Part shown: piece by piece, positions 1-64,000 of the stretch
Layout: each line of letters starts with the position of its first letter
How positions within the stretch are numbered: the first letter of the stretch is position 1
Virus record (IMG/VR): IMGVR_UViG_3300021400_000141
Span: 257,354 to 321,353 of that record
Source of the DNA: a virus
Lineage: Duplodnaviria; Heunggongvirae; Uroviricota; Caudoviricetes
Length of the DNA stretch: 64,000 nucleotides
Reading direction: 5' to 3' (one strand)
Position numbers and translations under genes: made by a program
The notes under the pieces: model-generated
Seen by the model: only the letters and a program-made list of their open reading frames with translations
Told to the model about the DNA's origin: nothing
Database searches by the model: none

Positions 1-41
1 AAGGCGAAGCTGCTGCTCTTTATGCCGCTGTAATCGCAAAG

Positions 42-1271
42 ATGGACGAGCTTGCTGCCAAGTATCGAAAGAGTTACAGTAACGAGGATATCGAGCGTAT
101 CATCGACAGTATGGTTAGCAGGGGTTACCGTGCATCGCAGACGAACGCTATCGAGTATTATTGCGAAGAGATGATAAACCCCAAGAAGCCTATCAAGTCT
201 CGTAACGACAAGGACGTAATCAACTTTGACCAAGGAATGAACTTTGCGACAAGGGCGTACATTCCAGCAGGTTATGGACTGAGCAAGTCCCATGTCGAGA
301 TAAGCAAGCCTTATACCGAAGTGTTCGGAATTCCTTTCATAAACATCCGCCATCCTCTGTTCAAGGCGATAGCGATGAAATACACCACGAAGTATTCCGC
401 TAAGAACAAGACGAAGAATGGCAAGAAAAGTGCCATGGACAAGGAGTGGGAGAAACGTGCAAAGGCTGTACAGGACAGGGCTAATAAGGCGGAGCAGCAA
501 CTGATAAAGGAAATCAAGGGTGGTAGCCTGATGTCTAAATTCCTTGTTGGTGACCAGACGAAGGAAACGCAGATTGCAGGTGAAGGATTGGACATTGTGT
601 CTACAATCGAGAAGGGACTTCGCAAGATAACTTCATTTGCATCAAACTCGACTCTAATCAAGAACATCTTGCAGTTAATCAAGATGGCTATGGACGGTGA
701 TGAAACGCCTGTGTCCAGGAGCACTCTTGTAGTTGCTGCTAATCAGATGACTTCTTACGATAGGAACCCGATTGTCTCCAACATGGTCAACGACCAGTTT
801 GCTAACGTCAGGGTATTCAATCCTGTGAAACCAGAGAGGAGCGCCGCAGTTTCAAAGAAGTATTTGAAGCAGTTCTACGATATTATCAATCCGTTGGAGA
901 ATGCTGACGAATACATTGCTTGCGGTGCGTTTTCGCCTAACCTTCCGAACGGAGTTGGTGGACGCGGAATGTTTAGGGCGCAGATGCAAACCGTGTCAGG
1001 CGGTGCTATTGACCCGAGTGCTGTATCTGATGCTGCAATCGCCGCATTCCGTCAGGACATTCTTGAACATGGCGGATATCCGTTCACTTATGTGTTGTCT
1101 GACCAGTTCACTGGCGAGAACAATCAGGTATATAGGATAGCCCGTAACAACAATTTCTTTGGTAACTTGGCCAGACTGGATGTTGACCTTGTGGCAATAC
1201 ACGTGAAGAAGGCTGGTATGGATGGAATTTTCATCATGGAGAACCATGATGCGGAAGTGCTTTTTAGCTAG
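42..1271 (+). CDS. Hypothetical phage protein (409 aa; true start may lie upstream of the window)
   Basis: Long ORF; no motif recognised. Confidence 0.7.
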   Translation: MDELAAKYRKSYSNEDIERIIDSMVSRGYRASQTNAIEYYCEEMINPKKPIKSRNDKDVINFDQGMNFATRAYIPAGYGLSKSHVEISKPYTEVFGIPFINIRHPLFKAIAMKYTTKYSAKNKTKNGKKSAMDKEWEKRAKAVQDRANKAEQQLIKEIKGGSLMSKFLVGDQTKETQIAGEGLDIVSTIEKGLRKITSFASNSTLIKNILQLIKMAMDGDETPVSRSTLVVAANQMTSYDRNPIVSNMVNDQFANVRVFNPVKPERSAAVSKKYLKQFYDIINPLENADEYIACGAFSPNLPNGVGGRGMFRAQMQTVSGGAIDPSAVSDAAIAAFRQDILEHGGYPFTYVLSDQFTGENNQVYRIARNNNFFGNLARLDVDLVAIHVKKAGMDGIFIMENHDAEVLFS

Positions 1272-1280
1272 GTGGAATGT

Positions 1281-2015
1281 ATGAACGAGAAAAAGATATT
1301 TATGGAAGCCGTAGGCAACATTGGACTGAACGCATTGCAGTACGATAGCGTTTCTCGTCTGTATGACGTATGCTTTGAGGCTACTATGAATGACCTTTCT
1401 GGTCCAGTAGACAATCTCAGGAAATACAGAAGCAAGACGCTAATGTTCCACTTCAATGACCTGACGATGGACAAGACTACTGGACACGCTGTTGTTCACT
1501 TTGTCGTTCCGTCGGCCAGTGGCGATAAGAACTATGATGTCTACATCGAATTCATCCCGCCGCAAGGAACTTTGTTCAGCATGGCACAGGGTCCGATGAC
1601 CCCGGCCAAGAAGATTGGGTTGCTTCGCTCGTGCGATGTAAAGGTGTTCTGCACCTGTCCAGACTTCAACTGGTCTGGTATGAAATACAACCTTAAACAT
1701 ATCTATGACAGTTATCTGTCTGGATACGAGTCCATTGAGGGCGTCCCTTCTGGAGGCGAGGACATTCCGCCTAATGTAAAGGACCCGCATCATAAGAATA
1801 GGGTTTGCAAGCATGTCCTCGCCGCATTCTCAGCAGTGATGACGAACTGGATGCGTATCATCAAGGCTGCCAAGGAGTACCGTGTTCCTGCAAATGCACC
1901 TACTCCTGCAGAGGAAACCCCGATAGAACAGACGGTTGAGGAAACGCCTACGGTAGCACCTGATACCAATCCCGTTCCCGATGAGAATATCTCAGAGGAC
2001 GAGAACGGAATTTAG
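1281..2015 (+). CDS. SWIM zinc-finger protein carrying the shared N-terminal leader
   Basis: CTCPDF...VCKHVLAAF matches SWIM CxC...CxH; ATG at 1281. Confidence 0.75.
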   Translation: MNEKKIFMEAVGNIGLNALQYDSVSRLYDVCFEATMNDLSGPVDNLRKYRSKTLMFHFNDLTMDKTTGHAVVHFVVPSASGDKNYDVYIEFIPPQGTLFSMAQGPMTPAKKIGLLRSCDVKVFCTCPDFNWSGMKYNLKHIYDSYLSGYESIEGVPSGGEDIPPNVKDPHHKNRVCKHVLAAFSAVMTNWMRIIKAAKEYRVPANAPTPAEETPIEQTVEETPTVAPDTNPVPDENISEDENGI

Positions 2016-2039
2016 GCGAAAAAACATATTTTAGTGTAT

Positions 2040-2065
2040 GAGCCAGCATCGCTCGATGCTGGCTC
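2040..2065 (+). terminator. Stem-loop, probable intrinsic terminator
   Basis: GAGCCAGCATCG-CT-CGATGCTGGCTC perfect inverted repeat after the gene end. Confidence 0.6.
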
Positions 2066-2077
2066 GACGTTTTCCGT

Positions 2078-2086
2078 TATAAACTA
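2078..2086 (+). promoter_or_regulatory. TATAAACTA late-promoter-like motif (one of 15 exact copies)
   Basis: Recurs just upstream of many structural-type genes; resembles the T4 late promoter TATAAATA. Confidence 0.7.
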
Positions 2087-2105
2087 TATACGAATGTAAT
2101 GATTA

Positions 2106-2300
2106 TTGTGGTTTTCGGTAATGGCAATACCAGGACTTAAAGACAATGACGCACGCTCGCTGATAAGCTACCTGCTTAACGGTGACTCCACAAACGTGGA
2201 GAAGCTGGTCAATGCCTATATGGAGTCTGCGTATAGCATCTGTACGAAAGAGAAGACCAAGATAGTCATGGAAAGTATTAACTCACCCAGGAAGGTGTGA
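2106..2300 (+). CDS. Small hypothetical protein
   Basis: Short ORF between the late motif and the protease gene; overlaps the next start. Confidence 0.5.
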   Translation: MWFSVMAIPGLKDNDARSLISYLLNGDSTNVEKLVNAYMESAYSICTKEKTKIVMESINSPRKV

Positions 2301-3043
2301 GTAGGGGAAGCGTCATGGGAAAGATGCGTGAAATCATTGGCGTACCGAATTTCAACGACAGCAAGGTATCTGTCGCGGAACGCACCGACTTGTATGGAAA
2401 TAAGGTAAAGAGGCTCATTCTTGAAGGCACGGCCATTGTGTGTGACGAACCAGGCATTAACGGTCGTTCATATCCTCGTGCAATCATCGCAAGGGAAGTT
2501 GAAAAACTGAACAGGACGAAGATTCGCCTTGGCCGTCTTGCCGCTGAGTTGAACCACCCACGTGTCGATATCGAGGGAAACCCGAAGGATTACCCAATCT
2601 TTGAAATGAACCTGTGGAAGACCTGTGCAGTCATCGAAGAACTCCGTATGGACGGAAAGAACCTGTACTGCCGAATGGTCGTTGCCGAGGATACTGATGC
2701 AGGACGTAACCTCGCTGGCCTAATCAAGGCTGGCTACACACCTGGATACTCTCTGCGTGGTGCTGGCGATACCATCAAGCTTCCTACTGGCTACGAAGAA
2801 ATTGACCCTGACTATACATTGATTACTGTTGACGTTGTTGGAAACCCGAGCTTCGATAACAAGGCCCTCATCACAAGCCACTTCGAAAGCGACGCTGGCA
2901 AGAGAAAGGCGCACAAGGTTCTTACCGAGTGCATCGAACGCTACGGAAAGGAAATTGTGCTTAACCGCAATATGGATTTCCGCACCGACATGTACCATGT
3001 ATACAACAGGGAAGCTCTACTCAACAATCTGCGTAATAGGTGA
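2297..3043 (+). CDS. Prohead core protease (T4 gp21-like)
   Basis: GINGRSYP, ELNHP and GYSLRGAG motifs typical of gp21-family proteases. Confidence 0.85.
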   Translation: MSRGSVMGKMREIIGVPNFNDSKVSVAERTDLYGNKVKRLILEGTAIVCDEPGINGRSYPRAIIAREVEKLNRTKIRLGRLAAELNHPRVDIEGNPKDYPIFEMNLWKTCAVIEELRMDGKNLYCRMVVAEDTDAGRNLAGLIKAGYTPGYSLRGAGDTIKLPTGYEEIDPDYTLITVDVVGNPSFDNKALITSHFESDAGKRKAHKVLTECIERYGKEIVLNRNMDFRTDMYHVYNREALLNNLRNR

Positions 3044-3999
3044 TACATATGCAACTGGCAGACTTTTTAACACAAGATGAACTCGGCAGTATCGACCCTG
3101 GTATTGTAACCAAGATTGAATCGAATTGCAATAAGGCGATAGCTGACTACGAGGCGAAGGGCGACCGGCAATTCAAGTCCTTGGTCGAGGCGGTATCGGG
3201 ACAATTCGATGCATTGGTTAAGCCTGCTGTCCAGAAAAAGGTTGACAGCATGGGCGAAAATGCTGTCAAGGGCAAGCTGTTCGAGGCTTTGCAGAAGATT
3301 GTAAATGTCCTTGAAGAATGCCAGATAGAAACGACGCAGGAAAGGGAAGCCAAGAAGACGGTTGCACAGTTGAAGGCTGAACTTCAGGAAAAGGTGGTCG
3401 AATACAAGCGTGCTATGAAGCAGCTTATGTATGCCAAGATTGCCGATAAGGTCCTCCGTGAAACTAACGGTTATCGTCCAGACCTCCAACAGAAGGCTGT
3501 GGAATACTTCACTGACCCGAAGCGTGATATTTCCCTAGACGACCTGAAACGTGAAGACATCTTCAACTATATCAACGGCGTCGATGACAACAAGACGACG
3601 AGCAGCGAGTTTAGCGGCATCGGCGAAATCAAGGCTCCAAACCAAGTTGATATGAACGAACTGAACGAGATAGCCGACAGTCTGATGCACGATGACATCG
3701 AAGAAAACGGGCTGGAGAACTATCGCAAGAACAACCTCAAAGTGAACGAAGTTAGATATCCCGCTGGTGGAAACGCTGCTGTCAGCAAAAGGATGCGTCC
3801 TGCACCCAAACTGGCCTCCGTAGGCTTCGGCAGCAAGTCTGCTGCATTTGAAGCCCTTGGGCAGGGACTATCCCAGAACAAGGTGTATAACAGCCCTGAT
3901 GTGACCAAGGAAATGCTCTCCCAGCCTACGTCGCTGGAACCAGATGTTTCCGATGATGATGTCAGGCAGGCAATGAATGCGATGAACGTGTTCATCTAA
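3040..3999 (+). CDS. Probable prohead scaffold/core protein (gp22-like)
   Basis: Coiled-coil-like sequence directly after and overlapping the protease gene, as in T4 gene order. Confidence 0.5.
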   Translation: MIHMQLADFLTQDELGSIDPGIVTKIESNCNKAIADYEAKGDRQFKSLVEAVSGQFDALVKPAVQKKVDSMGENAVKGKLFEALQKIVNVLEECQIETTQEREAKKTVAQLKAELQEKVVEYKRAMKQLMYAKIADKVLRETNGYRPDLQQKAVEYFTDPKRDISLDDLKREDIFNYINGVDDNKTTSSEFSGIGEIKAPNQVDMNELNEIADSLMHDDIEENGLENYRKNNLKVNEVRYPAGGNAAVSKRMRPAPKLASVGFGSKSAAFEALGQGLSQNKVYNSPDVTKEMLSQPTSLEPDVSDDDVRQAMNAMNVFI

Positions 4000-4080
4000 C
4001 CAGTTTCCACTTTACACCAAACGAATGGGGCGTCCTATCTCACGGGGATGCCCCATTCAAATATTGTATTTTAAAAGACG

Positions 4081-6420
4081 ATGAAACCGATACACGACGA
4101 ACTTTGGAAACTCCCGCAGGACACGCTTGCTCTTGCATCGGATTATGACATCTCCCCCGTTGTCAATGACGAGGAGATTGCTGGCATGGATTTCTTGAAG
4201 GATGATTCATCTGGCAAGGTCAATTATGACGAGATAAAGTACGAGATACCGACTGATACGAACCAGATACTCCAGTCAAATGTGGAGTATGGTCTTTATG
4301 AGCTGTCGGAAGCTGACCGTGTATTGAAGGACAATGTAAAGTATATCAGTTTGAAATACATCTGCCGCAACCTGAACCGTACGGTTGATTGGGTTATCGA
4401 CAGGGATATTCTGCACAATTTGTTCTACATTATCGACAACAACGGGGACCGTCTGTACCGTGAACCAGAGGTGGTGGAACGGTGCAAGCTTTTGTGCATT
4501 GAGTTCAGAAGGAGAGACCTCCCGTTTTCCACGTTCGGTAGAATGGAGGCCGCTGAATACCTTGGAATGACGCAACAGCAGTTTGAAGCAGTGGCGAAGG
4601 ACATTCCGTTCAAGGAACAGGTTTCTACTGACGGAGAAAAACACATCGTATATTACAAGAAGGACTTGGATGTATACAATCGTCATCACAAGTTCTTGGA
4701 CATGGTTGCAAAGGCTAACGCAACAATTTCTTTCGAGGATGTTGTTGACATCATCGGTAATGTAGCGAAGTCAAACGAATTCTTTGCTGTCTACAAGCCA
4801 AGGAAGATGAAGACTGTTGATGGCTATGTGACGGACAGGTACTCGTCGGACGACATCAGGAAATTCATCGCTTCTCACAGGGGTGACACCTCGATTTACA
4901 ACCCTTTGAAGGAAATAATTTCGAGCGACATGGCTAGGATATATGTCGGTGCGAATAAGAAGGAATGGCTTCGTGCTCGATACGAAAAGAAACTGATACG
5001 TCCTGTCAGGAAGGCCAACGGTTCAAAGCTCAGTCGTTCAGGAAAGGGATTTGCTATGTTCCTTGTGGACGACCTTGACAGGTATATTTACGAAAGGGAT
5101 TGTGGAGACCTCTATGGCCTCGGTAGAGAGTTCATAACTAGGAAGCACATCAAGAACAGATACGGTGTCAATGACAAGTGGATTGACACTTATGCAAAAG
5201 ATAGCGAAAAGGTTCACGTAAAGCTGGCTTCTGGAAACATAATGACATGGGCTACTTATCACGACAGGAAGGTTAAGGAGGTGATGGTAGGTATCAACTA
5301 TGTCGATATCGAGGAGTTAATCAAGGGTGGAAACTTCATTGACATCACCCGTGAATTTATCAGGAAGAAACTGAAGATTGACAAGGAAGAAAACGCCCAG
5401 AGGTACAAGAAGGGCAAGTTCTCAATCCTCATGATGCACAAGAAGTGCGTTGAGAGTAGGAAGAAAAGCCCGTACCAGTATCACGAAGTTACGGACGATG
5501 ATGTTACCCTTGCTCTTGACACGAAGATTAACGAACCCCGTCTTGTCATGGACGAGAAGAAACGTCTACTGAAAAAGATTAAGCAGAATGAAATCGACCA
5601 TGACAACAAGATGAGGGATATCTTAGGTTTGACCCCAGTTAAGTGTTCTGCCGTTTCGAATAACGATGTGGTAAAGTCCTTGGCTTCTCCACAGGTGTTC
5701 CGCTGCATATACAAGAGGGGCAATGTGGACATGTACAAACGATTTGACGGTGGATACAAGACTTACGATTACATTTACCACCCTAACCATTTCTTCACGA
5801 AGAAGAATAGTGCGGACAGGGTTTCCCTCAGTGTCAAGGCCTTGTTCTCTGGCATGTTCAAGATGGAAGAGGAAACATTCGCGTGTCCCCCAGATTGGTT
5901 CATTTACATGGACAGTTCTACCTGCATATCTGACTTTTTATGGAAGGACAAGCTGGATAGGCTTCCCACTGATGTCGGCATGGTAGGTGTATATGGGTGG
6001 AAAAGTGTCCCTAGCTCGTTCAACTGGCACGAAAGCCACGACTCATACGGGTGCTATGAAGGGTTGTCGATTAAGGATAACAGCACCAGAAAAATCATAG
6101 GAGAACTTGGTTTCGGTGAGCTTACCGATGTTGCCATTCTCGGTGGCCCCGTATTTGCCATCAGGGCCAGCATGATACCCGATATTCTCCGTGTACGCAT
6201 TTTGAACGGCTACGTGCTAGGAGATGACCACATTGCTGCTGAACTCTCGATGTTCTGCCACGAGTGCCGCCAGAGGGTGTGCGTGATGGATACGAATGTC
6301 GTGACCTGCATAGACTATATGGATTATGTCGGTGGAGACGACTGGGACGAAGACCAAATCAATTTCGTTTTGCGTTGGCAGCACCGTCTGCCCAAGTTGA
6401 AGGCACCACCGACATTATAA
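4081..6420 (+). CDS. 779-aa protein with several Xis/MerR-like HTH repeats and a C-terminal glycosyltransferase-like domain
   Basis: EAAEYLGMTQQQF...YYKKDLD-type repeats; C-terminal WFIYMDS...VGMVGVYG resembles a GT-A fold. Confidence 0.45.
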   Translation: MKPIHDELWKLPQDTLALASDYDISPVVNDEEIAGMDFLKDDSSGKVNYDEIKYEIPTDTNQILQSNVEYGLYELSEADRVLKDNVKYISLKYICRNLNRTVDWVIDRDILHNLFYIIDNNGDRLYREPEVVERCKLLCIEFRRRDLPFSTFGRMEAAEYLGMTQQQFEAVAKDIPFKEQVSTDGEKHIVYYKKDLDVYNRHHKFLDMVAKANATISFEDVVDIIGNVAKSNEFFAVYKPRKMKTVDGYVTDRYSSDDIRKFIASHRGDTSIYNPLKEIISSDMARIYVGANKKEWLRARYEKKLIRPVRKANGSKLSRSGKGFAMFLVDDLDRYIYERDCGDLYGLGREFITRKHIKNRYGVNDKWIDTYAKDSEKVHVKLASGNIMTWATYHDRKVKEVMVGINYVDIEELIKGGNFIDITREFIRKKLKIDKEENAQRYKKGKFSILMMHKKCVESRKKSPYQYHEVTDDDVTLALDTKINEPRLVMDEKKRLLKKIKQNEIDHDNKMRDILGLTPVKCSAVSNNDVVKSLASPQVFRCIYKRGNVDMYKRFDGGYKTYDYIYHPNHFFTKKNSADRVSLSVKALFSGMFKMEEETFACPPDWFIYMDSSTCISDFLWKDKLDRLPTDVGMVGVYGWKSVPSSFNWHESHDSYGCYEGLSIKDNSTRKIIGELGFGELTDVAILGGPVFAIRASMIPDILRVRILNGYVLGDDHIAAELSMFCHECRQRVCVMDTNVVTCIDYMDYVGGDDWDEDQINFVLRWQHRLPKLKAPPTL

Positions 6421-6440
6421 ACTATGAATGATTAGACTAC

Positions 6441-8021
6441 ATGTCGGAGTTCATAGGTATGAATAACAACAGCACGTTTGCGTACGTCCACACGGAAAGC
6501 GGCCCAATCAAGCCTGCCAAGGCTGTTCCCATCCAGACGATGAGGAACATTATTGCATCTATTCAGGGCAATCATGTCCGTGGAGAAAAGGGTACTAACT
6601 GGGCTGACCTCGCCAAGAAGGTTAACAAGGATTGCAACCCTCATGGGTACACTACGATACAGACTATTTTGAACAAGGCCTTGACCGAGGCTGCAACCCA
6701 GGCTGTTGGCCAGTCTGTATTCCGTCTCGACCTTGGTAACGTTGTGTGCGATTCTGCTCATGCCAAGTTCAAGATGGTCAGAAGGAACCATTCTGTCATC
6801 GTTGACATGCTCTATCCGAACGACAACGGAAACATCACGATTAGGTATAACGTTGACGACGTTGCCGAGAAGATGTTTGAACTATCCCTTGATTCTGAGC
6901 ATTATATCAATGGCTTTGGTCATACAATCATCAAGTGCTGTGACGATGCAATCAAGGAAGCAGAGGAAATGACGGAAGAGGACGATATCTATTCCACTGA
7001 CGAGTATGGATACCAGCCGATAATGTCTGCCGATATGCGTGGTCTTCTGCAAATGACCAATGCAATAATGGAAGCCGATATGGGTGGCGGTGCTGATGCT
7101 GGCTTTGGTGAAGCTGATTTTGCCGCTGCTCCTGCAGACGGTGGTATGGGTGCTGCTGACCAAGGCGGTGGTATGGGTGCTGCTGACCAAGGCGGTGGCG
7201 CAGGTGCTGGAACTGCTAATCTTGGTGGTAACCTGGAGCATGCTGAAGACAAGGTTACGAATTTTGTCGAAGAGTTGAAACAGGGTCTTAACACAGATAT
7301 CAACGGAAGTCTTGGCAAGATTATGAACATCGTTGCCGACAAGAAGGCCGAAGCATCCAAAGAAAACGCTAGCGGTGAACATTTGACGGCAAAGCAAATT
7401 CGTGATGGTATTCCTCCAATGAATTTGAGAGAGAATACCGATACATTGCTTGAAGAATTTAAAGGATTCTACGAGGCGTTCGATGAGACGAAGCCTGACC
7501 CGATGACAAAGAAGGAAATGAAAGCCTTGCTCGATTTCCTTGATAATAACGACGTAAATTCTGCTATGGATTTCGAGGCATGGTTGTTCAGCAATCCTAT
7601 GATGAAGGACCTATTTAAGAGGAATAACATTGGCCTTCAGGGTACTGCGACTAAGGACAATATGGATGTTAATGCTCTTCCTGATGATGGAACGGCAAAT
7701 ACAGGTGAACAGCCTGCTGGTGATGACTTTGGTGGTGGCGACTTCGGTGGTGGCGGAGATTTCGGTGCTCCTGCTGCTGGAGATTTCGGTGCCCCTGCTG
7801 GTGGAGGAGACTTCGGTGCTGGTGGTGACTTCGGTGCTGGCGATATGGGTACTGATATTGCAGACCAGCCTTTTGGTACTGAGACTGCTCCAGGTGGCGA
7901 CACTACAATCAATGACCTAGGGGAAGTTGACAAGATTAGCGAAAACACGAGTACAGAACTTCCTAACCTTGGCGGAGAAACTGCCGAACAACCAGTAGAT
8001 GAAACTGCACCTCAGGCATAA
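6441..8021 (+). CDS. Acidic Gly-rich low-complexity protein, probably virion-associated
   Basis: 526-aa ORF with GGMGAADQG x2 and GGDFG repeats; TATAAACTA at 6416. Confidence 0.65.
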   Translation: MSEFIGMNNNSTFAYVHTESGPIKPAKAVPIQTMRNIIASIQGNHVRGEKGTNWADLAKKVNKDCNPHGYTTIQTILNKALTEAATQAVGQSVFRLDLGNVVCDSAHAKFKMVRRNHSVIVDMLYPNDNGNITIRYNVDDVAEKMFELSLDSEHYINGFGHTIIKCCDDAIKEAEEMTEEDDIYSTDEYGYQPIMSADMRGLLQMTNAIMEADMGGGADAGFGEADFAAAPADGGMGAADQGGGMGAADQGGGAGAGTANLGGNLEHAEDKVTNFVEELKQGLNTDINGSLGKIMNIVADKKAEASKENASGEHLTAKQIRDGIPPMNLRENTDTLLEEFKGFYEAFDETKPDPMTKKEMKALLDFLDNNDVNSAMDFEAWLFSNPMMKDLFKRNNIGLQGTATKDNMDVNALPDDGTANTGEQPAGDDFGGGDFGGGGDFGAPAAGDFGAPAGGGDFGAGGDFGAGDMGTDIADQPFGTETAPGGDTTINDLGEVDKISENTSTELPNLGGETAEQPVDETAPQA

Positions 8022-8033
8022 TAGGTAGATACT

Positions 8034-8654
8034 ATGATGGAAACTACAACGACATACGACAACATAGATGTCAAACCGAATCCTATTGGGAGGAGCACTC
8101 CTCTTGTTTCTGGATTGGCTGCAGACACAGGTGAAGACCAGTTTACCGTTGCTGCCAAGCTGGATGCTGAAATTCGTGAGGAGGAAAAAAAGAGGATGAT
8201 GAACCCTAGGGGTTATGCAGCCGAAACAGACCCGTTGGACGTTGTTAAGTCTGCCGCCAAGGAGACGAAGGTGGAACTGCTGCATCCAGAGCTCGATATT
8301 GTTGACGATGAGCCGACAACGGACGAGCAGGCTGCTGGTGCAGACCAGTTTAGCGTAGATGAAATGAACAACTGGGATACAGCTGCGGAATGGGCTAACG
8401 CTCAACAGCCCGATGACGATAACATCAGTGGCGAAAGTTTTGCCATGAATGAACCGTTAGACGCTGGTTCTGTAAATGGGGATTCAGACATGACGAACCA
8501 ATCGTTGGATTTCATGAATTCCATCGAGCCAACACCTGAGCAGGCCGGGCCTGAGGTAGACGTAGTTCCTGACGCCGAAGGTGATGCTGGTGGTGATGGT
8601 GAGAGTAACGATTTCGAGGAAGACCCTTCGGCAAATTTGGGTGATGAGATATAG
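8034..8654 (+). CDS. Highly acidic hypothetical protein
   Basis: 206-aa D/E-rich ORF in operon arrangement. Confidence 0.65.
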   Translation: MMETTTTYDNIDVKPNPIGRSTPLVSGLAADTGEDQFTVAAKLDAEIREEEKKRMMNPRGYAAETDPLDVVKSAAKETKVELLHPELDIVDDEPTTDEQAAGADQFSVDEMNNWDTAAEWANAQQPDDDNISGESFAMNEPLDAGSVNGDSDMTNQSLDFMNSIEPTPEQAGPEVDVVPDAEGDAGGDGESNDFEEDPSANLGDEI

Positions 8655-8663
8655 GGGGTTATC

Positions 8664-9326
8664 ATGGATTTCAATGATGTTCCTGGACACGAGCTGTTTG
8701 AAACGATAATGGGAGAATCGACGATAGAGGAATACCAGCCAGAAGATGATGGCGGGGTTATCGACGGTTTCGAAATTGACGGCCAAACGAACACTGGCCC
8801 CTTTGACGACAAGTTCAAGCTATACATCAAGAACCCTACACAGATTGACGATTCCATGCTTGACGAATTGGGAAAGCTGATTGACGGTAAGTACAGTGAC
8901 GATTTCAGAGACCTGAAACGCATTGTGTCTAAGCCGAATACGGTTGAACAAATCAAGAATGCTGACATGGTAGAGTACATAACCTACGAGGACATTCCAG
9001 TAGGCGTGCTTACCGTTACTGACCCGACAAAGGAAAACTACATGAATATCGTCCCCGCAGAGACGTATTCTCTCCATAGTGCCTACAACCTTGACAAAAG
9101 GCTTGAAATCGAGTATTTCGTTGTATCTTCGGAGATGAACGAGTACCCTGTCGCACAGGAGCTGGTTAACCACTTGTTGGAGCAGAAGATTGCAACATTC
9201 CTTGTATGCCCTGCCGATGACACCACGATGAATGAGTTGATGCGGAAGGTCCACTTCAAATACGTGAAGACGTTTAGGATAGATGCGGTTGACTATGACA
9301 TCAACCTGTATGTCAACAACGAATAA
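8664..9326 (+). CDS. Hypothetical protein with possible C-terminal GNAT-like fold
   Basis: PVGVLTV...IEYFVVS...VAQELVNHL...MRKVHF pattern resembles GNAT motifs. Confidence 0.4.
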   Translation: MDFNDVPGHELFETIMGESTIEEYQPEDDGGVIDGFEIDGQTNTGPFDDKFKLYIKNPTQIDDSMLDELGKLIDGKYSDDFRDLKRIVSKPNTVEQIKNADMVEYITYEDIPVGVLTVTDPTKENYMNIVPAETYSLHSAYNLDKRLEIEYFVVSSEMNEYPVAQELVNHLLEQKIATFLVCPADDTTMNELMRKVHFKYVKTFRIDAVDYDINLYVNNE

Positions 9327-9371
9327 TCAAAAAATATACTTTAAGGATGATATCACCTACTAGGGTAGATT

Positions 9372-10010
9372 ATGAACAATAACGAATACTTTGGACAGCC
9401 GCAACAGCCACAGCAACCGCAATATGCACCGCAGCAAGGATATCCTCAGCAGCAGCCGTATTATCCGCAGCAGGGTTATCCGCAACAGGGTTATCCTCAG
9501 CAGGGCTACCAACAGCCCATGATGAACCCTGGCATCATGCCTCCTGGTGCCTATCAGCAGCCTCAGTTTGAAGGACAGGGATATGGACAGCAGGGCAGGC
9601 CGACCAAGCTTCCTGGTGGCCAGAGGATTGTCGAAACGCCGTATGGAAACAACACCGACGCTGCGACAAGGGATTACTGCAACCAGATTGATGCTGATGG
9701 CCGTCTCGAAGAGTTGAACAATGCTCTTGACCTTATTAACGGAACTGGCGAAAATGCTGGCGTAGAGGGAAACCTCAATGCGATGAACCAGAAGATGGCA
9801 TCGGTCATGCAAAACAAGGCTGGCATCAACGACCGTCAGAACCTGACTGCTGTGTTGAACTCAATGGAACAGCTTGCACAGATTGTTTCCGACCCAGCTT
9901 CTTGGTTCCCTCCTGGAAGTCAGGCTCAAGTTCCGAAGTTCAAGCCGTCTCTGTCGAAACTTGCTGCAGGACTTAGGAGTTACATCGAGAAGTTGAATAC
10001 GTTGTCTTGA
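9372..10010 (+). CDS. Pro/Gln/Tyr-rich hypothetical protein
   Basis: QQGYP repeats; followed by a hairpin. Confidence 0.65.
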   Translation: MNNNEYFGQPQQPQQPQYAPQQGYPQQQPYYPQQGYPQQGYPQQGYQQPMMNPGIMPPGAYQQPQFEGQGYGQQGRPTKLPGGQRIVETPYGNNTDAATRDYCNQIDADGRLEELNNALDLINGTGENAGVEGNLNAMNQKMASVMQNKAGINDRQNLTAVLNSMEQLAQIVSDPASWFPPGSQAQVPKFKPSLSKLAAGLRSYIEKLNTLS

Positions 10011-10037
10011 CAACGTCAACTTAACAAATCAACTATT

Positions 10038-10064
10038 AGGCGACCTGAATGGTCGCCTTTTGTT
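10038..10064 (+). terminator. Intrinsic terminator
   Basis: AGGCGACC-TGAAT-GGTCGCCT followed by a T-run. Confidence 0.65.
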
Positions 10065-10122
10065 TTAGGTGAAAACAGCCATGGGATTATAAACTATTGG
10101 TAAAGTTTTTGCCGGTTACGTC

Positions 10123-12057
<1,935 letters not shown>

Positions 12058-12060
12058 TCT

Positions 12061-12843
12061 ATGGTTGATACACACAACATATCGTTTAGAATACCTGACG
12101 GAAGTGGTGGCTCTTGGTCACAGAATGTCCCTCGTATATGTCGTTACGAGAACGGGAGCTTTGCTGACTTCAAGGAGGTGTACGTCTATAAAAACGGTGA
12201 CTTTCACCTATGCTGGAAGAAAGGTGGAGGACCGCAGAAGTATTACAATTTCATTATGGAGTCAGGCACTGATGGTAGACTTAGGATTATAAAAGGAAGT
12301 GATTATCCTGTTATCAATACGCTAGGTCTGTATGTTGGTGTGGCTGGATGGGAAATGTCCCAGGGTGGCGTTATGGCTAACTGGGTGTACAAAATGGTTG
12401 AATCCATCGGTAGTACATTTACAGGAACCTCTCCATGGGATGATGCTTCTGTATGGCAAGGCATAACTGGGAATTATAGCATACAGGTAGAATATCCAGA
12501 CTTTACTTTGTATGATGGGTCATCGTTGCCGTCGAGTAGAGATGGAACGGAAATCCGAAAAGTCACGTTTACTTTTACGAACCCGCTGAGCCTGTCGGCG
12601 GACAAGGAATACGCTATTATGTGTAATAGGTCTAGCGGAAGCGGAAGTGGAGACCTGATAGTGTATGAATCTGATTCATCTGGGGTTGCGTTGACAGAAA
12701 TCGGCTTTCCGTATAGCGGTAACTTTGGCTCACGTAACGAGTCTCCATCGCAGTTAGGAAACTGGGGAACGAGTGCAGAGGGTTTATTTCAGAAGGATAC
12801 TATACAAAAGGCATACCTTGAAATTAATGGGGCTGTTATATGA
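12061..12843 (+). CDS. Hypothetical protein, possibly fibre-associated
   Basis: Co-oriented ORF directly after the collagen gene. Confidence 0.55.
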   Translation: MVDTHNISFRIPDGSGGSWSQNVPRICRYENGSFADFKEVYVYKNGDFHLCWKKGGGPQKYYNFIMESGTDGRLRIIKGSDYPVINTLGLYVGVAGWEMSQGGVMANWVYKMVESIGSTFTGTSPWDDASVWQGITGNYSIQVEYPDFTLYDGSSLPSSRDGTEIRKVTFTFTNPLSLSADKEYAIMCNRSSGSGSGDLIVYESDSSGVALTEIGFPYSGNFGSRNESPSQLGNWGTSAEGLFQKDTIQKAYLEINGAVI

Positions 12844-13454
12844 TTGTTGTAATGAAGAAAACAACCATGCATGTTATAGGATGGTTTGACAATCTCAACC
12901 TTGTCAAGCGTTATTGCAATGAAAAGGGGATTGATTACGTCAATGACATTATCAAGTTAAAGGAAATGAATATGAACTATGTTGGAACGATAACTTACGT
13001 TGACGACAATGTCGTCTATTACAACAAGGACTTTTGGAAATCCGACTTGGCGTCGTTCATTTCCTCTTACGAGTCACATAGCGTATCCGATTATATGGGC
13101 AATCCTGTTCCTAAGGAACGTTTCCTGATTGAGATGAATGAAACTATTGACCGTATTGGTTCAATCGACGGTGAAGAAGGCGAAATCGCGTTCAACATCA
13201 ACGTAGGGTCGGAGTTTATCACTCTCGTCAGGAATGAGTTTAAGAACTCGATTTTGACCGAATACACCGCTATCGATTTTGCCAACGACATCGGCAAGAT
13301 TTCAATGCTCGTTATGGAAGGTGCATTTAGGGAGGCCGCCCTGCTTCTTTCGACGTTTGAGCCGAATGAATTCCTGACAAGGGAGCGATTGGATAAGTAT
13401 ATCGCCATGCTTCATAGCGCTGATGCGATAACGTATCTTCCAACCTCTCGATAG
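12840..13454 (+). CDS. Hypothetical protein
   Basis: 204-aa ORF overlapping the upstream stop. Confidence 0.6.
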   Translation: MIVVMKKTTMHVIGWFDNLNLVKRYCNEKGIDYVNDIIKLKEMNMNYVGTITYVDDNVVYYNKDFWKSDLASFISSYESHSVSDYMGNPVPKERFLIEMNETIDRIGSIDGEEGEIAFNINVGSEFITLVRNEFKNSILTEYTAIDFANDIGKISMLVMEGAFREAALLLSTFEPNEFLTRERLDKYIAMLHSADAITYLPTSR

Positions 13455-13547
13455 TGGAATTAATGCTACTCGATGGGCATCGTGCTTATGCACGGTGCCT
13501 TTCTACGTTATAAACTATAAGTGAAAATTAACCGATGATAGGCTACC

Positions 13548-16500
13548 ATGTTTAGCAAGAAAGAGGTTTTTGAGAATTATCTGGGAAAGCTCGGATTGAA
13601 TAAGACGGCTTTTGAGGCGGTCAAGGATATCAACGGCGTTCTGTTCGAAGGTCTGGACGACCTGCTTGGTGACTTGGAAAATGAGGTCAACCAGGAAGAT
13701 GGTGATGAAGAAGTTGCCCCTGTTCCTGAGTTTACTACTCCACCTGAAAAGAAAAACGAATACGACTCTATCGAGCTGGAAGGAAAGTATAGGATACCGT
13801 TCGGCGAGGCGATTAACCTGGCAATGATGTGGGCTAAGAAACAACCTAGATTTAGCCAGTTCTGGGATAACGATGGTGGATTTAAAAGTCCGTCGTATAT
13901 GTTGACATCGGAGTCAGGGGAACAAGAGTTTTATAGTAAAGATAGAGTTCCGTACGTGGTACACACGGAACGTGACGAGTCTGTGCCAAAGGCTGAATAT
14001 GAAACGGCTACCAACTATGTCAAAATGAGCTCGGAAGTTTACGACAGGGTAATGAAATACTATGAAGAGCAGGGCTATGACGACCTGACAGAAGTACCCT
14101 TCGATGACATCAAGCATTTGGTTCTTGGAAATGCTATACACCAGACTGGAACAGAAGCTCCAAACATCGGTATTGAATGTACGGTTGAAATCGACCCGTC
14201 GGTAACCCTGTTGACGACGCAAGTTGAGAACAGGGACCCGAAAAATGGTCTCCTTGTTATCATACCAGGTGAGCAGCAAAAACTCAGCGAGGAAACAGGC
14301 CTTCCAGTTGACGGACTTTACACTGCCGTGCTGAGGGAATGGACTGATTATAGCGACCAATACTATTGGGATTCCCAGACAGGATTTATCTATGATGTGA
14401 CGAAAAAGTCGGATGCTCATCAAATGACAAGAGAGGGCACTCTGACCCCGTCCAAGATTAAGAAGGAGCATTCATTGGCTCTGGGCAGAAAGGTTATTGA
14501 CTGGGCCAGAACACAGGACATGTTCAAACTGCTTCTGAAGCCAAGGGGTGCGGATACTCTTATATACACGAGTTCCATACACAAGGTGCCCAACGATGGT
14601 AATATCGAGGGTGTCGGTAACGCTCCTTATGTATACATGGATGATGAGAATTATGAGAGTTTTGTCAATAGCACCAACTTTGACACTGAGAGAGTAAAAC
14701 ACTTTGATGCAAACTCATTGAACCAGATTGTTTCTAAGGAGTACAAGGATAGAAGCTTGACCAATACTGTTGGTTCGAACGATTATGGTTATGATGATAA
14801 CGGCTGGGTTACTAGCATTGCATGTGTATTGGATGATAAGTCTGGTGTATACACATTGGCGAACGGTGTTGCTAGCCAGATTATAAAGGCGTATGGTAGG
14901 AAGGTTGAAGGTTACAACAACTATATCGCTGGCAAAAACAGTATCACCGTAGGTGAACATAGTTTCCATCCGCTTGTTCTTTTGAGCACGTCTAGGGGTG
15001 GGTTGTATCCACGGCTTGTTGCATTTTTCGATGAGACTTGCTGCAAGCCTGGTGAATCGATAGAACAGCTTGTTGGTGCAAAGGGCATGAGGGGTGGAGT
15101 TCCTACCATTCAGGGTTTTGCTACAATCATGGGTGGATGCAAGTTGGCATCTGATGGCGAGGTTGAGATTAACCAATGCACGCTAAGCAATGTGGACATA
15201 TCTGGAAGCACAGGTCGAGTAAGAATTGGTTCTCGCCCTAGTAAAAAAGGTGCATCACTCTTGGAAACTCGTGTGGAAGATACTGTCATTGCTGTTGGAA
15301 ACAATGGTGCAGACCAGGTTTTGCCGAATAACAGGATTTATGCCGAAATGAATGGCGGCATACGTGGTGTATCTATTGTAAAATCGTTTATTGTAGACGC
15401 ACACATTTCTAACGGCTATGCTCAAATCGAGGACTGTAATATACAGCACCTTAACATGAGTAATGATGGCCCGAAACACCTTGATGGCTGGAATACTGAG
15501 GATGCCAGCAACGTCGTGTTTAAGGGAGATAACTTGATTACCATTACAGGAACTGCTAACTACCTGAATGGTTATAACAAGAGTACCATCCCTGGCGGAA
15601 GGGCTGTAAAGGATTGGAAGAAAGGTGAAGTTACAACGGAATTGACGGGTGAAGTCACGTTGGATTCTACATCAGGTACTGTGGTATGTAGAGGTTCTAA
15701 ATTGCATAACGTTGTTGCGAATGGACCTTGCGGCATCAGCAGCTGCACTTTGAAGGGTGCGACTATTGGTGTTAACGCCCTTGGTGGTAACGGAAACTTC
15801 GAAAAGACCGAGATGAACTGTGTCAACACAACACCTGCTGTTGACGGTGCTTGGGGTATTCAAATCGAACACGGTACGGATGGAAACGCTACTGTGTTTG
15901 GTATGGGTACTGATACAACGCCTGGAATGATTGAACTGTCTGGAAGGGTGTATATTGAAGGCGGTGCCAAAATACTGCATTCTCTTGTAGCTAGCACTGA
16001 GGATGGCCAAACGGTGTATGTCCGCAGCAACATGACGTTGAACGGATGTTCTCCATATACTCTCAACAAGAAAGATTCAGGCATTCTCAGTAAGTATCTA
16101 AGAAGTGATACTAACCTTAGGGGAGACTGCACGGATATCACTAAGATTGCGAATACCTTGGACTTTGAGTTCAACGCATTCGGTGGTGAAAACTCTCTCG
16201 CTCTCTACGCAGACTTCAAGGCTGGTAAACAAGATGAGTCGATGAAAAAGAATCTTACCCTGTTCGATGCGGACACGCTTATCGATGACTTCTTGGTGGA
16301 TACGTCTTCTATCTTGATGGATAGTAGCGTGCTCATGGGTATGGACGGTGATGGTAACATCATTCCGAACGAGAGTTTGAAGAGGACCATATGGGACCCG
16401 ATTGGTGGATTCTTTGTCGGTCCTGTCAACGAGAAGATTGACGCCAGAGGAAGAAAAGTTAAAAATTACGGCTCCATGATTCTGTTGAAGTGCCCTAACG

Positions 16501-17588
16501 TTGTGTTGGACCACGAAGCGATTCTTCGAAAGAAGGATGAATTTGTGCAAAACATGGACTTTGACATGTATGCTGCTGGAAAGATTACTCTAAGGGAATA
16601 TGTGGACTTCTTGGATAAGAATGGATTTAGTGATTGCTACCATTATGCGAACAATGGATTTGGTAAGGAATTCGTGCAGCTCTGTCAAATCAGCAAGACT
16701 GATATGAGGACTCCACGTAATCTCTCGATGGCAGCTATGAAAACTCTCATTGAGAACTCAAAGCGTATTATCGACCAGTTCATTCATGAACATACGACGA
16801 ACAATACGACCATTCGTAATGCTGATAATTATTCCAGAATTACATCGGCGTATACTAATAAGGATGGCGCTATGACGGTAGAAACTGGGCATGGACAAGC
16901 CACATACCAATACACAATTCCTCGTGTTGACGATGAGAAACACACTATTGTATGCTCATGTACTAAAAAAGTGCAATCGGGTGAGGGTCCTGCTCAGGTA
17001 GAGACGTATCAGGTGGATTGCTCACGTGATGCCATATACAAGGCTGGCTATCAGTACATGTGTGATAACAATTTCACTTCAAATGCTGATGGGCTTGCTG
17101 TTATCAGGAAGGCAGTTTTTGGTAATGTCGATGGCTTGGGTAAGCATAACTACGTTGCATCTGCTTTAAATGCAATGAAGGGCACTGAAATGAAGTCCAA
17201 TGAACTTGACCCTGAAACTTCAGATAAATTGAACAAGATACTGAGCAAGCTGAATTTGGAAAAGAACGAAAAGGTGTATCGTCTTGATGAAACTACGAGT
17301 GAAGGTGAGCACATATGGTTCCTTGTCAAGGCCAAGCCTATTTACCTTAGCAAGCTTGACAGGGAGAAGTACAGGCTGAGAGGCATTACACCGTTGAATG
17401 TTTGCCACATCCTGAAGTACTTGCCCAAAAAGGATACCTTTGCTTGTGCAAGCAAATATGTTCCTAAGAACGTAAAGATGAAAGATAACCTACAGGCATC
17501 TTCAATCTACACGTCGGACTATGTGATTGCACGTCCTGTTGCCCTGCAAGACTTCTACAAGATGGGTGTACCGAAAGAAGCTGTGTAG
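13548..17588 (+). CDS. 1346-aa protein with the shared N-terminal leader and a probable beta-solenoid region
   Basis: Long ORF; leader ends LFEG; central I/V/N/G-rich repeats; TATAAACTA at 13509. Confidence 0.7.
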   Translation: MFSKKEVFENYLGKLGLNKTAFEAVKDINGVLFEGLDDLLGDLENEVNQEDGDEEVAPVPEFTTPPEKKNEYDSIELEGKYRIPFGEAINLAMMWAKKQPRFSQFWDNDGGFKSPSYMLTSESGEQEFYSKDRVPYVVHTERDESVPKAEYETATNYVKMSSEVYDRVMKYYEEQGYDDLTEVPFDDIKHLVLGNAIHQTGTEAPNIGIECTVEIDPSVTLLTTQVENRDPKNGLLVIIPGEQQKLSEETGLPVDGLYTAVLREWTDYSDQYYWDSQTGFIYDVTKKSDAHQMTREGTLTPSKIKKEHSLALGRKVIDWARTQDMFKLLLKPRGADTLIYTSSIHKVPNDGNIEGVGNAPYVYMDDENYESFVNSTNFDTERVKHFDANSLNQIVSKEYKDRSLTNTVGSNDYGYDDNGWVTSIACVLDDKSGVYTLANGVASQIIKAYGRKVEGYNNYIAGKNSITVGEHSFHPLVLLSTSRGGLYPRLVAFFDETCCKPGESIEQLVGAKGMRGGVPTIQGFATIMGGCKLASDGEVEINQCTLSNVDISGSTGRVRIGSRPSKKGASLLETRVEDTVIAVGNNGADQVLPNNRIYAEMNGGIRGVSIVKSFIVDAHISNGYAQIEDCNIQHLNMSNDGPKHLDGWNTEDASNVVFKGDNLITITGTANYLNGYNKSTIPGGRAVKDWKKGEVTTELTGEVTLDSTSGTVVCRGSKLHNVVANGPCGISSCTLKGATIGVNALGGNGNFEKTEMNCVNTTPAVDGAWGIQIEHGTDGNATVFGMGTDTTPGMIELSGRVYIEGGAKILHSLVASTEDGQTVYVRSNMTLNGCSPYTLNKKDSGILSKYLRSDTNLRGDCTDITKIANTLDFEFNAFGGENSLALYADFKAGKQDESMKKNLTLFDADTLIDDFLVDTSSILMDSSVLMGMDGDGNIIPNESLKRTIWDPIGGFFVGPVNEKIDARGRKVKNYGSMILLKCPNVVLDHEAILRKKDEFVQNMDFDMYAAGKITLREYVDFLDKNGFSDCYHYANNGFGKEFVQLCQISKTDMRTPRNLSMAAMKTLIENSKRIIDQFIHEHTTNNTTIRNADNYSRITSAYTNKDGAMTVETGHGQATYQYTIPRVDDEKHTIVCSCTKKVQSGEGPAQVETYQVDCSRDAIYKAGYQYMCDNNFTSNADGLAVIRKAVFGNVDGLGKHNYVASALNAMKGTEMKSNELDPETSDKLNKILSKLNLEKNEKVYRLDETTSEGEHIWFLVKAKPIYLSKLDREKYRLRGITPLNVCHILKYLPKKDTFACASKYVPKNVKMKDNLQASSIYTSDYVIARPVALQDFYKMGVPKEAV

Positions 17589-17605
17589 GAATAGCGAATA
17601 AAAAT

Positions 17606-17640
17606 GCAATTCCCTCAACATTGTATGAGGGAATTGCTTT
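17606..17640 (+). terminator. Stem-loop terminator
   Basis: GCAATTCCCTCA...TGAGGGAATTGC inverted repeat. Confidence 0.55.
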
Positions 17641-17683
17641 AAAATAATATATATTAGATTATACTCGAAACAATGGTTGTTTT

Positions 17684-18478
17684 GTGGATTACTGTAAGAT
17701 AACACCATGTATAAAGGCAGAACTTAACAAATCGGTTACAATGAGTCGGGAGGAGGAGCGTCGGCTGTTTGAGGAGTATGCTAACAGCACAGATGATACC
17801 CGAAAGAAGGAAATCTTTGACAAGATTATCATAGCTAACCTGAAATTTGCGTTCAAGATGGCCAGTGACAAGGCAAAGGAATGCGACAAGTCCATCGATG
17901 ACTTGTTTTCAGAGGCTAAAATCGGTTTGATTGAAGCTTTTAACAAGTATGACCCCCATGTGGGCACGAAATTCATCTCATTTGTCGTGTGGTATGTACG
18001 TCGTGCGTTGAATACATTCGTTTCAGACGACGACTTAATCAGAATTCCTATCGCATTGAAGGCAAACGTATCCAAGAAGCGTCGCCTCAACGAGACGGAA
18101 TACACGGAACGTGAAGGTCACGCCAAGGAAGTGATGGCTAACTTGAAGCAGTCAGTCAAGGGTTCCAAGGAAGATGACCAAGACGGCTTTACTAACGAGG
18201 CTCCAGATGTCAGCTCCGACGGAATCGCAGAGCTCGAACACGACAACATGAAGGATACTCTGTGGAAGATGCTGGAAAACAGCCTTGATAAAAATGAACT
18301 CTACATCATGAGGTACTCGTTCGGGTTGAAGGATGATGTCATCCTCCCAGCAGCCGATATTGCTGCAAACCTCAATATGAAGAAAACCGAGTTCCAGAAA
18401 ATCAAGAAGGCGGCATACGAAAAGATAGCCAAAAACAAGGAATTTTATAGTCTTTTGAAAGAGACGGTAAATTCGTAA
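17684..18478 (+). CDS. Phage-encoded sigma70-family RNA polymerase sigma factor
   Basis: Region 2 (NLKFAFKMA...DLFSEAKIGLIEAFNKYDP..GTKFISFVVWYVRRAL) and a region 4 HTH. Confidence 0.9.
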   Translation: MDYCKITPCIKAELNKSVTMSREEERRLFEEYANSTDDTRKKEIFDKIIIANLKFAFKMASDKAKECDKSIDDLFSEAKIGLIEAFNKYDPHVGTKFISFVVWYVRRALNTFVSDDDLIRIPIALKANVSKKRRLNETEYTEREGHAKEVMANLKQSVKGSKEDDQDGFTNEAPDVSSDGIAELEHDNMKDTLWKMLENSLDKNELYIMRYSFGLKDDVILPAADIAANLNMKKTEFQKIKKAAYEKIAKNKEFYSLLKETVNS

Positions 18479-19359
18479 TGTTCAATTTTATAAAGAAGTT
18501 TTTTAATGGAGGCAAAAATATGGTAAACGACGAACCGTCAATCGCTATGTCAGGCCAGTCAGTTGGCGATGTTCCTAACGGTGAACCAACAATGTCGAAC
18601 AGCGAAGCATCAAGACAAGTTCAGGAAATGGCAGAAATGGCCAACCATAATGCTCTTGGTGTCATTCCCGGCCAGGTAAACCGCAAGCAGACGCAACGCC
18701 CAATGCCACGTCAGCAAGGCCCAGTGGCTCAGTACAACAATTATCAGCAGCCGCCTGTCAATCAGGTACAGCGCGTTGCCCCTGCACAGATGGTGGCACA
18801 GCCGTTGCCTCAACAGCCGCAACAGCCTGTTCAGCAGCCTCAGATGCAGCCACAGTATTACCAGTATCCTCCGTATGCCCCGCAACCGCAGGTTCCTCCT
18901 CCTGGTTATTACTATCCGCAGCAACAGCCGATGCCTATGCAGCCTATGCAGCCGATGCAGCCAGTCCAGCAGGCTCCTCAGATGAGCGACGGTTTTGGAG
19001 CACCGTTCTCCGAAATGTATGTCACTAGCGACCAGGTGTACGAATGCTACATTGACCTTCCTGGTGTCCCACAGAGCGACCTCAAGGTAAGGGTTGTACA
19101 GAACAGTCTGGAAGTTAGCGGTGTCCGTAAACTTCATTCGGACTCACCGTCTGCTGGAAAGAAGAACAAGAGAATCAAGGTACTTGCCGCACAGTCAAGC
19201 GTGCCTGCGTACCTGTTGAACCACTTCAAGTTCACGTTCCCGTTCGCAAAGCCTGTCGATGAGGACAATGTGAAGGCCGTCTTGGAAAATGGCCAGCTGC
19301 ATGTCACCATCAACATCCTGTCTAGCGAAAAGGGTGTAAACGTGGCAGTTGGAATCTAG
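18478..19359 (+). CDS. Small heat-shock (Hsp20) domain protein with long P/Q-rich N-terminus
   Basis: YECYIDLPGV...LKVRV...LEVSG...FPFAKPVDEDNVKAVLENGQLHVTI alpha-crystallin domain. Confidence 0.85.
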   Translation: MFNFIKKFFNGGKNMVNDEPSIAMSGQSVGDVPNGEPTMSNSEASRQVQEMAEMANHNALGVIPGQVNRKQTQRPMPRQQGPVAQYNNYQQPPVNQVQRVAPAQMVAQPLPQQPQQPVQQPQMQPQYYQYPPYAPQPQVPPPGYYYPQQQPMPMQPMQPMQPVQQAPQMSDGFGAPFSEMYVTSDQVYECYIDLPGVPQSDLKVRVVQNSLEVSGVRKLHSDSPSAGKKNKRIKVLAAQSSVPAYLLNHFKFTFPFAKPVDEDNVKAVLENGQLHVTINILSSEKGVNVAVGI

Positions 19360-19368
19360 GAGGTTATC

Positions 19369-19716
19369 ATGAAGACCGTAGCAGAAATCATCAATGCGAA
19401 CTATGTCCTTGTCCCGCTCATGAAAGGTACGGACATGGGCTACATGATTACCGACCGTGGCGACATGAATGACTACGAGTGGAGAGTGTGGCGTCGGGCG
19501 ACCGAAATCAGGACTGTAAAGCAGCTCCTGACAGCGGTTGCATCAAAGAAGACACCTGCTGAAATCCGCCGTGGACTCATGAAGATTGTCGAATTCTTGA
19601 ATGCGGAAGGGGTCGATGCAGCCCTTGTTGGAACGGTAGCGGCAAACGACCAGAGAGTCAAGGCGTACGAATCACAGTCGGAAACCTCGGCATCGTTCAA
19701 TGATACCGAACTCTGA
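19369..19716 (+). CDS. Hypothetical protein
   Basis: 115-aa ORF with SD (AGGAGG). Confidence 0.65.
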   Translation: MKTVAEIINANYVLVPLMKGTDMGYMITDRGDMNDYEWRVWRRATEIRTVKQLLTAVASKKTPAEIRRGLMKIVEFLNAEGVDAALVGTVAANDQRVKAYESQSETSASFNDTEL

Positions 19717-19883
19717 TTTTTTCTAAATCGTTGAGGGTATAAACTAGAAGTGAAAGAAGGGGGCCAAAGTGGCTTCCTTTTTTCCTGTACCTGACGGAAA
19801 CTCCAGACGGTACGGAGGTTTCGACAAACTGTTGGAACTTCCATTCACTCAACGGTTGGCGAACTGCCGACAGGAGAATAACT

Positions 19884-20309
19884 ATGTACGGAACACTTCC
19901 TGCATTGAACGAGATGTTTGAAACAGCATTCGACATCTTTAACCCAAAGAAATATGGTCGTCCGATTTTCCCTTATGCGTTCAAGAAGGCTACTATCAAG
20001 AACGAGGAAACGCAGAAGGAAGAAGAGGTCTTGATTTTGGAGATTGCCGTTGTTGGCTGCTCAAAGGATGATGTCAAGGTGAAGGCGTCTGGTAACACGA
20101 TTACGGTTACCGCAACCACGCCGCAAGACCCTGTTTCCTATGTCACTTACTACGATTACATCAAGAGGCCGAACTTCACGTTCTCTTGGTCGTTCCCATG
20201 CATCTATGATGTGGCTAATGCCGCAGCAACGGTCAAGGATGGTCTTTGCACTATCGCCGTCAAGAAAAAGGCTGATAGCGGAGAGAAGGAAATCGTTGTC
20301 GGTGAATAG
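19884..20309 (+). CDS. Second Hsp20-family protein
   Basis: LILEIAVVGCSKDDVKV...AAATVKDGLCTIAV; SD AGGAG. Confidence 0.85.
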   Translation: MYGTLPALNEMFETAFDIFNPKKYGRPIFPYAFKKATIKNEETQKEEEVLILEIAVVGCSKDDVKVKASGNTITVTATTPQDPVSYVTYYDYIKRPNFTFSWSFPCIYDVANAAATVKDGLCTIAVKKKADSGEKEIVVGE

Positions 20310-20324
20310 CTAGCCAATTGACAC

Positions 20325-20358
20325 GAAAAGCCCACTGATTGTTCAGTGGGTTTTTTGT
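20325..20358. terminator. Bidirectional terminator between convergent genes
   Basis: AAAAGCCCACTGA-TTGT-TCAGTGGGTTTTTT. Confidence 0.7.
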
Positions 20359-20715
20359 TTAGTGTCCGCAGTTGCAGCCTTTTTTGACTTTTGCTATTGT
20401 CCGTCGCACAACGCTGCTTGCTTTGTAAACCGCCTTCAATCCCTTTGTTTTCAATGAGGGTGGAAGCACCCACATGAAGTCGAGAATGGCAGGGAAATCC
20501 TTGCTCATGCGGTCGATGGCCATTGTGCCAGTGTACGTCGAACCGTTTGCGTCAGTGTACTTGAAGTCCTTTGCATCAGACCCTGCATCGAGATAGTCAA
20601 CCATATCTTCGGTAACTTTCTTTTTGATAAGTCTGATGTAGCTGCTGCATACAGGACAACTAGCATCGTAGTAGATTTTAGGTTTTAACGTCATGCTCTC
20701 TCCTTTGACTTGCAC
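20359..20715 (-). CDS. DCC1/DUF393-like thiol-disulfide oxidoreductase-family protein
   Basis: N-terminal IYYDASCPVC (DxxCxxC). Confidence 0.65.
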   Translation of the reverse strand: MQVKGESMTLKPKIYYDASCPVCSSYIRLIKKKVTEDMVDYLDAGSDAKDFKYTDANGSTYTGTMAIDRMSKDFPAILDFMWVLPPSLKTKGLKAVYKASSVVRRTIAKVKKGCNCGH

Positions 20716-21663
20716 TTACGATTCAATCGGTTTGTCCGACCACCGCACTTCGGGACCGCCGTCATACATGTACTTGTCCTTGTAGCCAGTACCGAAGATT
20801 TCATCCATTCGTTCGGCAATGCCCTTGAACAGTTCCTTGTTGTTCGGCTTCAAGTGTCCCTGTTCGTCCATAATCTGGTTCTGGTGCAGGGTCTTCATAT
20901 CCTGATGCATGATGGCGTTGCGGTTTTGCTTTGCGAGCTTTTGACCACGGCTATCTACGGTAGAGATTTGTGCTTCATGCAACTGGTGCATGCCAAGACG
21001 GGTCGTGTCGTATTCTGGAACCATCGTCGGGCAAAGCTTTTCCTTCATAGCACGGTCGCATGCCTCGTTTTCTTTGAGGATTTTCCCGATTGCCATTAGG
21101 GTGTACATCGTTTTCTTGTCGATTTCATCACAAGAGCAGTGCATCCTAGGCCAGCAACCGTCACCGCAGATACGCATTTCGGCACTGTTGTTCGTCGGCT
21201 TTGCCAGTTCGTATCCGTCACCATCATTGGAGACAACGATGAAGATGTGAGGTATGTCCTTGTTTTTCAGTTTAACGGTATCGCCTACTTGGTAAGGTGC
21301 TTCGAAACCAAGGGATTCAAGGGCGTTGATGTCCTTTATCGCATGGATTGTGTTCAGGGTGTTGAGACCAAGGCCACACTCGATGATGTATTCCTTGTCT
21401 TCCTGAGTAAGTTCACTGTCGTCCTTTGAACTGAACAGGGGGCCTTTCTTGGCGTTGATTTCCTTGCCTGAAATACCGTAAGCCTTGTAGAGAGGTTCGG
21501 TTTCGGCGTCGTAAGGACTAGCCTTGACGACGACTGCCATGGTCTCATCGTCTCCTGGGGTTTCATCTTCGTCTGGCGGAAGATTGGCAATGGCCTTGCA
21601 CTGCTGGTTCAACTCTTCGAACTGGGCCTGGGATTCAAAAATGGAAAGTTCGTCGTTGTACAT
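20716..21663 (-). CDS. Hypothetical protein
   Basis: 315-aa ORF; TATAAACTA on the minus strand at 21690. Confidence 0.65.
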   Translation of the reverse strand: MYNDELSIFESQAQFEELNQQCKAIANLPPDEDETPGDDETMAVVVKASPYDAETEPLYKAYGISGKEINAKKGPLFSSKDDSELTQEDKEYIIECGLGLNTLNTIHAIKDINALESLGFEAPYQVGDTVKLKNKDIPHIFIVVSNDGDGYELAKPTNNSAEMRICGDGCWPRMHCSCDEIDKKTMYTLMAIGKILKENEACDRAMKEKLCPTMVPEYDTTRLGMHQLHEAQISTVDSRGQKLAKQNRNAIMHQDMKTLHQNQIMDEQGHLKPNNKELFKGIAERMDEIFGTGYKDKYMYDGGPEVRWSDKPIES

Positions 21664-21749
21664 TGTTGTATTCCTATTGAATTCACTTATAGTTTATACA
21701 GTTCACGATTGGGCGGAAGTATAAACTATTAGGGAAAGAAGGTTTATCT

Positions 21750-22850
21750 ATGAAATCGAAGAAACTTGCAGGCGTTCGCTTATTCAACTATTTGAATGAT
21801 GGTATCAACTGGAAAGACCACAAGGATATCATCCTTGACTATTGGATAAAGAACATTGCACCGCAGTACAACCGTTCTCCCGATAAGTTGCAGGGGTTCG
21901 TTACCGTAGAATCCCTTCCTACTGCCGTTCAGAAGGAATACGAGGACTGGTTCAAGAAGTTTGACTTCCAGACATCAAAGGACCAGAAATGGATAGACTT
22001 CGTAAACGGTACTCTGAACATTTTCTACCATACCAACGGTTATCGTCAGGAGCCCGAAGGAATATGGTATATCGACATGATGAAGTCCGAAGTTAAGGCT
22101 AGAAACATTGTCGAAACCCAAGTGTATCATGGCAACCCGAACCTAAATTCGTTTATGAAAATCGAGACAAACTCGAAGCCAGAGGAAGTGGGTGGTCGTC
22201 GTAACGGTTACATCTATGCTAGGAAGCTAGGTACAATCAGGCCTAGAGATACACAGGGTTATTACTGGGCCGTCATATTCACTTGCGATGAGACAGTCAG
22301 TATCAACTATGACTCCAACGGTCACCCAGAGGAAAGAAGCATCTGCTGGGCGGCCAATCCTGAACACATCACCCTCGTAAAGATAACGGCAGACGGACTG
22401 TTCGTCATCGTTCCGTGCGAGGTGAAGAAGAAGCTGTGGATGGACCGCAGAGTTGTTCCCGAAGGCATGATTACGAAGACCCCGATGAACGGAGCCCGCC
22501 TTGTCGAATACCTGAAAAAGAATTTCAAAGTAATGTACGGCATCTTTGATAACATCAAGAAGCGTGTGGACGAGGCTCGTGTAAACGCTACGGCTAGAAA
22601 GAACGCCCTATGCACAATGTCTGACGAAGAAATCATGGTGGGTGACGTTCTTGGAATGAACCCTGAGGAGTTCGTTGAAAACGGTCACGTATCTCCACAA
22701 AAACTGGAATACAACCGTAAGGTGAGACGTAGCATACACCAGGCTAACGTGAAGCATCGTCAGGAAGTCAATGCAAAGATGCGTGCTATCGAGAAGGAAG
22801 AACGCAGAAAGAACAAGGAAAATGCCGCCCACTTCAATGCGTTGGCTTAA
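21750..22850 (+). CDS. Hypothetical protein
   Basis: 366-aa ORF; TATAAACTA at 21720. Confidence 0.7.
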   Translation: MKSKKLAGVRLFNYLNDGINWKDHKDIILDYWIKNIAPQYNRSPDKLQGFVTVESLPTAVQKEYEDWFKKFDFQTSKDQKWIDFVNGTLNIFYHTNGYRQEPEGIWYIDMMKSEVKARNIVETQVYHGNPNLNSFMKIETNSKPEEVGGRRNGYIYARKLGTIRPRDTQGYYWAVIFTCDETVSINYDSNGHPEERSICWAANPEHITLVKITADGLFVIVPCEVKKKLWMDRRVVPEGMITKTPMNGARLVEYLKKNFKVMYGIFDNIKKRVDEARVNATARKNALCTMSDEEIMVGDVLGMNPEEFVENGHVSPQKLEYNRKVRRSIHQANVKHRQEVNAKMRAIEKEERRKNKENAAHFNALA

Positions 22851-25800
22851 TCCCTGTTCCTTCTGAAGTTCACAATATCGTTTGCAGTAGGCGCATTACC
22901 GTTATTCAATATCTTATAGACATCTTCTACGGTCACGGTTTCCGCTTTGGGCGGATTTACTTCGAGGTGTTCGGAGCTGAGTGAAGCCAGTTTCATTCCG
23001 GACACTTCCGCATTGGACACTACCTTTTCATAGATATCCTTGTACTCTGTTCCATCCTCGGTTGTTTTCGTCGTGATTGCATTTCCGTTGGACTGGTCGT
23101 TCAGGTCGGCTACGGTAAGCATTCCCTTCAACGAGTCGAAATCGATGAGGTCCTGCTTTTCGATGATTCCGAATTCGTTTTCGAGCTGTTCGTACTTGTC
23201 AGCGTAAGGCCCGTTGTAGAACGAGTCGAACATAAGTTCGCCCTTGTACTCTTCAAACATCTTAACGATTGCGTCAAACTCCTGCTTAATCTGGTCTCCA
23301 ATGAAGGCATGCAGAATGTATGCGTCTCCACCGACTGCCACGAAGTTGTTGTAGCCGCCGATTACAGAAGAATTTGACACGTATTCGTCTTCCTTCGTAG
23401 CTGGTACGAACAGACCGTTAATCCAGCGGCCCCTCTGGTAATGTTCCTTAGTAACCTGTTTCTGGTCGTACAGGTTGTCCACGGACTGGGGCAGGTATGG
23501 TCTTCCGTCGCCGCATGGAATGTGCAAACGTCCGTCGGCGAGAGTTATGTATGACGCATCAATCATGTCTTCCGCCCTGATTTGCACCTTGTAGTATTCA
23601 TCTCCAAGGAAGTTCTTGACGAATGCAATCGGGTCGGTAGAATAATAGCTCAAAACTATTGGCTTGAACCTTGTGATGTATTCACCAGCGAGTAAGGCTC
23701 GGAAGGACTGTAGATTTCCCATCATTCCGAAATAAACAAGCAACTGCTGGTATGCCACACGGTTCTTGTTGAACCATTCGTACATGTCTCCCTTGTTCGG
23801 CATCTTAGTTCCGTAGGCATCCATCTTCAACTGAATCATCCTGATGAACTCAATCAGGTTAATCAGTGGAAGGTTCTTCGGGAACTTGAAGTTGCGGATA
23901 GACTTCGGATTTACGTACTTTATGCCGCCGAACGTGTCCGCATTCTTGTATACGGACGAATTCTTTGGAAACCATTGTGTCGTCTTGTCCTTTTGTAATT
24001 GGGTTGATGGTAATTTAGCATACTTATCTGCTGGAACGTATGAGAAGTCAACTATCGGGTCTCGCTGAGAGATAAGGCTGTCCCTGAACTTAGGTGCGTC
24101 CTTGTGGTTGACACCGATTGGGAGGAATTCCCAGTCGAACAGGTCGGCACCGACAGTCAGTCTGCCACACCATATTACGTTGAACCTTGCACCGTACTTT
24201 CCATTGATACAATCGTCTGTGAATGTGCGAGCTATCTCGATGAGTTTCAACATATCGTCGCTGCCATCTTTGATTGGCGTTTTGAGGTCATCTTGGTAAA
24301 TCATTATCTTTACAGCAAGACCGTAGTTGTGCCATGATAGGAAGGCACTTTCGCTTCCACCAAGACATCTAGCACGCTGGTCATCGACTGAGCGTGTTGT
24401 TTCGAGCAGTTCAACTCTGTCCTTTCCAAACTCGTCCTTCAAAATTTTGAGAAGATAGGCAACAGAAGGATAGATGTTTATTCCCTTCCTAAGGTCTGAA
24501 ATCTCCTTGCTCGTGTCGTAGAAGATTTTCCAACCGTCCTTTCCAGAACCGAAGCTACCGCTACGGTCTTTGATTGCATATCTCGACTGGTCGAATGGGC
24601 CGTAAGTGCCAAATGCATATCCTCTAATTTCCTCGTCGTATGGGAAATACGGAAGGTTGTACTCGATATTCACTTGTGTGGTTTCGTCTCCACTCTTGGT
24701 GTCTTCGAGACCTACCTTGAAATACTGAGTCTGCCCTTTTGCTGGTATATCTACAGAGGTATCCATCGCTATTGTATGGGCATCTACTATCGTAGCGGAT
24801 ATTGGATTGTCAATACCACCGATTTTCACTGATACTTTTTTCCCTGGTTCGAGGTCTTGTGGGATTTCCTTTGTAACGATGATGTTCGATGATGATTTCG
24901 TATAGTCGGATTCAAACCATATAGTCCGTTCGGGTATATACATGTCCTTTGGATACTTGCTGTACAATCCTACGTTAATGAACCTGATTTCTGTCCAGCG
25001 TATACCGATGCATTGCATCTTAGTTACCGTTCTCCAGAACCAGAGGAAGCGCTTCTTCTTTTTCACCTTTCTGTATATACGTGTCGGAATAAGCATTCTA
25101 GCTGGGAACCTTGCCGTAATAGGAATGCCTGTATTTAAGTCAACACCGTAGCAATCGCTGATTTTTAGAATCATATCTTTGCTTTCAAAGACTGAGTCGG
25201 CTGTATAATACTCGAAGTATTTTATCCTGTTGACTACACGGTTGAATTCTCTAACACTGGCCTTCAATGAATTTAACTTCACTCGCAATATAGCCGCAGC
25301 AGCTGGTTGTATAAAGGCCATCGCAACTATCGCTGCATCAAACTTGTCTACGATATCATCGACATCATCGACGATTTTTAGTTTTTTATATAAATGTGCC
25401 GATTCAGTGGATGAATCTGCTTGAAACAATGGAATAAGGTCTTCGAGTTCAGTGTCCCAATCGTCTGGGTTGTCGGATTCTACATCTGCACCTTTATACC
25501 AGTCAACAACCCTTACTTTCATGTCTGGATGGGAACTGACGAACGATTCCATACTCTCTTGGGTTTGTGCAACCGTTGGTGGAAAACTAAACGTGTCGCC
25601 ATTGGCTTTTGATACGCTTGTAGATATTCCTGCGATTACAAAGTTCAATAAGTTGGCGAGATATTCTATCCTACCAACAGCGGAACGTGGTTGTGCATAT
25701 GTGTCGTACGTTTCAACTAACAGAGTGTAGAAATCGCCAAGTGAATATTCAGTGTAGGATATCAGTGCGTTTTCATAGTTGCTATCCTTATACTCTTTAC

Positions 25801-27103
25801 TTAACTTATCTGTATCGATAGATTGGTTCATCTTTTGATATACGTATTGGTCACCCTCAATCTTCACCCAGTGGAATCTTTTGTATTTTCCGCTAGCGTA
25901 ATATGGAGATACAATAGTAACATGGTCATTCCATCCTTGAGCATTTCCATCTATATATTTGCTGTGCTTACATTTCAATGATTCAATATCAATAAGAAAA
26001 GTTTCTCCATCTGCCGTATAATTGATTTCATCTTGTGTTGCGTTGCGAAAATCCGTAGCTGAAACATCCTTGATATTTCTCCGTGTCGATGATTTCAAAC
26101 ACTTTTTCAATACCCAAAGGCTCTTTATCCCCTCCAGAACATCCTCGAAAGCTTCGTTGAATTCATCGGCAACTTCTTCTTTCGGAAAGTATGCCTCGAA
26201 AGCATCCCGCAATGAAGGCAAGAACGGAGTACGGTTGTCACCCGTGCAATCAATCATGTAGCCATAGTTTTGCATCGCTGTACAGAACCCAGATGTATTA
26301 TAACCGACAACGCCTTTGGAGTTCATAATCCAAGGCAAGACAGGATTTGGAATTGTAACATCTCTCCTAGGTTCACCTTTCTTCGGTTCTGGTGCGTTAG
26401 GGTCTACTAGGTCGTAATATGTAGATACTTCAACCTCGAACTTGTTTTCCCTAACTTCCCTAGCGACGTGGCTCATGCGGCGTTCCAGAGTAGAGTAAGG
26501 AAGCACGCAGTTTTTCTTCGCCCATTTGCCTGATTTTGCCCACTTGTATGTTTCGCATCCGCTTCCGAACAGACCGAACATTGCCATGGCATGTGCATAC
26601 ACGTTGTCGTTGGTTGCCACTGGCTGCGGATTATCGATTAGGGTGTATTTGGGGATGACATTCAAGGTAAGCGGCACTCTCTGGTCAACACCAGCATCAT
26701 CGTCGTAATGGGCATATCCTTGTACTGTCGTCACTAATGTACCGTCTGTACGGGGTACTTCATACTCGGCATCACCAAGAGATGTACCTAGCCTGAACGC
26801 ATATCTGTCCTCACTCTCAGTTCCATCCTCGTTAATAATGGAACAGCTTTGAACGAGCTTTCCGTAAGCTTTATCGTTGTCGCTTCCGTCAAAATACTTA
26901 TCAGTGTTGTAATATCGGCTGGTATCACCAAGGGTTATGCCCGTAACGATGTAGTCAATGTTGCGTGTGACAATTTCGTTCAGCGAGGTGTCGCCGTCGT
27001 CTGTGGCTGCGGACGAATCTGCCTTTATGGGCACGTCTTTTAACTCTATTTTGGCGTCAGTCTTGCCTGACATTCTTTTGAAATATTTGCTGAAATCGAA
27101 CAT
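22847..27103 (-). CDS. 1418-aa probable virion protein with an internal peptidase M15-like domain
   Basis: TTRSVDDQ...SWHNYGLAVK resembles the M15 R...Q...SxHxYGLAxD motif. Confidence 0.6.
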   Translation of the reverse strand: MFDFSKYFKRMSGKTDAKIELKDVPIKADSSAATDDGDTSLNEIVTRNIDYIVTGITLGDTSRYYNTDKYFDGSDNDKAYGKLVQSCSIINEDGTESEDRYAFRLGTSLGDAEYEVPRTDGTLVTTVQGYAHYDDDAGVDQRVPLTLNVIPKYTLIDNPQPVATNDNVYAHAMAMFGLFGSGCETYKWAKSGKWAKKNCVLPYSTLERRMSHVAREVRENKFEVEVSTYYDLVDPNAPEPKKGEPRRDVTIPNPVLPWIMNSKGVVGYNTSGFCTAMQNYGYMIDCTGDNRTPFLPSLRDAFEAYFPKEEVADEFNEAFEDVLEGIKSLWVLKKCLKSSTRRNIKDVSATDFRNATQDEINYTADGETFLIDIESLKCKHSKYIDGNAQGWNDHVTIVSPYYASGKYKRFHWVKIEGDQYVYQKMNQSIDTDKLSKEYKDSNYENALISYTEYSLGDFYTLLVETYDTYAQPRSAVGRIEYLANLLNFVIAGISTSVSKANGDTFSFPPTVAQTQESMESFVSSHPDMKVRVVDWYKGADVESDNPDDWDTELEDLIPLFQADSSTESAHLYKKLKIVDDVDDIVDKFDAAIVAMAFIQPAAAAILRVKLNSLKASVREFNRVVNRIKYFEYYTADSVFESKDMILKISDCYGVDLNTGIPITARFPARMLIPTRIYRKVKKKKRFLWFWRTVTKMQCIGIRWTEIRFINVGLYSKYPKDMYIPERTIWFESDYTKSSSNIIVTKEIPQDLEPGKKVSVKIGGIDNPISATIVDAHTIAMDTSVDIPAKGQTQYFKVGLEDTKSGDETTQVNIEYNLPYFPYDEEIRGYAFGTYGPFDQSRYAIKDRSGSFGSGKDGWKIFYDTSKEISDLRKGINIYPSVAYLLKILKDEFGKDRVELLETTRSVDDQRARCLGGSESAFLSWHNYGLAVKIMIYQDDLKTPIKDGSDDMLKLIEIARTFTDDCINGKYGARFNVIWCGRLTVGADLFDWEFLPIGVNHKDAPKFRDSLISQRDPIVDFSYVPADKYAKLPSTQLQKDKTTQWFPKNSSVYKNADTFGGIKYVNPKSIRNFKFPKNLPLINLIEFIRMIQLKMDAYGTKMPNKGDMYEWFNKNRVAYQQLLVYFGMMGNLQSFRALLAGEYITRFKPIVLSYYSTDPIAFVKNFLGDEYYKVQIRAEDMIDASYITLADGRLHIPCGDGRPYLPQSVDNLYDQKQVTKEHYQRGRWINGLFVPATKEDEYVSNSSVIGGYNNFVAVGGDAYILHAFIGDQIKQEFDAIVKMFEEYKGELMFDSFYNGPYADKYEQLENEFGIIEKQDLIDFDSLKGMLTVADLNDQSNGNAITTKTTEDGTEYKDIYEKVVSNAEVSGMKLASLSSEHLEVNPPKAETVTVEDVYKILNNGNAPTANDIVNFRRNRD

Positions 27104-27217
27104 ATTGGCTCACATGCTTTCGTTTATAGTTTATCAGGGTGGAAATAAACCGTTTCGATATAAAAATACCTTTTGAAAAATGTATTTTAACAACAGTTTA
27201 ACACATAGGTATAACCC

Positions 27218-27871
27218 ATGAAACATACATTGACCCTGCATTCCGTTGACCTCAAGGTTGACATCGACGAAAAGAAGGAATTTCTCGACCAAGTTTTCGG
27301 TCGAGGCAAAAAAGGCCCTGAAAACGAATACTCTATCAGCAGCTTCGATATTCTCGGCAGAGCACTGACCACCCTGGGTGATACGCTGGAACAGGAAGAC
27401 TATGGTAAGGTGTATGACTTCCTCCAGGCTGTTGAGGGTGCTGTGGCGGAAGGCTTCTCCAAGGTGGCCGGCGACCTGCTTACAACGTCCCGTAACACGA
27501 TGAGTGAGGTTGATGCGGTGAAGCTCTTTAAGGATGGCGATGCCAACGCTGCAAAGGACCTTGACTGCGATGTTCCGTCCATGTACAACATCATCATCGC
27601 TCTTCTTGAAGGCATGAAGATTTGCTGTCATGAACGTCTATGGAAGGTCAGGTACAGCCCGAGGAATAAAATCGAGTCTCCTGACATCCAGGCATTCGAA
27701 ACGCATGCGGCAGAAGAACTTGCAAAGAAGAAGGGTAAGGCAAAGGCCAAGAAAGAGAAGCCTGTCCTCACCAAGGAATTCGTCAACAAGAAGGTTCTCA
27801 AACTGGACGGTTTCGAAAAGCAGCCAAAGAAGACAACCAAGAAGACTGGTTCGACCAAGAAAACAAAGTAA
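27218..27871 (+). CDS. Hypothetical protein with Lys-rich tail
   Basis: 217-aa ORF. Confidence 0.65.
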   Translation: MKHTLTLHSVDLKVDIDEKKEFLDQVFGRGKKGPENEYSISSFDILGRALTTLGDTLEQEDYGKVYDFLQAVEGAVAEGFSKVAGDLLTTSRNTMSEVDAVKLFKDGDANAAKDLDCDVPSMYNIIIALLEGMKICCHERLWKVRYSPRNKIESPDIQAFETHAAEELAKKKGKAKAKKEKPVLTKEFVNKKVLKLDGFEKQPKKTTKKTGSTKKTK

Positions 27872-27950
27872 GAAATTACATAATTAAAAGAAAGCCTCCC
27901 CAAACGGGGAGGCTCCTTTGTTGTGGCTATAAGGAGGCAATTCACCACAA

Positions 27951-28433
27951 CTAAAGCTTAATCTGGTCCTTGTAGTCCTTCTGGGTAATCGGCTTGTCCG
28001 AGGTTGCAGATGCCGTAGTGCAAATTGCGAAACGGTTCTGCCTGAGGTTCCTGAGCAGCTCTTCCTTGTTCCATACACCACGCTCTTCTGCGGCCTCACG
28101 GTCCTTCTGGGCGGACTTGCCGATGTTGCTGGCATCCTTCGGGATGTCGTACTCCATACGGCGGTAATTGCGGAAACCACGACCTGGGGTGTTGTTAACC
28201 ATGTCGTCTTCAAGGAACTTGTCCTGTTCGGCAGCGAGTCTGTCTGCGGTGTGCCAGTAGTTCTGGTTGTATGCACGGTCAAGGAACTTCTTTGCCTTGC
28301 CGCTAGAAATGTCGCTCACGTTCTTGGCATATTCCTGACACATCGTGAACATGTCGTGGCGATAGTCTGGGTGGGTGTCGAAGTTGTCACCAGCACTGCG
28401 ATATGCGTATTCAGAAGATTTTAGCGTACCCAT
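27951..28433 (-). CDS. Hypothetical protein
   Basis: 160-aa ORF; TATAAACTA on the minus strand at 28460. Confidence 0.6.
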   Translation of the reverse strand: MGTLKSSEYAYRSAGDNFDTHPDYRHDMFTMCQEYAKNVSDISSGKAKKFLDRAYNQNYWHTADRLAAEQDKFLEDDMVNNTPGRGFRNYRRMEYDIPKDASNIGKSAQKDREAAEERGVWNKEELLRNLRQNRFAICTTASATSDKPITQKDYKDQIKL

Positions 28434-28482
28434 AAAGAATCCTTTTATGACTTCACATTTAGTTTATATATTCGGGAAAACC

Positions 28483-28511
28483 TTGCCAAAACAACAAGAT
28501 TGAATTATATT
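28483..28511 (+). promoter_or_regulatory. Host sigma70-type promoter
   Basis: TTGCCA-N17-TATATT. Confidence 0.65.
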
Positions 28512-28518
28512 TGATTTT

Positions 28519-29073
28519 ATGCGAACTTCCGAAGAATACAACTTTCCTGACCTGCTGAACGACATCAGCGGCTACCATCTGGAGAAGTGGAACAAGACGA
28601 CCACCGCCTCCTGTTTTCGACGCTATGCTTCCGTAGACGAGTGGCAGCCTATGGCTCTAATGGAAGTTGTAACCGTGAAGTCAGAGAAGAAGGTGCGTGA
28701 CTTGAAGATAGGCATCATAGTGAACGTGCTGGATAGGAGAAATGTCCAGCTATGCCTGACATTTAAGAGCGAATACAACAAAGCAAGGCATTCCTTCAAG
28801 GGGGACAAGTCCATGTACAAGCCTAGGATGGAATTCCTGTTTTCCCGCCTGAAATGCAAAAAGTGGATTAGGTTTGGTCTTGTTGAGGACGACCGTTGTT
28901 GGCTTGGTGTTCCTGGCTCTCATGCGACAGAGGTTCCAGACCTGCTGTGGGAGATATACAAGAACATCCTTATGTATCCTTGTTCTCAGGCGTACGACGA
29001 TGTAGGGAAGAAACCTGAGCAGTCGGCTACTTCGCTCCCTGACCTATCGTTTTCAGAGCTTGACAGGGTATAA
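28519..29073 (+). CDS. Hypothetical protein
   Basis: 184-aa ORF after a sigma70-type promoter. Confidence 0.6.
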   Translation: MRTSEEYNFPDLLNDISGYHLEKWNKTTTASCFRRYASVDEWQPMALMEVVTVKSEKKVRDLKIGIIVNVLDRRNVQLCLTFKSEYNKARHSFKGDKSMYKPRMEFLFSRLKCKKWIRFGLVEDDRCWLGVPGSHATEVPDLLWEIYKNILMYPCSQAYDDVGKKPEQSATSLPDLSFSELDRV

Positions 29074-29084
29074 ACTATTGATGA

Positions 29085-32000
29085 TTGAATCAGTGGTTTA
29101 TCTCGATGGCGTTGTGTGAAGGAATTACAATAGAAACCCCGTTTATTATCTTTGGTCGAAACTACACAGGCCAGTTTGTTTCTCGCATACACTATCCAGA
29201 TAATGCTGGAATTACTAGCATAGAACTGGTTGATAAGAACGGGTTGTTCAGATTGGATGTTGATGAGTACGGCATGTACAACATATCATTGTACAGGTGT
29301 GCCCTTATCAATGTCAACGTGTGTGATTGTCCTAACGACTTGCCAGAATGCGATTGCCGTCCTGTAAACGCATTGACTCTCCTTGTGAACGGCACCGACA
29401 AATGTACGTTCCCGATATACACTGTAATCCCCGGCCATGTTCAGAATGCTGCGACAGAGGCGAATACGTTCGGAAAGCAGCTTGTTCTTGATTTCAATAT
29501 GCTGCCCGTACTTGACGATAAAGGAAGGCCGCCATGTCACAAGGATTTTGACCCCTCATCTGTAAACCTAGCGGGGTTCCTAGACTACTTCCATGTACTT
29601 TTTGAAAACGAGGATGACAAGTCCATCGCTGAACACGCTTCGTTCGAGACTAGGTTCTGCCAGATGTTCTATCAGAGCATCAGGATACCTTCTCGTTACA
29701 AAATCAAGGATATGTTCAGCCCAGGTGACGTACTTACTCTTAAACATAAGGTTGGAGTTGATGAATACGGAAATGACATCTACTATGTCATAGACCAGTC
29801 GGCTGTGTACAAAGATGGGACGAAAATAACTGGCCCGATTAAAGTCAGGTATGTCCAGAACGACAATACGCTTACGCTAGAAATGCCTGTCGATACTGAC
29901 GCTACTGATGACAGGAAGTTTACAACTCAGGTTATCCCGAACGGAACATACTACGATTACATTGAAGTTGGTCCTTCGATGGTAAAAGGAACGTTTGATA
30001 GCTTGTCTCATCTGTATATCATGAGCAAGGGAAATATCAAGGGCAAGGCAAAGTTCTATGTTGACGGCGTTGCTGTCGGAACGTTTGGTGGAACCGTTGT
30101 TGGAAACGTGACCGTTGACGGGGTTGAATATAAAGTTTGGAAAGTGTCCTTCGACACGACAGTGAGGTTAACCCTTGCGTCTGTGATTGGTTTGAAGTCT
30201 CCGAGTGGTGAGCAGTTTACTACGCTTCTCATGGATGGAAGCGTTGTTCTCACCCAGAGTATAGAAGACATTGGCCTTTTGAAGTTCCCGATTGACCAGT
30301 GTCACAACGATTTCATTGTCGAAGGTTCGAGTACGTCTTGCACCGAGTTGCAGCTATACGATGGTGTCACATCGGCAAATGTCCCTGTTTACGAACTTGA
30401 TTTGGAAAACAGTCAAATCAGGATAAACCTGATGCAGGGTATGTTCCTAACGGACGAACGTGGGCGTGAGGTTTGTGGCAAGAGCAAAATCGTTCTGAGT
30501 GGATTGGGATGTGGCGAAGACAAACCCGCATATCGTGTCGATTTTCCTGTTATACGCTATGTGTACGATGGGTCTAAGGTTGACGGCAAGTACACGACAG
30601 GAGCAAATTGTATCTACACGTCGCCAATCGAGTTGAACACCGACGACGACCCAGGTAATGCGAACACGCCAGCTAGGAACTACGGAAAGGACATGTATAT
30701 CAACCTGCGTGACCCTAAGTCATGCTGTGCGATGAGATACTTGTCCGTCAAGGTTAAGTACAACGAGTACCTCCAATACAAGCATGGCGAGCTTACTCTG
30801 AATGGAATACAGTTGCAGGAAAACGACTTGGTGTGGCTAACCTCGCAGTTTACAAAAGTTATCGACGATGATACAACCATCGACGAGAATGGTTTGTGGA
30901 TTGTGAAGAAGTACGATTGGGAGTATTACGGGCCTGTCACCGAAGATACGTTCATTGACCTTGGTGCCCGTGTTACAGAGAATGTTTCTGCAACCATCGA
31001 TACCAATGTTGGCAGAAGGTATGGAAACTATTGGCTGGGCAACGTAAATCTGAAAAGCGGAATGGTCGTCAACTTGCAAAATCAGGAAGACGGACAGAAC
31101 GGACTTTACCGCATCATGTGTGGAGAGTGGAAGTATCTGGGCCCTGCTGGTCCTTATAGCGGCAATACCATAGACATGTCTAACGATATTGTCACCTACA
31201 ATGATATCGATTTCTGTAAGTGCGGAATTTATCACATCTGGTATTACTACCTCAATGGCTCTTGCGTTCTGAATACTGCTAGCCGTACAGTGAAGGTTGT
31301 AGGAAAGTGCGGCGCAAAGGATGGTACGCTTGTCCCTGGCAAACGAATACGCATAACCGATTATCAGATAAAGACTGAAGTCGATAAGGGGCTGATGCCA
31401 GGTAGCAGCGGAGACCCGCTGGTAGATGAGTGCGTTCGTGAGACCGAGTCGTTTGACAAGCAGTACAGATTTGATGTCGAAGATATTGTTCATGGAGATT
31501 GCATCCAAGACGCTATCTATCCAAACTGCAATGAAGGTGCTCTATGCGACCACGAGTATGCGGCATTCTCAAAGGGAGAAGATGATAAGTACAACAGCAA
31601 CAACGGTACTGGTTTCAGTATGGTGTTCTGGCAGGCGAGCATGGATGATGACCGTGTTGACTACTGGACTATGTACGCCCTAGTTGGCCGCACAGCGAAG
31701 AACCCTAAGGAGTATGTGGCTTACCGTTTGCAACAGGTTGGTGCGGCTACCGTTGAAATGGTTGATGTGACCGACTGGTTTGAACAGATGCCTGTCTCCT
31801 ACGATGATGGTGAGAACGCTTATTTCAGGCCCGTTCCTATAACTGGTGCAAGCTTGTCTGCTGGAACTATAACATTCGATGTTCCAACAGATGGTTTTGT
31901 TGACAATGTTCAAGTAGGTGATGTTCTCAACGTATCGAACGGAAAAGCAATGGAAACAAAGATGCGGGCACGAGTTTCCCGTGTGTATGAAGGAGTTGCG

Positions 32001-32825
32001 ACAGCGGACATTTCGCTTCCACCTGGATTTAATCCGTCTGACTACTATGTGGAAATTTACAGGCATCAGATGGTTGGTTACGGTATTGAGATTAGTGACC
32101 CGTCTTGGGAGTTCAGTGGCAATGCTGACTATCAGTTGACGATGAAATACCCAGAGAGCAAGGATTACGAAGATTATGTACTGACTATTCCAACCGAGGT
32201 CGCCCTTCAATATAAAATCAATGAGAATACTACGTATTATGCGTATACAACTCGTGGAAATATCCGACCGATAGCATTTAAACTGACAGTAACGAAAGAG
32301 GAAGGCGGATATATAACATATGATGCTACCTTGAACCATCCTGTACCGACGTACGAGGTGATAACTCGCCGTGTCGATAACGGAGAATTGGTTGAGGAGG
32401 CAAAGCAAATACCTTATCCAATCCGAGTTACTTTTGGTAATGCCCTCACATGGAGAACAATCGGCGAGAGTTGGTCAATCAAGTCGAACTCGACTAAAAT
32501 AAGGATACCGAAATCTTACGATTTCAGGTTCTACAATACGCCAATCTCCGTTCAGGAGTTTGTCGATTTGTACAATGCGATGAAGCCGCAGTGTGTCTAC
32601 CCTGTCGATGGCGAGCTTATCCTTGCGGACGATGATGACAAGCCTGATAAAACAGACTATTGGATTAAGGACCTTGCCGACATGGATGGCTACCCGTCCG
32701 TAATCTTGTTAGACTCAATCTCCTATGGGTCTGTTGTAGACAATGAGCCAGACCCAGAAGGTAGCTCGACTAAGTATGTCGCCGTAGCGACAGACGGCTA
32801 TTTCAATCCTTCCTACGAGGATTGA
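29085..32825 (+). CDS. 1246-aa tail/fibre-like protein with a LamG/ConA-like C-terminal domain (likely ATG start at 29106)
   Basis: Two tail-fibre-type repeats (LNGIQLQENDLVWLTSQ...ENGLWIV; NLKSGMVVNLQNQEDGQNGLY); FSMVFW...DFRFYNTPIS; TATAAACTA at 29069. Confidence 0.55.
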   Translation: MNQWFISMALCEGITIETPFIIFGRNYTGQFVSRIHYPDNAGITSIELVDKNGLFRLDVDEYGMYNISLYRCALINVNVCDCPNDLPECDCRPVNALTLLVNGTDKCTFPIYTVIPGHVQNAATEANTFGKQLVLDFNMLPVLDDKGRPPCHKDFDPSSVNLAGFLDYFHVLFENEDDKSIAEHASFETRFCQMFYQSIRIPSRYKIKDMFSPGDVLTLKHKVGVDEYGNDIYYVIDQSAVYKDGTKITGPIKVRYVQNDNTLTLEMPVDTDATDDRKFTTQVIPNGTYYDYIEVGPSMVKGTFDSLSHLYIMSKGNIKGKAKFYVDGVAVGTFGGTVVGNVTVDGVEYKVWKVSFDTTVRLTLASVIGLKSPSGEQFTTLLMDGSVVLTQSIEDIGLLKFPIDQCHNDFIVEGSSTSCTELQLYDGVTSANVPVYELDLENSQIRINLMQGMFLTDERGREVCGKSKIVLSGLGCGEDKPAYRVDFPVIRYVYDGSKVDGKYTTGANCIYTSPIELNTDDDPGNANTPARNYGKDMYINLRDPKSCCAMRYLSVKVKYNEYLQYKHGELTLNGIQLQENDLVWLTSQFTKVIDDDTTIDENGLWIVKKYDWEYYGPVTEDTFIDLGARVTENVSATIDTNVGRRYGNYWLGNVNLKSGMVVNLQNQEDGQNGLYRIMCGEWKYLGPAGPYSGNTIDMSNDIVTYNDIDFCKCGIYHIWYYYLNGSCVLNTASRTVKVVGKCGAKDGTLVPGKRIRITDYQIKTEVDKGLMPGSSGDPLVDECVRETESFDKQYRFDVEDIVHGDCIQDAIYPNCNEGALCDHEYAAFSKGEDDKYNSNNGTGFSMVFWQASMDDDRVDYWTMYALVGRTAKNPKEYVAYRLQQVGAATVEMVDVTDWFEQMPVSYDDGENAYFRPVPITGASLSAGTITFDVPTDGFVDNVQVGDVLNVSNGKAMETKMRARVSRVYEGVATADISLPPGFNPSDYYVEIYRHQMVGYGIEISDPSWEFSGNADYQLTMKYPESKDYEDYVLTIPTEVALQYKINENTTYYAYTTRGNIRPIAFKLTVTKEEGGYITYDATLNHPVPTYEVITRRVDNGELVEEAKQIPYPIRVTFGNALTWRTIGESWSIKSNSTKIRIPKSYDFRFYNTPISVQEFVDLYNAMKPQCVYPVDGELILADDDDKPDKTDYWIKDLADMDGYPSVILLDSISYGSVVDNEPDPEGSSTKYVAVATDGYFNPSYED

Positions 32826-32877
32826 CCTTAGTTTTGTAAACTAAAATTTACATATATCTTTTTTTTCATAGTCCCCC

Positions 32878-32906
32878 TTGACAAGGGGGATTTATTAAGC
32901 TATATT
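32878..32906 (+). promoter_or_regulatory. Host sigma70-type promoter for infC
   Basis: TTGACA-N17-TATATT. Confidence 0.7.
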
Positions 32907-32959
32907 CTGATAGTCTGGGGACAAACTGTCTCCGACTAAACATTAAAAAAGGAACTTAG

Positions 32960-33556
32960 ATGTACAAATCCTACAATAACGGCAACTACTTCAAGCATAG
33001 GGATGCCCGTGATTTCAACGAAACGAAAACGTTCGACCGTAATGCCTCCATCCGATTGAAGAAGGATGATGGCTCTATCGAGCAGATGACCTATGGACAG
33101 GCTGAAAAGCTGGCGCAAGACCAGGGTCTGGATGTCGTTGTCGTGAACGAAAAGGCCGCAATCTTCAAGATTGGCGACCGAAAGAAGGAAGAGTACCTTA
33201 AAAAGAAGGCTCAGAAGGAACAGGACAAGAAGAACCGTGAAAACGCTCGCCGTTCCGAAGAAAAGACCATCACCTTTGGTCCGAACATTGGCGAAAACGA
33301 TTTCAACACGAAGATGAACAAGGCTGCCGAGTTCATCGAAGAAGGTCATCCTGTCAAGATTATCGTTCAGTTCCGTGGGCGTGAGATTTCCCACAAGGAT
33401 ACAGCAATGTCCACTCTGAAGCCCATGATTGTTGAAAAGATGACTGCCGCCAACGCTGTGTGCAGCAAGGAACTTCCCATTACCGACCAGAACCATGCTC
33501 GTGACTGGATGTTCTTCTATGTGAAGAGCAAGGCTCAGGCCAAGGAGGCCGTATGA
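32960..33556 (+). CDS. infC: Translation initiation factor IF-3
   Basis: AEKLAQDQGLDVVVV, KTITFGPNIGENDFNTKMNKAAEFIEEGHPVKIIVQFRGRE. Confidence 0.9.
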   Translation: MYKSYNNGNYFKHRDARDFNETKTFDRNASIRLKKDDGSIEQMTYGQAEKLAQDQGLDVVVVNEKAAIFKIGDRKKEEYLKKKAQKEQDKKNRENARRSEEKTITFGPNIGENDFNTKMNKAAEFIEEGHPVKIIVQFRGREISHKDTAMSTLKPMIVEKMTAANAVCSKELPITDQNHARDWMFFYVKSKAQAKEAV

Positions 33557-33692
33557 GCATGAAAGAATGGATGCGCCTAGCTAAAAACAAGGCGCATATC
33601 GCTATTATTGGCTTGAAGATGGCCGGTCTCGGGTTCGTACTCGGTATCACCATCATGAATATCGTTCGTAAGTTTAAGAAGGAACAAGATTA

Positions 33693-35453
33693 ATGCGAAA
33701 GCAACTGATGAAACGGTCAGAGGAGCCTGTGGATGAAAGCCATCCGCCGTTATCTGATTCCTTGAAGAAACTTAACGATATCACACAGAATATCGAACAG
33801 GTTGACTTTTGGATGGAGGAATTCCCATCCAAGACGAAGGATAAAATTCTGTATGTTGCAAAGCGTGTTGGAAAAATCTTTCTCGACCCGACTATTGCTG
33901 TAAGTTTAATTGAATTTGCCTGCTCTGGATACACGAAGAAGGAAATACGGAACAGCGTTGCCCTTAGCTCAATCGATGCTGTTCGCAACGTATTGATGGC
34001 TAAGAAGTTCGGTGACATGATAGTGGACAAAATCAATGTCATAAAGGTGACCCAGACATCCCAAATTATTGACACTATTGAGGAACTGTATCCTAACCTG
34101 AAAAAATACAAGTACGATATAAAATACCCGTTTTCTATCCCGTTCTTCCCACAAACTTACATGTGGTTACTCGGCAAATCCTACTGGACAAAGAAACCAA
34201 TCAATGTATTCATACGTCAGTTAGGAAAGAATGTTACAATAAAGGTTGTAGATACCAATATATTGTTCAATGGCACCAATGGGATTGGTGAGCTTGCTGC
34301 CATGGACTCTCGTGGTGAACTTGTTCGCTACAATGACGATGTTCATGAGAAATTCTTCTACGCTTTGTTCGAACTTGATATCGACGACGATTCATTTCGA
34401 TTGATGGCAGCATATTCTATTAACCAATTGGAACAAAACGCCAAAGACAATATTATGCTCCATCTTGACTTTTCTTATGGTTCAGCCGCCAAAGGAAAAA
34501 ACAGTGCATATAAAAGACGGTTTTATGGAGAACAATGCGGAGCCAAGTCTGGCATGACGCTTAGCCAACTTATCGGCGCTGCTTTTCTTCAACAAAGTTT
34601 GGCGGAATATAGGTTTATGGCCGACGAACACGCTGAACCTGCAGAACAGAGGGCTAATGAAGGTTTCGTACATGGATTTGAGGCTCTTGTTCTTAATGAC
34701 GGCAATGGCGCTCGTGCATACACTTCTTTTATCGTCACTGCAATACCGTATGTAAAATATGCGGATTCCTTATCGTCTGAAACGAATGACGGCAAACTGG
34801 TTATGGACGGAGTAAGGTATATTCTGGAACACGGTGGCCATCGTGGTTATGCCTTTGTAGGAAAGCCAGGTAGCGGCAAAACGACATTGATGAACCGTAT
34901 CGTGCAGGAATTTTCCGATAAGGCGAATTTTGTCGTATTGGGAAAGGATGATGTGGGTGCGATGAATCCGTATTCTGTATCTGGATTGTGTGCACTATTG
35001 GGAAATGTGATAATCTTAGTTGATGATATCGATTCCGTGGACTTTGAGGTCAAGAACAACAACGTCGATGTATTGATTCGGTTGTTTAGCGACCTGAACA
35101 CGCTTGATTGTAACTATGTGTTTATCTGCACAGCGAATAATGCTTCGAAAATAAATAAGTGCCTTATCGGTCGTGCAGACAGAATCGACGAAGTGGTAAA
35201 CTTCGACGGCGTTACCTCGGAAGAGGCCAAGAAGTTCTTTGAAGATAAGTTCTCGGGGCAGGATTTCAGCCAATCGTGTGAGCGGCTATTCCAGCAGATT
35301 CAAGATGAAGGCATGACTTACTCGGACCTTGGTAACCTCGTTCAGCTGGTTACAATCTATTTCGATGGAAAGGTGACGTGTGATTCTCTTTCCTTCGCAA
35401 TTAAACGGGTTGTTGATACGAAGAAACTATCCAACAGTGCGGATACGGTTTGA
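33693..35453 (+). CDS. AAA+ ATPase
   Basis: Walker A GKPGSGKTT, Walker B ILVDDID, sensor TANN and GRADRID. Confidence 0.85.
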   Translation: MRKQLMKRSEEPVDESHPPLSDSLKKLNDITQNIEQVDFWMEEFPSKTKDKILYVAKRVGKIFLDPTIAVSLIEFACSGYTKKEIRNSVALSSIDAVRNVLMAKKFGDMIVDKINVIKVTQTSQIIDTIEELYPNLKKYKYDIKYPFSIPFFPQTYMWLLGKSYWTKKPINVFIRQLGKNVTIKVVDTNILFNGTNGIGELAAMDSRGELVRYNDDVHEKFFYALFELDIDDDSFRLMAAYSINQLEQNAKDNIMLHLDFSYGSAAKGKNSAYKRRFYGEQCGAKSGMTLSQLIGAAFLQQSLAEYRFMADEHAEPAEQRANEGFVHGFEALVLNDGNGARAYTSFIVTAIPYVKYADSLSSETNDGKLVMDGVRYILEHGGHRGYAFVGKPGSGKTTLMNRIVQEFSDKANFVVLGKDDVGAMNPYSVSGLCALLGNVIILVDDIDSVDFEVKNNNVDVLIRLFSDLNTLDCNYVFICTANNASKINKCLIGRADRIDEVVNFDGVTSEEAKKFFEDKFSGQDFSQSCERLFQQIQDEGMTYSDLGNLVQLVTIYFDGKVTCDSLSFAIKRVVDTKKLSNSADTV

Positions 35454-35492
35454 TGCGGTAGGTGTAAAACAGAAAAAAGAAAAGAGGAAATA

Positions 35493-35855
35493 ATGGAAGT
35501 TAATGTATATGTTCGGAAAGGTTCTCCGTGGATTTGTGCGGTGTGTCCCAAATGCGGTCACGCTGTATACCCATCTGAAAATTACTGCAAGGAATGTGGT
35601 ACAAAGCTGGAGTTCAATGATTTCCTCAAAGTAAGTCACACTCGTGGACCTATTCTTAGGAGCCATGAATGGGTAAGATACATTCCTAACAAAATGGAGA
35701 ATCTAAAGAATTTCTTGTATGAATTGAAGAAGCTTGAACAGGCGCATCAAATTGAAGATACCAGCATGGTTAAAATCATGCGTGATGCCTATTACAAGAC
35801 GTGTGCTGACGAGTTGTTTAAACTGGAGGGGCCAAATGAAGTTGTATCTAAATAA
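35493..35855 (+). CDS. Zinc-ribbon protein
   Basis: CPKCG...CKECG. Confidence 0.65.
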   Translation: MEVNVYVRKGSPWICAVCPKCGHAVYPSENYCKECGTKLEFNDFLKVSHTRGPILRSHEWVRYIPNKMENLKNFLYELKKLEQAHQIEDTSMVKIMRDAYYKTCADELFKLEGPNEVVSK

Positions 35856-36470
35856 CGGAACAATGATTGAATGCACAGTAGATGAATTCGAAGAACTCTA
35901 CGCAAGGGGATACCTTGGCGAAAACGGGATGCAGAAAGCGCTTGACGATTTCATGAAAGGTGTTCCAGGCAATCCTATCCCGCAAACGCCAATCAAGTTT
36001 CCTCAAAATACGGAAATAATGTTGTATGGTTGTGGCTTTCCGTCACCTCTCGCTGACCAACCACACGTTTACAGTTCTGGAACGCAAGGTATTGATGCAA
36101 CTTCTCCAACGGACAAGAGTGACAAATGACCATAACGACCGTAGCAGACTTGGTTGAACGGCTTCAAAAGATGCCGCAAGACTTGCCCGTAGTTGATATG
36201 GGGAAGATGCCGTTTGAAGATGTGTTCGAAGACATCAAGTATTACGACGATGGGCGAGAAGAGAAAGTCGTTGTCGTGTACTAATAGGAGAATATCTAAT
36301 GCCGCAAAATGTTCCTGAACGACCGAAGATGGAAATTGTCATCGACAATGGAATTTTTGACCCAATCGTACGGCTATTGGTAAAGCTTGGCCTGTGCCAT
36401 CAAAAGGAACGGTTTAAAGCCGAACATCCAAATGCCAATGTAAGATACCAATGGGAATATCACAAATAAG

Positions 36471-36501
36471 AAGAAAGCTCCGTTTGAACGGAGCTTTTTC
36501 T
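36471..36501. terminator. Bidirectional terminator
   Basis: AAGAAAGCTCCGTT-TG-AACGGAGCTTTTT between convergent genes. Confidence 0.7.
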
Positions 36502-37527
36502 TTACCATCCCCCGAGCAATTTCTCGCAAGGTTGATAGGACGGGGACTCGGTAACGTTGTCCACGCACTCTGGAACTTCGGGAGGCCTGAACAGGACATC
36601 CTTTTTGAGCTCGTCCACAGTTGCGTTGACCGCGAAGGGGTATTCCGCTTGGGTTGTCGGCTTTGCCGCATCCGCTCCTGATTCCAGTTCTCCCTTCTCG
36701 TATGTAGTCTTTCCGAGGAGGTTGTTGATGAAGTTCTCCTGTTCGGGCTTCTTCAAAACGTCGTCCGATACCTTCTGTCCAGAATCCACTGCCGTATCCA
36801 CGAAAACCTTCCACCAGTACTTTCTTTGCTTGTACTCGAATTCAGGCTGCTCGTCGGAAATCTTGGTTACCTGATACAAGATGTTGTTGAACTCGAACTT
36901 GAGCATATCGCCAGCCTTGGGGAAAATCTGCTGTGCGGTATAACCATAGTAACGGAAGTCTTCATAGCCACGCTGATACCAGATTGGGTTGTGCTCTGTC
37001 GGGGCACATGCTGGCTTGATGCCATGTTCTCTAAGAGACTGGTAGTTGCATTCGAGGAAGTAGGTCATCAGGAATTGCAGTTCCATCTTGCCGTCGAACT
37101 GGATGCCGTACCTGTCGTACAGCTCCTTTTGCGGCTGGAAACCGATTAGCACCTGGAAGTCGAACTCTCTGTCAACGGTACGCAAGTTGTCCTCGTGGAA
37201 CAATGAGTTGCTGTCCACGTCCATAGTAACGGTGTAATACTTGATGAATACACCCTGACGCTTGACAAAGTCGGAAGACATCCTGTCGTAACGTTCTTGG
37301 TCAAGGAATGCGTTGTGCCTGCGGTAGTGGAACCTCACCCCGAGGTTCCTGTCACGAGACATCACTGGGTTGTTAATCTGTGCCTTTTCTGAACGTTCGA
37401 CGTAGGCTCCAAGTCTGTCGTTCCACAGATGTTCGGAAACGTGGGTAAGAACCGAGAAGTTTTTCCTCTCCTCGTTCCTAGCTCGGCAGTTTCCCCTTAC
37501 GGGTATGATGAATCCGTTTACCTTCAT
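36502..37527 (-). CDS. Neck/head-completion protein (T4 gp14-like)
   Basis: DSNSLFHED, YDRYGIQFDG and PKAGDMLKFEFNNILYQV resemble gp14 motifs; late motif at 37533 (-). Confidence 0.6.
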   Translation of the reverse strand: MKVNGFIIPVRGNCRARNEERKNFSVLTHVSEHLWNDRLGAYVERSEKAQINNPVMSRDRNLGVRFHYRRHNAFLDQERYDRMSSDFVKRQGVFIKYYTVTMDVDSNSLFHEDNLRTVDREFDFQVLIGFQPQKELYDRYGIQFDGKMELQFLMTYFLECNYQSLREHGIKPACAPTEHNPIWYQRGYEDFRYYGYTAQQIFPKAGDMLKFEFNNILYQVTKISDEQPEFEYKQRKYWWKVFVDTAVDSGQKVSDDVLKKPEQENFINNLLGKTTYEKGELESGADAAKPTTQAEYPFAVNATVDELKKDVLFRPPEVPECVDNVTESPSYQPCEKLLGGW

Positions 37528-37551
37528 GCAAATAGTTTATAAACTATTGGT

Positions 37552-38082
37552 ATGGACACGAAACTGTTTTTTGAATCTATAGGAAAGCTCGGCCTTTCCG
37601 AGGCTCAGTTGGAAGCCATCAAGCGTCTGCATAAGGCGTGTTTCGAAGGCTTTGAACGAAACCTGCCATTGTCCCCGTCTGAGAACCACAACATACATGA
37701 CGCAATACAGGCACCTATTGCAACAAACAGTTCTCATTCTAACGACATGGGTGCTTACCAGAACCCGATGAACCTTTCCACGAACCCGAACGCAAATCGT
37801 GACCCGAAAGAGGAAATGAAGAAGCTGTTCCCCCCAGGCAAGATTGTGTGGCAGCGTGAAAAGATTCAGCCGAATCCTAAAATAAAGGAGATGATGGATG
37901 CGGCGAACAAGCGTATTCCTCAAAGATACCCAGTCGCCAATTTCAACGCTTCTAACTTGCCGATGGTATGTGGATACGCTGCACCGAACAGGATGAACTA
38001 CTCTCCGTACAAACAGGGTTGTGCTGTTGGTGTTTACGATGGTGGCGGCGGTGGCGGTGCTGCTGGCGGCCCGACGGTATAG
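37552..38082 (+). CDS. Hypothetical protein with the shared N-terminal leader
   Basis: MDTKLFFESIGKLGLSEAQLEAIKRLHKACFEG. Confidence 0.7.
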   Translation: MDTKLFFESIGKLGLSEAQLEAIKRLHKACFEGFERNLPLSPSENHNIHDAIQAPIATNSSHSNDMGAYQNPMNLSTNPNANRDPKEEMKKLFPPGKIVWQREKIQPNPKIKEMMDAANKRIPQRYPVANFNASNLPMVCGYAAPNRMNYSPYKQGCAVGVYDGGGGGGAAGGPTV

Positions 38083-38083
38083 T

Positions 38084-38812
38084 ATGTACAACGTAACAAC
38101 AAAAAAGAACCGAGCTATCGAATACTTGGTAATTCATTATACCGCTGGTACGAGTTCCAAGGCTGGAACGGCAAAGTGGATTGCAACTTCTTTTGGAAAG
38201 CAGTCCAAAAAAGCAAGCGCTGACTTTATAGTAGACCAAGCTGAGGTTGTACAGTTTAATCCAGACATAAGGAACCAGTATTGCTGGGCAGTTGGTGACA
38301 AGTTATACAAGACATTTACCACATCGCTTGGTGGAACCTTGTACAAGAAGGCGTGTAACGCCAACTGCATTTCTATTGAGATGTGTTCTGACAAGAAGAA
38401 TACCAAGTCTCTTAAAGTGACTGATACTGACTGGATTATTTCGGACAAGGTTATCGAACGTACCGCATTGCTTGCAAAGAAGCTCATGAAGGAATACGAT
38501 ATTCCTCTCGACCACGTAATCATGCACCATTGCATTAGCGGAAAACAATGCCCGCAACCGTGGACGAGGGACGAGGATAGCCTTTCTAACTGGTATGACT
38601 TTCTGAAAATCATCGGCAAAGAAAAGCTTCCGAGAAACCCGTTGTATTCTGGTATGACAACGGCCAACCTGAATTGCCGTGAAGCACCCATTGTAGGTGA
38701 TGTCGTAACGAAATACGAGAAGGACACCCAGATAAGCATTTATGCCGAGAGGCGTGGGTGGGGCCGAACCACTGACGGGTGGGTTTCACTCAACTATGTT
38801 GAACGTATATGA
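38084..38812 (+). CDS. N-acetylmuramoyl-L-alanine amidase (Amidase_2) with C-terminal SH3b domain
   Basis: YLVIHYTA, NANCISIEMC, VIMHH..SGKQCP; C-terminal LNCREAP...GWGRTTDGWVSLNYV. Confidence 0.85.
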   Translation: MYNVTTKKNRAIEYLVIHYTAGTSSKAGTAKWIATSFGKQSKKASADFIVDQAEVVQFNPDIRNQYCWAVGDKLYKTFTTSLGGTLYKKACNANCISIEMCSDKKNTKSLKVTDTDWIISDKVIERTALLAKKLMKEYDIPLDHVIMHHCISGKQCPQPWTRDEDSLSNWYDFLKIIGKEKLPRNPLYSGMTTANLNCREAPIVGDVVTKYEKDTQISIYAERRGWGRTTDGWVSLNYVERI

Positions 38813-38904
38813 AGAAAGCGGGTGTTGAACCCGCCTTTTTCATACCTTGCCCGTTATCAATAAGAGTGTTATGACGACGATTGCGAAAGTTATCAGAGGA
38901 TATA

Positions 38905-39102
38905 TCATGTAGTTTCGACCGACGAATTACCGTCGCCAAGGTCTTTGTCAACGGACTTCCAGTCCTTCTCGACGTATTGAGGCTCGTCGTCGTTATCCTC
39001 TTGGAACGCTACGTCGTGAAGTTCTTCGATAACTGATTCCATTGCCGCTGGCAAGTTCAACTTTCTGATTTCTGCTTCGAACATTTGTTTCTTCAATGAC
39101 AT
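38905..39102 (-). CDS. Small protein consisting mostly of the shared leader
   Basis: MSLKKQMFEAEIRKLNLPAAMESVIEELHDVAFQE. Confidence 0.55.
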   Translation of the reverse strand: MSLKKQMFEAEIRKLNLPAAMESVIEELHDVAFQEDNDDEPQYVEKDWKSVDKDLGDGNSSVETT

Positions 39103-39111
39103 ATTGTCCTC

Positions 39112-39891
39112 CTAGATTGCTCCGAGACGCTTTGCCTCGTCGATGTCTCTCTTGTTCATAATGTAGTAGCCGTTACGGTTCTCTTCCGTATTGTTCTTTA
39201 ATGCACCGAACCTGTAACGATAAGCGTCGATGTCGTGCGGTGCTGCTGTTCCCGTCACTTCAAGCTCGTGCATGGGAACGAACTGCTCGGCAAACTGGTT
39301 CATATCGGCTTCGTTCTTGAAACGGATTACGTCAACCTTGCTGTCGTTGTCCTTGTCCTTGATGAACATTAGTCTGGACTCGCTCAGCTCGTCGTATTCC
39401 TTCTTGTTCTTCATGAGGTCGTCTGCGTGGCGTGCCTTCATGCTCGAATCGTTTGTCGTGGTCACGTTGTATTTGCCGCCAGACATGCGGTTGATTTCGT
39501 TCATCTTGTTCGTGAACGATGTTCCGTGCATGTTGGAACCCCACTGTGCCTTCGGGATGGTTACGTACTGCCAGATGTGAATCATTTCGTGAAGCAGGAC
39601 TTCCTCCGCCTCAGTCTCGGTGATGTCGTTAAAATAACTAGACAGACGGATTTTCAGTTGACTTACGAAGTTGTCTCCTACTGAAATGCTTCCTGCGGAC
39701 GGCCTGTTGCTGACGATGCACGAAGCGTCGCCGACAGCGTTTTGCGTTCCAGACATCTCGAACTTGATGTCCTTCGGGAGCTTCCCGCCAAAGAACCGAG
39801 AGTTGAACTCGTCGTACTTCCGTTTAGCCCACTCGCTGGATATACGAAGGTTCGTGTCCAGCTTGTCGATGCGTTCAAAAAGAGAATTCAT
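39112..39891 (-). CDS. SprT-like zinc metalloprotease
   Basis: YDEFNSRFFGGKLP and LLHEMIH (HExxH), MHGTSF. Confidence 0.85.
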   Translation of the reverse strand: MNSLFERIDKLDTNLRISSEWAKRKYDEFNSRFFGGKLPKDIKFEMSGTQNAVGDASCIVSNRPSAGSISVGDNFVSQLKIRLSSYFNDITETEAEEVLLHEMIHIWQYVTIPKAQWGSNMHGTSFTNKMNEINRMSGGKYNVTTTNDSSMKARHADDLMKNKKEYDELSESRLMFIKDKDNDSKVDVIRFKNEADMNQFAEQFVPMHELEVTGTAAPHDIDAYRYRFGALKNNTEENRNGYYIMNKRDIDEAKRLGAI

Positions 39892-39929
39892 TTTACAACC
39901 TCTATCTGTTTACAGTTTATAAACTCTAT

Positions 39930-40295
39930 GTGTTGAAGGGGGCCGATATGCAAGCGATAATGCAAAATAAACAGATTATAGACCAGAATGCACCTAAGCT
40001 GCTAATCAACTACGATGTTGCCGAGATGATACAGCGGGCGGTAGATGTTCTGAAACGCTTCGGAAAGAATGTCCAAGAAGTCGAACTGATGGGCAAGAAG
40101 ATGCACGGGATATGCTATCAGGATTCCGTCGTCACCATCCTGTCGGACAGGATGAAGCGGCATTTTTCCGTGTATCGCAACCGTACTGGAACACTCGTAG
40201 CGACCATTATGGACGGTTCTGTGAACTCCTACCACTGGGAGATAATGTTCATCGACACCCATCTGAAACATCTGCTCGAAAAAGAAAGTTCTTGA
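39930..40295 (+). CDS. Hypothetical protein
   Basis: ORF after a TATAAACTC variant motif. Confidence 0.55.
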   Translation: MLKGADMQAIMQNKQIIDQNAPKLLINYDVAEMIQRAVDVLKRFGKNVQEVELMGKKMHGICYQDSVVTILSDRMKRHFSVYRNRTGTLVATIMDGSVNSYHWEIMFIDTHLKHLLEKESS

Positions 40296-40320
40296 CACTG
40301 TGTCCTTCATATTCTATCTT
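40292..40320 (+). promoter_or_regulatory. Host sigma70-type promoter
   Basis: TTGACA-N17-TATCTT. Confidence 0.55.
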
Positions 40321-40326
40321 TTAGGC

Positions 40327-41127
40327 ATGAAGGCCTTTATTTTCTCGGATTTTCACTACGACTACTACAGGAAGGAGATGACGATTGACACCTTTGTGTC
40401 CAAGTTCCTTCCCGCAGACATGCTGATTGTCCCAGGCGATATTGCAAGCAAGTTCAATGCTGCACGAGAGATACTCAAACGGCTATGCGACATGTACAAG
40501 CATGTCATTTTCTGTCTCGGAAACCACGACATGACAACTCATGTTGACTACGGCAAGTTCAATACGACCGAAGAAAAGATTGAAAGTTTCCACAAGCTGG
40601 CCGACTCCATAGACAACCTCCACATGCTGGACGGAAACGCAGAAACCATCTGCGGTGTAACCATAGGTGGCTGCACTGGCATATGGGACTACACCTACCT
40701 GAGATACCTCGACACTCCCCATACAAAGCAGGAAGTTGACAGCAACTGGGTTGCCAACACGTACGACGGCAAGTATTGGAACTACATGGATAACGACATC
40801 ACTCGTATCAGAGAGAGGATGAACCAGCAGTGCAGGTCCGTCCTCTCCATGAAGCCCGATGTCATGGTCACCCACTTCGCCCCGATAAATTTCCGCCTGC
40901 CAGACGAGCATGCTAGGTTCAACTCGGTCTACTACTATTTCTCGCCTGAATATATCGACATGCTGAAACCAGGTTCCATCTGGTGTGCGGGCCATACCCA
41001 TACCGCATACAATGTCGGAAACCTCTATATCAACCCGTTGGGATACCCTGATGAGAACCCCTACGAGTTCAACTCTCTAAAAAAAGAAGATTTCGTGATA
41101 GATTTGCCGCACAATAATTTATTTTAG
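40327..41127 (+). CDS. Calcineurin-like metallophosphoesterase
   Basis: SDFH, GDI, GNHD, VTHFAP and GHTH motifs. Confidence 0.9.
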   Translation: MKAFIFSDFHYDYYRKEMTIDTFVSKFLPADMLIVPGDIASKFNAAREILKRLCDMYKHVIFCLGNHDMTTHVDYGKFNTTEEKIESFHKLADSIDNLHMLDGNAETICGVTIGGCTGIWDYTYLRYLDTPHTKQEVDSNWVANTYDGKYWNYMDNDITRIRERMNQQCRSVLSMKPDVMVTHFAPINFRLPDEHARFNSVYYYFSPEYIDMLKPGSIWCAGHTHTAYNVGNLYINPLGYPDENPYEFNSLKKEDFVIDLPHNNLF

Positions 41128-41151
41128 TGTATTACACTAAGGAGACCGCAA

Positions 41152-41808
41152 ATGCAAGAAGTAGATAACGCTACCGACAGCGTGAGAAATCACAATGTAG
41201 GCAATTCCGACTATGCAAAACACAAAATCCAGCCGTGGGATGTATGGATTGAGTTCCAGTTGAACCCGTTCGATGCAGACCTCGTCAAGAGGACGCTCCG
41301 CACGAAGGCTGAGGGTGGCATGACACAGGCTGAGGCAAGAAAGCTCGACTACGAGAAAATCGTACATATTTCGTCAGAGCGCATCCGCCAGATTAAGACG
41401 GGTGTCTATTGGCCGAGCCAAACCGAGCTGCCGAACGGTTCACGTGTCGATTCAATCATCGCAGAGTACAATCTCTGCCCGAAGGATGCTCTTATCCTAG
41501 ACACCCTCCTCATGAGGGAGGATGATAATGGGGAAGACCGCATCAAGCAGTACGAAACCGTAATTGAATGTGCACAGTCCCGTATCGCAGAAATGGATTC
41601 TCTTATTGCTCATGAAAATTATGGCAAGAAAACGGCAAAAAAGACCGATAATAGAGAAATTCTTATCAAAGATGCCGAAAAAACGGCAAAAGATTGCCTC
41701 AAAAAAATTTCGGAGGGAATGTCAACATATAAACAATTATCAAAGTCGATGGAATCGCTGTTGACAAAAATCGCTTCCAGAGACCAGATTGACTTGTTTA
41801 ACAATTAA
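41152..41808 (+). CDS. DUF3310-like phage protein
   Basis: HNVGNSDYAKHKIQPWDVW N-terminal motif. Confidence 0.55.
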   Translation: MQEVDNATDSVRNHNVGNSDYAKHKIQPWDVWIEFQLNPFDADLVKRTLRTKAEGGMTQAEARKLDYEKIVHISSERIRQIKTGVYWPSQTELPNGSRVDSIIAEYNLCPKDALILDTLLMREDDNGEDRIKQYETVIECAQSRIAEMDSLIAHENYGKKTAKKTDNREILIKDAEKTAKDCLKKISEGMSTYKQLSKSMESLLTKIASRDQIDLFNN

Positions 41809-41825
41809 CCTGAGAGGGAGACATT

Positions 41826-42440
41826 ATGAGCGTTTACGAAGACATGAATGTCATCAACCTGTCCGTTCTGGATGAGGCTGCCCTTTCAGAGTTCTTTACG
41901 AACAACGTAAACAAGCACTTCTGGTTCCAGCGTACTGACATCGGCCTTGAATTGAAGTATAATACGGTATTGGAACAGACAGGGCATCTTTGGTGGAAGA
42001 AGTTTAGACGAGCTGCAAAGTTGGCTAACTTCACACCGCCAGAAGGGGATGACTACAACGTGTGTTCCGATATCGCCAAACAGTTTGGACATCTTATCGA
42101 AGAACACTTGCCGAGCGGTTACGAAATCACCATCATGGCAACGTTGAAGTTCATCCGAATCGATAACCCCTACAAGGGTACATATCGACAACCAGTCTAC
42201 GATTACAACGTAGTGAACGTGGTGGACAGAAACAGTAACCGACAGCTATCGATGGAAGAAATCATTGATATCTGCGGCAAGGCCAAGCTAAGGGCACCCG
42301 ATTTCGAAGTCGGAGAATACATGTTCCTAAGTCTTGGCGAGATGTTCAAATCCTTTGAGTCGTTCAAAAAGTACGTTCGAGATTGTGATAAAGACAGTTA
42401 CGAACTGATAGCTTTCCGAGCGACGGAAGAAATTCGATAA
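41826..42440 (+). CDS. Hypothetical protein
   Basis: 204-aa ORF with SD. Confidence 0.65.
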   Translation: MSVYEDMNVINLSVLDEAALSEFFTNNVNKHFWFQRTDIGLELKYNTVLEQTGHLWWKKFRRAAKLANFTPPEGDDYNVCSDIAKQFGHLIEEHLPSGYEITIMATLKFIRIDNPYKGTYRQPVYDYNVVNVVDRNSNRQLSMEEIIDICGKAKLRAPDFEVGEYMFLSLGEMFKSFESFKKYVRDCDKDSYELIAFRATEEIR

Positions 42441-42467
42441 AAAAGTTAAAAAAATCGAATTCACCCC

Positions 42468-42496
42468 TTGACAAAGCATTTGAATATTTCTATAAT
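42468..42496 (+). promoter_or_regulatory. Consensus sigma70 promoter driving the first tRNA operon
   Basis: TTGACA-N17-TATAAT, perfect consensus. Confidence 0.85.
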
Positions 42497-42551
42497 TGAC
42501 GCCAGAGAGGAACTGTCAGGGTTTCCACCCTACAAGTTCCTGCGTCGGATG

Positions 42552-42595
42552 GGGCCGTGAGCCCTGTCAGAAGATTGACATTTCGGTTTTGCAAT
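42552..42595 (+). promoter_or_regulatory. Leader hairpin (CGUGA loop) plus 23-nt conserved motif, boxB/boxA-like
   Basis: Repeated at 46987-47033 with 22 of 23 identical bases in the motif. Confidence 0.55.
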
Positions 42596-42885
42596 AATAG
42601 TTGCTAGGTTGATAACCTGACCCACGCCTGATAGTCTCGGCAATGGACTTGGATGGGTGTTAAATAATCTTGAATGCTAAGAACGGTGTTCCCATAGGTG
42701 AGGGAACCGCCGACAGCAATGTCGGAGACGCCTTGTTCGATACAGGTTGGAAGGCATCGTTCTTGCGTTCTCTTTTTCGGGGGTCTTCATATGGAGGTCT
42801 CCGAACAAGGGAACGTCAGCGTTTCCTAGCGGCCAATAACCGCTATGCCGTTCAACGGTGGTGCCGGAAGCACCTTAAAAACTTG

Positions 42886-42959
42886 CGGGGTGTAGCTCAG
42901 TCTGGTAGAGCGCCTGCTTTGGGAGCAGGATGTCGTCAGTTCGAATCTGGCTACCCCGA
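42886..42959 (+). tRNA. tRNA-Pro(TGG)
   Basis: Cloverleaf; CCTGC-TTTGGGA-GCAGG. Confidence 0.9.
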
Positions 42960-43039
42960 CTATTTATAGGGAATGCAATGTCATTGGATACTCCGATGGG
43001 TATAAACTATTGTATATGTTTAATCTATTCGGAGCATTT

Positions 43040-43360
43040 ATGAATAGCAATGAAAAAATATATACAGCTTTCATGGAAAGTGTATGTACCCAGTTCAACT
43101 GCATGAATGCATTTCCTGCTCTCAACGAGGGATTTAGTGCTTTGTGCGAGGCGGAAACCTTTGAACCATCTGGTGATATGCAGAAGGAACTTGAGGGTTC
43201 TGCTCGTCAGAATAAGGAGAAGGGTGCGGTTGATATGCTGAGGAGGATGGCTCTATTCCTTGATGAAAAGAACATGCTTGGCGAATTTGCATTAGAAAAC
43301 CAAGACTTATACAAATATATTAACATTTTTGATTTAACTGGCAATCACGACCAATCCTAA
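43040..43360 (+). CDS. Hypothetical protein inside the tRNA array
   Basis: SD GGAG; TATAAACTA at 43001. Confidence 0.6.
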   Translation: MNSNEKIYTAFMESVCTQFNCMNAFPALNEGFSALCEAETFEPSGDMQKELEGSARQNKEKGAVDMLRRMALFLDEKNMLGEFALENQDLYKYINIFDLTGNHDQS

Positions 43361-43676
43361 GTTCTTTGTGTAAATTTCAGAGTGGTGGAGATTTCTCCAC
43401 CATAATGATGACTACTGTGTATAACACTTTGGTTATACGCTTGTGGAAAAGTGGATTTCGACAGTTTGCGGACACGGCGGTTAACAGTCGGCGTCCGACG
43501 CCACAACCAAAAAACAAATTGTCTATAATGGTAACAGGCTGGCGGTGTCCACTGGTCTCCATTCGGTGATTACCCGTCGTTGGCGGTAGGTTCGTGAGTT
43601 TTGAGTAAAGCTCTCTGCGTCCAATCCTGACGCACCCGTGACAACACGTGAAAGGGGTGGTGCCCATGGGTCTTGT

Positions 43677-43749
43677 TGGCATGTAGTTCAGTTGGTAGAA
43701 CGGGCGACTGTTAATCGCCAAGTCACTGGTTCGAGTCCAGTCTTGCCAG
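43677..43749 (+). tRNA. tRNA-Asn(GTT)
   Basis: Cloverleaf; GGCGA-CTGTTAA-TCGCC. Confidence 0.9.
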
Positions 43750-44027
43750 TTAAATTGGAACTTTGGGTCGCTCCCAAAGAACTCCGCAGGTGAAAAGCGG
43801 CCCCTAATAACTTGTGATAATTGCGTGGTAGCTCCATCGCAGGATACCCAAGCGAAAAGGGCAGCCTATTAGCCTGAGCATTTAAAAACGGGGCTCCGCA
43901 GGTGTTTAGCATTTACTCTGCGGAGAAGATGAAGGTCCTGGCGTCCAATGCTTGTATAAGTCAGTTCGACCATGCATCAGTGAAGTTTTTATCCATTTGT
44001 GCGGATATCGACCGTTCTTCACATTTT

Positions 44028-44100
44028 TCCGATGTAGCTCAGTTGGTAGAGCGGCTCATTTGTAATGAGCGGGTCGGGAGTTCGAGCCTCTCTATCGGAG
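44028..44100 (+). tRNA. tRNA-Thr(TGT)
   Basis: Cloverleaf; GCTCA-TTTGTAA-TGAGC. Confidence 0.9.
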
Positions 44101-44110
44101 CTATTTTTAT

Positions 44111-44181
44111 TCGCGTATAGCTTAACTGGAAGAGTGGCCTGTCTGCAGCAGGAAACAAAGGTTCGATTCCTTTTGCGCGAG
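44111..44181 (+). tRNA. Atypical tRNA; anticodon reads TGC with C33, identity unclear
   Basis: Good acceptor and T arms; anticodon stem CCTG/CAGG with loop TCTGCAG; no G3:U70. Confidence 0.55.
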
Positions 44182-44189
44182 CTATGTAT

Positions 44190-44262
44190 TGCCGATTCGC
44201 CAAGCTGGTAAGGCACAGGACTCTGACTCCTGTATTCGGGCGTTCGAACCGCTCATCGGCAA
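44190..44262 (+). tRNA. tRNA-Gln(CTG)
   Basis: Cloverleaf; CAGGA-CTCTGAC-TCCTG. Confidence 0.9.
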
Positions 44263-44275
44263 CTATGAAGAAATT

Positions 44276-44349
44276 TGCGGGGTGGAGCAGTTGGTAGCTT
44301 GTTGGGCCCATAACCCAAAGGTCGCGGAGTTCGAGTCCCGCCCCCGCTA
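44276..44349 (+). tRNA. Initiator tRNA-fMet(CAT)
   Basis: GGG/CCC pairs in the anticodon stem; 1:72 mismatch. Confidence 0.85.
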
Positions 44350-44356
44350 CTAATTT

Positions 44357-44445
44357 GATTGGCCATGGGTTGTCATGACGGCATTTGGTAAATATCGAAG
44401 CCTACCAAGTGGAAGGTTAAATTCCTTCACAATCCTTGGTCAATC
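44357..44445 (+). ncRNA. Degenerate tRNA-like element
   Basis: Acceptor-like stem GGGTTGT/ACAATCC and T-arm GAAGG-TTAAATT-CCTTC; 12-nt loop in place of the anticodon loop; no D arm. Confidence 0.45.
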
Positions 44446-44450
44446 ATTTT

Positions 44451-44523
44451 GCCGATGTAGCTCAGTTGGTCGAGCGGAAGCCTGAAGAGCTTCGCGTCGG
44501 GGGTTCGATTCCCTCCGTCGGCA
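44451..44523 (+). tRNA. tRNA-Phe(GAA)
   Basis: Cloverleaf; GAAGC-CTGAAGA-GCTTC. Confidence 0.9.
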
Positions 44524-44526
44524 CTA

Positions 44527-44595
44527 CACATAGGTGAAATGACGTAGGTGCCCACCGTGTGGGATTTTGGTGGTTCTAAACCACCCACCTATGTG
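44527..44595 (+). ncRNA. tRNA-like element with no anticodon loop
   Basis: CACATAGGTG/CACCTATGTG stem, CCCAC-CGT-GTGGG, T-arm GGTGG-TTCTAAA-CCACC. Confidence 0.5.
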
Positions 44596-44600
44596 TTTAT

Positions 44601-44674
44601 CCGCAGCTATAGCAATTGGTTAGATAGCCACTCTGATAAGGTGGAGGCTCCTGGTTCGAGTCCAGGGTTGCGGA
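44601..44674 (+). tRNA. tRNA-Ile(GAT)
   Basis: Cloverleaf; CCACT-CTGATAA-GGTGG. Confidence 0.85.
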
Positions 44675-44685
44675 CTACATTTTTT

Positions 44686-44759
44686 GGCGCTATCGAATAA
44701 CTGGCCTAGTTCATCGCCCTTTCAAGGCGGCAATACGGGTTCGAGTCCCGTTGGCGCTA
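44686..44759 (+). tRNA. tRNA-Glu(TTC)
   Basis: Cloverleaf; TCGCC-CTTTCAA-GGCGG. Confidence 0.85.
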
Positions 44760-44981
44760 CTAAAAGTCATGCTTGGTAGTACAAGGTAAAACTATTGCTC
44801 GCAGCCGACTTCGGGTCGGGTTCCGAGATATGCCGACATCCTAAATCGGCAGTATGGCGAATTGAAGAAGTCCTTGATAGCAACGGACAACTGATGCGGC
44901 TTCTTCATACAAGGCACAATACTCCGTTCACCTTTGTAGCCGAGGCGCTTTTCTCAATAGTACGTGTCAAAATTGTATTTT

Positions 44982-45054
44982 TCCGACGTAGCTCAGTTGG
45001 TAGAGCAGGGCTTTCGTAAAGCTCAGGTCGTAAGTTCAAGTCTTACTGTCGGAG
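44982..45054 (+). tRNA. tRNA-Thr(CGT)
   Basis: Cloverleaf; GGGCT-TTCGTAA-AGCTC. Confidence 0.9.
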
Positions 45055-45284
45055 TTAAAGACATCTGGCTAAATGTCCGTCATTGAGGGCCAGACCCGTT
45101 TCGTTCGGACAGCGATGGACGGGAGGCGTGATGAAGCCTGCTATTAAAAGGTAACGATACCCATCTAGGTCTATGTAAGGGCTGGTAGGTGAGCCCGTTC
45201 GCAACATAGATGACAAACCGATGGTCTCGGCGACAAGCGGAAAGGATGCCGTAACCCCCGCAGCTCCTCGAATTCATCAAACTT

Positions 45285-45358
45285 CGGAATATAGCTCAGT
45301 CTGGTAGAGCGCTTGCTTCGGGAGCAAGAGGCCGCAGGTCCAAATCCTGCCATTCCGA
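45285..45358 (+). tRNA. tRNA-Pro(CGG)
   Basis: Cloverleaf; CTTGC-TTCGGGA-GCAAG. Confidence 0.9.
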
Positions 45359-45768
45359 CTAAAACACAAATGAGTAGAACCCGTGTTGCATCGTTCATGT
45401 TCATGCTAGCGGGCTAACCCAGATGGGGAAAACTCTGGGATGAGGAATCTGTCTCTGCGAATTATGAATGAAAGAATGGTGGTCGCAGAGGTGTAGTATT
45501 GGCTCTACTAAAATATGCCACGTGAGACCATTTGAAATAAGAATGGGGGAGATAAACTTTGGGTTAACCACCAAGTGTGCTCCTTAATCCGTCCTTGAAA
45601 TTAGGATGCCTGTAAGTTTGTGTTTAAATTAAAAGGCCGTTATGCCTTTCCTGATGTAAACCGTGATGTTGTAAGGAATGTCAGTCGTACGGTCTGTGTG
45701 AGATACCTAAGAACCATTGGGCCACTCACCATAATAAAAGGCTTAGTCAGGGATGTCACGTACTTTTC

Positions 45769-45842
45769 GGCTCTATCGAATAACTGGTTCAGTTCGTTAG
45801 CCTCTCAAGCTAGAAATTCGGGTTCAAGTCCCGATGGAGCTA
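45769..45842 (+). tRNA. tRNA-Glu(CTC)
   Basis: Cloverleaf; TTAGC-CTCTCAA-GCTAG. Confidence 0.85.
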
Positions 45843-45846
45843 TTAT

Positions 45847-45929
45847 GCAGCCATGCTGAAATTGGTAGCCAGGCCAGCCTGTCACGCTGGTGTCCTATGG
45901 GCGTGCGAGTTCAAGTCTCGCTGGTTGCG
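45847..45929 (+). tRNA. tRNA-Asp(GTC) with a long variable arm (Leu-like class II body)
   Basis: CCAGC-CTGTCAC-GCTGG; variable arm TGTCCTATGGGCGT; G73. Confidence 0.8.
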
Positions 45930-45936
45930 CTAATTC

Positions 45937-46011
45937 ACTTCCATAGCTCAGTTGGTTCAGAGCGCTTGCCTTACAAGCAAGGGGTCATAGGTTCGAATCC
46001 TATTGGGAGTA
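45937..46011 (+). tRNA. tRNA-Val(TAC)
   Basis: Cloverleaf; CTTGC-CTTACAA-GCAAG. Confidence 0.9.
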
Positions 46012-46021
46012 CGAATTTACC

Positions 46022-46092
46022 CCCTCAGTAGTGTAATGGTAGCACAATAGCTTGTGGAGCTGTTAGTTCGAGTTCGAATCTCGGCTGGCGGA
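46022..46092 (+). tRNA. tRNA-His(GTG), lacking encoded G-1 and C73
   Basis: ATAGC-TTGTGGA-GCTGT; one acceptor-stem mismatch. Confidence 0.75.
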
Positions 46093-46262
46093 CTAAAATC
46101 AAAAACAGTATAAAAATCGTCATAGTTTATCCGCTGTTCTATGACAAAGTTTTTGCTCTTGCAAGGCGGACTCCGTCAATTAAGTCAATCATGTCGAGAC
46201 GGACATGGGATGTCGGAGGACGTGACCCCTGCTCGGTGTCAGGCTAAAACGCCGCCATTTTT

Positions 46263-46336
46263 GCTCTCGTAGCTCAACTGGATAGAGCGCCAGACTACGA
46301 ATCTGGAGGTTGCAAGTTCGAGCCTTGCCGAGAGTA
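46263..46336 (+). tRNA. tRNA-Arg(ACG)
   Basis: Cloverleaf; CCAGA-CTACGAA-TCTGG. Confidence 0.9.
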
Positions 46337-46349
46337 CTAGGATTTCATT

Positions 46350-46430
46350 GGAGGATTAGGCTAACTGGTAAGTCAGCGGTCTTGAAAACCGCCGTCGTAA
46401 GGCTTGGGGGTTCGAGTCCCTCATCCTCCG
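46350..46430 (+). tRNA. tRNA-Ser(TGA)
   Basis: GCGGT-CTTGAAA-ACCGC; long variable arm. Confidence 0.9.
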
Positions 46431-46610
46431 CTAAGTTTAATAGGCCATTAGCGTTCTTCTCGCAAAAGAGCTAATGACGGGTTGAAGCATGCGAGGTGCT
46501 TACGAACCCGAGGTGGCAAACGACTACAACTGGAGAAGTTTGAGGTTGCCCACGATGACGTACCTGCTATGAAAGACCGTAGACTGATAGTCCAAAAGCG
46601 TCATCACCGA

Positions 46611-46683
46611 TGCGGTGTAGCTCAGTTGGTAGAGCAACGGAATCATAATCCGTGTGTCAACGGTTCAAGTCCGTTCTCCGCAA
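46611..46683 (+). tRNA. tRNA-Met(CAT), elongator
   Basis: Cloverleaf; ACGGA-ATCATAA-TCCGT. Confidence 0.85.
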
Positions 46684-46797
46684 CTATGCAGCTCGGCAGT
46701 TAAACAATGCCGTTTCTGACAAAGATAAGGTTGGTCAGTATAAAGCGCTTCAACAACATAAGAACCTAAAGCAACGGGGGCTGCTATAATTTTAAAT

Positions 46798-46883
46798 CGG
46801 GTTGTGGCGGAATTGGTAGACGCGCACCGTTCAGGGCGGTGTTCCGCAAGCGAGGAGTGTGAGTTCGATTCTCACCAACCCGA
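46798..46883 (+). tRNA. tRNA-Leu(CAG)
   Basis: CACCG-TTCAGGG-CGGTG; long variable arm. Confidence 0.9.
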
Positions 46884-46947
46884 CGATGACAAGTTTTTTG
46901 ACAAGCAAAGATTTTTGTCAAATTTTCAACTTTTTTGACAAAACGGG

Positions 46948-46976
46948 TTGACAGTTGTCAATTATCTTTCTATATT
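46948..46976 (+). promoter_or_regulatory. Sigma70 promoter driving the second tRNA operon
   Basis: TTGACA-N17-TATATT. Confidence 0.8.
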
Positions 46977-46986
46977 TCAGAACGTG

Positions 46987-47033
46987 GTTGACACGCGATG
47001 TCAACTCGCTGATTGACAGTTCGGTTTTGCAAT
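46987..47033 (+). promoter_or_regulatory. Leader hairpin (CGCGA loop) plus 23-nt conserved motif, boxB/boxA-like
   Basis: GTTGACA-CGCGA-TGTCAAC then GATTGACAGTTCGGTTTTGCAAT. Confidence 0.55.
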
Positions 47034-47036
47034 TAT

Positions 47037-47109
47037 GGGGTATTAGCTCAGTTGGTAGAGCACCTGCTTTGCACGCAGGGGGTCAGGAGTTCGAATCTCC
47101 TATGCTCCA
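47037..47109 (+). tRNA. tRNA-Ala(TGC)
   Basis: Cloverleaf with G3:U70; CCTGC-TTTGCAC-GCAGG. Confidence 0.92.
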
Positions 47110-47343
47110 CGAATTTTAATGATACAAGCATACAACCGAGACATTGGAGCAACAATTCTCGGTGGCGATTAAATCGGCTTTGGATTTGCTAGTCCGAGAC
47201 AGAGATATTCAGCCGATTGACTGACTGGGCGACCGTTAATGTATGCTGAATCGATGTGGACCACAGGTGTGCGGTGCGACAGGGGAAGGTCAACCCTTCT
47301 TACGAGTCCCCTCGGGTCGAGTATCATTATTTATTTTTCTTTT

Positions 47344-47432
47344 GGGTTGACGGCGAAGATGGTGGTGTCGCGACGGTCTGTAAAACCGTTCCCTTAGGGT
47401 AAACACTGTAGGTCCGAATCCTACTCAACCCA
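47344..47432 (+). tRNA. tRNA-Tyr(GTA)
   Basis: ACGGT-CTGTAAA-ACCGT; long variable arm. Confidence 0.9.
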
Positions 47433-47437
47433 CTAAA

Positions 47438-47507
47438 AGTCAGTGTCGTTTGAAAGCGTTACTTAGGATGAAGCTAAAAATAACACGCTTTCTCTTTTTA
47501 CCTGACT
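47438..47507 (+). ncRNA. Free-standing copy A of the conserved RNA module (Y-RNA-like candidate)
   Basis: AGTCAG/CTGACT and GAAAGCGT/ACGCTTTC stems; TGTCG, TTACTT and TTTTTACC motifs. Confidence 0.6.
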
Positions 47508-47515
47508 TCTTTTGT

Positions 47516-47646
47516 TCCAGGATAGCTCAGTTGGTTAGAGCACGTAATAATACCTGTCCGTTTTTCCCCTGTGCAAGGGTGGCGTTTGGAATGGGTTACT
47601 TAGCCTGTTAAGCTCGGGGTCGTAGGTTCGAGTCCTACTCCTGGTA
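47516..47646 (+). tRNA. tRNA-Asn(GTT) interrupted by a 57-nt structured insert at position 28/29 (47545-47601)
   Basis: Removing the insert gives CGAGC-CTGTTAA-GCTCG and a 74-nt cloverleaf. Confidence 0.75.
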
Positions 47647-47657
47647 CTAATAAAATT

Positions 47658-47744
47658 TCCAGTGTCGCTAGAAACCGATACTTCGCTCTGTCTTTTCACA
47701 CAGATTGCCCGAATGGGCGTACACGGTTTCGCTTTTTACCTGGA
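47658..47744 (+). ncRNA. Free-standing copy B of the conserved RNA module
   Basis: TCCAG/CTGGA and GAAACCG/CGGTTTC stems; TGTCG, TACTT and GCTTTTTACC motifs. Confidence 0.6.
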
Positions 47745-47749
47745 TTTCT

Positions 47750-47874
47750 GCCGGCGTAGCTCAGTGGTAGAGCGCGTATAAACCTGTTCGCTTTTTCTCC
47801 CGCAAGGGTGGCGACAGAATGGGTTACTTAGTCTGCAAAACTCGTGGTCACAGGTTCGAATCCTGTCGCTGGCA
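47750..47874 (+). tRNA. tRNA-Cys(GCA) interrupted by a 53-nt structured insert at position 28/29 (47777-47829)
   Basis: Removing the insert gives CGAGT-CTGCAAA-ACTCG and a 72-nt cloverleaf. Confidence 0.75.
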
Positions 47875-48146
47875 CTAAGCAATCTTTCCGTTTCAGCGTA
47901 GCAGCAAACGGTGCCGATTCGCAGGCGGCACACCAAACCGTATGAGTAGCCTTTCCGTGGCTGGAAGGTGGCGAAAGACATAAGGTGATTCTTGCGGATA
48001 TATCGGTCGCTCCGATGAAATTTCCTTTTGTAAACGGCTGTTTCGCACAGCGCAAGCTCCCTTTCGGAAACAAAAGTTAAAAGGGATTATGATAGCAGAT
48101 GACCAAAAAGCCATTGGTAGTATGCGAAGGAACAAATGCGAGGTTA

Positions 48147-48220
48147 GGGATTCTAGCTCAATTGGTGAGAGCTACGGACTCATAACCCGTCGGTTCCGAG
48201 TTCAAGTCTCGGGGGTCCCA
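48147..48220 (+). tRNA. tRNA with CAT anticodon (probably Ile2, possibly Met)
   Basis: Cloverleaf, loop CTCATAA; third CAT tRNA in the array. Confidence 0.75.
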
Positions 48221-48550
48221 GAGTCTTGCTTTCTTACCGTTTGTTTACTGTGACGACATTGCAAATCAAACGGCCTCTAAAGTTGGAAGTAAAAAGGGCA
48301 GGAAGGATGCGGCGTCGAAAACCGTATCTGGTAATGCGGGTGAACTTCATATGAGGATAGTTCTATGCCTCGGAGAGTTTCAAATAGATAGCGTTTCGCA
48401 CCGTCCCGAGATGAAGGTGGGGTGTCAGCGACCCAAAGAGCTGATGGTGCAATAGATTGGTGCACAAATCTTAGCCTCCAGGTTTGGTGCAGTTCGGACT
48501 TCGGTTCGTCCTGTGTCGTGATTCGATTTCATGAAGGTTAACTATTTTAA

Positions 48551-48623
48551 GCGGATGTAGCTCAATTGGTAGAGTTCCTGCCCTCCAAGCAGGTTGTTGT
48601 GGGTTCGAGACCCATTATCCGCT
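48551..48623 (+). tRNA. tRNA-Gly(TCC)
   Basis: CCTGC-CCTCCAA-GCAGG; U73. Confidence 0.88.
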
Positions 48624-48630
48624 CGAATTC

Positions 48631-48703
48631 GAGTTCGTAGCTCAGATGGTAGAGCAATAGACTTTTAATCTATGGGTCGCGAGTTCGACTCTCGCCGAGC
48701 TCA
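48631..48703 (+). tRNA. tRNA-Lys(TTT)
   Basis: ATAGA-CTTTTAA-TCTAT. Confidence 0.9.
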
Positions 48704-48712
48704 CGAAAATAA

Positions 48713-48787
48713 GCTTCATTAGCTCAGTTTGGTTAGAGCAGGTGCCTCTTAAGCATCGGGTCCAAGGTTCGAGTCCTTGATGGAGCA
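48713..48787 (+). tRNA. tRNA-Lys(CTT)
   Basis: GGTGC-CTCTTAA-GCATC. Confidence 0.9.
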
Positions 48788-48797
48788 CTACATTTAC

Positions 48798-48870
48798 TGG
48801 GGTATCGTCAAGTTGGTAAGACATGGGATTTTGATTCCCATATTCGTTGGTTCGAGTCCAGCTACCCCAA
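48798..48870 (+). tRNA. tRNA-Gln(TTG)
   Basis: TGGGA-TTTTGAT-TCCCA. Confidence 0.9.
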
Positions 48871-49476
48871 CGAAATAGGCACTGAGAGATGGTCATGTGT
48901 TGCAAGACACGTTATAAAATCCAAAGGTTGCGGAGAAATCCACATAACGGGTGCCGACAAGATTTTTCCACAATCACAGTAAGCTTCCGTCTTCGCCACA
49001 ATGCAGTTGGCGGGAGTTATGGATAGGGTGCGAGTAGTTCACCGTGGACTGGCTTAGCATTCGTCTCGTGATGCCCAGATGCGTCATCCCGATTAGTTAA
49101 ACCCTTTTCGGTGAGGGCAGACTGCTCTCATTCTAGGTGTGGAAGTCAAGGGAGGAAGATGATGCACCAGTTCCTGTTCTGACTAACAGGATATGTTGCG
49201 TGAAGGGATGCAGGTATTAAAGCCCGCATGCGCCGACAAAGAATTGCAGCTGCCGTTCCGAATAGAGGCAGGTCCTTAATGAGGGCGGGTACAGCAATGT
49301 TGCTGCAAGAGGTGCATTAGGTCAAGATAACAGACGACTTCATGTTTTCAATCAGGTACTGTTCCCTGCGGTGAAACCGAAAACTGGCCGCATTGATTTG
49401 CGCATAGGTGCGGATGATTGTCTCTATAAGAGCACGGCTTTGCCATTCAGCTTGTCACGAAAGAGAATGGCGACTC

Positions 49477-49562
49477 GCGCAAGTACCCAAGCGGACGAAG
49501 GGGGAGGTCTGCAAAACCTCTAGGCCGAAAGGCTCGCGTAAGTTCGACTCTTACCTTGTGCT
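49477..49562 (+). tRNA. tRNA-Cys(GCA) with a long variable arm
   Basis: GAGGT-CTGCAAA-ACCTC; variable arm GGCC-GAAA-GGCT; U73. Confidence 0.8.
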
Positions 49563-49590
49563 TAACATTTTCAAAATCAAAGGAGATTCT

Positions 49591-49884
49591 ATGAATTTCT
49601 CGAAGAAAGATGTGGATTTTGCACCATCTCTTGTTGAATACAAGATGACAAAGATTCTTGAAGATAAGGCTATCTTCAAGAATGCTACATCGCCCAACAG
49701 GGATATTCTGAACAAGGTCTACGACCTGTATCAGCCCGCAGCCGCTGCCCATGGAGCCAAGCTCTGGCGTGTCTGGGATAAGTTCAACAAGGACACCCAC
49801 ACCTACACGGTGACGGTGGAAATCTTCAGGGGCAAGGATAAGCTCGTGCTGGAACACACGGCTAAACCTGCCGATGTTGATTAA
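49591..49884 (+). CDS. Hypothetical protein, paralog of the next gene
   Basis: SD AAGGAG; shares VYD.Y...G.K.WR.WD.F.KDTHT.T..VE.F.GK with 49902. Confidence 0.75.
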   Translation: MNFSKKDVDFAPSLVEYKMTKILEDKAIFKNATSPNRDILNKVYDLYQPAAAAHGAKLWRVWDKFNKDTHTYTVTVEIFRGKDKLVLEHTAKPADVD

Positions 49885-49901
49885 ACAGTAATGGAGACTC
49901 T

Positions 49902-50207
49902 ATGAGTACAACATTGGATAAAGTGAATGCTGCACAGGCTCTCGCCGCAGTGAAAGCTATCGTAGAACCGCAAGTGGAAAAGCTTTGCGAAAACAAGCTC
50001 TTGTTCAAGGATAGCGAAACGTCTAGGCGTGACACTCTCGATGCCGTTTATGACATTTATCGTAAGGCGACAATAAACAACGGTGTCAAGATGTGGCGTG
50101 CTTGGGACACTTTCGACAAGGATACGCACACATGTACGATATCTGTTGAAGTTTTTGCTGGAAAGGAAAAGGTCACGATTAAACACGTGGTTGGACCGAA
50201 ACAGTAA
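49902..50207 (+). CDS. Hypothetical protein, paralog of the previous gene
   Basis: SD GGAG; shares the same conserved motif. Confidence 0.75.
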   Translation: MSTTLDKVNAAQALAAVKAIVEPQVEKLCENKLLFKDSETSRRDTLDAVYDIYRKATINNGVKMWRAWDTFDKDTHTCTISVEVFAGKEKVTIKHVVGPKQ

Positions 50208-50215
50208 ATCCGATT

Positions 50216-50289
50216 GTGCTTGTAGCTCAGCTGGATAGAGCAACAGTTTCCTAAACTGTAGGTCGCCAGTTCGACTCTGGCCAAGCACA
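50216..50289 (+). tRNA. tRNA-Arg(CCT)
   Basis: ACAGT-TTCCTAA-ACTGT. Confidence 0.9.
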
Positions 50290-50294
50290 CTAAT

Positions 50295-50378
50295 GGAGAG
50301 ATGGCTGAATTGGTAAAAGCGGAGCTTTGCTAAAGCTTTGTCGGTAACGGCGCGCAGGTTCGAACCCTGTTCTCTCCT
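50295..50378 (+). tRNA. tRNA-Ser(GCT)
   Basis: GAGCT-TTGCTAA-AGCTT; long variable arm. Confidence 0.88.
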
Positions 50379-50386
50379 CTAATTTC

Positions 50387-50521
50387 CCCACAGTAGCTCA
50401 GTCTGGTAGAGCGCTAGTAAATGAAACAGTCTTCCGACTTTTTCCCTGCAAAGGTGACGCAGGAATGACTTACTTCGATAATGGTGACTGGATGTCGTAG
50501 GTTCAAATCCTGCCTGTGGGA
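50387..50521 (+). ncRNA. tRNA body (Pro-like) with the conserved module in the anticodon arm; no canonical anticodon recoverable
   Basis: Intact acceptor, D and T arms; insert has TTCCGACTTTTTCCC...GGTGACG...GAATGACTTACTT. Confidence 0.65.
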
Positions 50522-50530
50522 CTAAATTTC

Positions 50531-50604
50531 GTGGTTATAACATAGTCTGGTTAATGTGTCAGCTTGCCATGCTGGAGACCTGGGTTCAAATCCCAGTAAC
50601 CACT
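50531..50604 (+). tRNA. tRNA-Gly(GCC)
   Basis: TCAGC-TTGCCAT-GCTGG; U73. Confidence 0.85.
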
Positions 50605-50612
50605 TAAAACAT

Positions 50613-50763
50613 GCCGACGCCTCCCCGTCAATCTGGCGACAGGTTGATTAACGGTAGGGGAGGGTTCCTCTTACAACTTTCTCGGTGAAAATCGTTGCGA
50701 TGTGAGAGTTACTTAGATTGCCATAACATTAATCTTTTGAAAGTTCGACTCTTTCCGTCGGCA
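50613..50763 (+). ncRNA. Highly derived tRNA-like RNA with an enlarged D arm and a GTTACTT-containing insert
   Basis: GCCGACG/CGTCGGC acceptor; GAAAG-TTCGACT-CTTTC T-arm; CCTCCCC/GGGGAGG long stem. Confidence 0.55.
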
Positions 50764-50776
50764 TGTTTTTCTTTAC

Positions 50777-50914
50777 GCCAGATTAGCTCAATGGTAGAGC
50801 TCCAGGCCAAAAAACAGCACTTTCGCTTTTCCCAATCCCATGGATTGTGGTGTATGAAATGTGTTACTTAGGATAACACCCAGGAGGTTGTCGGTCCGAG
50901 TCCGACATCTGGCT
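50777..50914 (+). ncRNA. tRNA body with the conserved module in the anticodon arm, immediately upstream of the TROVE gene
   Basis: GCCAGAT/ATCTGGC acceptor, D and T arms; insert has TTTCGCTTTTCCC...GGTG...GAAATGTGTTACTT. Confidence 0.65.
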
Positions 50915-50966
50915 ATACTTTTTTAAACAACATCAACAATTCCTAATCACAACAAAGGAGATGATT

Positions 50967-52307
50967 ATGGCGTCGATTAACAAGAGAAAGGTATCTACCC
51001 CTGTGTTTACTCACGAGGGTGGAAAGGCTTCACACATCGGTTTCGAGGAGAAGTTGCAGCGTACTGTGCTGTGCTGCCTACTGAACGAGGATACGTTCTA
51101 TGAGGACGGAGAGTCCATCAAGGACCGCATCAAGGAATACATGGGCAAGGTCAGCACCGAGTTCGCAATCGCGACTCTGAACAAGGCCAAGCACGAGTAT
51201 CACCTTCGTCATACCCCGTTGTTCATGCTTACTGTGCTCGCAAGTCAGGGTAAGCTGACTAAGGAACTTGTTTATTCGACGGTAACCCGTGTTGATGACA
51301 TCACCGAGTTGCTCGCCATGTACCTCGCAGACGGCAAGAAGAAGACTCTTCCGAAGCAGTTGCAGAAGGGCTTGGCTATGTCGTTCGACAAGTTCGACGA
51401 GTACCAGTTCGGTAAGTACAAGGGTAGCAAGAAGACGGTTTCCTTGAAGGATGCAGTCATGCTGTGCCACCCGAAGGCACCGAATGACGAGAAGAACGCT
51501 CTCTACAAGAAGATTGTGGACAATAGCCTTGCTACTCCGCTTACTTGGGAGACTGAGTTGAGCGCTGGTAAGGACAAGAAGACGGTCTTCGAGAACCTTC
51601 TTTCAACGAACAAGCTGGGTGCACTCGCCCTGTTGAGAAACCTCCGCAACATGGAGCAGGCTCAGGTCTCGCAGCATGCAATCGTAGACGGCATCGCAAA
51701 GATGAACGTGTGTGGTATCATGCCGTACAACTTCTACACCGCAAACAAGCACAGCGATGGAACCTACTCCAAGCAGCTTGAGGCAGCAATGCTTAGGGCA
51801 GCTCGTGAGACGTTCGACAAGTTGGAGGGTAACACCTTGTTCATGGTCGATACGTCGGGTTCTATGAACAACTCTTTGGCAGGTAAGAGCGAGGTCTCTC
51901 GTGGAGAGGCTGCCGCATCCCTCGCTGCCATCATGGATGAGGTCTGTGAGTTCGACAAGGTTTACACCTTCGATATGGATGCACACGCAACCACATCCAA
52001 GGGCTTTGCACTTGCCGACCGTTGTGCTCGTTGCACTGGCGGTACTAACCTTTACGGTTGTACAAACAGTGCGGTTAGAGCTAACACCAGACCGTTTGAC
52101 CGTGTGATTATCATCACCGACGAGCAGTCTATTGGTGGTTCCTTCGACAAGGATGTTCTCCGCATCCCGCACAAGTACATCGTGAACGTTGCCCCTTACC
52201 AGTTCGGTATTGCATACGGTGACTTCATCCACATCAACGGATTCAGCGACGGTATTTTCAAGTACATCGCTGAGTACGAGAAGATGGGTGCAAAGAGCGA
52301 AGAGTAA
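50967..52307 (+). CDS. Ro60/TROVE-domain RNA-binding protein with a vWA domain
   Basis: THEGG, HLRHTPL, LTWETELS, LALLRNLRNM; vWA DTSGSM and IIITDEQ; SD AAGGAG. Confidence 0.9.
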   Translation: MASINKRKVSTPVFTHEGGKASHIGFEEKLQRTVLCCLLNEDTFYEDGESIKDRIKEYMGKVSTEFAIATLNKAKHEYHLRHTPLFMLTVLASQGKLTKELVYSTVTRVDDITELLAMYLADGKKKTLPKQLQKGLAMSFDKFDEYQFGKYKGSKKTVSLKDAVMLCHPKAPNDEKNALYKKIVDNSLATPLTWETELSAGKDKKTVFENLLSTNKLGALALLRNLRNMEQAQVSQHAIVDGIAKMNVCGIMPYNFYTANKHSDGTYSKQLEAAMLRAARETFDKLEGNTLFMVDTSGSMNNSLAGKSEVSRGEAAASLAAIMDEVCEFDKVYTFDMDAHATTSKGFALADRCARCTGGTNLYGCTNSAVRANTRPFDRVIIITDEQSIGGSFDKDVLRIPHKYIVNVAPYQFGIAYGDFIHINGFSDGIFKYIAEYEKMGAKSEE

Positions 52308-52329
52308 TTTCTTTGTTCGTTAGACATTA

Positions 52330-52356
52330 GGGTGGCCGAAAGGCCATCCGTTTTTT
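52330..52356 (+). terminator. Intrinsic terminator after TROVE
   Basis: GGGTGGCC-GAAA-GGCCATCC followed by TTTTTT. Confidence 0.7.
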
Positions 52357-52429
52357 AGGGCGTTCGACCAGTTGGTAGGTCTGCAGTCTCCAAAACTGTT
52401 AGTCGGTGGTTCGAGTCCATCACGTCCTG
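52357..52429 (+). tRNA. tRNA-Trp(CCA)
   Basis: GCAGT-CTCCAAA-ACTGT; G73. Confidence 0.88.
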
Positions 52430-52435
52430 CTATAT

Positions 52436-52518
52436 CGGTTAGTGGTGGAATGGAAGACACTCCAGCCTTAGGAGCTGGTGCTCGAAAGGGCGTGTGGGTT
52501 CGAGTCCCACCTTGCCGA
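52436..52518 (+). tRNA. tRNA-Leu(TAG)
   Basis: CCAGC-CTTAGGA-GCTGG; long variable arm. Confidence 0.88.
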
Positions 52519-52532
52519 TTATTTTTTCACTT

Positions 52533-52616
52533 CGGTAGGTGGCGGAACTGGTAGGCGCGTCAGCTTGAGGGGCTGGTGTTCGAAAGGACGTGAGGGTTCG
52601 AGTCCCTCCTTACCGA
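52533..52616 (+). tRNA. tRNA-Leu(GAG)
   Basis: TCAGC-TTGAGGG-GCTGG. Confidence 0.9.
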
Positions 52617-52641
52617 CTATCTTGAACTTGATTGACTGTTT

Positions 52642-52725
52642 CGGTAGGTGGCGGAATTGGCATACGCGCCAGACTCAAAATCTGGTATTCGCAAGAGTGT
52701 GAGGGTTCAAGCCCCTCCCTACCGA
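52642..52725 (+). tRNA. tRNA-Leu(CAA)
   Basis: CCAGA-CTCAAAA-TCTGG. Confidence 0.9.
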
Positions 52726-52736
52726 CTAATGAACTT

Positions 52737-52809
52737 GCCCGAGTAGCTCAATGGATAGAGCAACGGTTTTCTAAACCGTCGGTTACAGGTTCGACCCCTG
52801 TCTCGGGTA
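52737..52809 (+). tRNA. tRNA-Arg(TCT)
   Basis: ACGGT-TTTCTAA-ACCGT. Confidence 0.9.
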
Positions 52810-52838
52810 CTAATTGCAAAACCGAAAGATGAAATCAT

Positions 52839-52868
52839 GGGCCCGACTTCAATAGTCGGGCCTTTTTT
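52839..52868 (+). terminator. Intrinsic terminator closing the tRNA array
   Basis: GGCCCGACT-TCAAT-AGTCGGGCC followed by TTTTTT. Confidence 0.8.
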
Positions 52869-52869
52869 G

Positions 52870-52898
52870 TTGACATAATAGGTATATTTTACTATATT
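52870..52898 (+). promoter_or_regulatory. Sigma70-type promoter for the ligase
   Basis: TTGACA-N17-TATATT. Confidence 0.7.
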
Positions 52899-52920
52899 TT
52901 CTAGCAAGCAAGGAAATTCT

Positions 52921-54258
52921 ATGCAGAACACTGACTTTATTGAAACTCTTTCCGCAAAACTGACTGACGGTGTACAACCAGCTATGGATTTGGTGGTAGA
53001 AAACATCCTAAATGAATCTGATTTTGCAAAGTATGGCAACGACGAAGAGGATGTTTACTACAAGTATTCAATCCTCCTTCGTGCATCTGGGTTCCGCCCG
53101 AACGAGTTCGAAAATGAACTGAGGGCATCCGTAAGTGCCGCATCAGATATTGCTGTCACGTCGAATTCGAAAAGAGGCAAGGCTTTGGACCGTGAGTCGT
53201 TGCTGTGCGAGGTGATTGAATATCTCGCCAAGGAATACTACAACGGTCATGAAAAGGCTTCAGACGATGCGTATGACGGTCTCGTAATGGAACTTCGGTC
53301 TATCAATCCGAAGAACCCGTTGGCTGCGGGTGGGTTGGCGGCAGCCGACGATACGGGCCGCAAGAAATTCCAGCATTACCTTGTTACGGGAACACAGCAG
53401 AAGTATGCCAATATGGACGCATTTGCGGAAGAATGGTTCCCGCAGTATGGTGGCAAGCATCGCCTTATGCTGAATGGAAAATGCGATGGTGCTGGCAGCG
53501 AAGTTATGTATCAGGACGGTCATATCATCCAAGCGATTTCCCGTGGCGACGGTTTCCAAGGTGAGGATATAACTCAATCTGCTTTGAAGTGGAAGGGTCT
53601 TATTCATGAAATTCCGAACTTCACGGGTTCAATCCGTGGTGAGTTCATGTTGAAGGAAAGCGTATTTCTCGAAAAGTATTCCCAGTCGAAGAAGACAGCT
53701 AGAAACGCCAGTGCAGGAATCTCTAAGCGTCTTGACGGTTCTGGCTCAGAAGATATGTCCTTTGTCGCATACGATGTTCTCAACAGGGCTCCAACACAGT
53801 TCAAGACCGAACTGGAAAAGATGCAGTGGCTGGAATCCTGCGGGTTTGAAGTTCCTATGTACGAACTTGTCGATACGCTAGAACAGATTGAAGCGTTCCG
53901 TGAAAAGGTGTTCGCCAGTCGAAAGAAATCTATTGACTACGGTTGCGATGGCATTGTTGTCAAGATAAACGACATCGATTATGAAGACCTTCGCCGCAAG
54001 ACCCCGATGACCCAGTGTGCCATCAAGTTCAAGCTGGAAACTGCAGAAACCAATCTAATTGGAATAGAATGGAGCTGCAAGGGTAGGTATCTTTCTCCCG
54101 TAGCCATCCTGACCCCGACTGAACTGGATGGTGTTACTGTCGAGCGTGCATCATTGGCTAACTTAAATAAAATGATGCAAATGGGCATCCAAATTGGCTG
54201 TAAAGTGCAAATTTCCCGTCATGGAGAGGTAATTCCGCAGGTTGATAAGGTTGTGTAA
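52921..54258 (+). CDS. ligA: NAD-dependent DNA ligase, N-terminal part (adenylation and OB domains)
   Basis: YYNG..SDDAYD, GKCDG (KxDG), ISRGDG..GEDIT, RGE, RNASAG, DGIVVK, AIKF, GEVIPQV. Confidence 0.9.
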   Translation: MQNTDFIETLSAKLTDGVQPAMDLVVENILNESDFAKYGNDEEDVYYKYSILLRASGFRPNEFENELRASVSAASDIAVTSNSKRGKALDRESLLCEVIEYLAKEYYNGHEKASDDAYDGLVMELRSINPKNPLAAGGLAAADDTGRKKFQHYLVTGTQQKYANMDAFAEEWFPQYGGKHRLMLNGKCDGAGSEVMYQDGHIIQAISRGDGFQGEDITQSALKWKGLIHEIPNFTGSIRGEFMLKESVFLEKYSQSKKTARNASAGISKRLDGSGSEDMSFVAYDVLNRAPTQFKTELEKMQWLESCGFEVPMYELVDTLEQIEAFREKVFASRKKSIDYGCDGIVVKINDIDYEDLRRKTPMTQCAIKFKLETAETNLIGIEWSCKGRYLSPVAILTPTELDGVTVERASLANLNKMMQMGIQIGCKVQISRHGEVIPQVDKVV

Positions 54259-54280
54259 ATGAAATTTTACATTTAAGGTG

Positions 54281-54309
54281 TTGCCAAAAAGTATTTAATT
54301 AGGTATATT
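54281..54309 (+). promoter_or_regulatory. Sigma70-type promoter inside the split ligase locus
   Basis: TTGCCA-N17-TATATT. Confidence 0.65.
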
Positions 54310-54335
54310 TTAGGTATAAACAAAGAGGTAACATC

Positions 54336-54995
54336 ATGAAACAGCTAATCGTCATCATCCTTGCTTTCGTCGCAATGACCTTTGCGGAAGGCTTTCATAA
54401 TGGAACGGGGTTCTTTATCAACTCCGAGTACATCGTAACGGCATATCATGTCGTAGAGGATTACGACTACAATTGTTATTACGATATCCAGAACGATTCG
54501 TGCTATAAGGTGAGTATCGTTGATTACGATAAGGAAAGAGACATTGTTCTCTTGAAGCTGGACGAGGAACCTGTCGCAATGCCTATGGTGTGCCGCATCG
54601 CACACACAGAATTGCCTGTCGGGGAAAAACTTACCTCGTATGGCTACCCAGAACCGTTCCTTGACCATGATTTGACTGTTATCCCGATGAATATCCGTGT
54701 TCAATATCGTTACGACGGGGATTATAGTTATTATCGCATGACTGGAACTCTGCAGCTTGGTATGTCTGGTGGGCCCAATTTTACAAAGGATGGTCGAATT
54801 GGTGGAGTGAGCAAGTCGATATCGACGATGGAAAGGAATACCAGCAACCTGATTAAGTCTACAGAAGTGATTCGTCTTATTCGCAGAAATGGTGTAAGGG
54901 AATATCCGAACACCAAGAATGTTAAAAAGTGTGTTATCAGCATTGTGAACAGCAAGAAAGTATTCAAGTCTGCTCACACAGAATGGGGGGTATAA
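54336..54995 (+). CDS. Secreted trypsin-like serine protease
   Basis: Signal peptide MKQLIVIILAFVAMTFA; GTGF, TAYHVV (His), DIVLL (Asp), GMSGGP (Ser). Confidence 0.85.
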   Translation: MKQLIVIILAFVAMTFAEGFHNGTGFFINSEYIVTAYHVVEDYDYNCYYDIQNDSCYKVSIVDYDKERDIVLLKLDEEPVAMPMVCRIAHTELPVGEKLTSYGYPEPFLDHDLTVIPMNIRVQYRYDGDYSYYRMTGTLQLGMSGGPNFTKDGRIGGVSKSISTMERNTSNLIKSTEVIRLIRRNGVREYPNTKNVKKCVISIVNSKKVFKSAHTEWGV

Positions 54996-55888
54996 TGGTT
55001 CCCGAAAAATATAGAGAATACGTGGCATCGAACATCGAGTTTCCGAAGGAATGTCCTGTCTGCCACGGTGAGTTGAACGTATTGGATAACGGGATGGTTT
55101 GCTGCGTTAACCCGTCCTGCCCGCAGAAGATTGTCCACAAGTTTGCAAACTTCTTCGATGTCTTGGCGATTGACGGTGCAGGCGAAAGCTGTGTTTCGGC
55201 CCTTGTCAATGAAGTGGGGATGAAACGTATTCCCGAGTTGATTTCCGATGCTATCTCTGGTGGAAACGGACTGTCTGCAGCAATGAAGAGCCAAGTGAAT
55301 GGAGCGAAGTTGCGGAAGAACATGCTTGCTGCCATGAATGAACCTATTTCCATGAGCAAGTTCCTCTCTCTGTTTGATTTTGATGGGTTCTCGGAAGCTA
55401 AGTTGTCTGGATTGGAACGCCTTGAAGTGTTCGGTGGATGGTATGACAATCCGTTGGGTACACTGGCTACCCTCCGTTCCTATACCCCAGAGAAGCTTTC
55501 CATGTTGGTTATTCCTGGGTTCAGTGCGTATGAAGTCAAGTTGAATTTGTTTACGCAGGTGTTCGACTGTCTTGATGAAATCACTGGAACGGTTGAAATG
55601 GGCAAATTTACATTCAAGAAGTCTGTAGAAATGGATGCTCTCGGTGGGATGTCGTTCTGTTTCACAGGTGCGATGGAGTACAATCGTGACGACCTTGAAC
55701 GCACGGTAAAGGCGTATGGCGGGCTCGTGAAGGGTAGCGTTAGTGCCAAGCTGGACTATCTCGTTCAGGCCGATGAAAATTCCACCTCGACAAAGTCTAA
55801 GAAGGCGAAGCAGCTCGGTGTAAAGATTATTACCCCAGAAAAGTTCTTTGCCCTATTGAAAGAAAAGGGTGTAAATACTATATTGTAA
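54995..55888 (+). CDS. ligA: NAD-dependent DNA ligase, C-terminal part (Zn finger, HhH, BRCT)
   Basis: CPVC...CVNPSC; FCFTGAM..NRDDL...GG.VKGSVSAKLDYLV...KSKKAKQLGVKII; TAATG-coupled start. Confidence 0.88.
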   Translation: MVPEKYREYVASNIEFPKECPVCHGELNVLDNGMVCCVNPSCPQKIVHKFANFFDVLAIDGAGESCVSALVNEVGMKRIPELISDAISGGNGLSAAMKSQVNGAKLRKNMLAAMNEPISMSKFLSLFDFDGFSEAKLSGLERLEVFGGWYDNPLGTLATLRSYTPEKLSMLVIPGFSAYEVKLNLFTQVFDCLDEITGTVEMGKFTFKKSVEMDALGGMSFCFTGAMEYNRDDLERTVKAYGGLVKGSVSAKLDYLVQADENSTSTKSKKAKQLGVKIITPEKFFALLKEKGVNTIL

Positions 55889-55900
55889 TTGGAGGTTCTT

Positions 55901-56287
55901 ATGGAAGAAGAGGAACTTAAAGATTTGAGCATCGATGTCAAGGAATGGTTCTTGGACCAGGTTGAAATCGATTGCGATTGCATGAATGTTGAGAGCGAAG
56001 CCGAAGGCGATGATGACAGCGAGGTTGTCATCACTGTAGGATATCATTCCAAGGACTGGTCGGTTGCCGACCCTGATGGAAGGACATTCGAAACGGAAAC
56101 TGCTCTTGAAGAGTACTTGAAGGAGAAGATTTCCGCTGACCTGGAAGATGTTCTCTCTCATTACGATGTGGAATATTCCAAGTTGGACGTGAATGCCGCT
56201 TCGATGTTTGACTTCTGCGTTACCATCGAAGGAAAGTATGTTCCAAAGGAAGAAACAGACGAAACGGATTCGTCAGACCTTTATTAA
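55901..56287 (+). CDS. Acidic hypothetical protein
   Basis: SD GGAGG; D/E-rich. Confidence 0.65.
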   Translation: MEEEELKDLSIDVKEWFLDQVEIDCDCMNVESEAEGDDDSEVVITVGYHSKDWSVADPDGRTFETETALEEYLKEKISADLEDVLSHYDVEYSKLDVNAASMFDFCVTIEGKYVPKEETDETDSSDLY

Positions 56288-56302
56288 CCGAAGAGGATTA
56301 AA

Positions 56303-56740
56303 ATGAAAGAAGTACAAATCAAAATCAAGTATCTTGACGACAGCATCAAGCGTTTGACCTACGTGGAAGGCAAGTCCGACTGGATTGACTTGGCCTCCGC
56401 TGAAACTGTCACGTTGAAGAAGGGAGAATTCAAGCTTATCCACCTTGGCGTTGCTATGGAGCTTCCCGAAGGTTACGAAGCTCATATCGCCCCCCGTAGT
56501 TCTACGTTCAAGAACTTCAAGATTCTTGAAACGAACAGCGTCGGTGTTGTTGACCGTTCCTACTGTGGCCCGAACGACTGGTGGAAGATGGCTGTGTACG
56601 CAACGGAAGACACCACCATCAACAAGGGTGACCGCATTGCACAGTTCCGCATCATTGAAAACCAGCCGAAGCTGAACTTTGTCGAATCCGAACTGACTGG
56701 TCAAGACCGTGGTGGTTTCGGCTCTACTGGCAAAAATTAA
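56303..56740 (+). CDS. dut: dUTPase (trimeric type)
   Basis: [28 protein letters not shown]. Confidence 0.93.
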
Positions 56741-56953
56741 TCGGATTTTTTCGATATATAAACAATAGGATGAGTGTCAGCGAAGTGTGTCGCCATCATA
56801 TTGGCATGGGGCCGTCGCTGGCACTTATCTTATTTTAGCCTATCTGCAAGTGTAGAAAAGGTTTCTGGGGTCGTCAGAGCAATCTGGCGGCCCCTGTTTT
56901 TGTCTTGTGTCTTCCCAAAGATATAAACCCTTATTAGGTGCACAGGAGCCCTC

Positions 56954-57346
56954 ATGAAAGAGCTAATTAAATCGCTTACGTCCATGGGCCTTACGGTAAC
57001 CAGGGATGGGATGATAATCTATGACAACATCACATTTGGCAAATTTGATTCAAGCGGGAGACCAGCAATATATTGCTACCCATTCATATGCTGGGATGAT
57101 GACCAAGACAAGGAATGGCTCGATTCAAGCGAAAGCATCAGCGTAGATGACGAGTTCTACGACTATTACGAACAGTTTTGCGCGGACTACCACAGCCTGT
57201 TCAACTACAACAAGATGGGAGGCATATCCTTGTGTGGAAGTGTGTCCAAGCATGACGTTAACATCGTCGAACTCATCCGTGATGTCCTTCAAATTTATAA
57301 GGAAATTGTACGGGATTTGAGAGAGAAAGCTATCCAAAATTTTTAG
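56954..57346 (+). CDS. Hypothetical protein
   Basis: SD AGGAG; 130 aa. Confidence 0.6.
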   Translation: MKELIKSLTSMGLTVTRDGMIIYDNITFGKFDSSGRPAIYCYPFICWDDDQDKEWLDSSESISVDDEFYDYYEQFCADYHSLFNYNKMGGISLCGSVSKHDVNIVELIRDVLQIYKEIVRDLREKAIQNF

Positions 57347-57404
57347 TCTGAACAGGCCCGAAACTATAAACTAAGGGTATGGTTAGATACCCGAGGGTAA
57401 GTAT

Positions 57405-57833
57405 ATGGCAGAAATGTGGATAGCGGCGTTGAAGACTAACAGTCCAGTGTTGCTGATATTCACGTTGGTTGCTCTTGGATTGTTTTATCTCATCAAGCGG
57501 ATTGAAACACAAAGGAAGGATACAGGGGTTAAACGCAACGAACAATTCGGTCAAGTGGAAAAGAAGTTCCTTGAAATGCAACTGGAATACCAGAAGAAGG
57601 AGTCTGCTTACAGGGAGCAGCTTATTATTCTGGAAAACAAGATTTCATTGACCCAGAAGGATGTCGATGGTGTAAAGGACAAATTGAAGATTGTGGACTC
57701 TAAATTAGAGCAGATTACTACGACCTTGAATGCCATCAACGATACCCTGTCGGGTATCAAATCGACTTTATCCACATCGTTGATTGCGCTTGAAAAACGA
57801 ATTGAAAGAGTGGAAAACACAAAAGATGATTAA
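57405..57833 (+). CDS. Membrane-anchored coiled-coil protein
   Basis: TM segment VLLIFTLVALGLFYLI then heptads; TATAAACTA at 57365. Confidence 0.65.
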   Translation: MAEMWIAALKTNSPVLLIFTLVALGLFYLIKRIETQRKDTGVKRNEQFGQVEKKFLEMQLEYQKKESAYREQLIILENKISLTQKDVDGVKDKLKIVDSKLEQITTTLNAINDTLSGIKSTLSTSLIALEKRIERVENTKDD

Positions 57834-57848
57834 AACTGAGGGGGATGT

Positions 57849-58589
57849 ATGAGCTGTGGATGCAACAACGGGAAACCGAACGAAGTTTATGACAGGATGC
57901 CATACATGAGGCAGACCCCGACGCATCATCATTGCTGCCCGCCACCGCCTCCACTGTTTATGCCGTTCCAGCCGCCACCATGGTTTGGACCGTGCTTTCC
58001 GCCTCCACCGAGGCAGGCTGGCCCGTGGGAGTACACTCCATCGAGAATGTATCCAGGCCCTCCTCCTTGCGGATGCGGTCCTCTTCCACATATTCCTCCA
58101 CCATACCCACATTTTTGGCCGCATCCGTGGCACCAGCCCTATTTCAGAGGTCCGACCTTCCGTTACCAGTGCATGCCTCAACAGGCTCCTGTATGCGGTT
58201 GTATGGGGCCAGTAGGACCTATGCCGCCTCACCCGCATCATGACTGCGGATGCCATCCTAGACCTATATGGCCGAACCCAATAGGCCCGATGCCTCCTAT
58301 ACCGCCGAGACCGCTTCCACCTCCTCCACCAGACAAGCCTGAGATAGCTCTCCATCCGAGACGCATAGTTGCATCAGTTCCTACTGAACATCACGAGGCA
58401 AGCATAGTCGAATACAGCAACGGACACTTCGACGTGATTGCAAATGGATATGTACCAGTAGGTGGTGGACGCAACAACGGCCCGAAGTGCTGGCATGCCC
58501 AGGACATTCGTGGAAACATCTCCGACTCCGAAGGTCTCGACACGGTCAACTTCCAGTTCAACACGTCTGATGCAGGGTCAAGTTTCTAA
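57849..58589 (+). CDS. Pro/Cys/His-rich low-complexity protein
   Basis: CGC repeats, HHHCC and poly-Pro; SD GAGGGG. Confidence 0.6.
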   Translation: MSCGCNNGKPNEVYDRMPYMRQTPTHHHCCPPPPPLFMPFQPPPWFGPCFPPPPRQAGPWEYTPSRMYPGPPPCGCGPLPHIPPPYPHFWPHPWHQPYFRGPTFRYQCMPQQAPVCGCMGPVGPMPPHPHHDCGCHPRPIWPNPIGPMPPIPPRPLPPPPPDKPEIALHPRRIVASVPTEHHEASIVEYSNGHFDVIANGYVPVGGGRNNGPKCWHAQDIRGNISDSEGLDTVNFQFNTSDAGSSF

Positions 58590-59005
58590 TGGATAAGCAT
58601 TCAACATTTGTCGATACTGTCAAGAAGCTCGGACTGGATGCTTATGTCTTTGAGTGCATTGCTAGTATTCACAAGGCGTGTTTTGAACAGGTTGCTTTCG
58701 ACGTGAATGCAAAGCCAAATCCAGAATCCCCTATTCCTTGGAGGCATACAGGACAGATAAACCGTCTGCCAAGCCTTATGGGAAAGAAAGAAGTTGGATA
58801 CGACAATGCAAACTCGGAGTGGTTCCCAGAGAGCAAGGTGGCGACTGACGACCCTACTGTTAAAAACCTGATTGCCTCATCGAAGGAAAGCCAGATGGGA
58901 TATCGTGTTGGAACATGGGGCGGACCAGGACGCACAGTCCTCGGAAAGAGTTCTGCGCTCTCGAACGAAAACATCTGCGCGGACACGAGTTCAAGCCAGA
59001 CCTAA
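58589..59005 (+). CDS. Hypothetical protein with the shared N-terminal leader
   Basis: FVDTVKKLGLDAYVFECIASIHKACFEQ. Confidence 0.7.
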   Translation: MDKHSTFVDTVKKLGLDAYVFECIASIHKACFEQVAFDVNAKPNPESPIPWRHTGQINRLPSLMGKKEVGYDNANSEWFPESKVATDDPTVKNLIASSKESQMGYRVGTWGGPGRTVLGKSSALSNENICADTSSSQT

Positions 59006-59056
59006 ATGAAAAAGCAATCGGAAATACGATTGCTTTTCTGTTTTAATTCCATTTAA

Positions 59057-59914
59057 TTATCGGTTGACCGATTCCATTATGTTGCACAGCGACTCGAACT
59101 GTTTCTTTGGCAAGTCCTTGTACTTGTAGAGAAGCTTGGCACAACGGTTCTTGTATTCGTCCGTGTATTTTGCCATGCCCTTCATCTTATCGACTGTGTC
59201 ACGGAACTTCTTCATGGCTTCGTCGGCATTCTCGTCCCAGTCGTCGCAGATGAACTTAGTGTTGACTGGAATATCAAGCTCGTCATAGCCCACCATATTG
59301 TTATTCACGGCCTTTATCTTTTCAACCTTCACCTTGGTTACTGGCTGTATGTCCTTGACCTTCAGGAATTCTGGGGTGTTCTTTATTTTCGGAAACTTTT
59401 TATCGTCGGTAGTGGGGTCAGCGACTGCGTTGATGATGTTTCTTGTTTGTCTAGGCTTTGCTATCTTTGAAACATTGTTGTTAAACATTTTCTTGACTTG
59501 ATTTGCCTTATTGTCCCACGAATCTTCGTCTGACTCTCCATTGCGGATTTTAGTGATTTCTTCTTTGACGGTTTCTTTTAGAGACTCGGGCATATCGACT
59601 TCGGTGACAACGCCGTTCTTCTTCATTACCTCAGCTGCACCAGACACCTTCGGTTTAAGGGCGGTATCCTTGCTGGGTTTCACTTCATTGAAATCCTTCT
59701 TTTCTTCGGTTTCAACGAACGATGCGCTGGCTGGATTGTCGTCATCCCCACCAGTAAACTTCTTTGCTTCTGCTGTCGCTTTCAGTTCGACAGGCCTCAT
59801 GAGGCTCGTGTAACTGCCGCAAGGGTCGTCTTCAGGAAGGTCTGCGACCAAGTCAAACAAATTCTTGTAATTTTCAATGAATTCCATAATATACCGAGTG
59901 GCTATATTTACCAA
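59057..59914 (-). CDS. Hypothetical protein
   Basis: 285-aa ORF; TATAAACTA on the minus strand at 59915. Confidence 0.6.
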   Translation of the reverse strand: MVNIATRYIMEFIENYKNLFDLVADLPEDDPCGSYTSLMRPVELKATAEAKKFTGGDDDNPASASFVETEEKKDFNEVKPSKDTALKPKVSGAAEVMKKNGVVTEVDMPESLKETVKEEITKIRNGESDEDSWDNKANQVKKMFNNNVSKIAKPRQTRNIINAVADPTTDDKKFPKIKNTPEFLKVKDIQPVTKVKVEKIKAVNNNMVGYDELDIPVNTKFICDDWDENADEAMKKFRDTVDKMKGMAKYTDEYKNRCAKLLYKYKDLPKKQFESLCNIMESVNR

Positions 59915-59995
59915 TAGTTTATAACCTTTTTTCGCTTAGGATTAAAGATTGAAGTATATAAACTATATGCAGAATGACAATTGTAGGATACAATA

Positions 59996-60646
59996 ATGTC
60001 CAATGTAGAAACCTTTAAATACTACGCTTCTCAGCTGAATTTGACCAAACCCCAGCTGGAAGCAGTCACGGATTGCTTCAAGGCCTGCTTTGAAGCCGAT
60101 GGAACCAACGATACTGGTTTGTACGCTAATGAGCAGCAAGGTAATGTGAACGTTGGTAAAAAACCCACCAAGTTCGACGATAGCGCTACACCTTGGCCTG
60201 AGGAAACGAAGAATATCTTCGAACTTCCTTCTTACATGAATAACCGCAAGAGACTTGGTACTGGTACTAAGCTGGATGCCAGGACTCAGGCCAACCTGAA
60301 CAAGATGGCGGCTAATGCTCGTGACGGAATGTACCAGAACAACGTCTATCAGGTCGAAAAGATACAGAAAGAAGATAAGGCCCTTGAACAGCAGCGTCAG
60401 CGTGTTATGAAGCAACAGAAAGAGTTGAACCAAGCATTGGGTATTAACCTTGCTGTTGACGGCATCATGGGCCCTCAAACACAGGCTGCAATGAAAAAGT
60501 ATGAGGCTATGAAGGCTGCTAAGCAACAGCAACAAGCTCAACCTGCACCACAGGAACAACAAACTGCTAACAAGCCAGCTACACCTCCCAACGTTGACTG
60601 GAACAAGTATCATTCTGGACAAGCAGCGGGTCACAACGTAAAGTAA
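59996..60646 (+). CDS. Protein with the shared leader and a peptidoglycan-binding-like motif
   Basis: QLEAVTDCFKACFEA leader; LAVDGIMGPQTQAAMKKY resembles PG_binding_1. Confidence 0.65.
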   Translation: MSNVETFKYYASQLNLTKPQLEAVTDCFKACFEADGTNDTGLYANEQQGNVNVGKKPTKFDDSATPWPEETKNIFELPSYMNNRKRLGTGTKLDARTQANLNKMAANARDGMYQNNVYQVEKIQKEDKALEQQRQRVMKQQKELNQALGINLAVDGIMGPQTQAAMKKYEAMKAAKQQQQAQPAPQEQQTANKPATPPNVDWNKYHSGQAAGHNVK

Positions 60647-60713
60647 TACGCAGCGATTGACATTTATAAAAGCCCCTCCAACAGGAGGGGCTTCTTCATT
60701 GATTTAACTTCAA

Positions 60714-61457
60714 TTACTTCACTTCGACGTAGCTTCGTACCTGATAAGTGCATTTCGATACGTCTGTCGTGGTCGGCTTGTTTCGGTGTAAGATGTACTC
60801 GGACATCAGAATACCGTCATAGAAGAACGATGTGTTAGCCTTGCGTGTGCTGTACCCGAATACCATCCCGATTACCTTTCCGTGACTAGAGAGGGCTGCT
60901 CCTCCGAAACCACCAGGCAACTTCACATTGATGGCGTTTGCCACATAATCAGGGTATGTAGAGTCTGCAACGACTTTTGCGGGCAAGGACTTCACCTGTA
61001 CCTTTTTACTGTCCTCAGGGAAGCCAGTGACGGTTACAGGTTCACCGACTTTGATTACTCTCTCTTCGATTTTACATGCGTTTAGTGGAACATCGTTGTC
61101 AACTTGGAGGATAGCCATGTTGAGGTATTCGTTTTTCTCTTTGTTGAACAGAGTGTCGGCAGAGCGTTCTACTCTGGCTACAACAGGTGTGTTATTGACC
61201 ATGACCACGATTGCGGCCAGTTTCTTTGCGTGGCGAGCAACGTCACCTGTTGTAAGGATGTAGTGCTCGTGGAATGCGATACCCGTGCCATAAACCTTGC
61301 TGACGTTCATATTTACGGTATCGGCCTTTCCAGAGTCGGCTTCTGTCATGTATGTGGGTACAAACTCGGCGAACACGGAGGTTGCCAAGATGCAGATTAT
61401 GAGGATGATTGTGTGTTTCATGATGAACTCCTTTGTGTTTACGTTTTTAATATACAT
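60714..61457 (-). CDS. Secreted trypsin-like protein, catalytic triad degenerate
   Basis: Signal peptide; GTGI, TTGDVA, NMAIL and GFGGAA replace the His/Asp/Ser motifs. Confidence 0.7.
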   Translation of the reverse strand: MYIKNVNTKEFIMKHTIILIICILATSVFAEFVPTYMTEADSGKADTVNMNVSKVYGTGIAFHEHYILTTGDVARHAKKLAAIVVMVNNTPVVARVERSADTLFNKEKNEYLNMAILQVDNDVPLNACKIEERVIKVGEPVTVTGFPEDSKKVQVKSLPAKVVADSTYPDYVANAINVKLPGGFGGAALSSHGKVIGMVFGYSTRKANTSFFYDGILMSEYILHRNKPTTTDVSKCTYQVRSYVEVK

Positions 61458-61477
61458 AATTAAATGCCAGTTGTCAA
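61449..61477 (-). promoter_or_regulatory. Sigma70-type promoter (minus strand)
   Basis: TTGACA-N17-TATATT on the reverse complement. Confidence 0.65.
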
Positions 61478-61543
61478 GAGTTTTTTTGAAAAAAAGTGAA
61501 AAAATGTAATTTAATAGTAGTTTTTAGGTCTAATTGGATTAAA

Positions 61544-62599
61544 ATGGCTACATTAAGCGTTTGTATTATTGCAAAAAACGAATCTGAGGTATTAGGAAGA
61601 TGCCTTGATTGTGTAAAATCGTTTGCTGACGAGATTGTTGTCGTGGATACTGGGTCTACGGATAACACGAAGGAGATAGCGGCTAGGTACACGGACAAGG
61701 TGTTTGACTTTGAATGGATAGACGATTTTGCGGCTGCGAGGAATTTCAGTTTCAGCAAGGCGACCAAGGATTATGTCATGTGGTTGGATTGCGATGATAT
61801 CATAGATGAGGCAAACCAGAGGGCAATCAATGAGTTTAAGTTATCACTTTCAAACTACGGGTGCGACGCATTTCTTGCTCATTACTGCTACGCACCGTCC
61901 CGTTCGATTACAGTCACCCGTATCGTGAAACGTGGCTCATGTCAGTGGGAAGGTTTCGTTCATGAGTACCTTGCGACTAAATCAAACCGTAAGTTGTTGG
62001 ATTTCACTATTACCCACAATAAACCTGCATCTAGTCTCGAACGTGATAGTGGAAGAAATCTCCAAATATTCAAGAAGAAGTTGAAGGAAAAGGTAGAGTT
62101 TACAACAAGGGATATTCTTTATTTTGCGAAGGAGTTGTACTGGAATAATGATTACAAGAAATCCCTTCTCTGGTTGGACAAGTATTTCAAACGGACGGAT
62201 ACTTGGGTTGAGGATTGCATAGAGGCGACTAAAATCAAGGCGGATATCCTTGGAAAAAATGGTCGGGGCGATGAAATGATTGAAGTCCTTGCACAAGGTA
62301 TCGTCAAGTATGGTATGAACAAAACTCTTTTATACGACTGCGGTTTAGCCCTTTACAACGCAAAGAAATATCGAGAGGCGGCTATGTATTTCCTTGCGAT
62401 AGTGAACGGGTTGGGTGTCGATAGTATGTATTTCACCGATGTTCAGGATTATACTTACTTGAGCCTTGTGTGGCTAAGTTGCTGTTACTGGTATAATGGC
62501 GAAAAATTGACTGGCAAGCGTTTCCACGAGATTGCCAAGGCGATGCGGCCAGATTCCCCAACTATAATCAATAACGAAAAGTTCTTTGGAAAAGTCTAG
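61544..62599 (+). CDS. Family 2 glycosyltransferase with TPR-like C-terminus
   Basis: LSVCIIAKNE, DEIVVVDTGSTD, DFAAARN, WLDCDD, GFVHE. Confidence 0.88.
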   Translation: MATLSVCIIAKNESEVLGRCLDCVKSFADEIVVVDTGSTDNTKEIAARYTDKVFDFEWIDDFAAARNFSFSKATKDYVMWLDCDDIIDEANQRAINEFKLSLSNYGCDAFLAHYCYAPSRSITVTRIVKRGSCQWEGFVHEYLATKSNRKLLDFTITHNKPASSLERDSGRNLQIFKKKLKEKVEFTTRDILYFAKELYWNNDYKKSLLWLDKYFKRTDTWVEDCIEATKIKADILGKNGRGDEMIEVLAQGIVKYGMNKTLLYDCGLALYNAKKYREAAMYFLAIVNGLGVDSMYFTDVQDYTYLSLVWLSCCYWYNGEKLTGKRFHEIAKAMRPDSPTIINNEKFFGKV

Positions 62600-62961
62600 C
62601 CTTGGAGGAGTTTAAGTTCCTCTTCGGTATAGCTCAACCATGTAGGTCTCCAGTGTTCAAGGAGGCCTTCTTCTTTTAGCGTTTTTAGAAGGGAGGACAT
62701 TGGTATCAACTTATGCACAGGGGTAAGAACGTACTTGTTTTCCGTGCTTGAATCCAGTGAACAAGTATTGTCTTCGTTGAAGGTTAAAGTGTAATAACAT
62801 TCATTTTTCGGGCCGACATATTTAAGGGTTTTCATGTCGGACATGCGCCAATGCTCTTCGTTATCTACCGTCGGGCCTGTCAAATATTTCCACCAATATA
62901 AAGGGTTAGCAATCATTTTTGCCTCTTGTAATTGCATAATTTTATTAGAAATTTCAAACAA
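62596..62961 (-). CDS. Hypothetical protein
   Basis: ORF in a minus-strand run. Confidence 0.55.
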   Translation of the reverse strand: MFEISNKIMQLQEAKMIANPLYWWKYLTGPTVDNEEHWRMSDMKTLKYVGPKNECYYTLTFNEDNTCSLDSSTENKYVLTPVHKLIPMSSLLKTLKEEGLLEHWRPTWLSYTEEELKLLQG

Positions 62962-63349
62962 ACTTGATGAGGAAGTGCTGCCACAACCTGATAAGCCGTA
63001 TCCATATTCTTTTCAGGAGATTGCGCCTTGGCCAGCCAAGTAAGCACTCGGCAATCGCCCAACGCAGCAGTATGTTTACGTCGATGCTTGTTTTCAATTC
63101 TTTAAGCGGTACGCTCACAACTACTGTATTGGAATACGATGCTAAATGAATTGACTTGAACGGATATCCGATGATGTTTACATTGCTGAACGCAATGGAA
63201 ATCATTTTATCGTCCGAAGGGGATATGGTTACACTTCGCTTGGATGATTTGTCATCTATGATACAATAGCGCCTTCCTGAGTTACTTATGGTAACCCTTG
63301 AAAGCAGCCTGCTCTTTTTCATGATATTGCAAAATTTTTCGTAAGTCAT
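62954..63349 (-). CDS. Hypothetical protein
   Basis: ORF overlapping its neighbour. Confidence 0.55.
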   Translation of the reverse strand: MTYEKFCNIMKKSRLLSRVTISNSGRRYCIIDDKSSKRSVTISPSDDKMISIAFSNVNIIGYPFKSIHLASYSNTVVVSVPLKELKTSIDVNILLRWAIAECLLGWPRRNLLKRIWIRLIRLWQHFLIKFV

Positions 63350-63394
63350 TTCATAGCCCTACCATCATTCTACAGTTTATCATGATTACGAAGT

Positions 63395-63991
63395 TCATTT
63401 TTTCCTCTTGGCCTTTTTCTTTGCCTTCTTCGCTTTCGCCTCTTGTATCTTCTTTTTCATGGCTTTTCGGTCAAATGGTATCTTTTCGTACGGGTCGAGC
63501 AGGAGAGCTCGCCGCATGTACTTGCTTTCCTTCACAATTTCTGGGAGCAACTTTTTGTTGTACACACATACACATTCACCCTCTGCGGTTTCCATGAACC
63601 CGACAAGGGCGTTGTCGCATCCAGGGATATATGTGATGAGTGCGCCTTCCATTTCCTTGAATTCTTCTTCGGGGTTGTCAGGGAACTTGACAGGCGTGAT
63701 GTGCTTCGGGGTTTTCGGGCCCATGTAGCAGCAGAACGTGTTGTAGTCCAGAGCTTCCATAGCGTCTTCGTACGACATGTCGCAGTCTTCGGCGCATTGG
63801 GCAATCATTTCGTCGGCATTGTATGCGAGAATACCGTCCCCGAGGATACCCAGGAACGCCTTGTAGTAGGTGCAATTAGGGAAGCCACCTTCATCCCAAT
63901 AGCCGAACTCGGCATTCTTTCCGAGACGGTTCTTGCAGAAACGGAGCATTTCGCTTAGCGACTTAGGACGCTCTCGCTTTGGAAAATCCAT
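63395..63991 (-). CDS. Hypothetical phage protein
   Basis: 198-aa ORF at the window end. Confidence 0.6.
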   Translation of the reverse strand: MDFPKRERPKSLSEMLRFCKNRLGKNAEFGYWDEGGFPNCTYYKAFLGILGDGILAYNADEMIAQCAEDCDMSYEDAMEALDYNTFCCYMGPKTPKHITPVKFPDNPEEEFKEMEGALITYIPGCDNALVGFMETAEGECVCVYNKKLLPEIVKESKYMRRALLLDPYEKIPFDRKAMKKKIQEAKAKKAKKKAKRKK

Positions 63992-64000
63992 TTCGTCGAA

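What the first reader, a model, noticed from the sequence alone, without database searches (positions are those of the whole stretch)
47516..47874. tRNA-Asn and tRNA-Cys interrupted at position 28/29 by homologous 57- and 53-nt inserts
Seen: both inserts start TA, end GAATGGGTTACTT and fold as an AACC/GGTT-based hairpin with a U-rich internal loop and a GCAA-containing cap. Exact removal restores perfect 5-bp anticodon stems with canonical loops (CGAGC-CTGTTAA-GCTCG; CGAGT-CTGCAAA-ACTCG). Known: bacterial tRNA introns are normally long self-splicing introns in the anticodon loop, while short non-canonical-position introns are archaeal and need a BHB motif, which I could not find here. Uninterrupted Asn and Cys tRNAs also exist in the array. 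Inference: a new mini-intron class needing a protein nuclease/ligase, or tRNAs carrying a permanent Ro60-docking arm.
Basis: partly seen in the sequence, partly recalled or inferred. Interest (0 to 1): 0.9.

Follow-up and report, generated by a model that had tools for sequence, protein, structure and literature searches.

The report
tRNA-shaped Y RNAs for phage Ro60
The two "interrupted tRNAs" are most likely not tRNAs awaiting splicing but tRNA-shaped Y RNAs that carry a permanent docking hairpin for the phage's own Ro60 protein. They are the known bacterial YrlA RNA built in ordinary tRNA gene order, with open acceptor ends, which I did not find described.

Summary
A tRNA-Asn-like gene (47516-47646) and a tRNA-Cys-like gene (47750-47874) each carry a homologous 57- or 53-nt hairpin between positions 28 and 29.

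The intron reading is not supported.

- The hairpin is the Ro60-binding module of YrlA-type Y RNAs.
- The same module lies in three more tRNA-like bodies and two free-standing RNAs, all within 3.5 kb upstream of a TROVE/Ro60 gene on the same strand, and nowhere else in the 419-kb megaphage.
- AsnY and CysY correspond segment for segment to canonical phage YrlAs, circularly permuted. Permuted in silico, they align end to end to a profile of 29 YrlAs (60-64 bits). Native, they match as two swapped halves.
- All four helices covary across 27 distinct copies.
- At least nine other Ro60-encoding phage contigs carry this unpermuted form.
- The anticodon-like loops vary between lineages.
- No splicing endonuclease or BHB motif is present.
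- Metatranscriptome contigs carry the inserts, and none skips them.

Verdict: a new topological variant of a known RNA family, of moderate interest. Ro60 binding and the absence of splicing are inferred, not shown.

The parts
47516..47646 (+). AsnY: tRNA-shaped Y RNA with 7-bp open acceptor stem, D arm, T arm and an anticodon-like arm (loop CUGUUAA)
   Evidence: Sequence. Conserved in 7 relatives. The permuted form aligns end to end to the YrlA profile at 60.1 bits.
47545..47601 (+). 57-nt insert of AsnY: 5' linker UAAUAAU, helix 2 (ACCUGUCC/GGAAUGGGU), internal loop (GUUUUUCC / GUGGCGUUU, which holds the G-N-C-G Ro60-type motif), distal stem capped by GCAA, 3' linker UACUU
   Evidence: Folds. 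Model R1 at 87.9 bits. Covariation.
47750..47874 (+). CysY: second tRNA-shaped Y RNA (loop CUGCAAA, discriminator A)
   Evidence: Rfam tRNA 48.9 bits across the insert. ARAGORN i(31,53). Permuted form 63.9 bits.
47777..47829 (+). 53-nt insert of CysY, the same module as in AsnY
   Evidence: R1 91.6 bits.
47434..47515 (+). Y1: free-standing Y RNA that fills the spacer between tRNA-Tyr and AsnY. It has a terminal stem, a CAGUGUCG...CUUUUUACCUG internal loop, helix 2 and the UUACUUAG motif. It is the open-ended form of the same module.
   Evidence: Fold z = -2.66. Motifs. Conserved in relatives.
47648..47749 (+). Y2: free-standing Y RNA that fills the spacer between AsnY and CysY
   Evidence: Fold z = -2.87..
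50387..50521 (+). Third tRNA-shaped Y RNA: intact acceptor, D and T arms and a 5-bp stem CUAGU/ACUGG, with the module and no canonical anticodon loop
   Evidence: Rfam tRNA 46.8 bits. R1 35.6 bits. Permuted form 58.3 bits.
50605..50776 (+). Y3: remodelled tRNA-like RNA (acceptor GCCGACG/CGUCGGC, T arm GAAAG-UUCGACU-CUUUC, long hairpin in place of the D arm) that carries a hairpin-type module
   Evidence: Fold z = -5.13. Motifs. Conserved in relatives.
50777..50914 (+). Fourth tRNA-shaped Y RNA, ending about 50 nt before the TROVE start codon. Its T loop is UCCGAGU.
   Evidence: Rfam tRNA 43.5 bits. R1 22.6 bits. Permuted form 37.2 bits.
50961..52307 (+). Phage Ro60 (TROVE domain plus a vWA-type DxSxS motif), 448 aa. 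It is the presumed binding partner of all seven RNAs.
   Evidence: Pfam TROVE 3e-15. More than 5,700 homologues, some named 60 kDa SS-A/Ro. D297, S299 and S301 are invariant.
43676..43750 (+). Ordinary uninterrupted tRNA-Asn(GUU) with discriminator G. It is not closely related to AsnY.
49477..49562 (+). Uninterrupted tRNA-Cys(GCA), 86 nt with a long extra arm and discriminator U. It is not closely related to CysY.

Best explanation
AsnY and CysY are Y RNAs of the YrlA type, encoded in ordinary tRNA gene order.

**Architecture.** Each is a complete tRNA mimic with an open 7-bp acceptor stem, D arm, T arm and a 5-bp anticodon-like stem with a 7-nt loop. From the 5' strand of that stem, between nucleotides 28 and 29, the Ro60-binding module emerges as a hairpin. 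The module is joined by an A-rich 5' linker and the conserved 3' linker UACUU. Canonical YrlA is the same RNA cut differently: its module is open and carries the RNA's 5' and 3' ends, and its acceptor stem is closed by a loop.

**Inferred mechanism.**
1. The array is transcribed as a precursor.
2. RNase P and 3' processing at the tRNA-shaped units release AsnY and CysY, and with them the spacer RNAs Y1 and Y2.
3. The module, with its G-N-C-G strand in a bulged helix, docks the phage Ro60 encoded 3 kb downstream.
4. The tRNA-shaped part recruits a tRNA-binding partner, not yet identified, to the Ro60 particle. This probably serves RNA surveillance or repair during infection.

The insert is retained, not spliced out.

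**Shown here:** homology, the permutation relation, covariation, genomic linkage to TROVE, and the presence of insert-bearing sequence in RNA libraries.

**Inferred:** Ro60 binding, the processing sites, the absence of splicing, and the biological role.
For: 1. **Linkage.** The TROVE gene is at 50961-52307 on the same strand. Model R1 finds the module only four times in the 419-kb genome, all within 3.5 kb upstream of TROVE.
2. **Same module in other contexts.** It occurs in three further tRNA-like bodies and two free RNAs in the same stretch.
3. **Motif shared with other phages.** In 73 other TROVE-encoding viral loci, the motif G-N-C/U-G, helix, UACUU clusters just upstream of TROVE on the coding strand, across 31-67% GC.
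4. **Same junction as canonical YrlA.** Canonical phage YrlAs have the identical junction. An example is L126: D arm-G-CC-AAAAUA-helix 2 ... helix 2-UUACUU-CGC CUGUUAA GCG-GG-AGGUC-T arm-closed acceptor. Their core matches Rfam YrlA locally.
5. **Circular permutation.** Permuted in silico, AsnY and CysY align over positions 17-144 of a 162-position profile of 29 canonical YrlAs at 60.1 and 63.9 bits. Native, they match as two halves in swapped order (about 32 bits, and 17-22 bits). Ordinary tRNAs of the array score 10-15 bits.
6. **Covariation.** In 27 distinct unpermuted copies, 90.8% of cells pair, against 41-49% when partners are slid. 17 of 18 pairs change on both sides, in all four helices.
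7. **Distribution.** The unpermuted form is kept in 7 close relatives and recurs in L089, L106, L108, L110, L128, L135, L153, L154 and L161.
8. **Literature.** YrlA is a Ro60-bound tRNA mimic with a GNCGAAN0-1G motif (PMC4201824). It has a conserved UA kink and is described as resembling a circularly permuted tRNA (10.1101/312249). A phage Ro60 binds phage Y-like RNAs (PMC12135203).
9. **RNA libraries.** Contigs from three metatranscriptomes run through the inserts.
Against: - No experiment shows that this Ro60 binds these RNAs.
- The module lacks the AA of the published GNCGAAN0-1G motif.
- The curated Rfam YrlA model does not hit the region at all.
- Exact removal of the insert gives a flawless anticodon arm. 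The CUGUUAA loop recurs with compensatory stem changes in distant phages (L089, L108). This shows selection on that arm and would also fit a spliced tRNA.
- RtcB is encoded in the genome.
- The RNA evidence comes from assembled contigs only. These cannot reveal short mature tRNAs and cannot exclude DNA carry-over.
Confidence: 0.8

Rival explanations
1. The inserts are true protein-spliced mini-introns. An unknown endonuclease cuts at 28|29, RtcB joins the exons, and functional tRNA-Asn and tRNA-Cys result.
For: - Removal restores perfect 5-bp stems and canonical 7-nt loops.
- RtcB and a CCA-adding enzyme are encoded.
- The anticodon-like stem covaries and the CUGUUAA loop is kept in distant phages.
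- Wang et al. raised the possibility that some YrlAs are processed towards tRNAs.
Against: - No EndA-type endonuclease is found; the best match is 12.9 bits, under the cut-off.
- The junction is a three-way junction with 5-7-nt linkers, not a bulge-helix-bulge.
- The same module sits in bodies that cannot give an anticodon arm (50387, 50777, 50605) and in free RNAs.
- The homologous junction exists in canonical YrlA, reported as a Ro60-associated RNA.
- Loops vary widely between lineages, and group-B relatives have an 8-nt loop.
- Both RNAs have A73, where Asn needs G73 and Cys needs U73 (established identity rules).
- Uninterrupted isoacceptors exist.
- No contig skips the insert.
Confidence: 0.08
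2. Dual use. The full-length RNA is a precursor. The module is cut out to give a separate linear or circular Y RNA for Ro60, and the ligated remainder serves as a tRNA or tRNA mimic.
For: - Free-standing Y1 and Y2 are circular permutations of the insert.
- RtcB can circularise RNA (established knowledge), and it is encoded.
Against: - It has the same lack of a nuclease and a cleavage motif as the intron model.
- The phage already encodes free Y RNAs.
- Covariation of the 27-28:42-43 helix together with the module fits one folded unit.
- No skipping contigs were seen.
Confidence: 0.07
3. The inserts are a selfish or accidental insertion, such as a small mobile repeat, that inactivated duplicate tRNA genes. 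The genes would be pseudogenes without function.
For: - Intact Asn and Cys tRNAs exist elsewhere in the array.
- The copies are similar to each other.
Against: - The module is confined to the TROVE neighbourhood.
- It is always at the same tRNA position.
- It is conserved with compensatory changes across phages whose Ro60 proteins are about 40% identical.
- The region is present in RNA libraries.
Confidence: 0.02

Closest known systems
YrlA (Y RNA-like A; Rfam RF02553; Chen et al. 2014, PMC4201824; structure in Wang et al. 2018, 10.1101/312249)
   Same: - Encoded beside and on the same strand as Ro60.
- G-N-C-G...G motif strand in a bulged helix.
- Conserved UA after the helix.
- tRNA-like D and T arms with tRNA consensus nucleotides.
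- The module is attached at the anticodon-stem position, with the same 27-28:42-43 junction.
   Different: - Gene order is that of a tRNA (D arm before T arm), with open acceptor ends and a hairpin-closed module. In YrlA the RNA ends lie in the module and the acceptor is a closed loop.
- A full anticodon-like arm is present, whereas Salmonella YrlA lacks an anticodon loop.
- The AA of GNCGAA is absent.
- The Rfam model does not detect it.
Mycobacterium smegmatis YrlA after processing (Chen et al. 2014)
   Same: Ends up with an open 7-bp acceptor stem. It is cut by RNase P and receives CCA, so it is a Ro60-bound RNA with a tRNA-like free 3' end.
   Different: There the open acceptor arises by cleaving a permuted transcript into two pieces. 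Here it is encoded directly, as one continuous chain.
Deinococcus radiodurans Yrn1, and the actinophage Y RNA at L012:3780-3950
   Same: The D-like arm precedes the T arm and an anticodon-like arm is present. Both are Ro60-linked.
   Different: The tRNA-like part is joined to the Ro60 stem through the acceptor-stem position, so there is no free acceptor end.
Archaeal and eukaryal tRNA introns at non-canonical positions, and permuted tRNA genes of Cyanidioschyzon merolae
   Same: A short insertion in the anticodon stem whose exact removal restores the cloverleaf. RtcB-type ligase is present.
   Different: No bulge-helix-bulge motif and no splicing endonuclease. The insert is itself a conserved functional RNA module shared with non-tRNA contexts.
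Two-piece tmRNA from circularly permuted genes (alpha-proteobacteria, some cyanobacteria)
   Same: A tRNA-mimicking RNA family that exists in two circularly permuted gene arrangements.
   Different: A different RNA, partner protein and function.

Membership tests
YrlA-type Y RNA (RF02553; Chen et al. 2014) | Encoded within about 4 kb of a Ro60/TROVE gene, on the same strand | tested here: met
   TROVE is at 50961-52307 (+). AsnY and CysY lie 3.1-3.4 kb upstream on the + strand. There are no module copies elsewhere in the genome.
YrlA-type Y RNA (RF02553; Chen et al. 2014) | GNCGAAN0-1G motif on the Ro60-binding strand | tested here: inconclusive
   AsnY has GGCGUUUG and CysY has GGCGACAG. G-N-C-G and the closing G are kept at the right spacing, but AA is not. 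Other phage TROVE loci show GGCGUAG, GGUGAAG and GGCGAAG at the same place.
YrlA-type Y RNA (RF02553; Chen et al. 2014) | Conserved UA between the Ro60-side helix and the T arm (the kink nucleotides of the crystal structure) | tested here: met
   UACUU is invariant in all copies here and in canonical phage YrlAs.
YrlA-type Y RNA (RF02553; Chen et al. 2014) | tRNA-like D and T arms with tRNA consensus nucleotides | tested here: met
   Rfam tRNA model: CysY 48.9 bits, 50387 element 46.8 bits, 50777 element 43.5 bits.
YrlA-type Y RNA (RF02553; Chen et al. 2014) | RNA ends paired in the Ro60 stem, T arm 5' of D arm, acceptor closed by a loop | tested here: not met
   The order is D arm, module hairpin, T arm, with open acceptor ends. 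Native sequences hit the YrlA profile as two swapped halves, and only the in-silico permuted form aligns end to end.
YrlA-type Y RNA (RF02553; Chen et al. 2014) | Reaches the Rfam gathering score (69 bits) | tested here: not met
   No RF02553 match at E up to 10 in 47450-47900. Canonical phage YrlAs also reach only 32-36 bits locally.
YrlA-type Y RNA (RF02553; Chen et al. 2014) | Bound by Ro60 in vivo | not testable with these tools
   Needs immunoprecipitation or a gel-shift assay.
Protein-spliced tRNA intron (archaeal/eukaryal type) | Bulge-helix-bulge (or relaxed hBH) motif at the exon-intron junctions | tested here: not met
   In the covariation-supported structure, both junctions are single-stranded linkers of 5-7 nt at the base of one 8-bp helix in a three-way junction. 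No 3-nt bulges separated by 4 bp are present.
Protein-spliced tRNA intron (archaeal/eukaryal type) | Splicing endonuclease (EndA/Sen) available | tested here: not met
   The best PF01974 match in the complete phage genome is 12.9 bits, E 0.04, under the cut-off. Bacteria are not known to have one.
Protein-spliced tRNA intron (archaeal/eukaryal type) | RtcB-type ligase available | tested here: met
   PF01139 at 160.6 and 55.6 bits in a 400-aa frame at genome 347254-348321.
Protein-spliced tRNA intron (archaeal/eukaryal type) | Spliced product exists | tested here: inconclusive
   Four metatranscriptomes were laid on the region. Contigs run through the inserts and no joint skips 57 or 53 nt. Contigs cannot show short mature tRNAs.
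Bacterial self-splicing (group I) tRNA intron | Intron of about 200 nt or more with a group I core, located in the anticodon loop | tested here: not met
   The inserts are 53-57 nt and lie in the stem. No intron family was matched in Rfam.
Decoding tRNA-Asn / tRNA-Cys | Discriminator identity element (G73 for AsnRS, U73 for CysRS; established identity rules) | tested here: not met
   Both window RNAs have A73. The phage's ordinary tRNA-Asn has G and its tRNA-Cys has U. Close relatives of CysY have U73 and L089 AsnY has G73, so the position is not fixed.

The most novel reading that the evidence does not exclude
Because these Y RNAs are encoded with genuine tRNA ends and a complete anticodon-like arm, they may be matured like tRNAs by RNase P and CCA addition, and may even be aminoacylated or cut by anticodon nucleases. 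The Ro60 particle would then carry a charged or cleavable tRNA. It could serve as a decoy or sensor for host tRNA-targeting defences, coupled to Ro60 and RtcB repair. The unpermuted form may also be the ancestral link that shows how YrlA arose from a tRNA, by gaining a Ro60-binding hairpin in the anticodon stem and then being permuted through tandem copies.
Probability: 0.15. Interest if true: 0.8.

Novelty: new variant of a known kind. Interest (0 to 1): 0.55.

Why it matters
- **A third way to join a tRNA mimic to a Ro60 site.** Y RNAs that mimic tRNA are known only as circularly permuted, closed-acceptor RNAs (YrlA) or as acceptor-attached forms (Yrn1). A form in native tRNA order, with free ends and a full anticodon-like arm, is a third arrangement.
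- **It is recurrent.** It appears in at least ten Ro60-encoding phage lineages from gut, rumen and other metagenomes.
- **It bears on the origin of YrlA.** It gives concrete intermediates for the proposal that YrlA evolved from tRNA or from dimeric tRNA transcripts.
- **It points at the unknown effector.** The partner of the tRNA-like domain may see a whole tRNA shape, including a U-turn loop.
- **It matters for annotation.** tRNA finders call these genes "tRNA with intron" or place a false tRNA inside them, as ARAGORN did at 47573-47647. YrlA models miss them.

Tried and rejected
- **ARAGORN call at 47573-47647.** ARAGORN places an uninterrupted tRNA-Asn there, using insert sequence as its 5' half. 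I rejected it: 22.8 bits is below Rfam's cut-off, the acceptor is mismatched and there is no D arm.
- **Rfam YrlA on the region.** No hit, as expected for a permuted order.
- **Near-identity search in GenBank phages.** Only a tRNA-Lys fragment matched.
- **Exact 15-mer scan of viral contigs.** 72 hits, almost all chance. Only the five contigs that also hold the related TROVE gene were informative.
- **L012:8016-8145.** ARAGORN called a 'tRNA-Pro with intron' here. It shows no module and was dropped.
- **First automatic classification.** My first pass at sorting permuted from unpermuted copies gave many ambiguous 'both' calls, because loose acceptor pairing allowed spurious matches. I re-checked the cases by eye and by folding.
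- **MAFFT alignment A3.** It mis-registered helix 2 in distant copies, so pair counts were taken on the model-fitted alignment A6 instead. That alignment leans towards the structure.
- **RNA runs.** No contig joins across either insert. This says nothing about mature 72-75-nt products, which contigs cannot show. Several 'joints' were chimeras through conserved tRNA segments of other organisms.
- **RtcA.** Absent from the genome.
- **ARAGORN 'tRNA-Thr with 175-nt intron' at genome 388452-388720.** Not supported by Rfam.
- **Two Wolin reviews and the supplements of Chen et al.** Not held in the library. I therefore could not exclude that an unpermuted form is mentioned there.

Full report
**1.

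The window is part of a complete 419-kb megaphage genome with terminal repeats. The DNA is found in sheep, bovine and other gut metagenomes. It carries a tRNA array of 36 ARAGORN calls.

- At 47516-47646 there is a tRNA body whose anticodon stem is split after nucleotide 28 by 57 nt.
- At 47750-47874 a second body is split at the same place by 53 nt.
- Both inserts begin TA and end GAATGGGTTACTT.
- Removal restores CG+AGC/GCUCG with loop CUGUUAA, and CG+AGU/ACUCG with loop CUGCAAA.
- Rfam's tRNA model spans CysY with a 66-nt insertion at 48.9 bits. ARAGORN in intron mode reports tRNA-Cys with a 53-nt intron.
- Ordinary tRNA-Asn and tRNA-Cys genes exist at 43676 and 49477.
- Seven related contigs, whose Ro60 proteins are 84-96% identical, keep both genes with their inserts.

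**2. The surroundings change the picture.**

- The Rfam tRNA model also spans two further long tRNA-like genes, 50387-50521 and 50777-50914.
- The ORF that starts about 50 nt after the last one (50961-52307) is a TROVE/Ro60 protein (Pfam 3e-15). It has thousands of homologues, some named 60 kDa SS-A/Ro, and an invariant DxSxS motif.
- The spacers 47434-47515 and 47648-47749 fold as classic Y RNAs: a terminal stem, an asymmetric internal loop and a second helix (z = -2.7 and -2.9). They share the insert's motifs in permuted order.
- A third spacer, 50605-50776, is a remodelled tRNA-like RNA with the hairpin form of the module.
- A covariance model of the hairpin module (R1) finds four copies in the whole 419-kb genome, all within 3.5 kb upstream of TROVE.

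**3. The module is the Ro60-binding module of YrlA-type Y RNAs.**

I collected 73 further TROVE-encoding viral loci. The strand motif G-N-C/U-G, helix, UACUU clusters immediately upstream of TROVE on the coding strand, in genomes of 31-67% GC.

Many of these RNAs are canonical YrlAs as described by Chen et al. (PMC4201824):
- 5' stem;
- motif strand (published as GNCGAAN0-1G);
- helix;
- then T arm, closed acceptor stem-loop and D arm;
- helix, pyrimidine-rich strand and 3' stem.

Rfam's YrlA model matches their tRNA-like core locally (35.9 bits). Wang et al. (10.1101/312249) describe YrlA as resembling a circularly permuted tRNA. They note a conserved UA at the junction, which is the UA of the UACUU seen here.

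**4. AsnY and CysY are the same RNA, circularly permuted.**

Compared with a canonical phage YrlA such as L126:1600-1720, every segment has its counterpart:

| Segment | Canonical YrlA (L126) | AsnY |
|---|---|---|
| After the D arm | N26 | N26 |
| 27-28 | CC | CG |
| 5' linker | AAAAUA | UAAUAAU |
| Module | open, carries the RNA ends | closed by GCAA |
| After the module | helix 2, 3' strand, then UACUU | helix 2, 3' strand, then UACUU |
| 3-bp stem and 7-nt loop | CGC CUGUUAA GCG | AGC CUGUUAA GCU |
| 42-43, then 5-nt variable loop and T arm | GG | CG |
| Acceptor | closed by a loop | open |

To test this, I built a profile from 29 canonical YrlAs from other phages.
- AsnY and CysY permuted in silico (cut in the GCAA loop, acceptor ends joined) align over profile positions 17-144 at 60.1 and 63.9 bits (E about 1e-17).
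- The native sequences match only as two halves in swapped order (about 32 bits, and 17-22 bits).
- Ordinary tRNAs of the array score 10-15 bits.

**5. The structure is under selection as one unit.**

I counted pairs on 27 distinct unpermuted copies aligned to R1.
- 90.8% of cells form standard pairs, against 41-49% when the partners are slid by 1-3 columns.
- 17 of 18 pairs show changes on both sides, spread over four helices: the 27-28:42-43 helix, helix 2, the distal helix and the 3-bp anticodon-like stem.
- The alignment is fitted to the model, which favours the structure. The contrast with the slid controls is nevertheless large.

**6. The unpermuted form is not a curiosity of one phage.**

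Complete examples have a 7-bp open acceptor, a D arm, the hairpin module at 28/29 and a T arm. They occur in L089/L090, L106, L108, L110, L128, L135, L153, L154 and L161, whose Ro60 proteins are about 38-42% identical to the window's.

- L089 and L108 again have a CUGUUAA loop, with different and compensating stems: AGA/UCU and UCA/UGA.
- Across permuted and unpermuted Y RNAs, however, the loop varies: CUGUUAA (5 lineages), CUAUUAA, CUGCUAA, AUGCUAA, UUUUUAA, CUAUGGA, AUUAGGA, CUGCAAA and others.
- In the window's group-B relatives the 'Cys' loop is replaced by an 8-nt loop, AUUAGGAA.
- What is conserved is therefore an anticodon-arm shape, with U33 and a 7-nt loop, and not a particular anticodon.
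- The exon parts of AsnY and CysY are no closer to the phage's own tRNA-Asn and tRNA-Cys than to other tRNAs. Both carry A73 rather than G73 or U73.

**7. Intron tests.**

- The phage genome has RtcB and a CCA-adding enzyme.
- It has no RtcA and no EndA-type endonuclease (12.9 bits, below the cut-off).
- The junction geometry is a three-way junction with long single-stranded linkers, not a bulge-helix-bulge.
- No intron family is matched in Rfam.
- In four metatranscriptomes, contigs run straight through the inserts. Examples are a 459-nt contig covering 47368-47823, a 1026-nt contig covering 47075-48096 and a 731-nt contig covering 47579-48309. No contig skips 57 or 53 nt.
- In the run from the source sample, exact-match contigs differ about 50-fold in depth (7 to 360). 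This suggests RNA rather than carried-over DNA. Contigs cannot show mature short tRNAs, so this evidence is weak.
- RtcB does not discriminate between the readings, because in Salmonella it is in one operon with rsr and yrlA (abstract of PMC7790460).

**8. Mechanism proposed.**

*Shown:* the architecture, the homology, the linkage to TROVE and the conservation.

*Inferred:*
- The precursor is punctuated by tRNA-processing enzymes. AsnY and CysY have normal 7-bp acceptors and the same CUA trailer as their neighbours. Y1 and Y2 exactly fill the spacers between tRNA-shaped units.
- The hairpin docks the phage Ro60 through the G-N-C-G strand of the bulged helix. This follows from the analogy with GGUCCGA in vertebrate Y RNAs and GNCGAA in YrlA.
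- The 3' strand of the anticodon-like stem is continuous through positions 39-43, so the arm can stack as in a tRNA. The module would hang from two flexible linkers.
- The tRNA-shaped part recruits a tRNA-binding factor. The partner is unknown. For other Y RNAs it is PNPase, including for a Thermus phage Ro60 (PMC12135203).

**9. Comparison and novelty.**

The RNA works like YrlA and is homologous to it, but it fails YrlA's defining topology and the curated model. I did not find the unpermuted form in the papers I could read. Two reviews and the supplements of Chen et al. were not available. I therefore rate it a new variant of a known kind.

It is relevant to the proposal that YrlA arose from dimeric tRNA transcripts. 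Two tandem unpermuted copies, transcribed from mid-module to mid-module, would give exactly the permuted YrlA. This last point is my inference.

**10. Verdict.**

- The intron interpretation is unlikely (about 8%, plus about 7% for a dual-use variant).
- The permanent Ro60-docking arm is likely (about 80%).
- Interest is 0.55.

Other first-stage notes on this window had already listed the module family and the permutation. I checked these claims here independently.

Noticed in passing
window 49036-49438 and 47151-47322: Two non-coding spacers inside the tRNA array are covered by exact-match metatranscriptome contigs at far higher depth (220-360 in the source-sample run) than the TROVE gene (55) or the neighbouring tRNA-like genes (7-32). 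They may be abundant unannotated small RNAs.
   Followed up: no
window 49477-49562: The uninterrupted tRNA-Cys(GCA) is 86 nt long with a long extra arm, which is unusual for tRNA-Cys. Rfam scores it at 48.6 bits.
   Followed up: no
L007:2547-2676, L011:2341-2471 (also L008, L010): In the 84-85% relatives the second chimera has an 8-nt loop, AUUAGGAA, in place of the Cys loop. A similar AUUAGGA loop recurs in the unrelated contig L154:4360-4483.
   Followed up: partly
L012:3780-3950: A high-GC actinophage Y RNA carries an almost complete tRNA-Thr(UGU)-like domain (Rfam tRNA 46.9 bits). It is joined to the Ro60 stem through the acceptor position, which is a third topology beside the permuted and unpermuted forms.
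   Followed up: partly
L089:4085-4211: This distant AsnY has G73 and a CUGUUAA loop, but its D loop lacks GG and its T loop is UGCGAAU. The elbow contacts seem to have degenerated on both sides together.
   Followed up: no
window 52921-54258 and 54929-55888: An NAD-dependent DNA ligase appears split. The adenylation and OB domains are in one ORF and the BRCT-containing part is in another, with a trypsin-like protease ORF (54336-54995) between them.
   Followed up: no
genome C1:347045-348321 (outside the window): A tRNA-Leu(UAA) gene lies directly upstream of the phage RtcB gene, far from the main tRNA array.
   Followed up: partly
genome C1:388452-388720 (outside the window): ARAGORN calls a tRNA-Thr with a 175-nt intron here. 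Rfam finds neither a tRNA nor an intron, so it is probably a false call.
   Followed up: yes
window 50777-50914: The Y RNA nearest the TROVE gene has a T loop UCCGAGU, with C at the position of the universal U55. In L006 and L009 its 3' region differs from the window's.
   Followed up: no

What the first reader, a model, noticed from the sequence alone, without database searches (positions are those of the whole stretch)
50387..50914. Two more tRNA bodies carry the module but cannot yield a canonical anticodon
Seen: 50387-50521 and 50777-50914 keep intact acceptor, D and T arms and the same insert motifs. Cutting after TTACTT does not restore a normal anticodon arm; the best options are loops AATGGTG (no U33) or ATAACAC on a mismatched stem. 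Inference: these function unspliced as tRNA-shaped scaffolds. Known: bacterial YrlA RNAs fuse a tRNA-like domain to a Ro-associated stem, so these look like permuted YrlA with native tRNA ends.
Basis: partly seen in the sequence, partly recalled or inferred. Interest (0 to 1): 0.76.

Follow-up and report, generated by a model that had tools for sequence, protein, structure and literature searches.

The report
tRNA-shaped Y RNAs beside phage Ro60
Two small RNA genes just upstream of a giant phage's Ro60 gene are built like ordinary tRNAs, but where the anticodon loop should be they carry the stem that bacterial Y RNAs are thought to use to bind Ro60, which is the reverse wiring of the published YrlA Y RNAs.

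Summary
Observation confirmed. 50387-50521 (e2) and 50777-50914 (e3) match the Rfam tRNA model (46.8 and 43.5 bits). Each keeps intact acceptor, D and T arms and a 5-bp anticodon stem that encloses a 57- or 63-nt module plus a 10-11-nt tail. No excision rule gives a canonical anticodon loop. The loop-equivalent bases differ in sequence and length among seven related phage contigs, while every cloverleaf stem is kept by compensatory changes.

The module is the two-stranded Ro60-binding stem of YrlA-type Y RNAs. One strand carries GRCG..GAAUG..YUAC and the other UUYCG-U-rich-CCC. My model of it finds only four copies in the 419-kb genome, all upstream of the TROVE/Ro60 gene. In 75 distant viral Ro60 loci, 35 of 41 hits lie within 1 kb upstream of Ro60 on its strand (P about 2e-37). 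The same tRNA-order, anticodon-less form recurs in distant phages (L039, L019, L098).

Best reading: non-decoding, un-permuted YrlA-like Y RNAs, cut from the tRNA operon by tRNA-processing enzymes and bound by phage Ro60. Binding, RNA ends and any partner are untested.

I found no published description. Earlier agents of this scan noted the same layout on other DNA. Verdict: new variant of a known kind.

The parts
50387..50521 (+). e2: tRNA-order Y-RNA-like gene. Acceptor 50387-93 / 50514-20, D arm 50396-412, stem 50414-18 / 50487-91, module 50419-75, tail 50476-86, V loop 50492-96, T arm 50497-513, discriminator A 50521.
   Evidence: Rfam tRNA 46.8 bits. Module model R1 63.5 bits. All cloverleaf pairs kept in 5 distinct sequences with compensatory changes at 1:72, 5:68, 28:42 and 51:63. 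Extra helix UGAA/UUCG.
50777..50914 (+). e3: tRNA-order Y-RNA-like gene. Acceptor 50777-83 / 50907-13, D arm 50786-800, stem 50802-06 / 50880-84 with conserved A.A, module 50807-69, tail 50870-79, T arm 50890-906.
   Evidence: Rfam tRNA 43.5 bits. R1 54.3 bits. 98.6% of cells paired, with compensatory changes at 3:70, 31:39, 51:63 and in P3.
50419..50475 (+). Module of e2. Alpha strand AAAC-AGUC-UUCCG-AC-UUUUU-CCC, loop UGCAAA, beta strand GG-U-GA-CG-CAG-GAAUG-AC-UUACUU.
   Evidence: Alignment A1 and pair counts. P1 is 100% paired with CG/GC/AU/UA types; P3 29:46 is CG 17 / UA 5; bulged U is invariant.
50807..50869 (+). Module of e3, with a longer P3: CCCAAUCC-CAU-GGAUUG-U-GG.
50609..50766 (+). 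e4: remodelled tRNA-like RNA lying between e2 and e3. It has a 10-bp acceptor-like stem, a large hairpin in D-arm position, a module variant ending GAGAGUUACUU, a small hairpin and a T arm.
   Evidence: Fold z-score -3.9. Conserved in 7 relatives at 76-99% identity, with a GAAA-capped hairpin that covaries.
50531..50604 (+). Ordinary tRNA-Gly(GCC) between e2 and e4.
   Evidence: ARAGORN and Rfam, 65.1 bits.
50961..52307 (+). TROVE/Ro60 gene (448 aa).
   Evidence: Pfam TROVE E 3e-15. Best solved relative is Thermus phage phiLo Ro60, 9KOP/9L5Y, E 1e-25 over residues 12-438.
47516..47647 (+). e0: tRNA body whose anticodon stem is split at 28/29 by the module. Removal gives CGAGC-CUGUUAA-GCUCG (Asn GUU).
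   Evidence: R1 67.2 bits.
47750..47874 (+). e1: same layout as e0. Removal gives CGAGU-CUGCAAA-ACUCG (Cys GCA).
   Evidence: Rfam tRNA 48.9 bits.. R1 59.1 bits.
47438..47507 (+). Free-standing copy A: beta strand first, alpha strand last, with the ends pairing as P3 (classical Y-RNA layout).
   Evidence: Sequence read; conserved in all relatives.
47658..47744 (+). Free-standing copy B, same layout as A.
46948..46976 (+). Promoter-like site (TTGACA-17-TATATT) that heads the unit holding all seven module copies and Ro60.
   Evidence: 11 of 12 matches.
52839..52863 (+). Strong terminator-like hairpin that closes the unit.

Best explanation
e2 and e3 are non-decoding, tRNA-shaped Y RNAs. They are YrlA-class RNAs wired in ordinary tRNA order. 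They are transcribed with the phage tRNA operon and the Ro60 mRNA.

Because they keep a 7-bp acceptor stem, a discriminator, and D and T arms with the elbow contacts, host RNase P and 3'-end enzymes should cut them out like tRNAs, and CCA should be added. None of these genes encodes CCA.

The long arm that replaces the anticodon loop holds the Ro60 docking site: an irregular helix with GRCG..GAAUG..YUAC on one strand and UUYCG plus a U-rich loop on the other. The phage Ro60 made from the next gene binds there.

The tRNA-like body then serves as the second, effector-binding half of the particle, as proposed for YrlA. It would bring Ro60 to a tRNA-handling partner. Candidates are the phage RtcB ligase, PNPase or a host anticodon nuclease.

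Shown here: the structure, its conservation, the motif match to YrlA, and the genomic tie to Ro60.
Inferred: processing, Ro60 binding and the partner.
For: - tRNA shape under selection: Rfam 46.8 and 43.5 bits; compensatory changes in every stem and no broken cloverleaf pair; Levitt pair G15:C48 in e2 and A15:U48 in e3, the same alternation reported for YrlA (PMC4201824).
- Not decoders: the loop-equivalent bases vary in sequence and length among close relatives, whereas the anticodon hairpin of e0 is invariant.
- The module is a real structured element with covarying P1 and P3.
- The module is confined to the Ro60-upstream 3.5 kb of a 419-kb genome.
- In 75 viral Ro60 loci with only 36-44% protein identity, 35 of 41 model hits lie in the 1 kb upstream of Ro60 on its strand. 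That stretch is 5.9% of the search space; P about 2e-37; 24 loci have a hit.
- Motif match to YrlA: Rfam consensus cggCgaAUGC..CUAc / AcUuGucGccg; exact GGCGAAG in L019, L043, L048, L056 and L057 modules.
- The same tRNA-order, anticodon-less layout in other lineages: L039 2376-2505 (Rfam tRNA 50.5 bits, R1 26 bits), L019 1760-1892, L098 1060-1187, and cultured CcrColossus.
- Some distant Ro60 loci instead carry canonical-order YrlA-like RNAs with the same strands (L026, L031).
- Ro60 homology to phiLo Ro60, which binds upstream-encoded Y-like RNAs in vitro (PMC12135203).
- RNA-library contigs from several studies cover e2-e4-e3 colinearly. Depth along the region is very uneven, so real RNA is present in these libraries.
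- The phage also encodes RtcB.
Against: - No direct datum on RNA ends, CCA, Ro60 binding or partner.
- The window's own copies do not carry the contiguous GNCGAA motif. GRCG and GAAUG are 3-4 nt apart.
- The Rfam YrlA and Y_RNA models give no significant match. For YrlA this is partly forced by the permutation.
- Two registers of the P2 helix fit about equally well, so the fine structure of the proposed docking site is unsettled.
- e0 and e1, and similar elements in other phages, regain perfect anticodon arms if the module is removed. That keeps alive the idea that the module is an excisable element.
- Most covariation in the module is between paralogues.
Confidence: 0.65

Rival explanations
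1. Processing punctuation. The tRNA bodies matter only as RNase P / RNase Z cutting signals that release the module hairpins and free the 5' end of the Ro60 mRNA. The tRNA-like body has no job of its own once cut.
For: - e3 ends 47 nt before the Ro60 start.
- The free-standing copies A and B lie exactly between tRNA genes.
- In run X6 one RNA contig ends at 50884 and the next starts at 50912.
- An earlier scan note describes a cut-down acceptor/T minihelix before Y RNAs in another phage.
Against: - A minihelix would do for cutting, yet complete D arms, Levitt pairs and 5-bp anticodon stems are kept with compensatory changes.
- The module stays covalently attached to the tRNA body after such cuts.
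- Another RNA contig (X17) runs across 50884-50912.
Confidence: 0.13
2. The module binds some protein other than Ro60, or acts as a cis regulator of the operon. Its position next to Ro60 would then be inherited synteny.
For: - No binding data.
- The window copies lack the contiguous GNCGAA motif.
- No Rfam Y-RNA match.
Against: - Co-location with Ro60 on the same strand holds across loci that share nothing else and only 36-44% Ro60 identity.
- Motif-level match to both strands of the YrlA stem.
- phiLo Ro60 binds upstream Y-like RNAs (PMC12135203).
Confidence: 0.1
3. Intron-bearing pre-tRNAs. The module is cut out and the halves are joined (for example by the phage RtcB), giving unusual tRNAs with odd anticodon loops.
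For: - e0 and e1, and elements in L017, L018, L019, L038, L066 and L085, regain perfect 5-bp stems and canonical loops on exact removal.
- The phage encodes RtcB.
- ARAGORN's intron mode calls Leu and Val.
Against: - For e2 and e3 the rule that works for e0 and e1 leaves 9-12-nt, non-conserved loops without U33.
- No EndA-type endonuclease and no Rnl-type ligase were found.
- No group I or ribozyme family matched in Rfam.
- No bulge-helix-bulge motif on inspection.
Confidence: 0.07
4. Decaying pseudogenes: former insert-bearing tRNAs that have lost their anticodon arms.
For: - The window copy of e3 has C55 in the T loop and an A.A mismatch in the stem.
- The tails are variable.
Against: - Both genes are kept at the same place in seven contigs with 84-96% Ro60 identity, with compensatory rather than disruptive changes.
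- The A.A mismatch itself is conserved.
- The same layout recurs in unrelated lineages.
Confidence: 0.05

Closest known systems
YrlA (Rfam RF02553; Salmonella, M. smegmatis, mycobacteriophages, CcrColossus; Chen et al. 2014, PMC4201824; structure in Wang et al. 2018, 10.1101/312249)
   Same: - Encoded beside Ro60.
- A tRNA-like domain with D and T arms and a Levitt pair.
- A stem carrying (GN)CGAAUG..YUAY on one strand and ..UUGUCGCC.. on the other.
- Several copies per locus.
   Different: - YrlA has its 5' and 3' ends in the Ro-binding stem, a closed acceptor hairpin, and the T arm before the D arm.
- Here the ends are at a normal 7-bp acceptor stem, D comes before T, and the Ro-type stem is closed by a loop where the anticodon loop would be.
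- The window copies split the motif (GRCG-N3-GAAUG).
- They do not reach any RF02553 score.
M. smegmatis YrlA after RNase P cleavage (Chen et al. 2014)
   Same: A YrlA whose acceptor stem is opened, trimmed and given CCA, so it ends like a tRNA.
   Different: There the tRNA-like end is made by cutting a closed loop, and the RNA becomes two pieces. Here the free ends are encoded in the gene.
D. radiodurans Yrn1
   Same: A Ro60-bound Y RNA with a T-arm-like hairpin and a different order of tRNA-like parts from YrlA.
   Different: In Yrn1 the Ro-binding stem takes the place of the acceptor stem and a 6-nt-loop hairpin stands at the anticodon position. Here the Ro-type stem takes the place of the anticodon loop.
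Thermus phage phiLo Yrl1/Yrl2 with phiRo60 (PMC12135203; PDB 9KOP, 9L5Y)
   Same: Phage Ro60, the nearest solved relative of this protein, with Y-like RNAs encoded just upstream. They have a stem, an internal loop and a stem, with a CGAA motif, and binding was shown by EMSA.
   Different: The phiLo RNAs are plain hairpins with no tRNA body described.
b7a-tRNA (Burroughs and Aravind 2016, as cited in 10.1101/312249)
   Same: A predicted non-coding RNA that closely resembles a whole tRNA, found in RtcB repair loci and occasionally next to Rsr.
   Different: No Ro-type stem is described in it. I could not read the original paper.
Circularly permuted tRNA genes of red algae and archaea (Soma 2007, as cited in 10.1101/312249)
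   Same: Shows that the tRNA and permuted-tRNA orders can interconvert.
   Different: Those RNAs are processed into decoding tRNAs by a splicing endonuclease. No such enzyme or product is seen here.

Membership tests
YrlA-type Y RNA (RF02553) | Encoded next to a Ro60/Rsr (TROVE) gene | tested here: met
   TROVE ORF 50961-52307, same strand, 47 nt after e3. One promoter-to-terminator unit.
YrlA-type Y RNA (RF02553) | Rsr-binding motif GNCGAAN0-1G on one strand of the stem | tested here: inconclusive
   Window copies have GRCG, then 3-4 nt, then GAAUG. Homologous modules in L019, L043, L048, L056 and L057 have the exact GGCGAAG. The Rfam consensus is cggCgaAUG.
YrlA-type Y RNA (RF02553) | Conserved YUAY after that strand, leading to the V region and T arm | tested here: met
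   UUAC, CUAC or GUAC is invariant in position in all 22 module sequences.
YrlA-type Y RNA (RF02553) | tRNA-like domain with D and T arms and tRNA tertiary pairs | tested here: met
   Rfam tRNA 46.8 and 43.5 bits. G18 G19, U54-A58, and G15:C48 or A15:U48 read from the sequence.
YrlA-type Y RNA (RF02553) | Topology: ends in the Ro-binding stem, closed acceptor hairpin, T arm 5' of D arm | tested here: not met
   The acceptor stem is formed by the two ends of the gene with compensatory changes, and D precedes T.
YrlA-type Y RNA (RF02553) | Score at or above the RF02553 gathering cut-off (69 bits) | tested here: not met
   Only 16.6-24.1-bit matches that join the T arm of one gene to the D arm of the next. 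A circularly permuted copy could not be scored with these tools.
YrlA-type Y RNA (RF02553) | Physical association with Ro60 | not testable with these tools
   Needs EMSA or CLIP. The complex predictor takes no RNA.
Decoding tRNA | Cloverleaf with 7-bp acceptor, D and T arms | tested here: met
Decoding tRNA | 7-nt anticodon loop with U33 and a purine at 37, with the anticodon kept among orthologues | tested here: not met
   The 'loops' are 68 and 73 nt long. The last 7 nt are AAUGGUG (e2). In e3 they are AUAACAC, GAAUCAU, AAUCCAC or AAUCCAA, depending on the relative.
Intron-containing tRNA (group I or bulge-helix-bulge type) | Removal of the insert restores a canonical anticodon arm | tested here: not met
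   Not for e2 or e3 under any cut tried. It is met for e0 and e1.
Intron-containing tRNA (group I or bulge-helix-bulge type) | Group I core, or a splicing endonuclease with a bulge-helix-bulge motif | tested here: not met
   No intron or ribozyme family in Rfam. No PF01974 in the genome. RtcB is present.
Metazoan-type Y RNA (RF00019) | Match to the family model | tested here: not met
   No match at E up to 10 in 47400-51100.

The most novel reading that the evidence does not exclude
The Ro60-type module is a removable element, and this phage family runs a protein-dependent tRNA maturation or repair circuit not known in bacteria or their viruses. Insert-bearing tRNAs (Asn, Cys, Thr, Pro, Tyr, Glu, Gly in different phages) would be latent 'pro-tRNAs', held by Ro60 and activated by cleavage and RtcB ligation. 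e2 and e3 would be permanently uncleavable members that act as decoys or regulators for the same machinery or for host anticodon nucleases.

A softer version concerns origin. tRNA-order Y RNAs would be the ancestral form, and canonical YrlA arose from two tandem copies, running from the apical loop of one to the apical loop of the next.
Probability: 0.12. Interest if true: 0.9.

Novelty: new variant of a known kind. Interest (0 to 1): 0.68.

Why it matters
Y RNAs are thought to descend from tRNAs. The published model derives the permuted YrlA from a dimeric tRNA transcript. Until now, every characterised bacterial Y RNA has had its ends in the Ro-binding stem.

Genes that are complete tRNAs in the normal order, with the Ro-type stem in place of the anticodon loop, bear on this in three ways:
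- They are a plausible intermediate between tRNAs and YrlA.
- They give a one-step route to YrlA, as the stretch between the apical loops of two tandem copies.
- They predict a Ro60 particle with a free, possibly CCA-tailed and chargeable, acceptor end.

Such an end would widen the list of possible partners to synthetases, EF-Tu, the CCA enzyme and RtcB, and it makes the question of what the tRNA half of a Y RNA does directly testable. The layout is widespread in phage Ro60 loci and is present in a cultured phage, CcrColossus on Caulobacter, so experiments are feasible. The seven module copies in one operon, in three wirings, also suggest that phages use Ro60 in tRNA-centred conflicts with their hosts.

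Tried and rejected
- **DNA search of cultured phages.** A search with 50200-52400 found only tRNA-sized matches. No near relative is in the phage collection.
- **Rfam.** At gathering and at E up to 10, Rfam named nothing but tRNAs for the inserts. The YrlA hits in the window are joins of neighbouring T and D arms.
- **RNA libraries.** Laying four RNA libraries gave colinear contigs over e2-e4-e3 and no joint that skips a module. The few 'skips' (for example 50412 to 50494, and 47541 to 47618 with 19 other letters) are other organisms' ordinary tRNAs matching the conserved arms. These are assembled contigs of size-selected libraries, so they cannot show mature ends, levels or the absence of splicing.
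- **Bulge-helix-bulge motif.** A reading of the e0/e1 junctions as this motif was tried by hand and does not fit.
- **P2 helix.** A single register could not be fixed; two registers score alike.
- **CG/CG pairing.** A 2-bp pairing inside the internal loop was considered. It cannot be tested because the columns do not vary.
- **L013.** This contig (Ro60 60% identical) has no room for an RNA upstream, and the contig ends.
- **L015 and L016.** These gave no credible module.
- **Weak model scores.** R1 gives only about 10 bits on CcrColossus and a crAss-like phage, because their apical parts are much longer. There I rely on reading the motifs.
- **Papers not held.** Two reviews (PMC10870794, PMC6047535) and Burroughs and Aravind 2016 are not in the library, so the novelty statement rests on the papers that could be searched.
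- **Complex predictor.** It takes no RNA and was not used.

Full report
**Setting.** The window is part of a 419,423-bp phage genome with terminal repeats. A + strand RNA region (42886-52810) holds 36 ordinary tRNA genes. A strong promoter-like site at 46948-46976 and a terminator-like hairpin at 52839-52863 bracket a unit. That unit contains the finding and, from 50961 to 52307, a TROVE-domain gene (Pfam E 3e-15). The nearest solved relative of this protein is the Ro60 of Thermus phage phiLo (E 1e-25 over residues 12-438). That protein binds Y-RNA-like RNAs encoded just upstream of its gene (PMC12135203).

**The observation.** The Rfam tRNA model matches 50387-50521 (e2, 46.8 bits) and 50777-50914 (e3, 43.5 bits) from position 1 to 71. 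It places 68 and 72 nt where the 7-nt anticodon loop belongs.

Read directly, both genes have:
- a 7-bp acceptor stem and a discriminator;
- a GCUC/GAGC D arm with G18 G19;
- a 5-nt variable loop;
- a T arm;
- a 5-bp anticodon-type stem, CUAGU/ACUGG in e2 and CCAGG/CCAGG with a central A.A in e3.

Inside that stem lie a 57- or 63-nt module ending in UUACUU and a tail of 11 or 10 nt. ARAGORN with introns allowed forces Leu(GAG) and Val(AAC), but these readings do not survive comparison with relatives.

**Comparison with close relatives.** Seven viral contigs with 84-96% identical Ro60 carry all the elements in the same order.
- In e2, all 21 cloverleaf pairs hold in five distinct sequences. Both-sided changes occur at 1:72, 5:68, 28:42 and 51:63.
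- In e3, 98.6% of cells are paired against 24-39% when partners are slid. Both-sided changes occur at 3:70, 31:39, 51:63 and in the module. The A.A mismatch is itself conserved.
- The tail is not conserved. e2 has CGAUAAUGGUG, CGAUAAUGGGA or CGAUGAGGA. e3 has four versions of 10-12 nt, whose 'anticodon' would read AAC, AUC or UCC.
- The anticodon hairpin of the neighbouring element e0 is identical in every relative.

So e2 and e3 are selected as tRNA-shaped molecules but not as decoders.

**The module.** Twenty-two distinct embedded copies align well. They fold as:
- helix P1, with pairs 14:62, 15:61 and 16:60 always paired and showing CG, GC, AU and UA types;
- helix P2, whose register is ambiguous;
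- an internal loop with an invariant G and a U run on one side and YG plus 3-4 nt on the other;
- helix P3 with an invariant bulged U, where 29:46 is CG 17 times and UA 5 times.

In e2 a further helix, UGAA/UUCG, uses the last two U of UUACUU.

The same two strands occur in three wirings in this operon:
- inside an intact anticodon-type stem (e2, e3 and, remodelled, e4 at 50609-50766);
- splitting an anticodon stem at 28/29 (e0 at 47516-47647 and e1 at 47750-47874);
- free-standing, with the strands in the opposite order so that the RNA ends pair (47438-47507 and 47658-47744).

A motif that keeps two strands but not their connectivity is what a protein-binding helix looks like. A covariance model of the embedded form finds only e0-e3 in the whole genome.

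**Link to Ro60.**
- Contigs whose Ro60 is only 42-53% identical carry the module just upstream of the gene on its strand: L014, L017, L018, L019.
- In 75 further viral Ro60 loci (36-44% identity) the model gives 41 hits at E up to 10. Forty are on the Ro60 strand and 35 lie within the 1 kb upstream of it. That stretch is 5.9% of the space searched; binomial P is about 2e-37; 24 loci have a hit.

**Link to YrlA.**
- Some Ro60 loci without a hit carry canonical-order YrlA-like RNAs (L026, L030, L031; 32-35 bits, below the 69-bit cut-off).
- The Rfam consensus shown reads cggCgaAUGC-uggGgaa-CUAc on the 5' strand and uucCcca-aAaAcUuG-ucGccg on the 3' strand.
- The module's beta strand reads GGCGA..GAAUG-(P1)-UUAC. 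The alpha strand of the wider family reads (P1)-CUUGUCGC-UUGUU-CCCC.
- Distant modules carry GGCGAAG, the exact GNCGAAN0-1G motif that Chen et al. proposed as the Rsr site. The YUAY they noted follows it (PMC4201824).
- L003's GAUAGAAUG is identical to the 5' end of the L031 YrlA-like RNA.
- Starting at the module's apical loop, e2 and e3 read beta strand, V region, T arm, acceptor, D arm, alpha strand. This is the YrlA order.

They are therefore circular permutations of YrlA, or rather YrlA is the permuted form of them. Wang et al. already described YrlA as resembling circularly permuted tRNAs (10.1101/312249).

**The layout recurs.**
- L039 2376-2505 is matched by the Rfam tRNA model (50.5 bits) and encloses a module hit (26 bits). 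Its stem is AAAGU/ACUUU and its 7-nt tail is CAUUGGA, without U33.
- L098 1060-1187 and L019 1760-1892 are built the same way.
- The cultured Caulobacter phage CcrColossus, in which YrlA-type RNAs were reported in 2014, has D arm, module, T arm elements upstream of its TROVE gene.
- Earlier agents of this scan recorded the same 'un-permuted YrlA' layout on other DNA. These are unchecked notes, not independent evidence, but the scan has found this before.

**Expression.** Four metatranscriptome runs from different studies hold the region. One 767-nt contig, from the sample that is probably the source, covers 50118-50884 without a difference. Others cover e4, e3 and e2. Depth varies fifty-fold along the region, so real RNA is present. 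No contig skips a module. Being assembled contigs, they say nothing about mature ends.

**Splicing.** The genome encodes RtcB but no EndA-type endonuclease and no Rnl-type ligase. No intron or ribozyme family matches.
- For e0 and e1, exact removal of the module restores perfect stems and canonical loops. The same holds for elements in L017 (Thr, Pro, Tyr), L018 (Glu), L019 and L038 (Asn), L066 (Gly) and L085 (Pro). That question stays open and belongs to a sister finding.
- Positionally, that hairpin corresponds to the 'V stem-loop' that follows YUAY in many YrlA RNAs.
- For e2 and e3 the same cut rule leaves 9-12 variable bases, so they are not of that kind.

**Most likely mechanism.** The RNAs are transcribed with the operon. 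They are excised by RNase P and 3' enzymes and given CCA (inferred from the tRNA features; none of the genes encodes CCA). They are bound by the phage Ro60 at the extended arm (inferred from homology and linkage). The tRNA-like body then engages a tRNA-handling partner (speculative; RtcB, PNPase or a host anticodon nuclease are candidates). I put this at 0.65.

Rivals:
- processing punctuation only: 0.13
- another protein partner or a cis role: 0.10
- spliced odd tRNAs: 0.07
- pseudogenes: 0.05

**Novelty.** Searches of the held literature found YrlA, Yrn1, phiLo Yrl1/2 and the RNase P-opened M. smegmatis YrlA. They found no description of Y RNAs in native tRNA order. Two reviews and the 2016 RNA-repair survey could not be read. 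I class it as a new variant of a known kind.

Noticed in passing
window 47516-47647 and 47750-47874; L017 1-395; L018 2836-2950; L019 about 1975-2100; L038, L066, L085: In many Ro60 phages the module splits the anticodon stem at 28/29 of tRNA bodies of different identity (Asn, Cys, Thr, Pro, Tyr, Glu, Gly). Exact removal restores a perfect 5-bp stem and a canonical loop. This is either a new small tRNA intron or a permanent side arm equivalent to the YrlA 'V stem-loop'.
   Followed up: partly
L005 3547-3676, L008 2642-2772, L009 3341-3471; L073 about 3350-3490: The e1 orthologues in the more distant relatives carry an 8-nt loop, AUUAGGAA, instead of CUGCAAA. L073 has a 7-nt AUUAGGA (UAG triplet) on a short-variable-arm body.
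   Followed up: no
window 47884-48488 and 48973-49456: These ORF-free spacers between tRNAs have very high depth in three metatranscriptomes (up to 360-930, against 7-50 for the flanks). They are conserved in relatives and match no Rfam family. They look like abundant structured phage RNAs of unknown kind.
   Followed up: partly
window 49885-50217: RNA-library contigs of three studies lack this stretch, which holds the 101-aa ORF 49902-50207, a paralogue of the preceding ORF 49408-49884. They have 9 other letters in its place. This is a strain-level presence/absence difference.
   Followed up: no
genome C1 347045-348321 (outside the window): An RtcB RNA ligase gene lies directly after a lone tRNA-Leu(UAA), far from the main tRNA array and from Ro60.
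   Followed up: partly
genome C1 388452-388720 (outside the window): ARAGORN calls a tRNA-Thr(CGU) with a 175-nt insert in the anticodon loop. It may be a group I intron.
   Followed up: no
L020 2100-3000; L026 2778-3020: A second dialect of the module (..CCGAUUGUUCYCC.. with ..GUAGUGUAG..ACAGUUACAUC) occurs in hairpin, tRNA-order and canonical YrlA order. Alongside it are 88-104-nt tRNA bodies with a shorter anticodon-arm insert.
   Followed up: partly
L103 (CcrColossus) 1660-2500: The feature annotated as tRNA-Gln is preceded directly by a module beta strand (GGUGGCGUAGAUGUCACUUACUU). The whole 800-nt stretch before the TROVE gene is an array of module-bearing tRNA-like units.
   Followed up: partly
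window 50737-50800: The T arm of e4 plus the D arm of e3 give a weak YrlA match (16.6 bits). Two tandem tRNA-order units already contain, between their apical loops, all the parts of a canonical YrlA in the right order.
   Followed up: no
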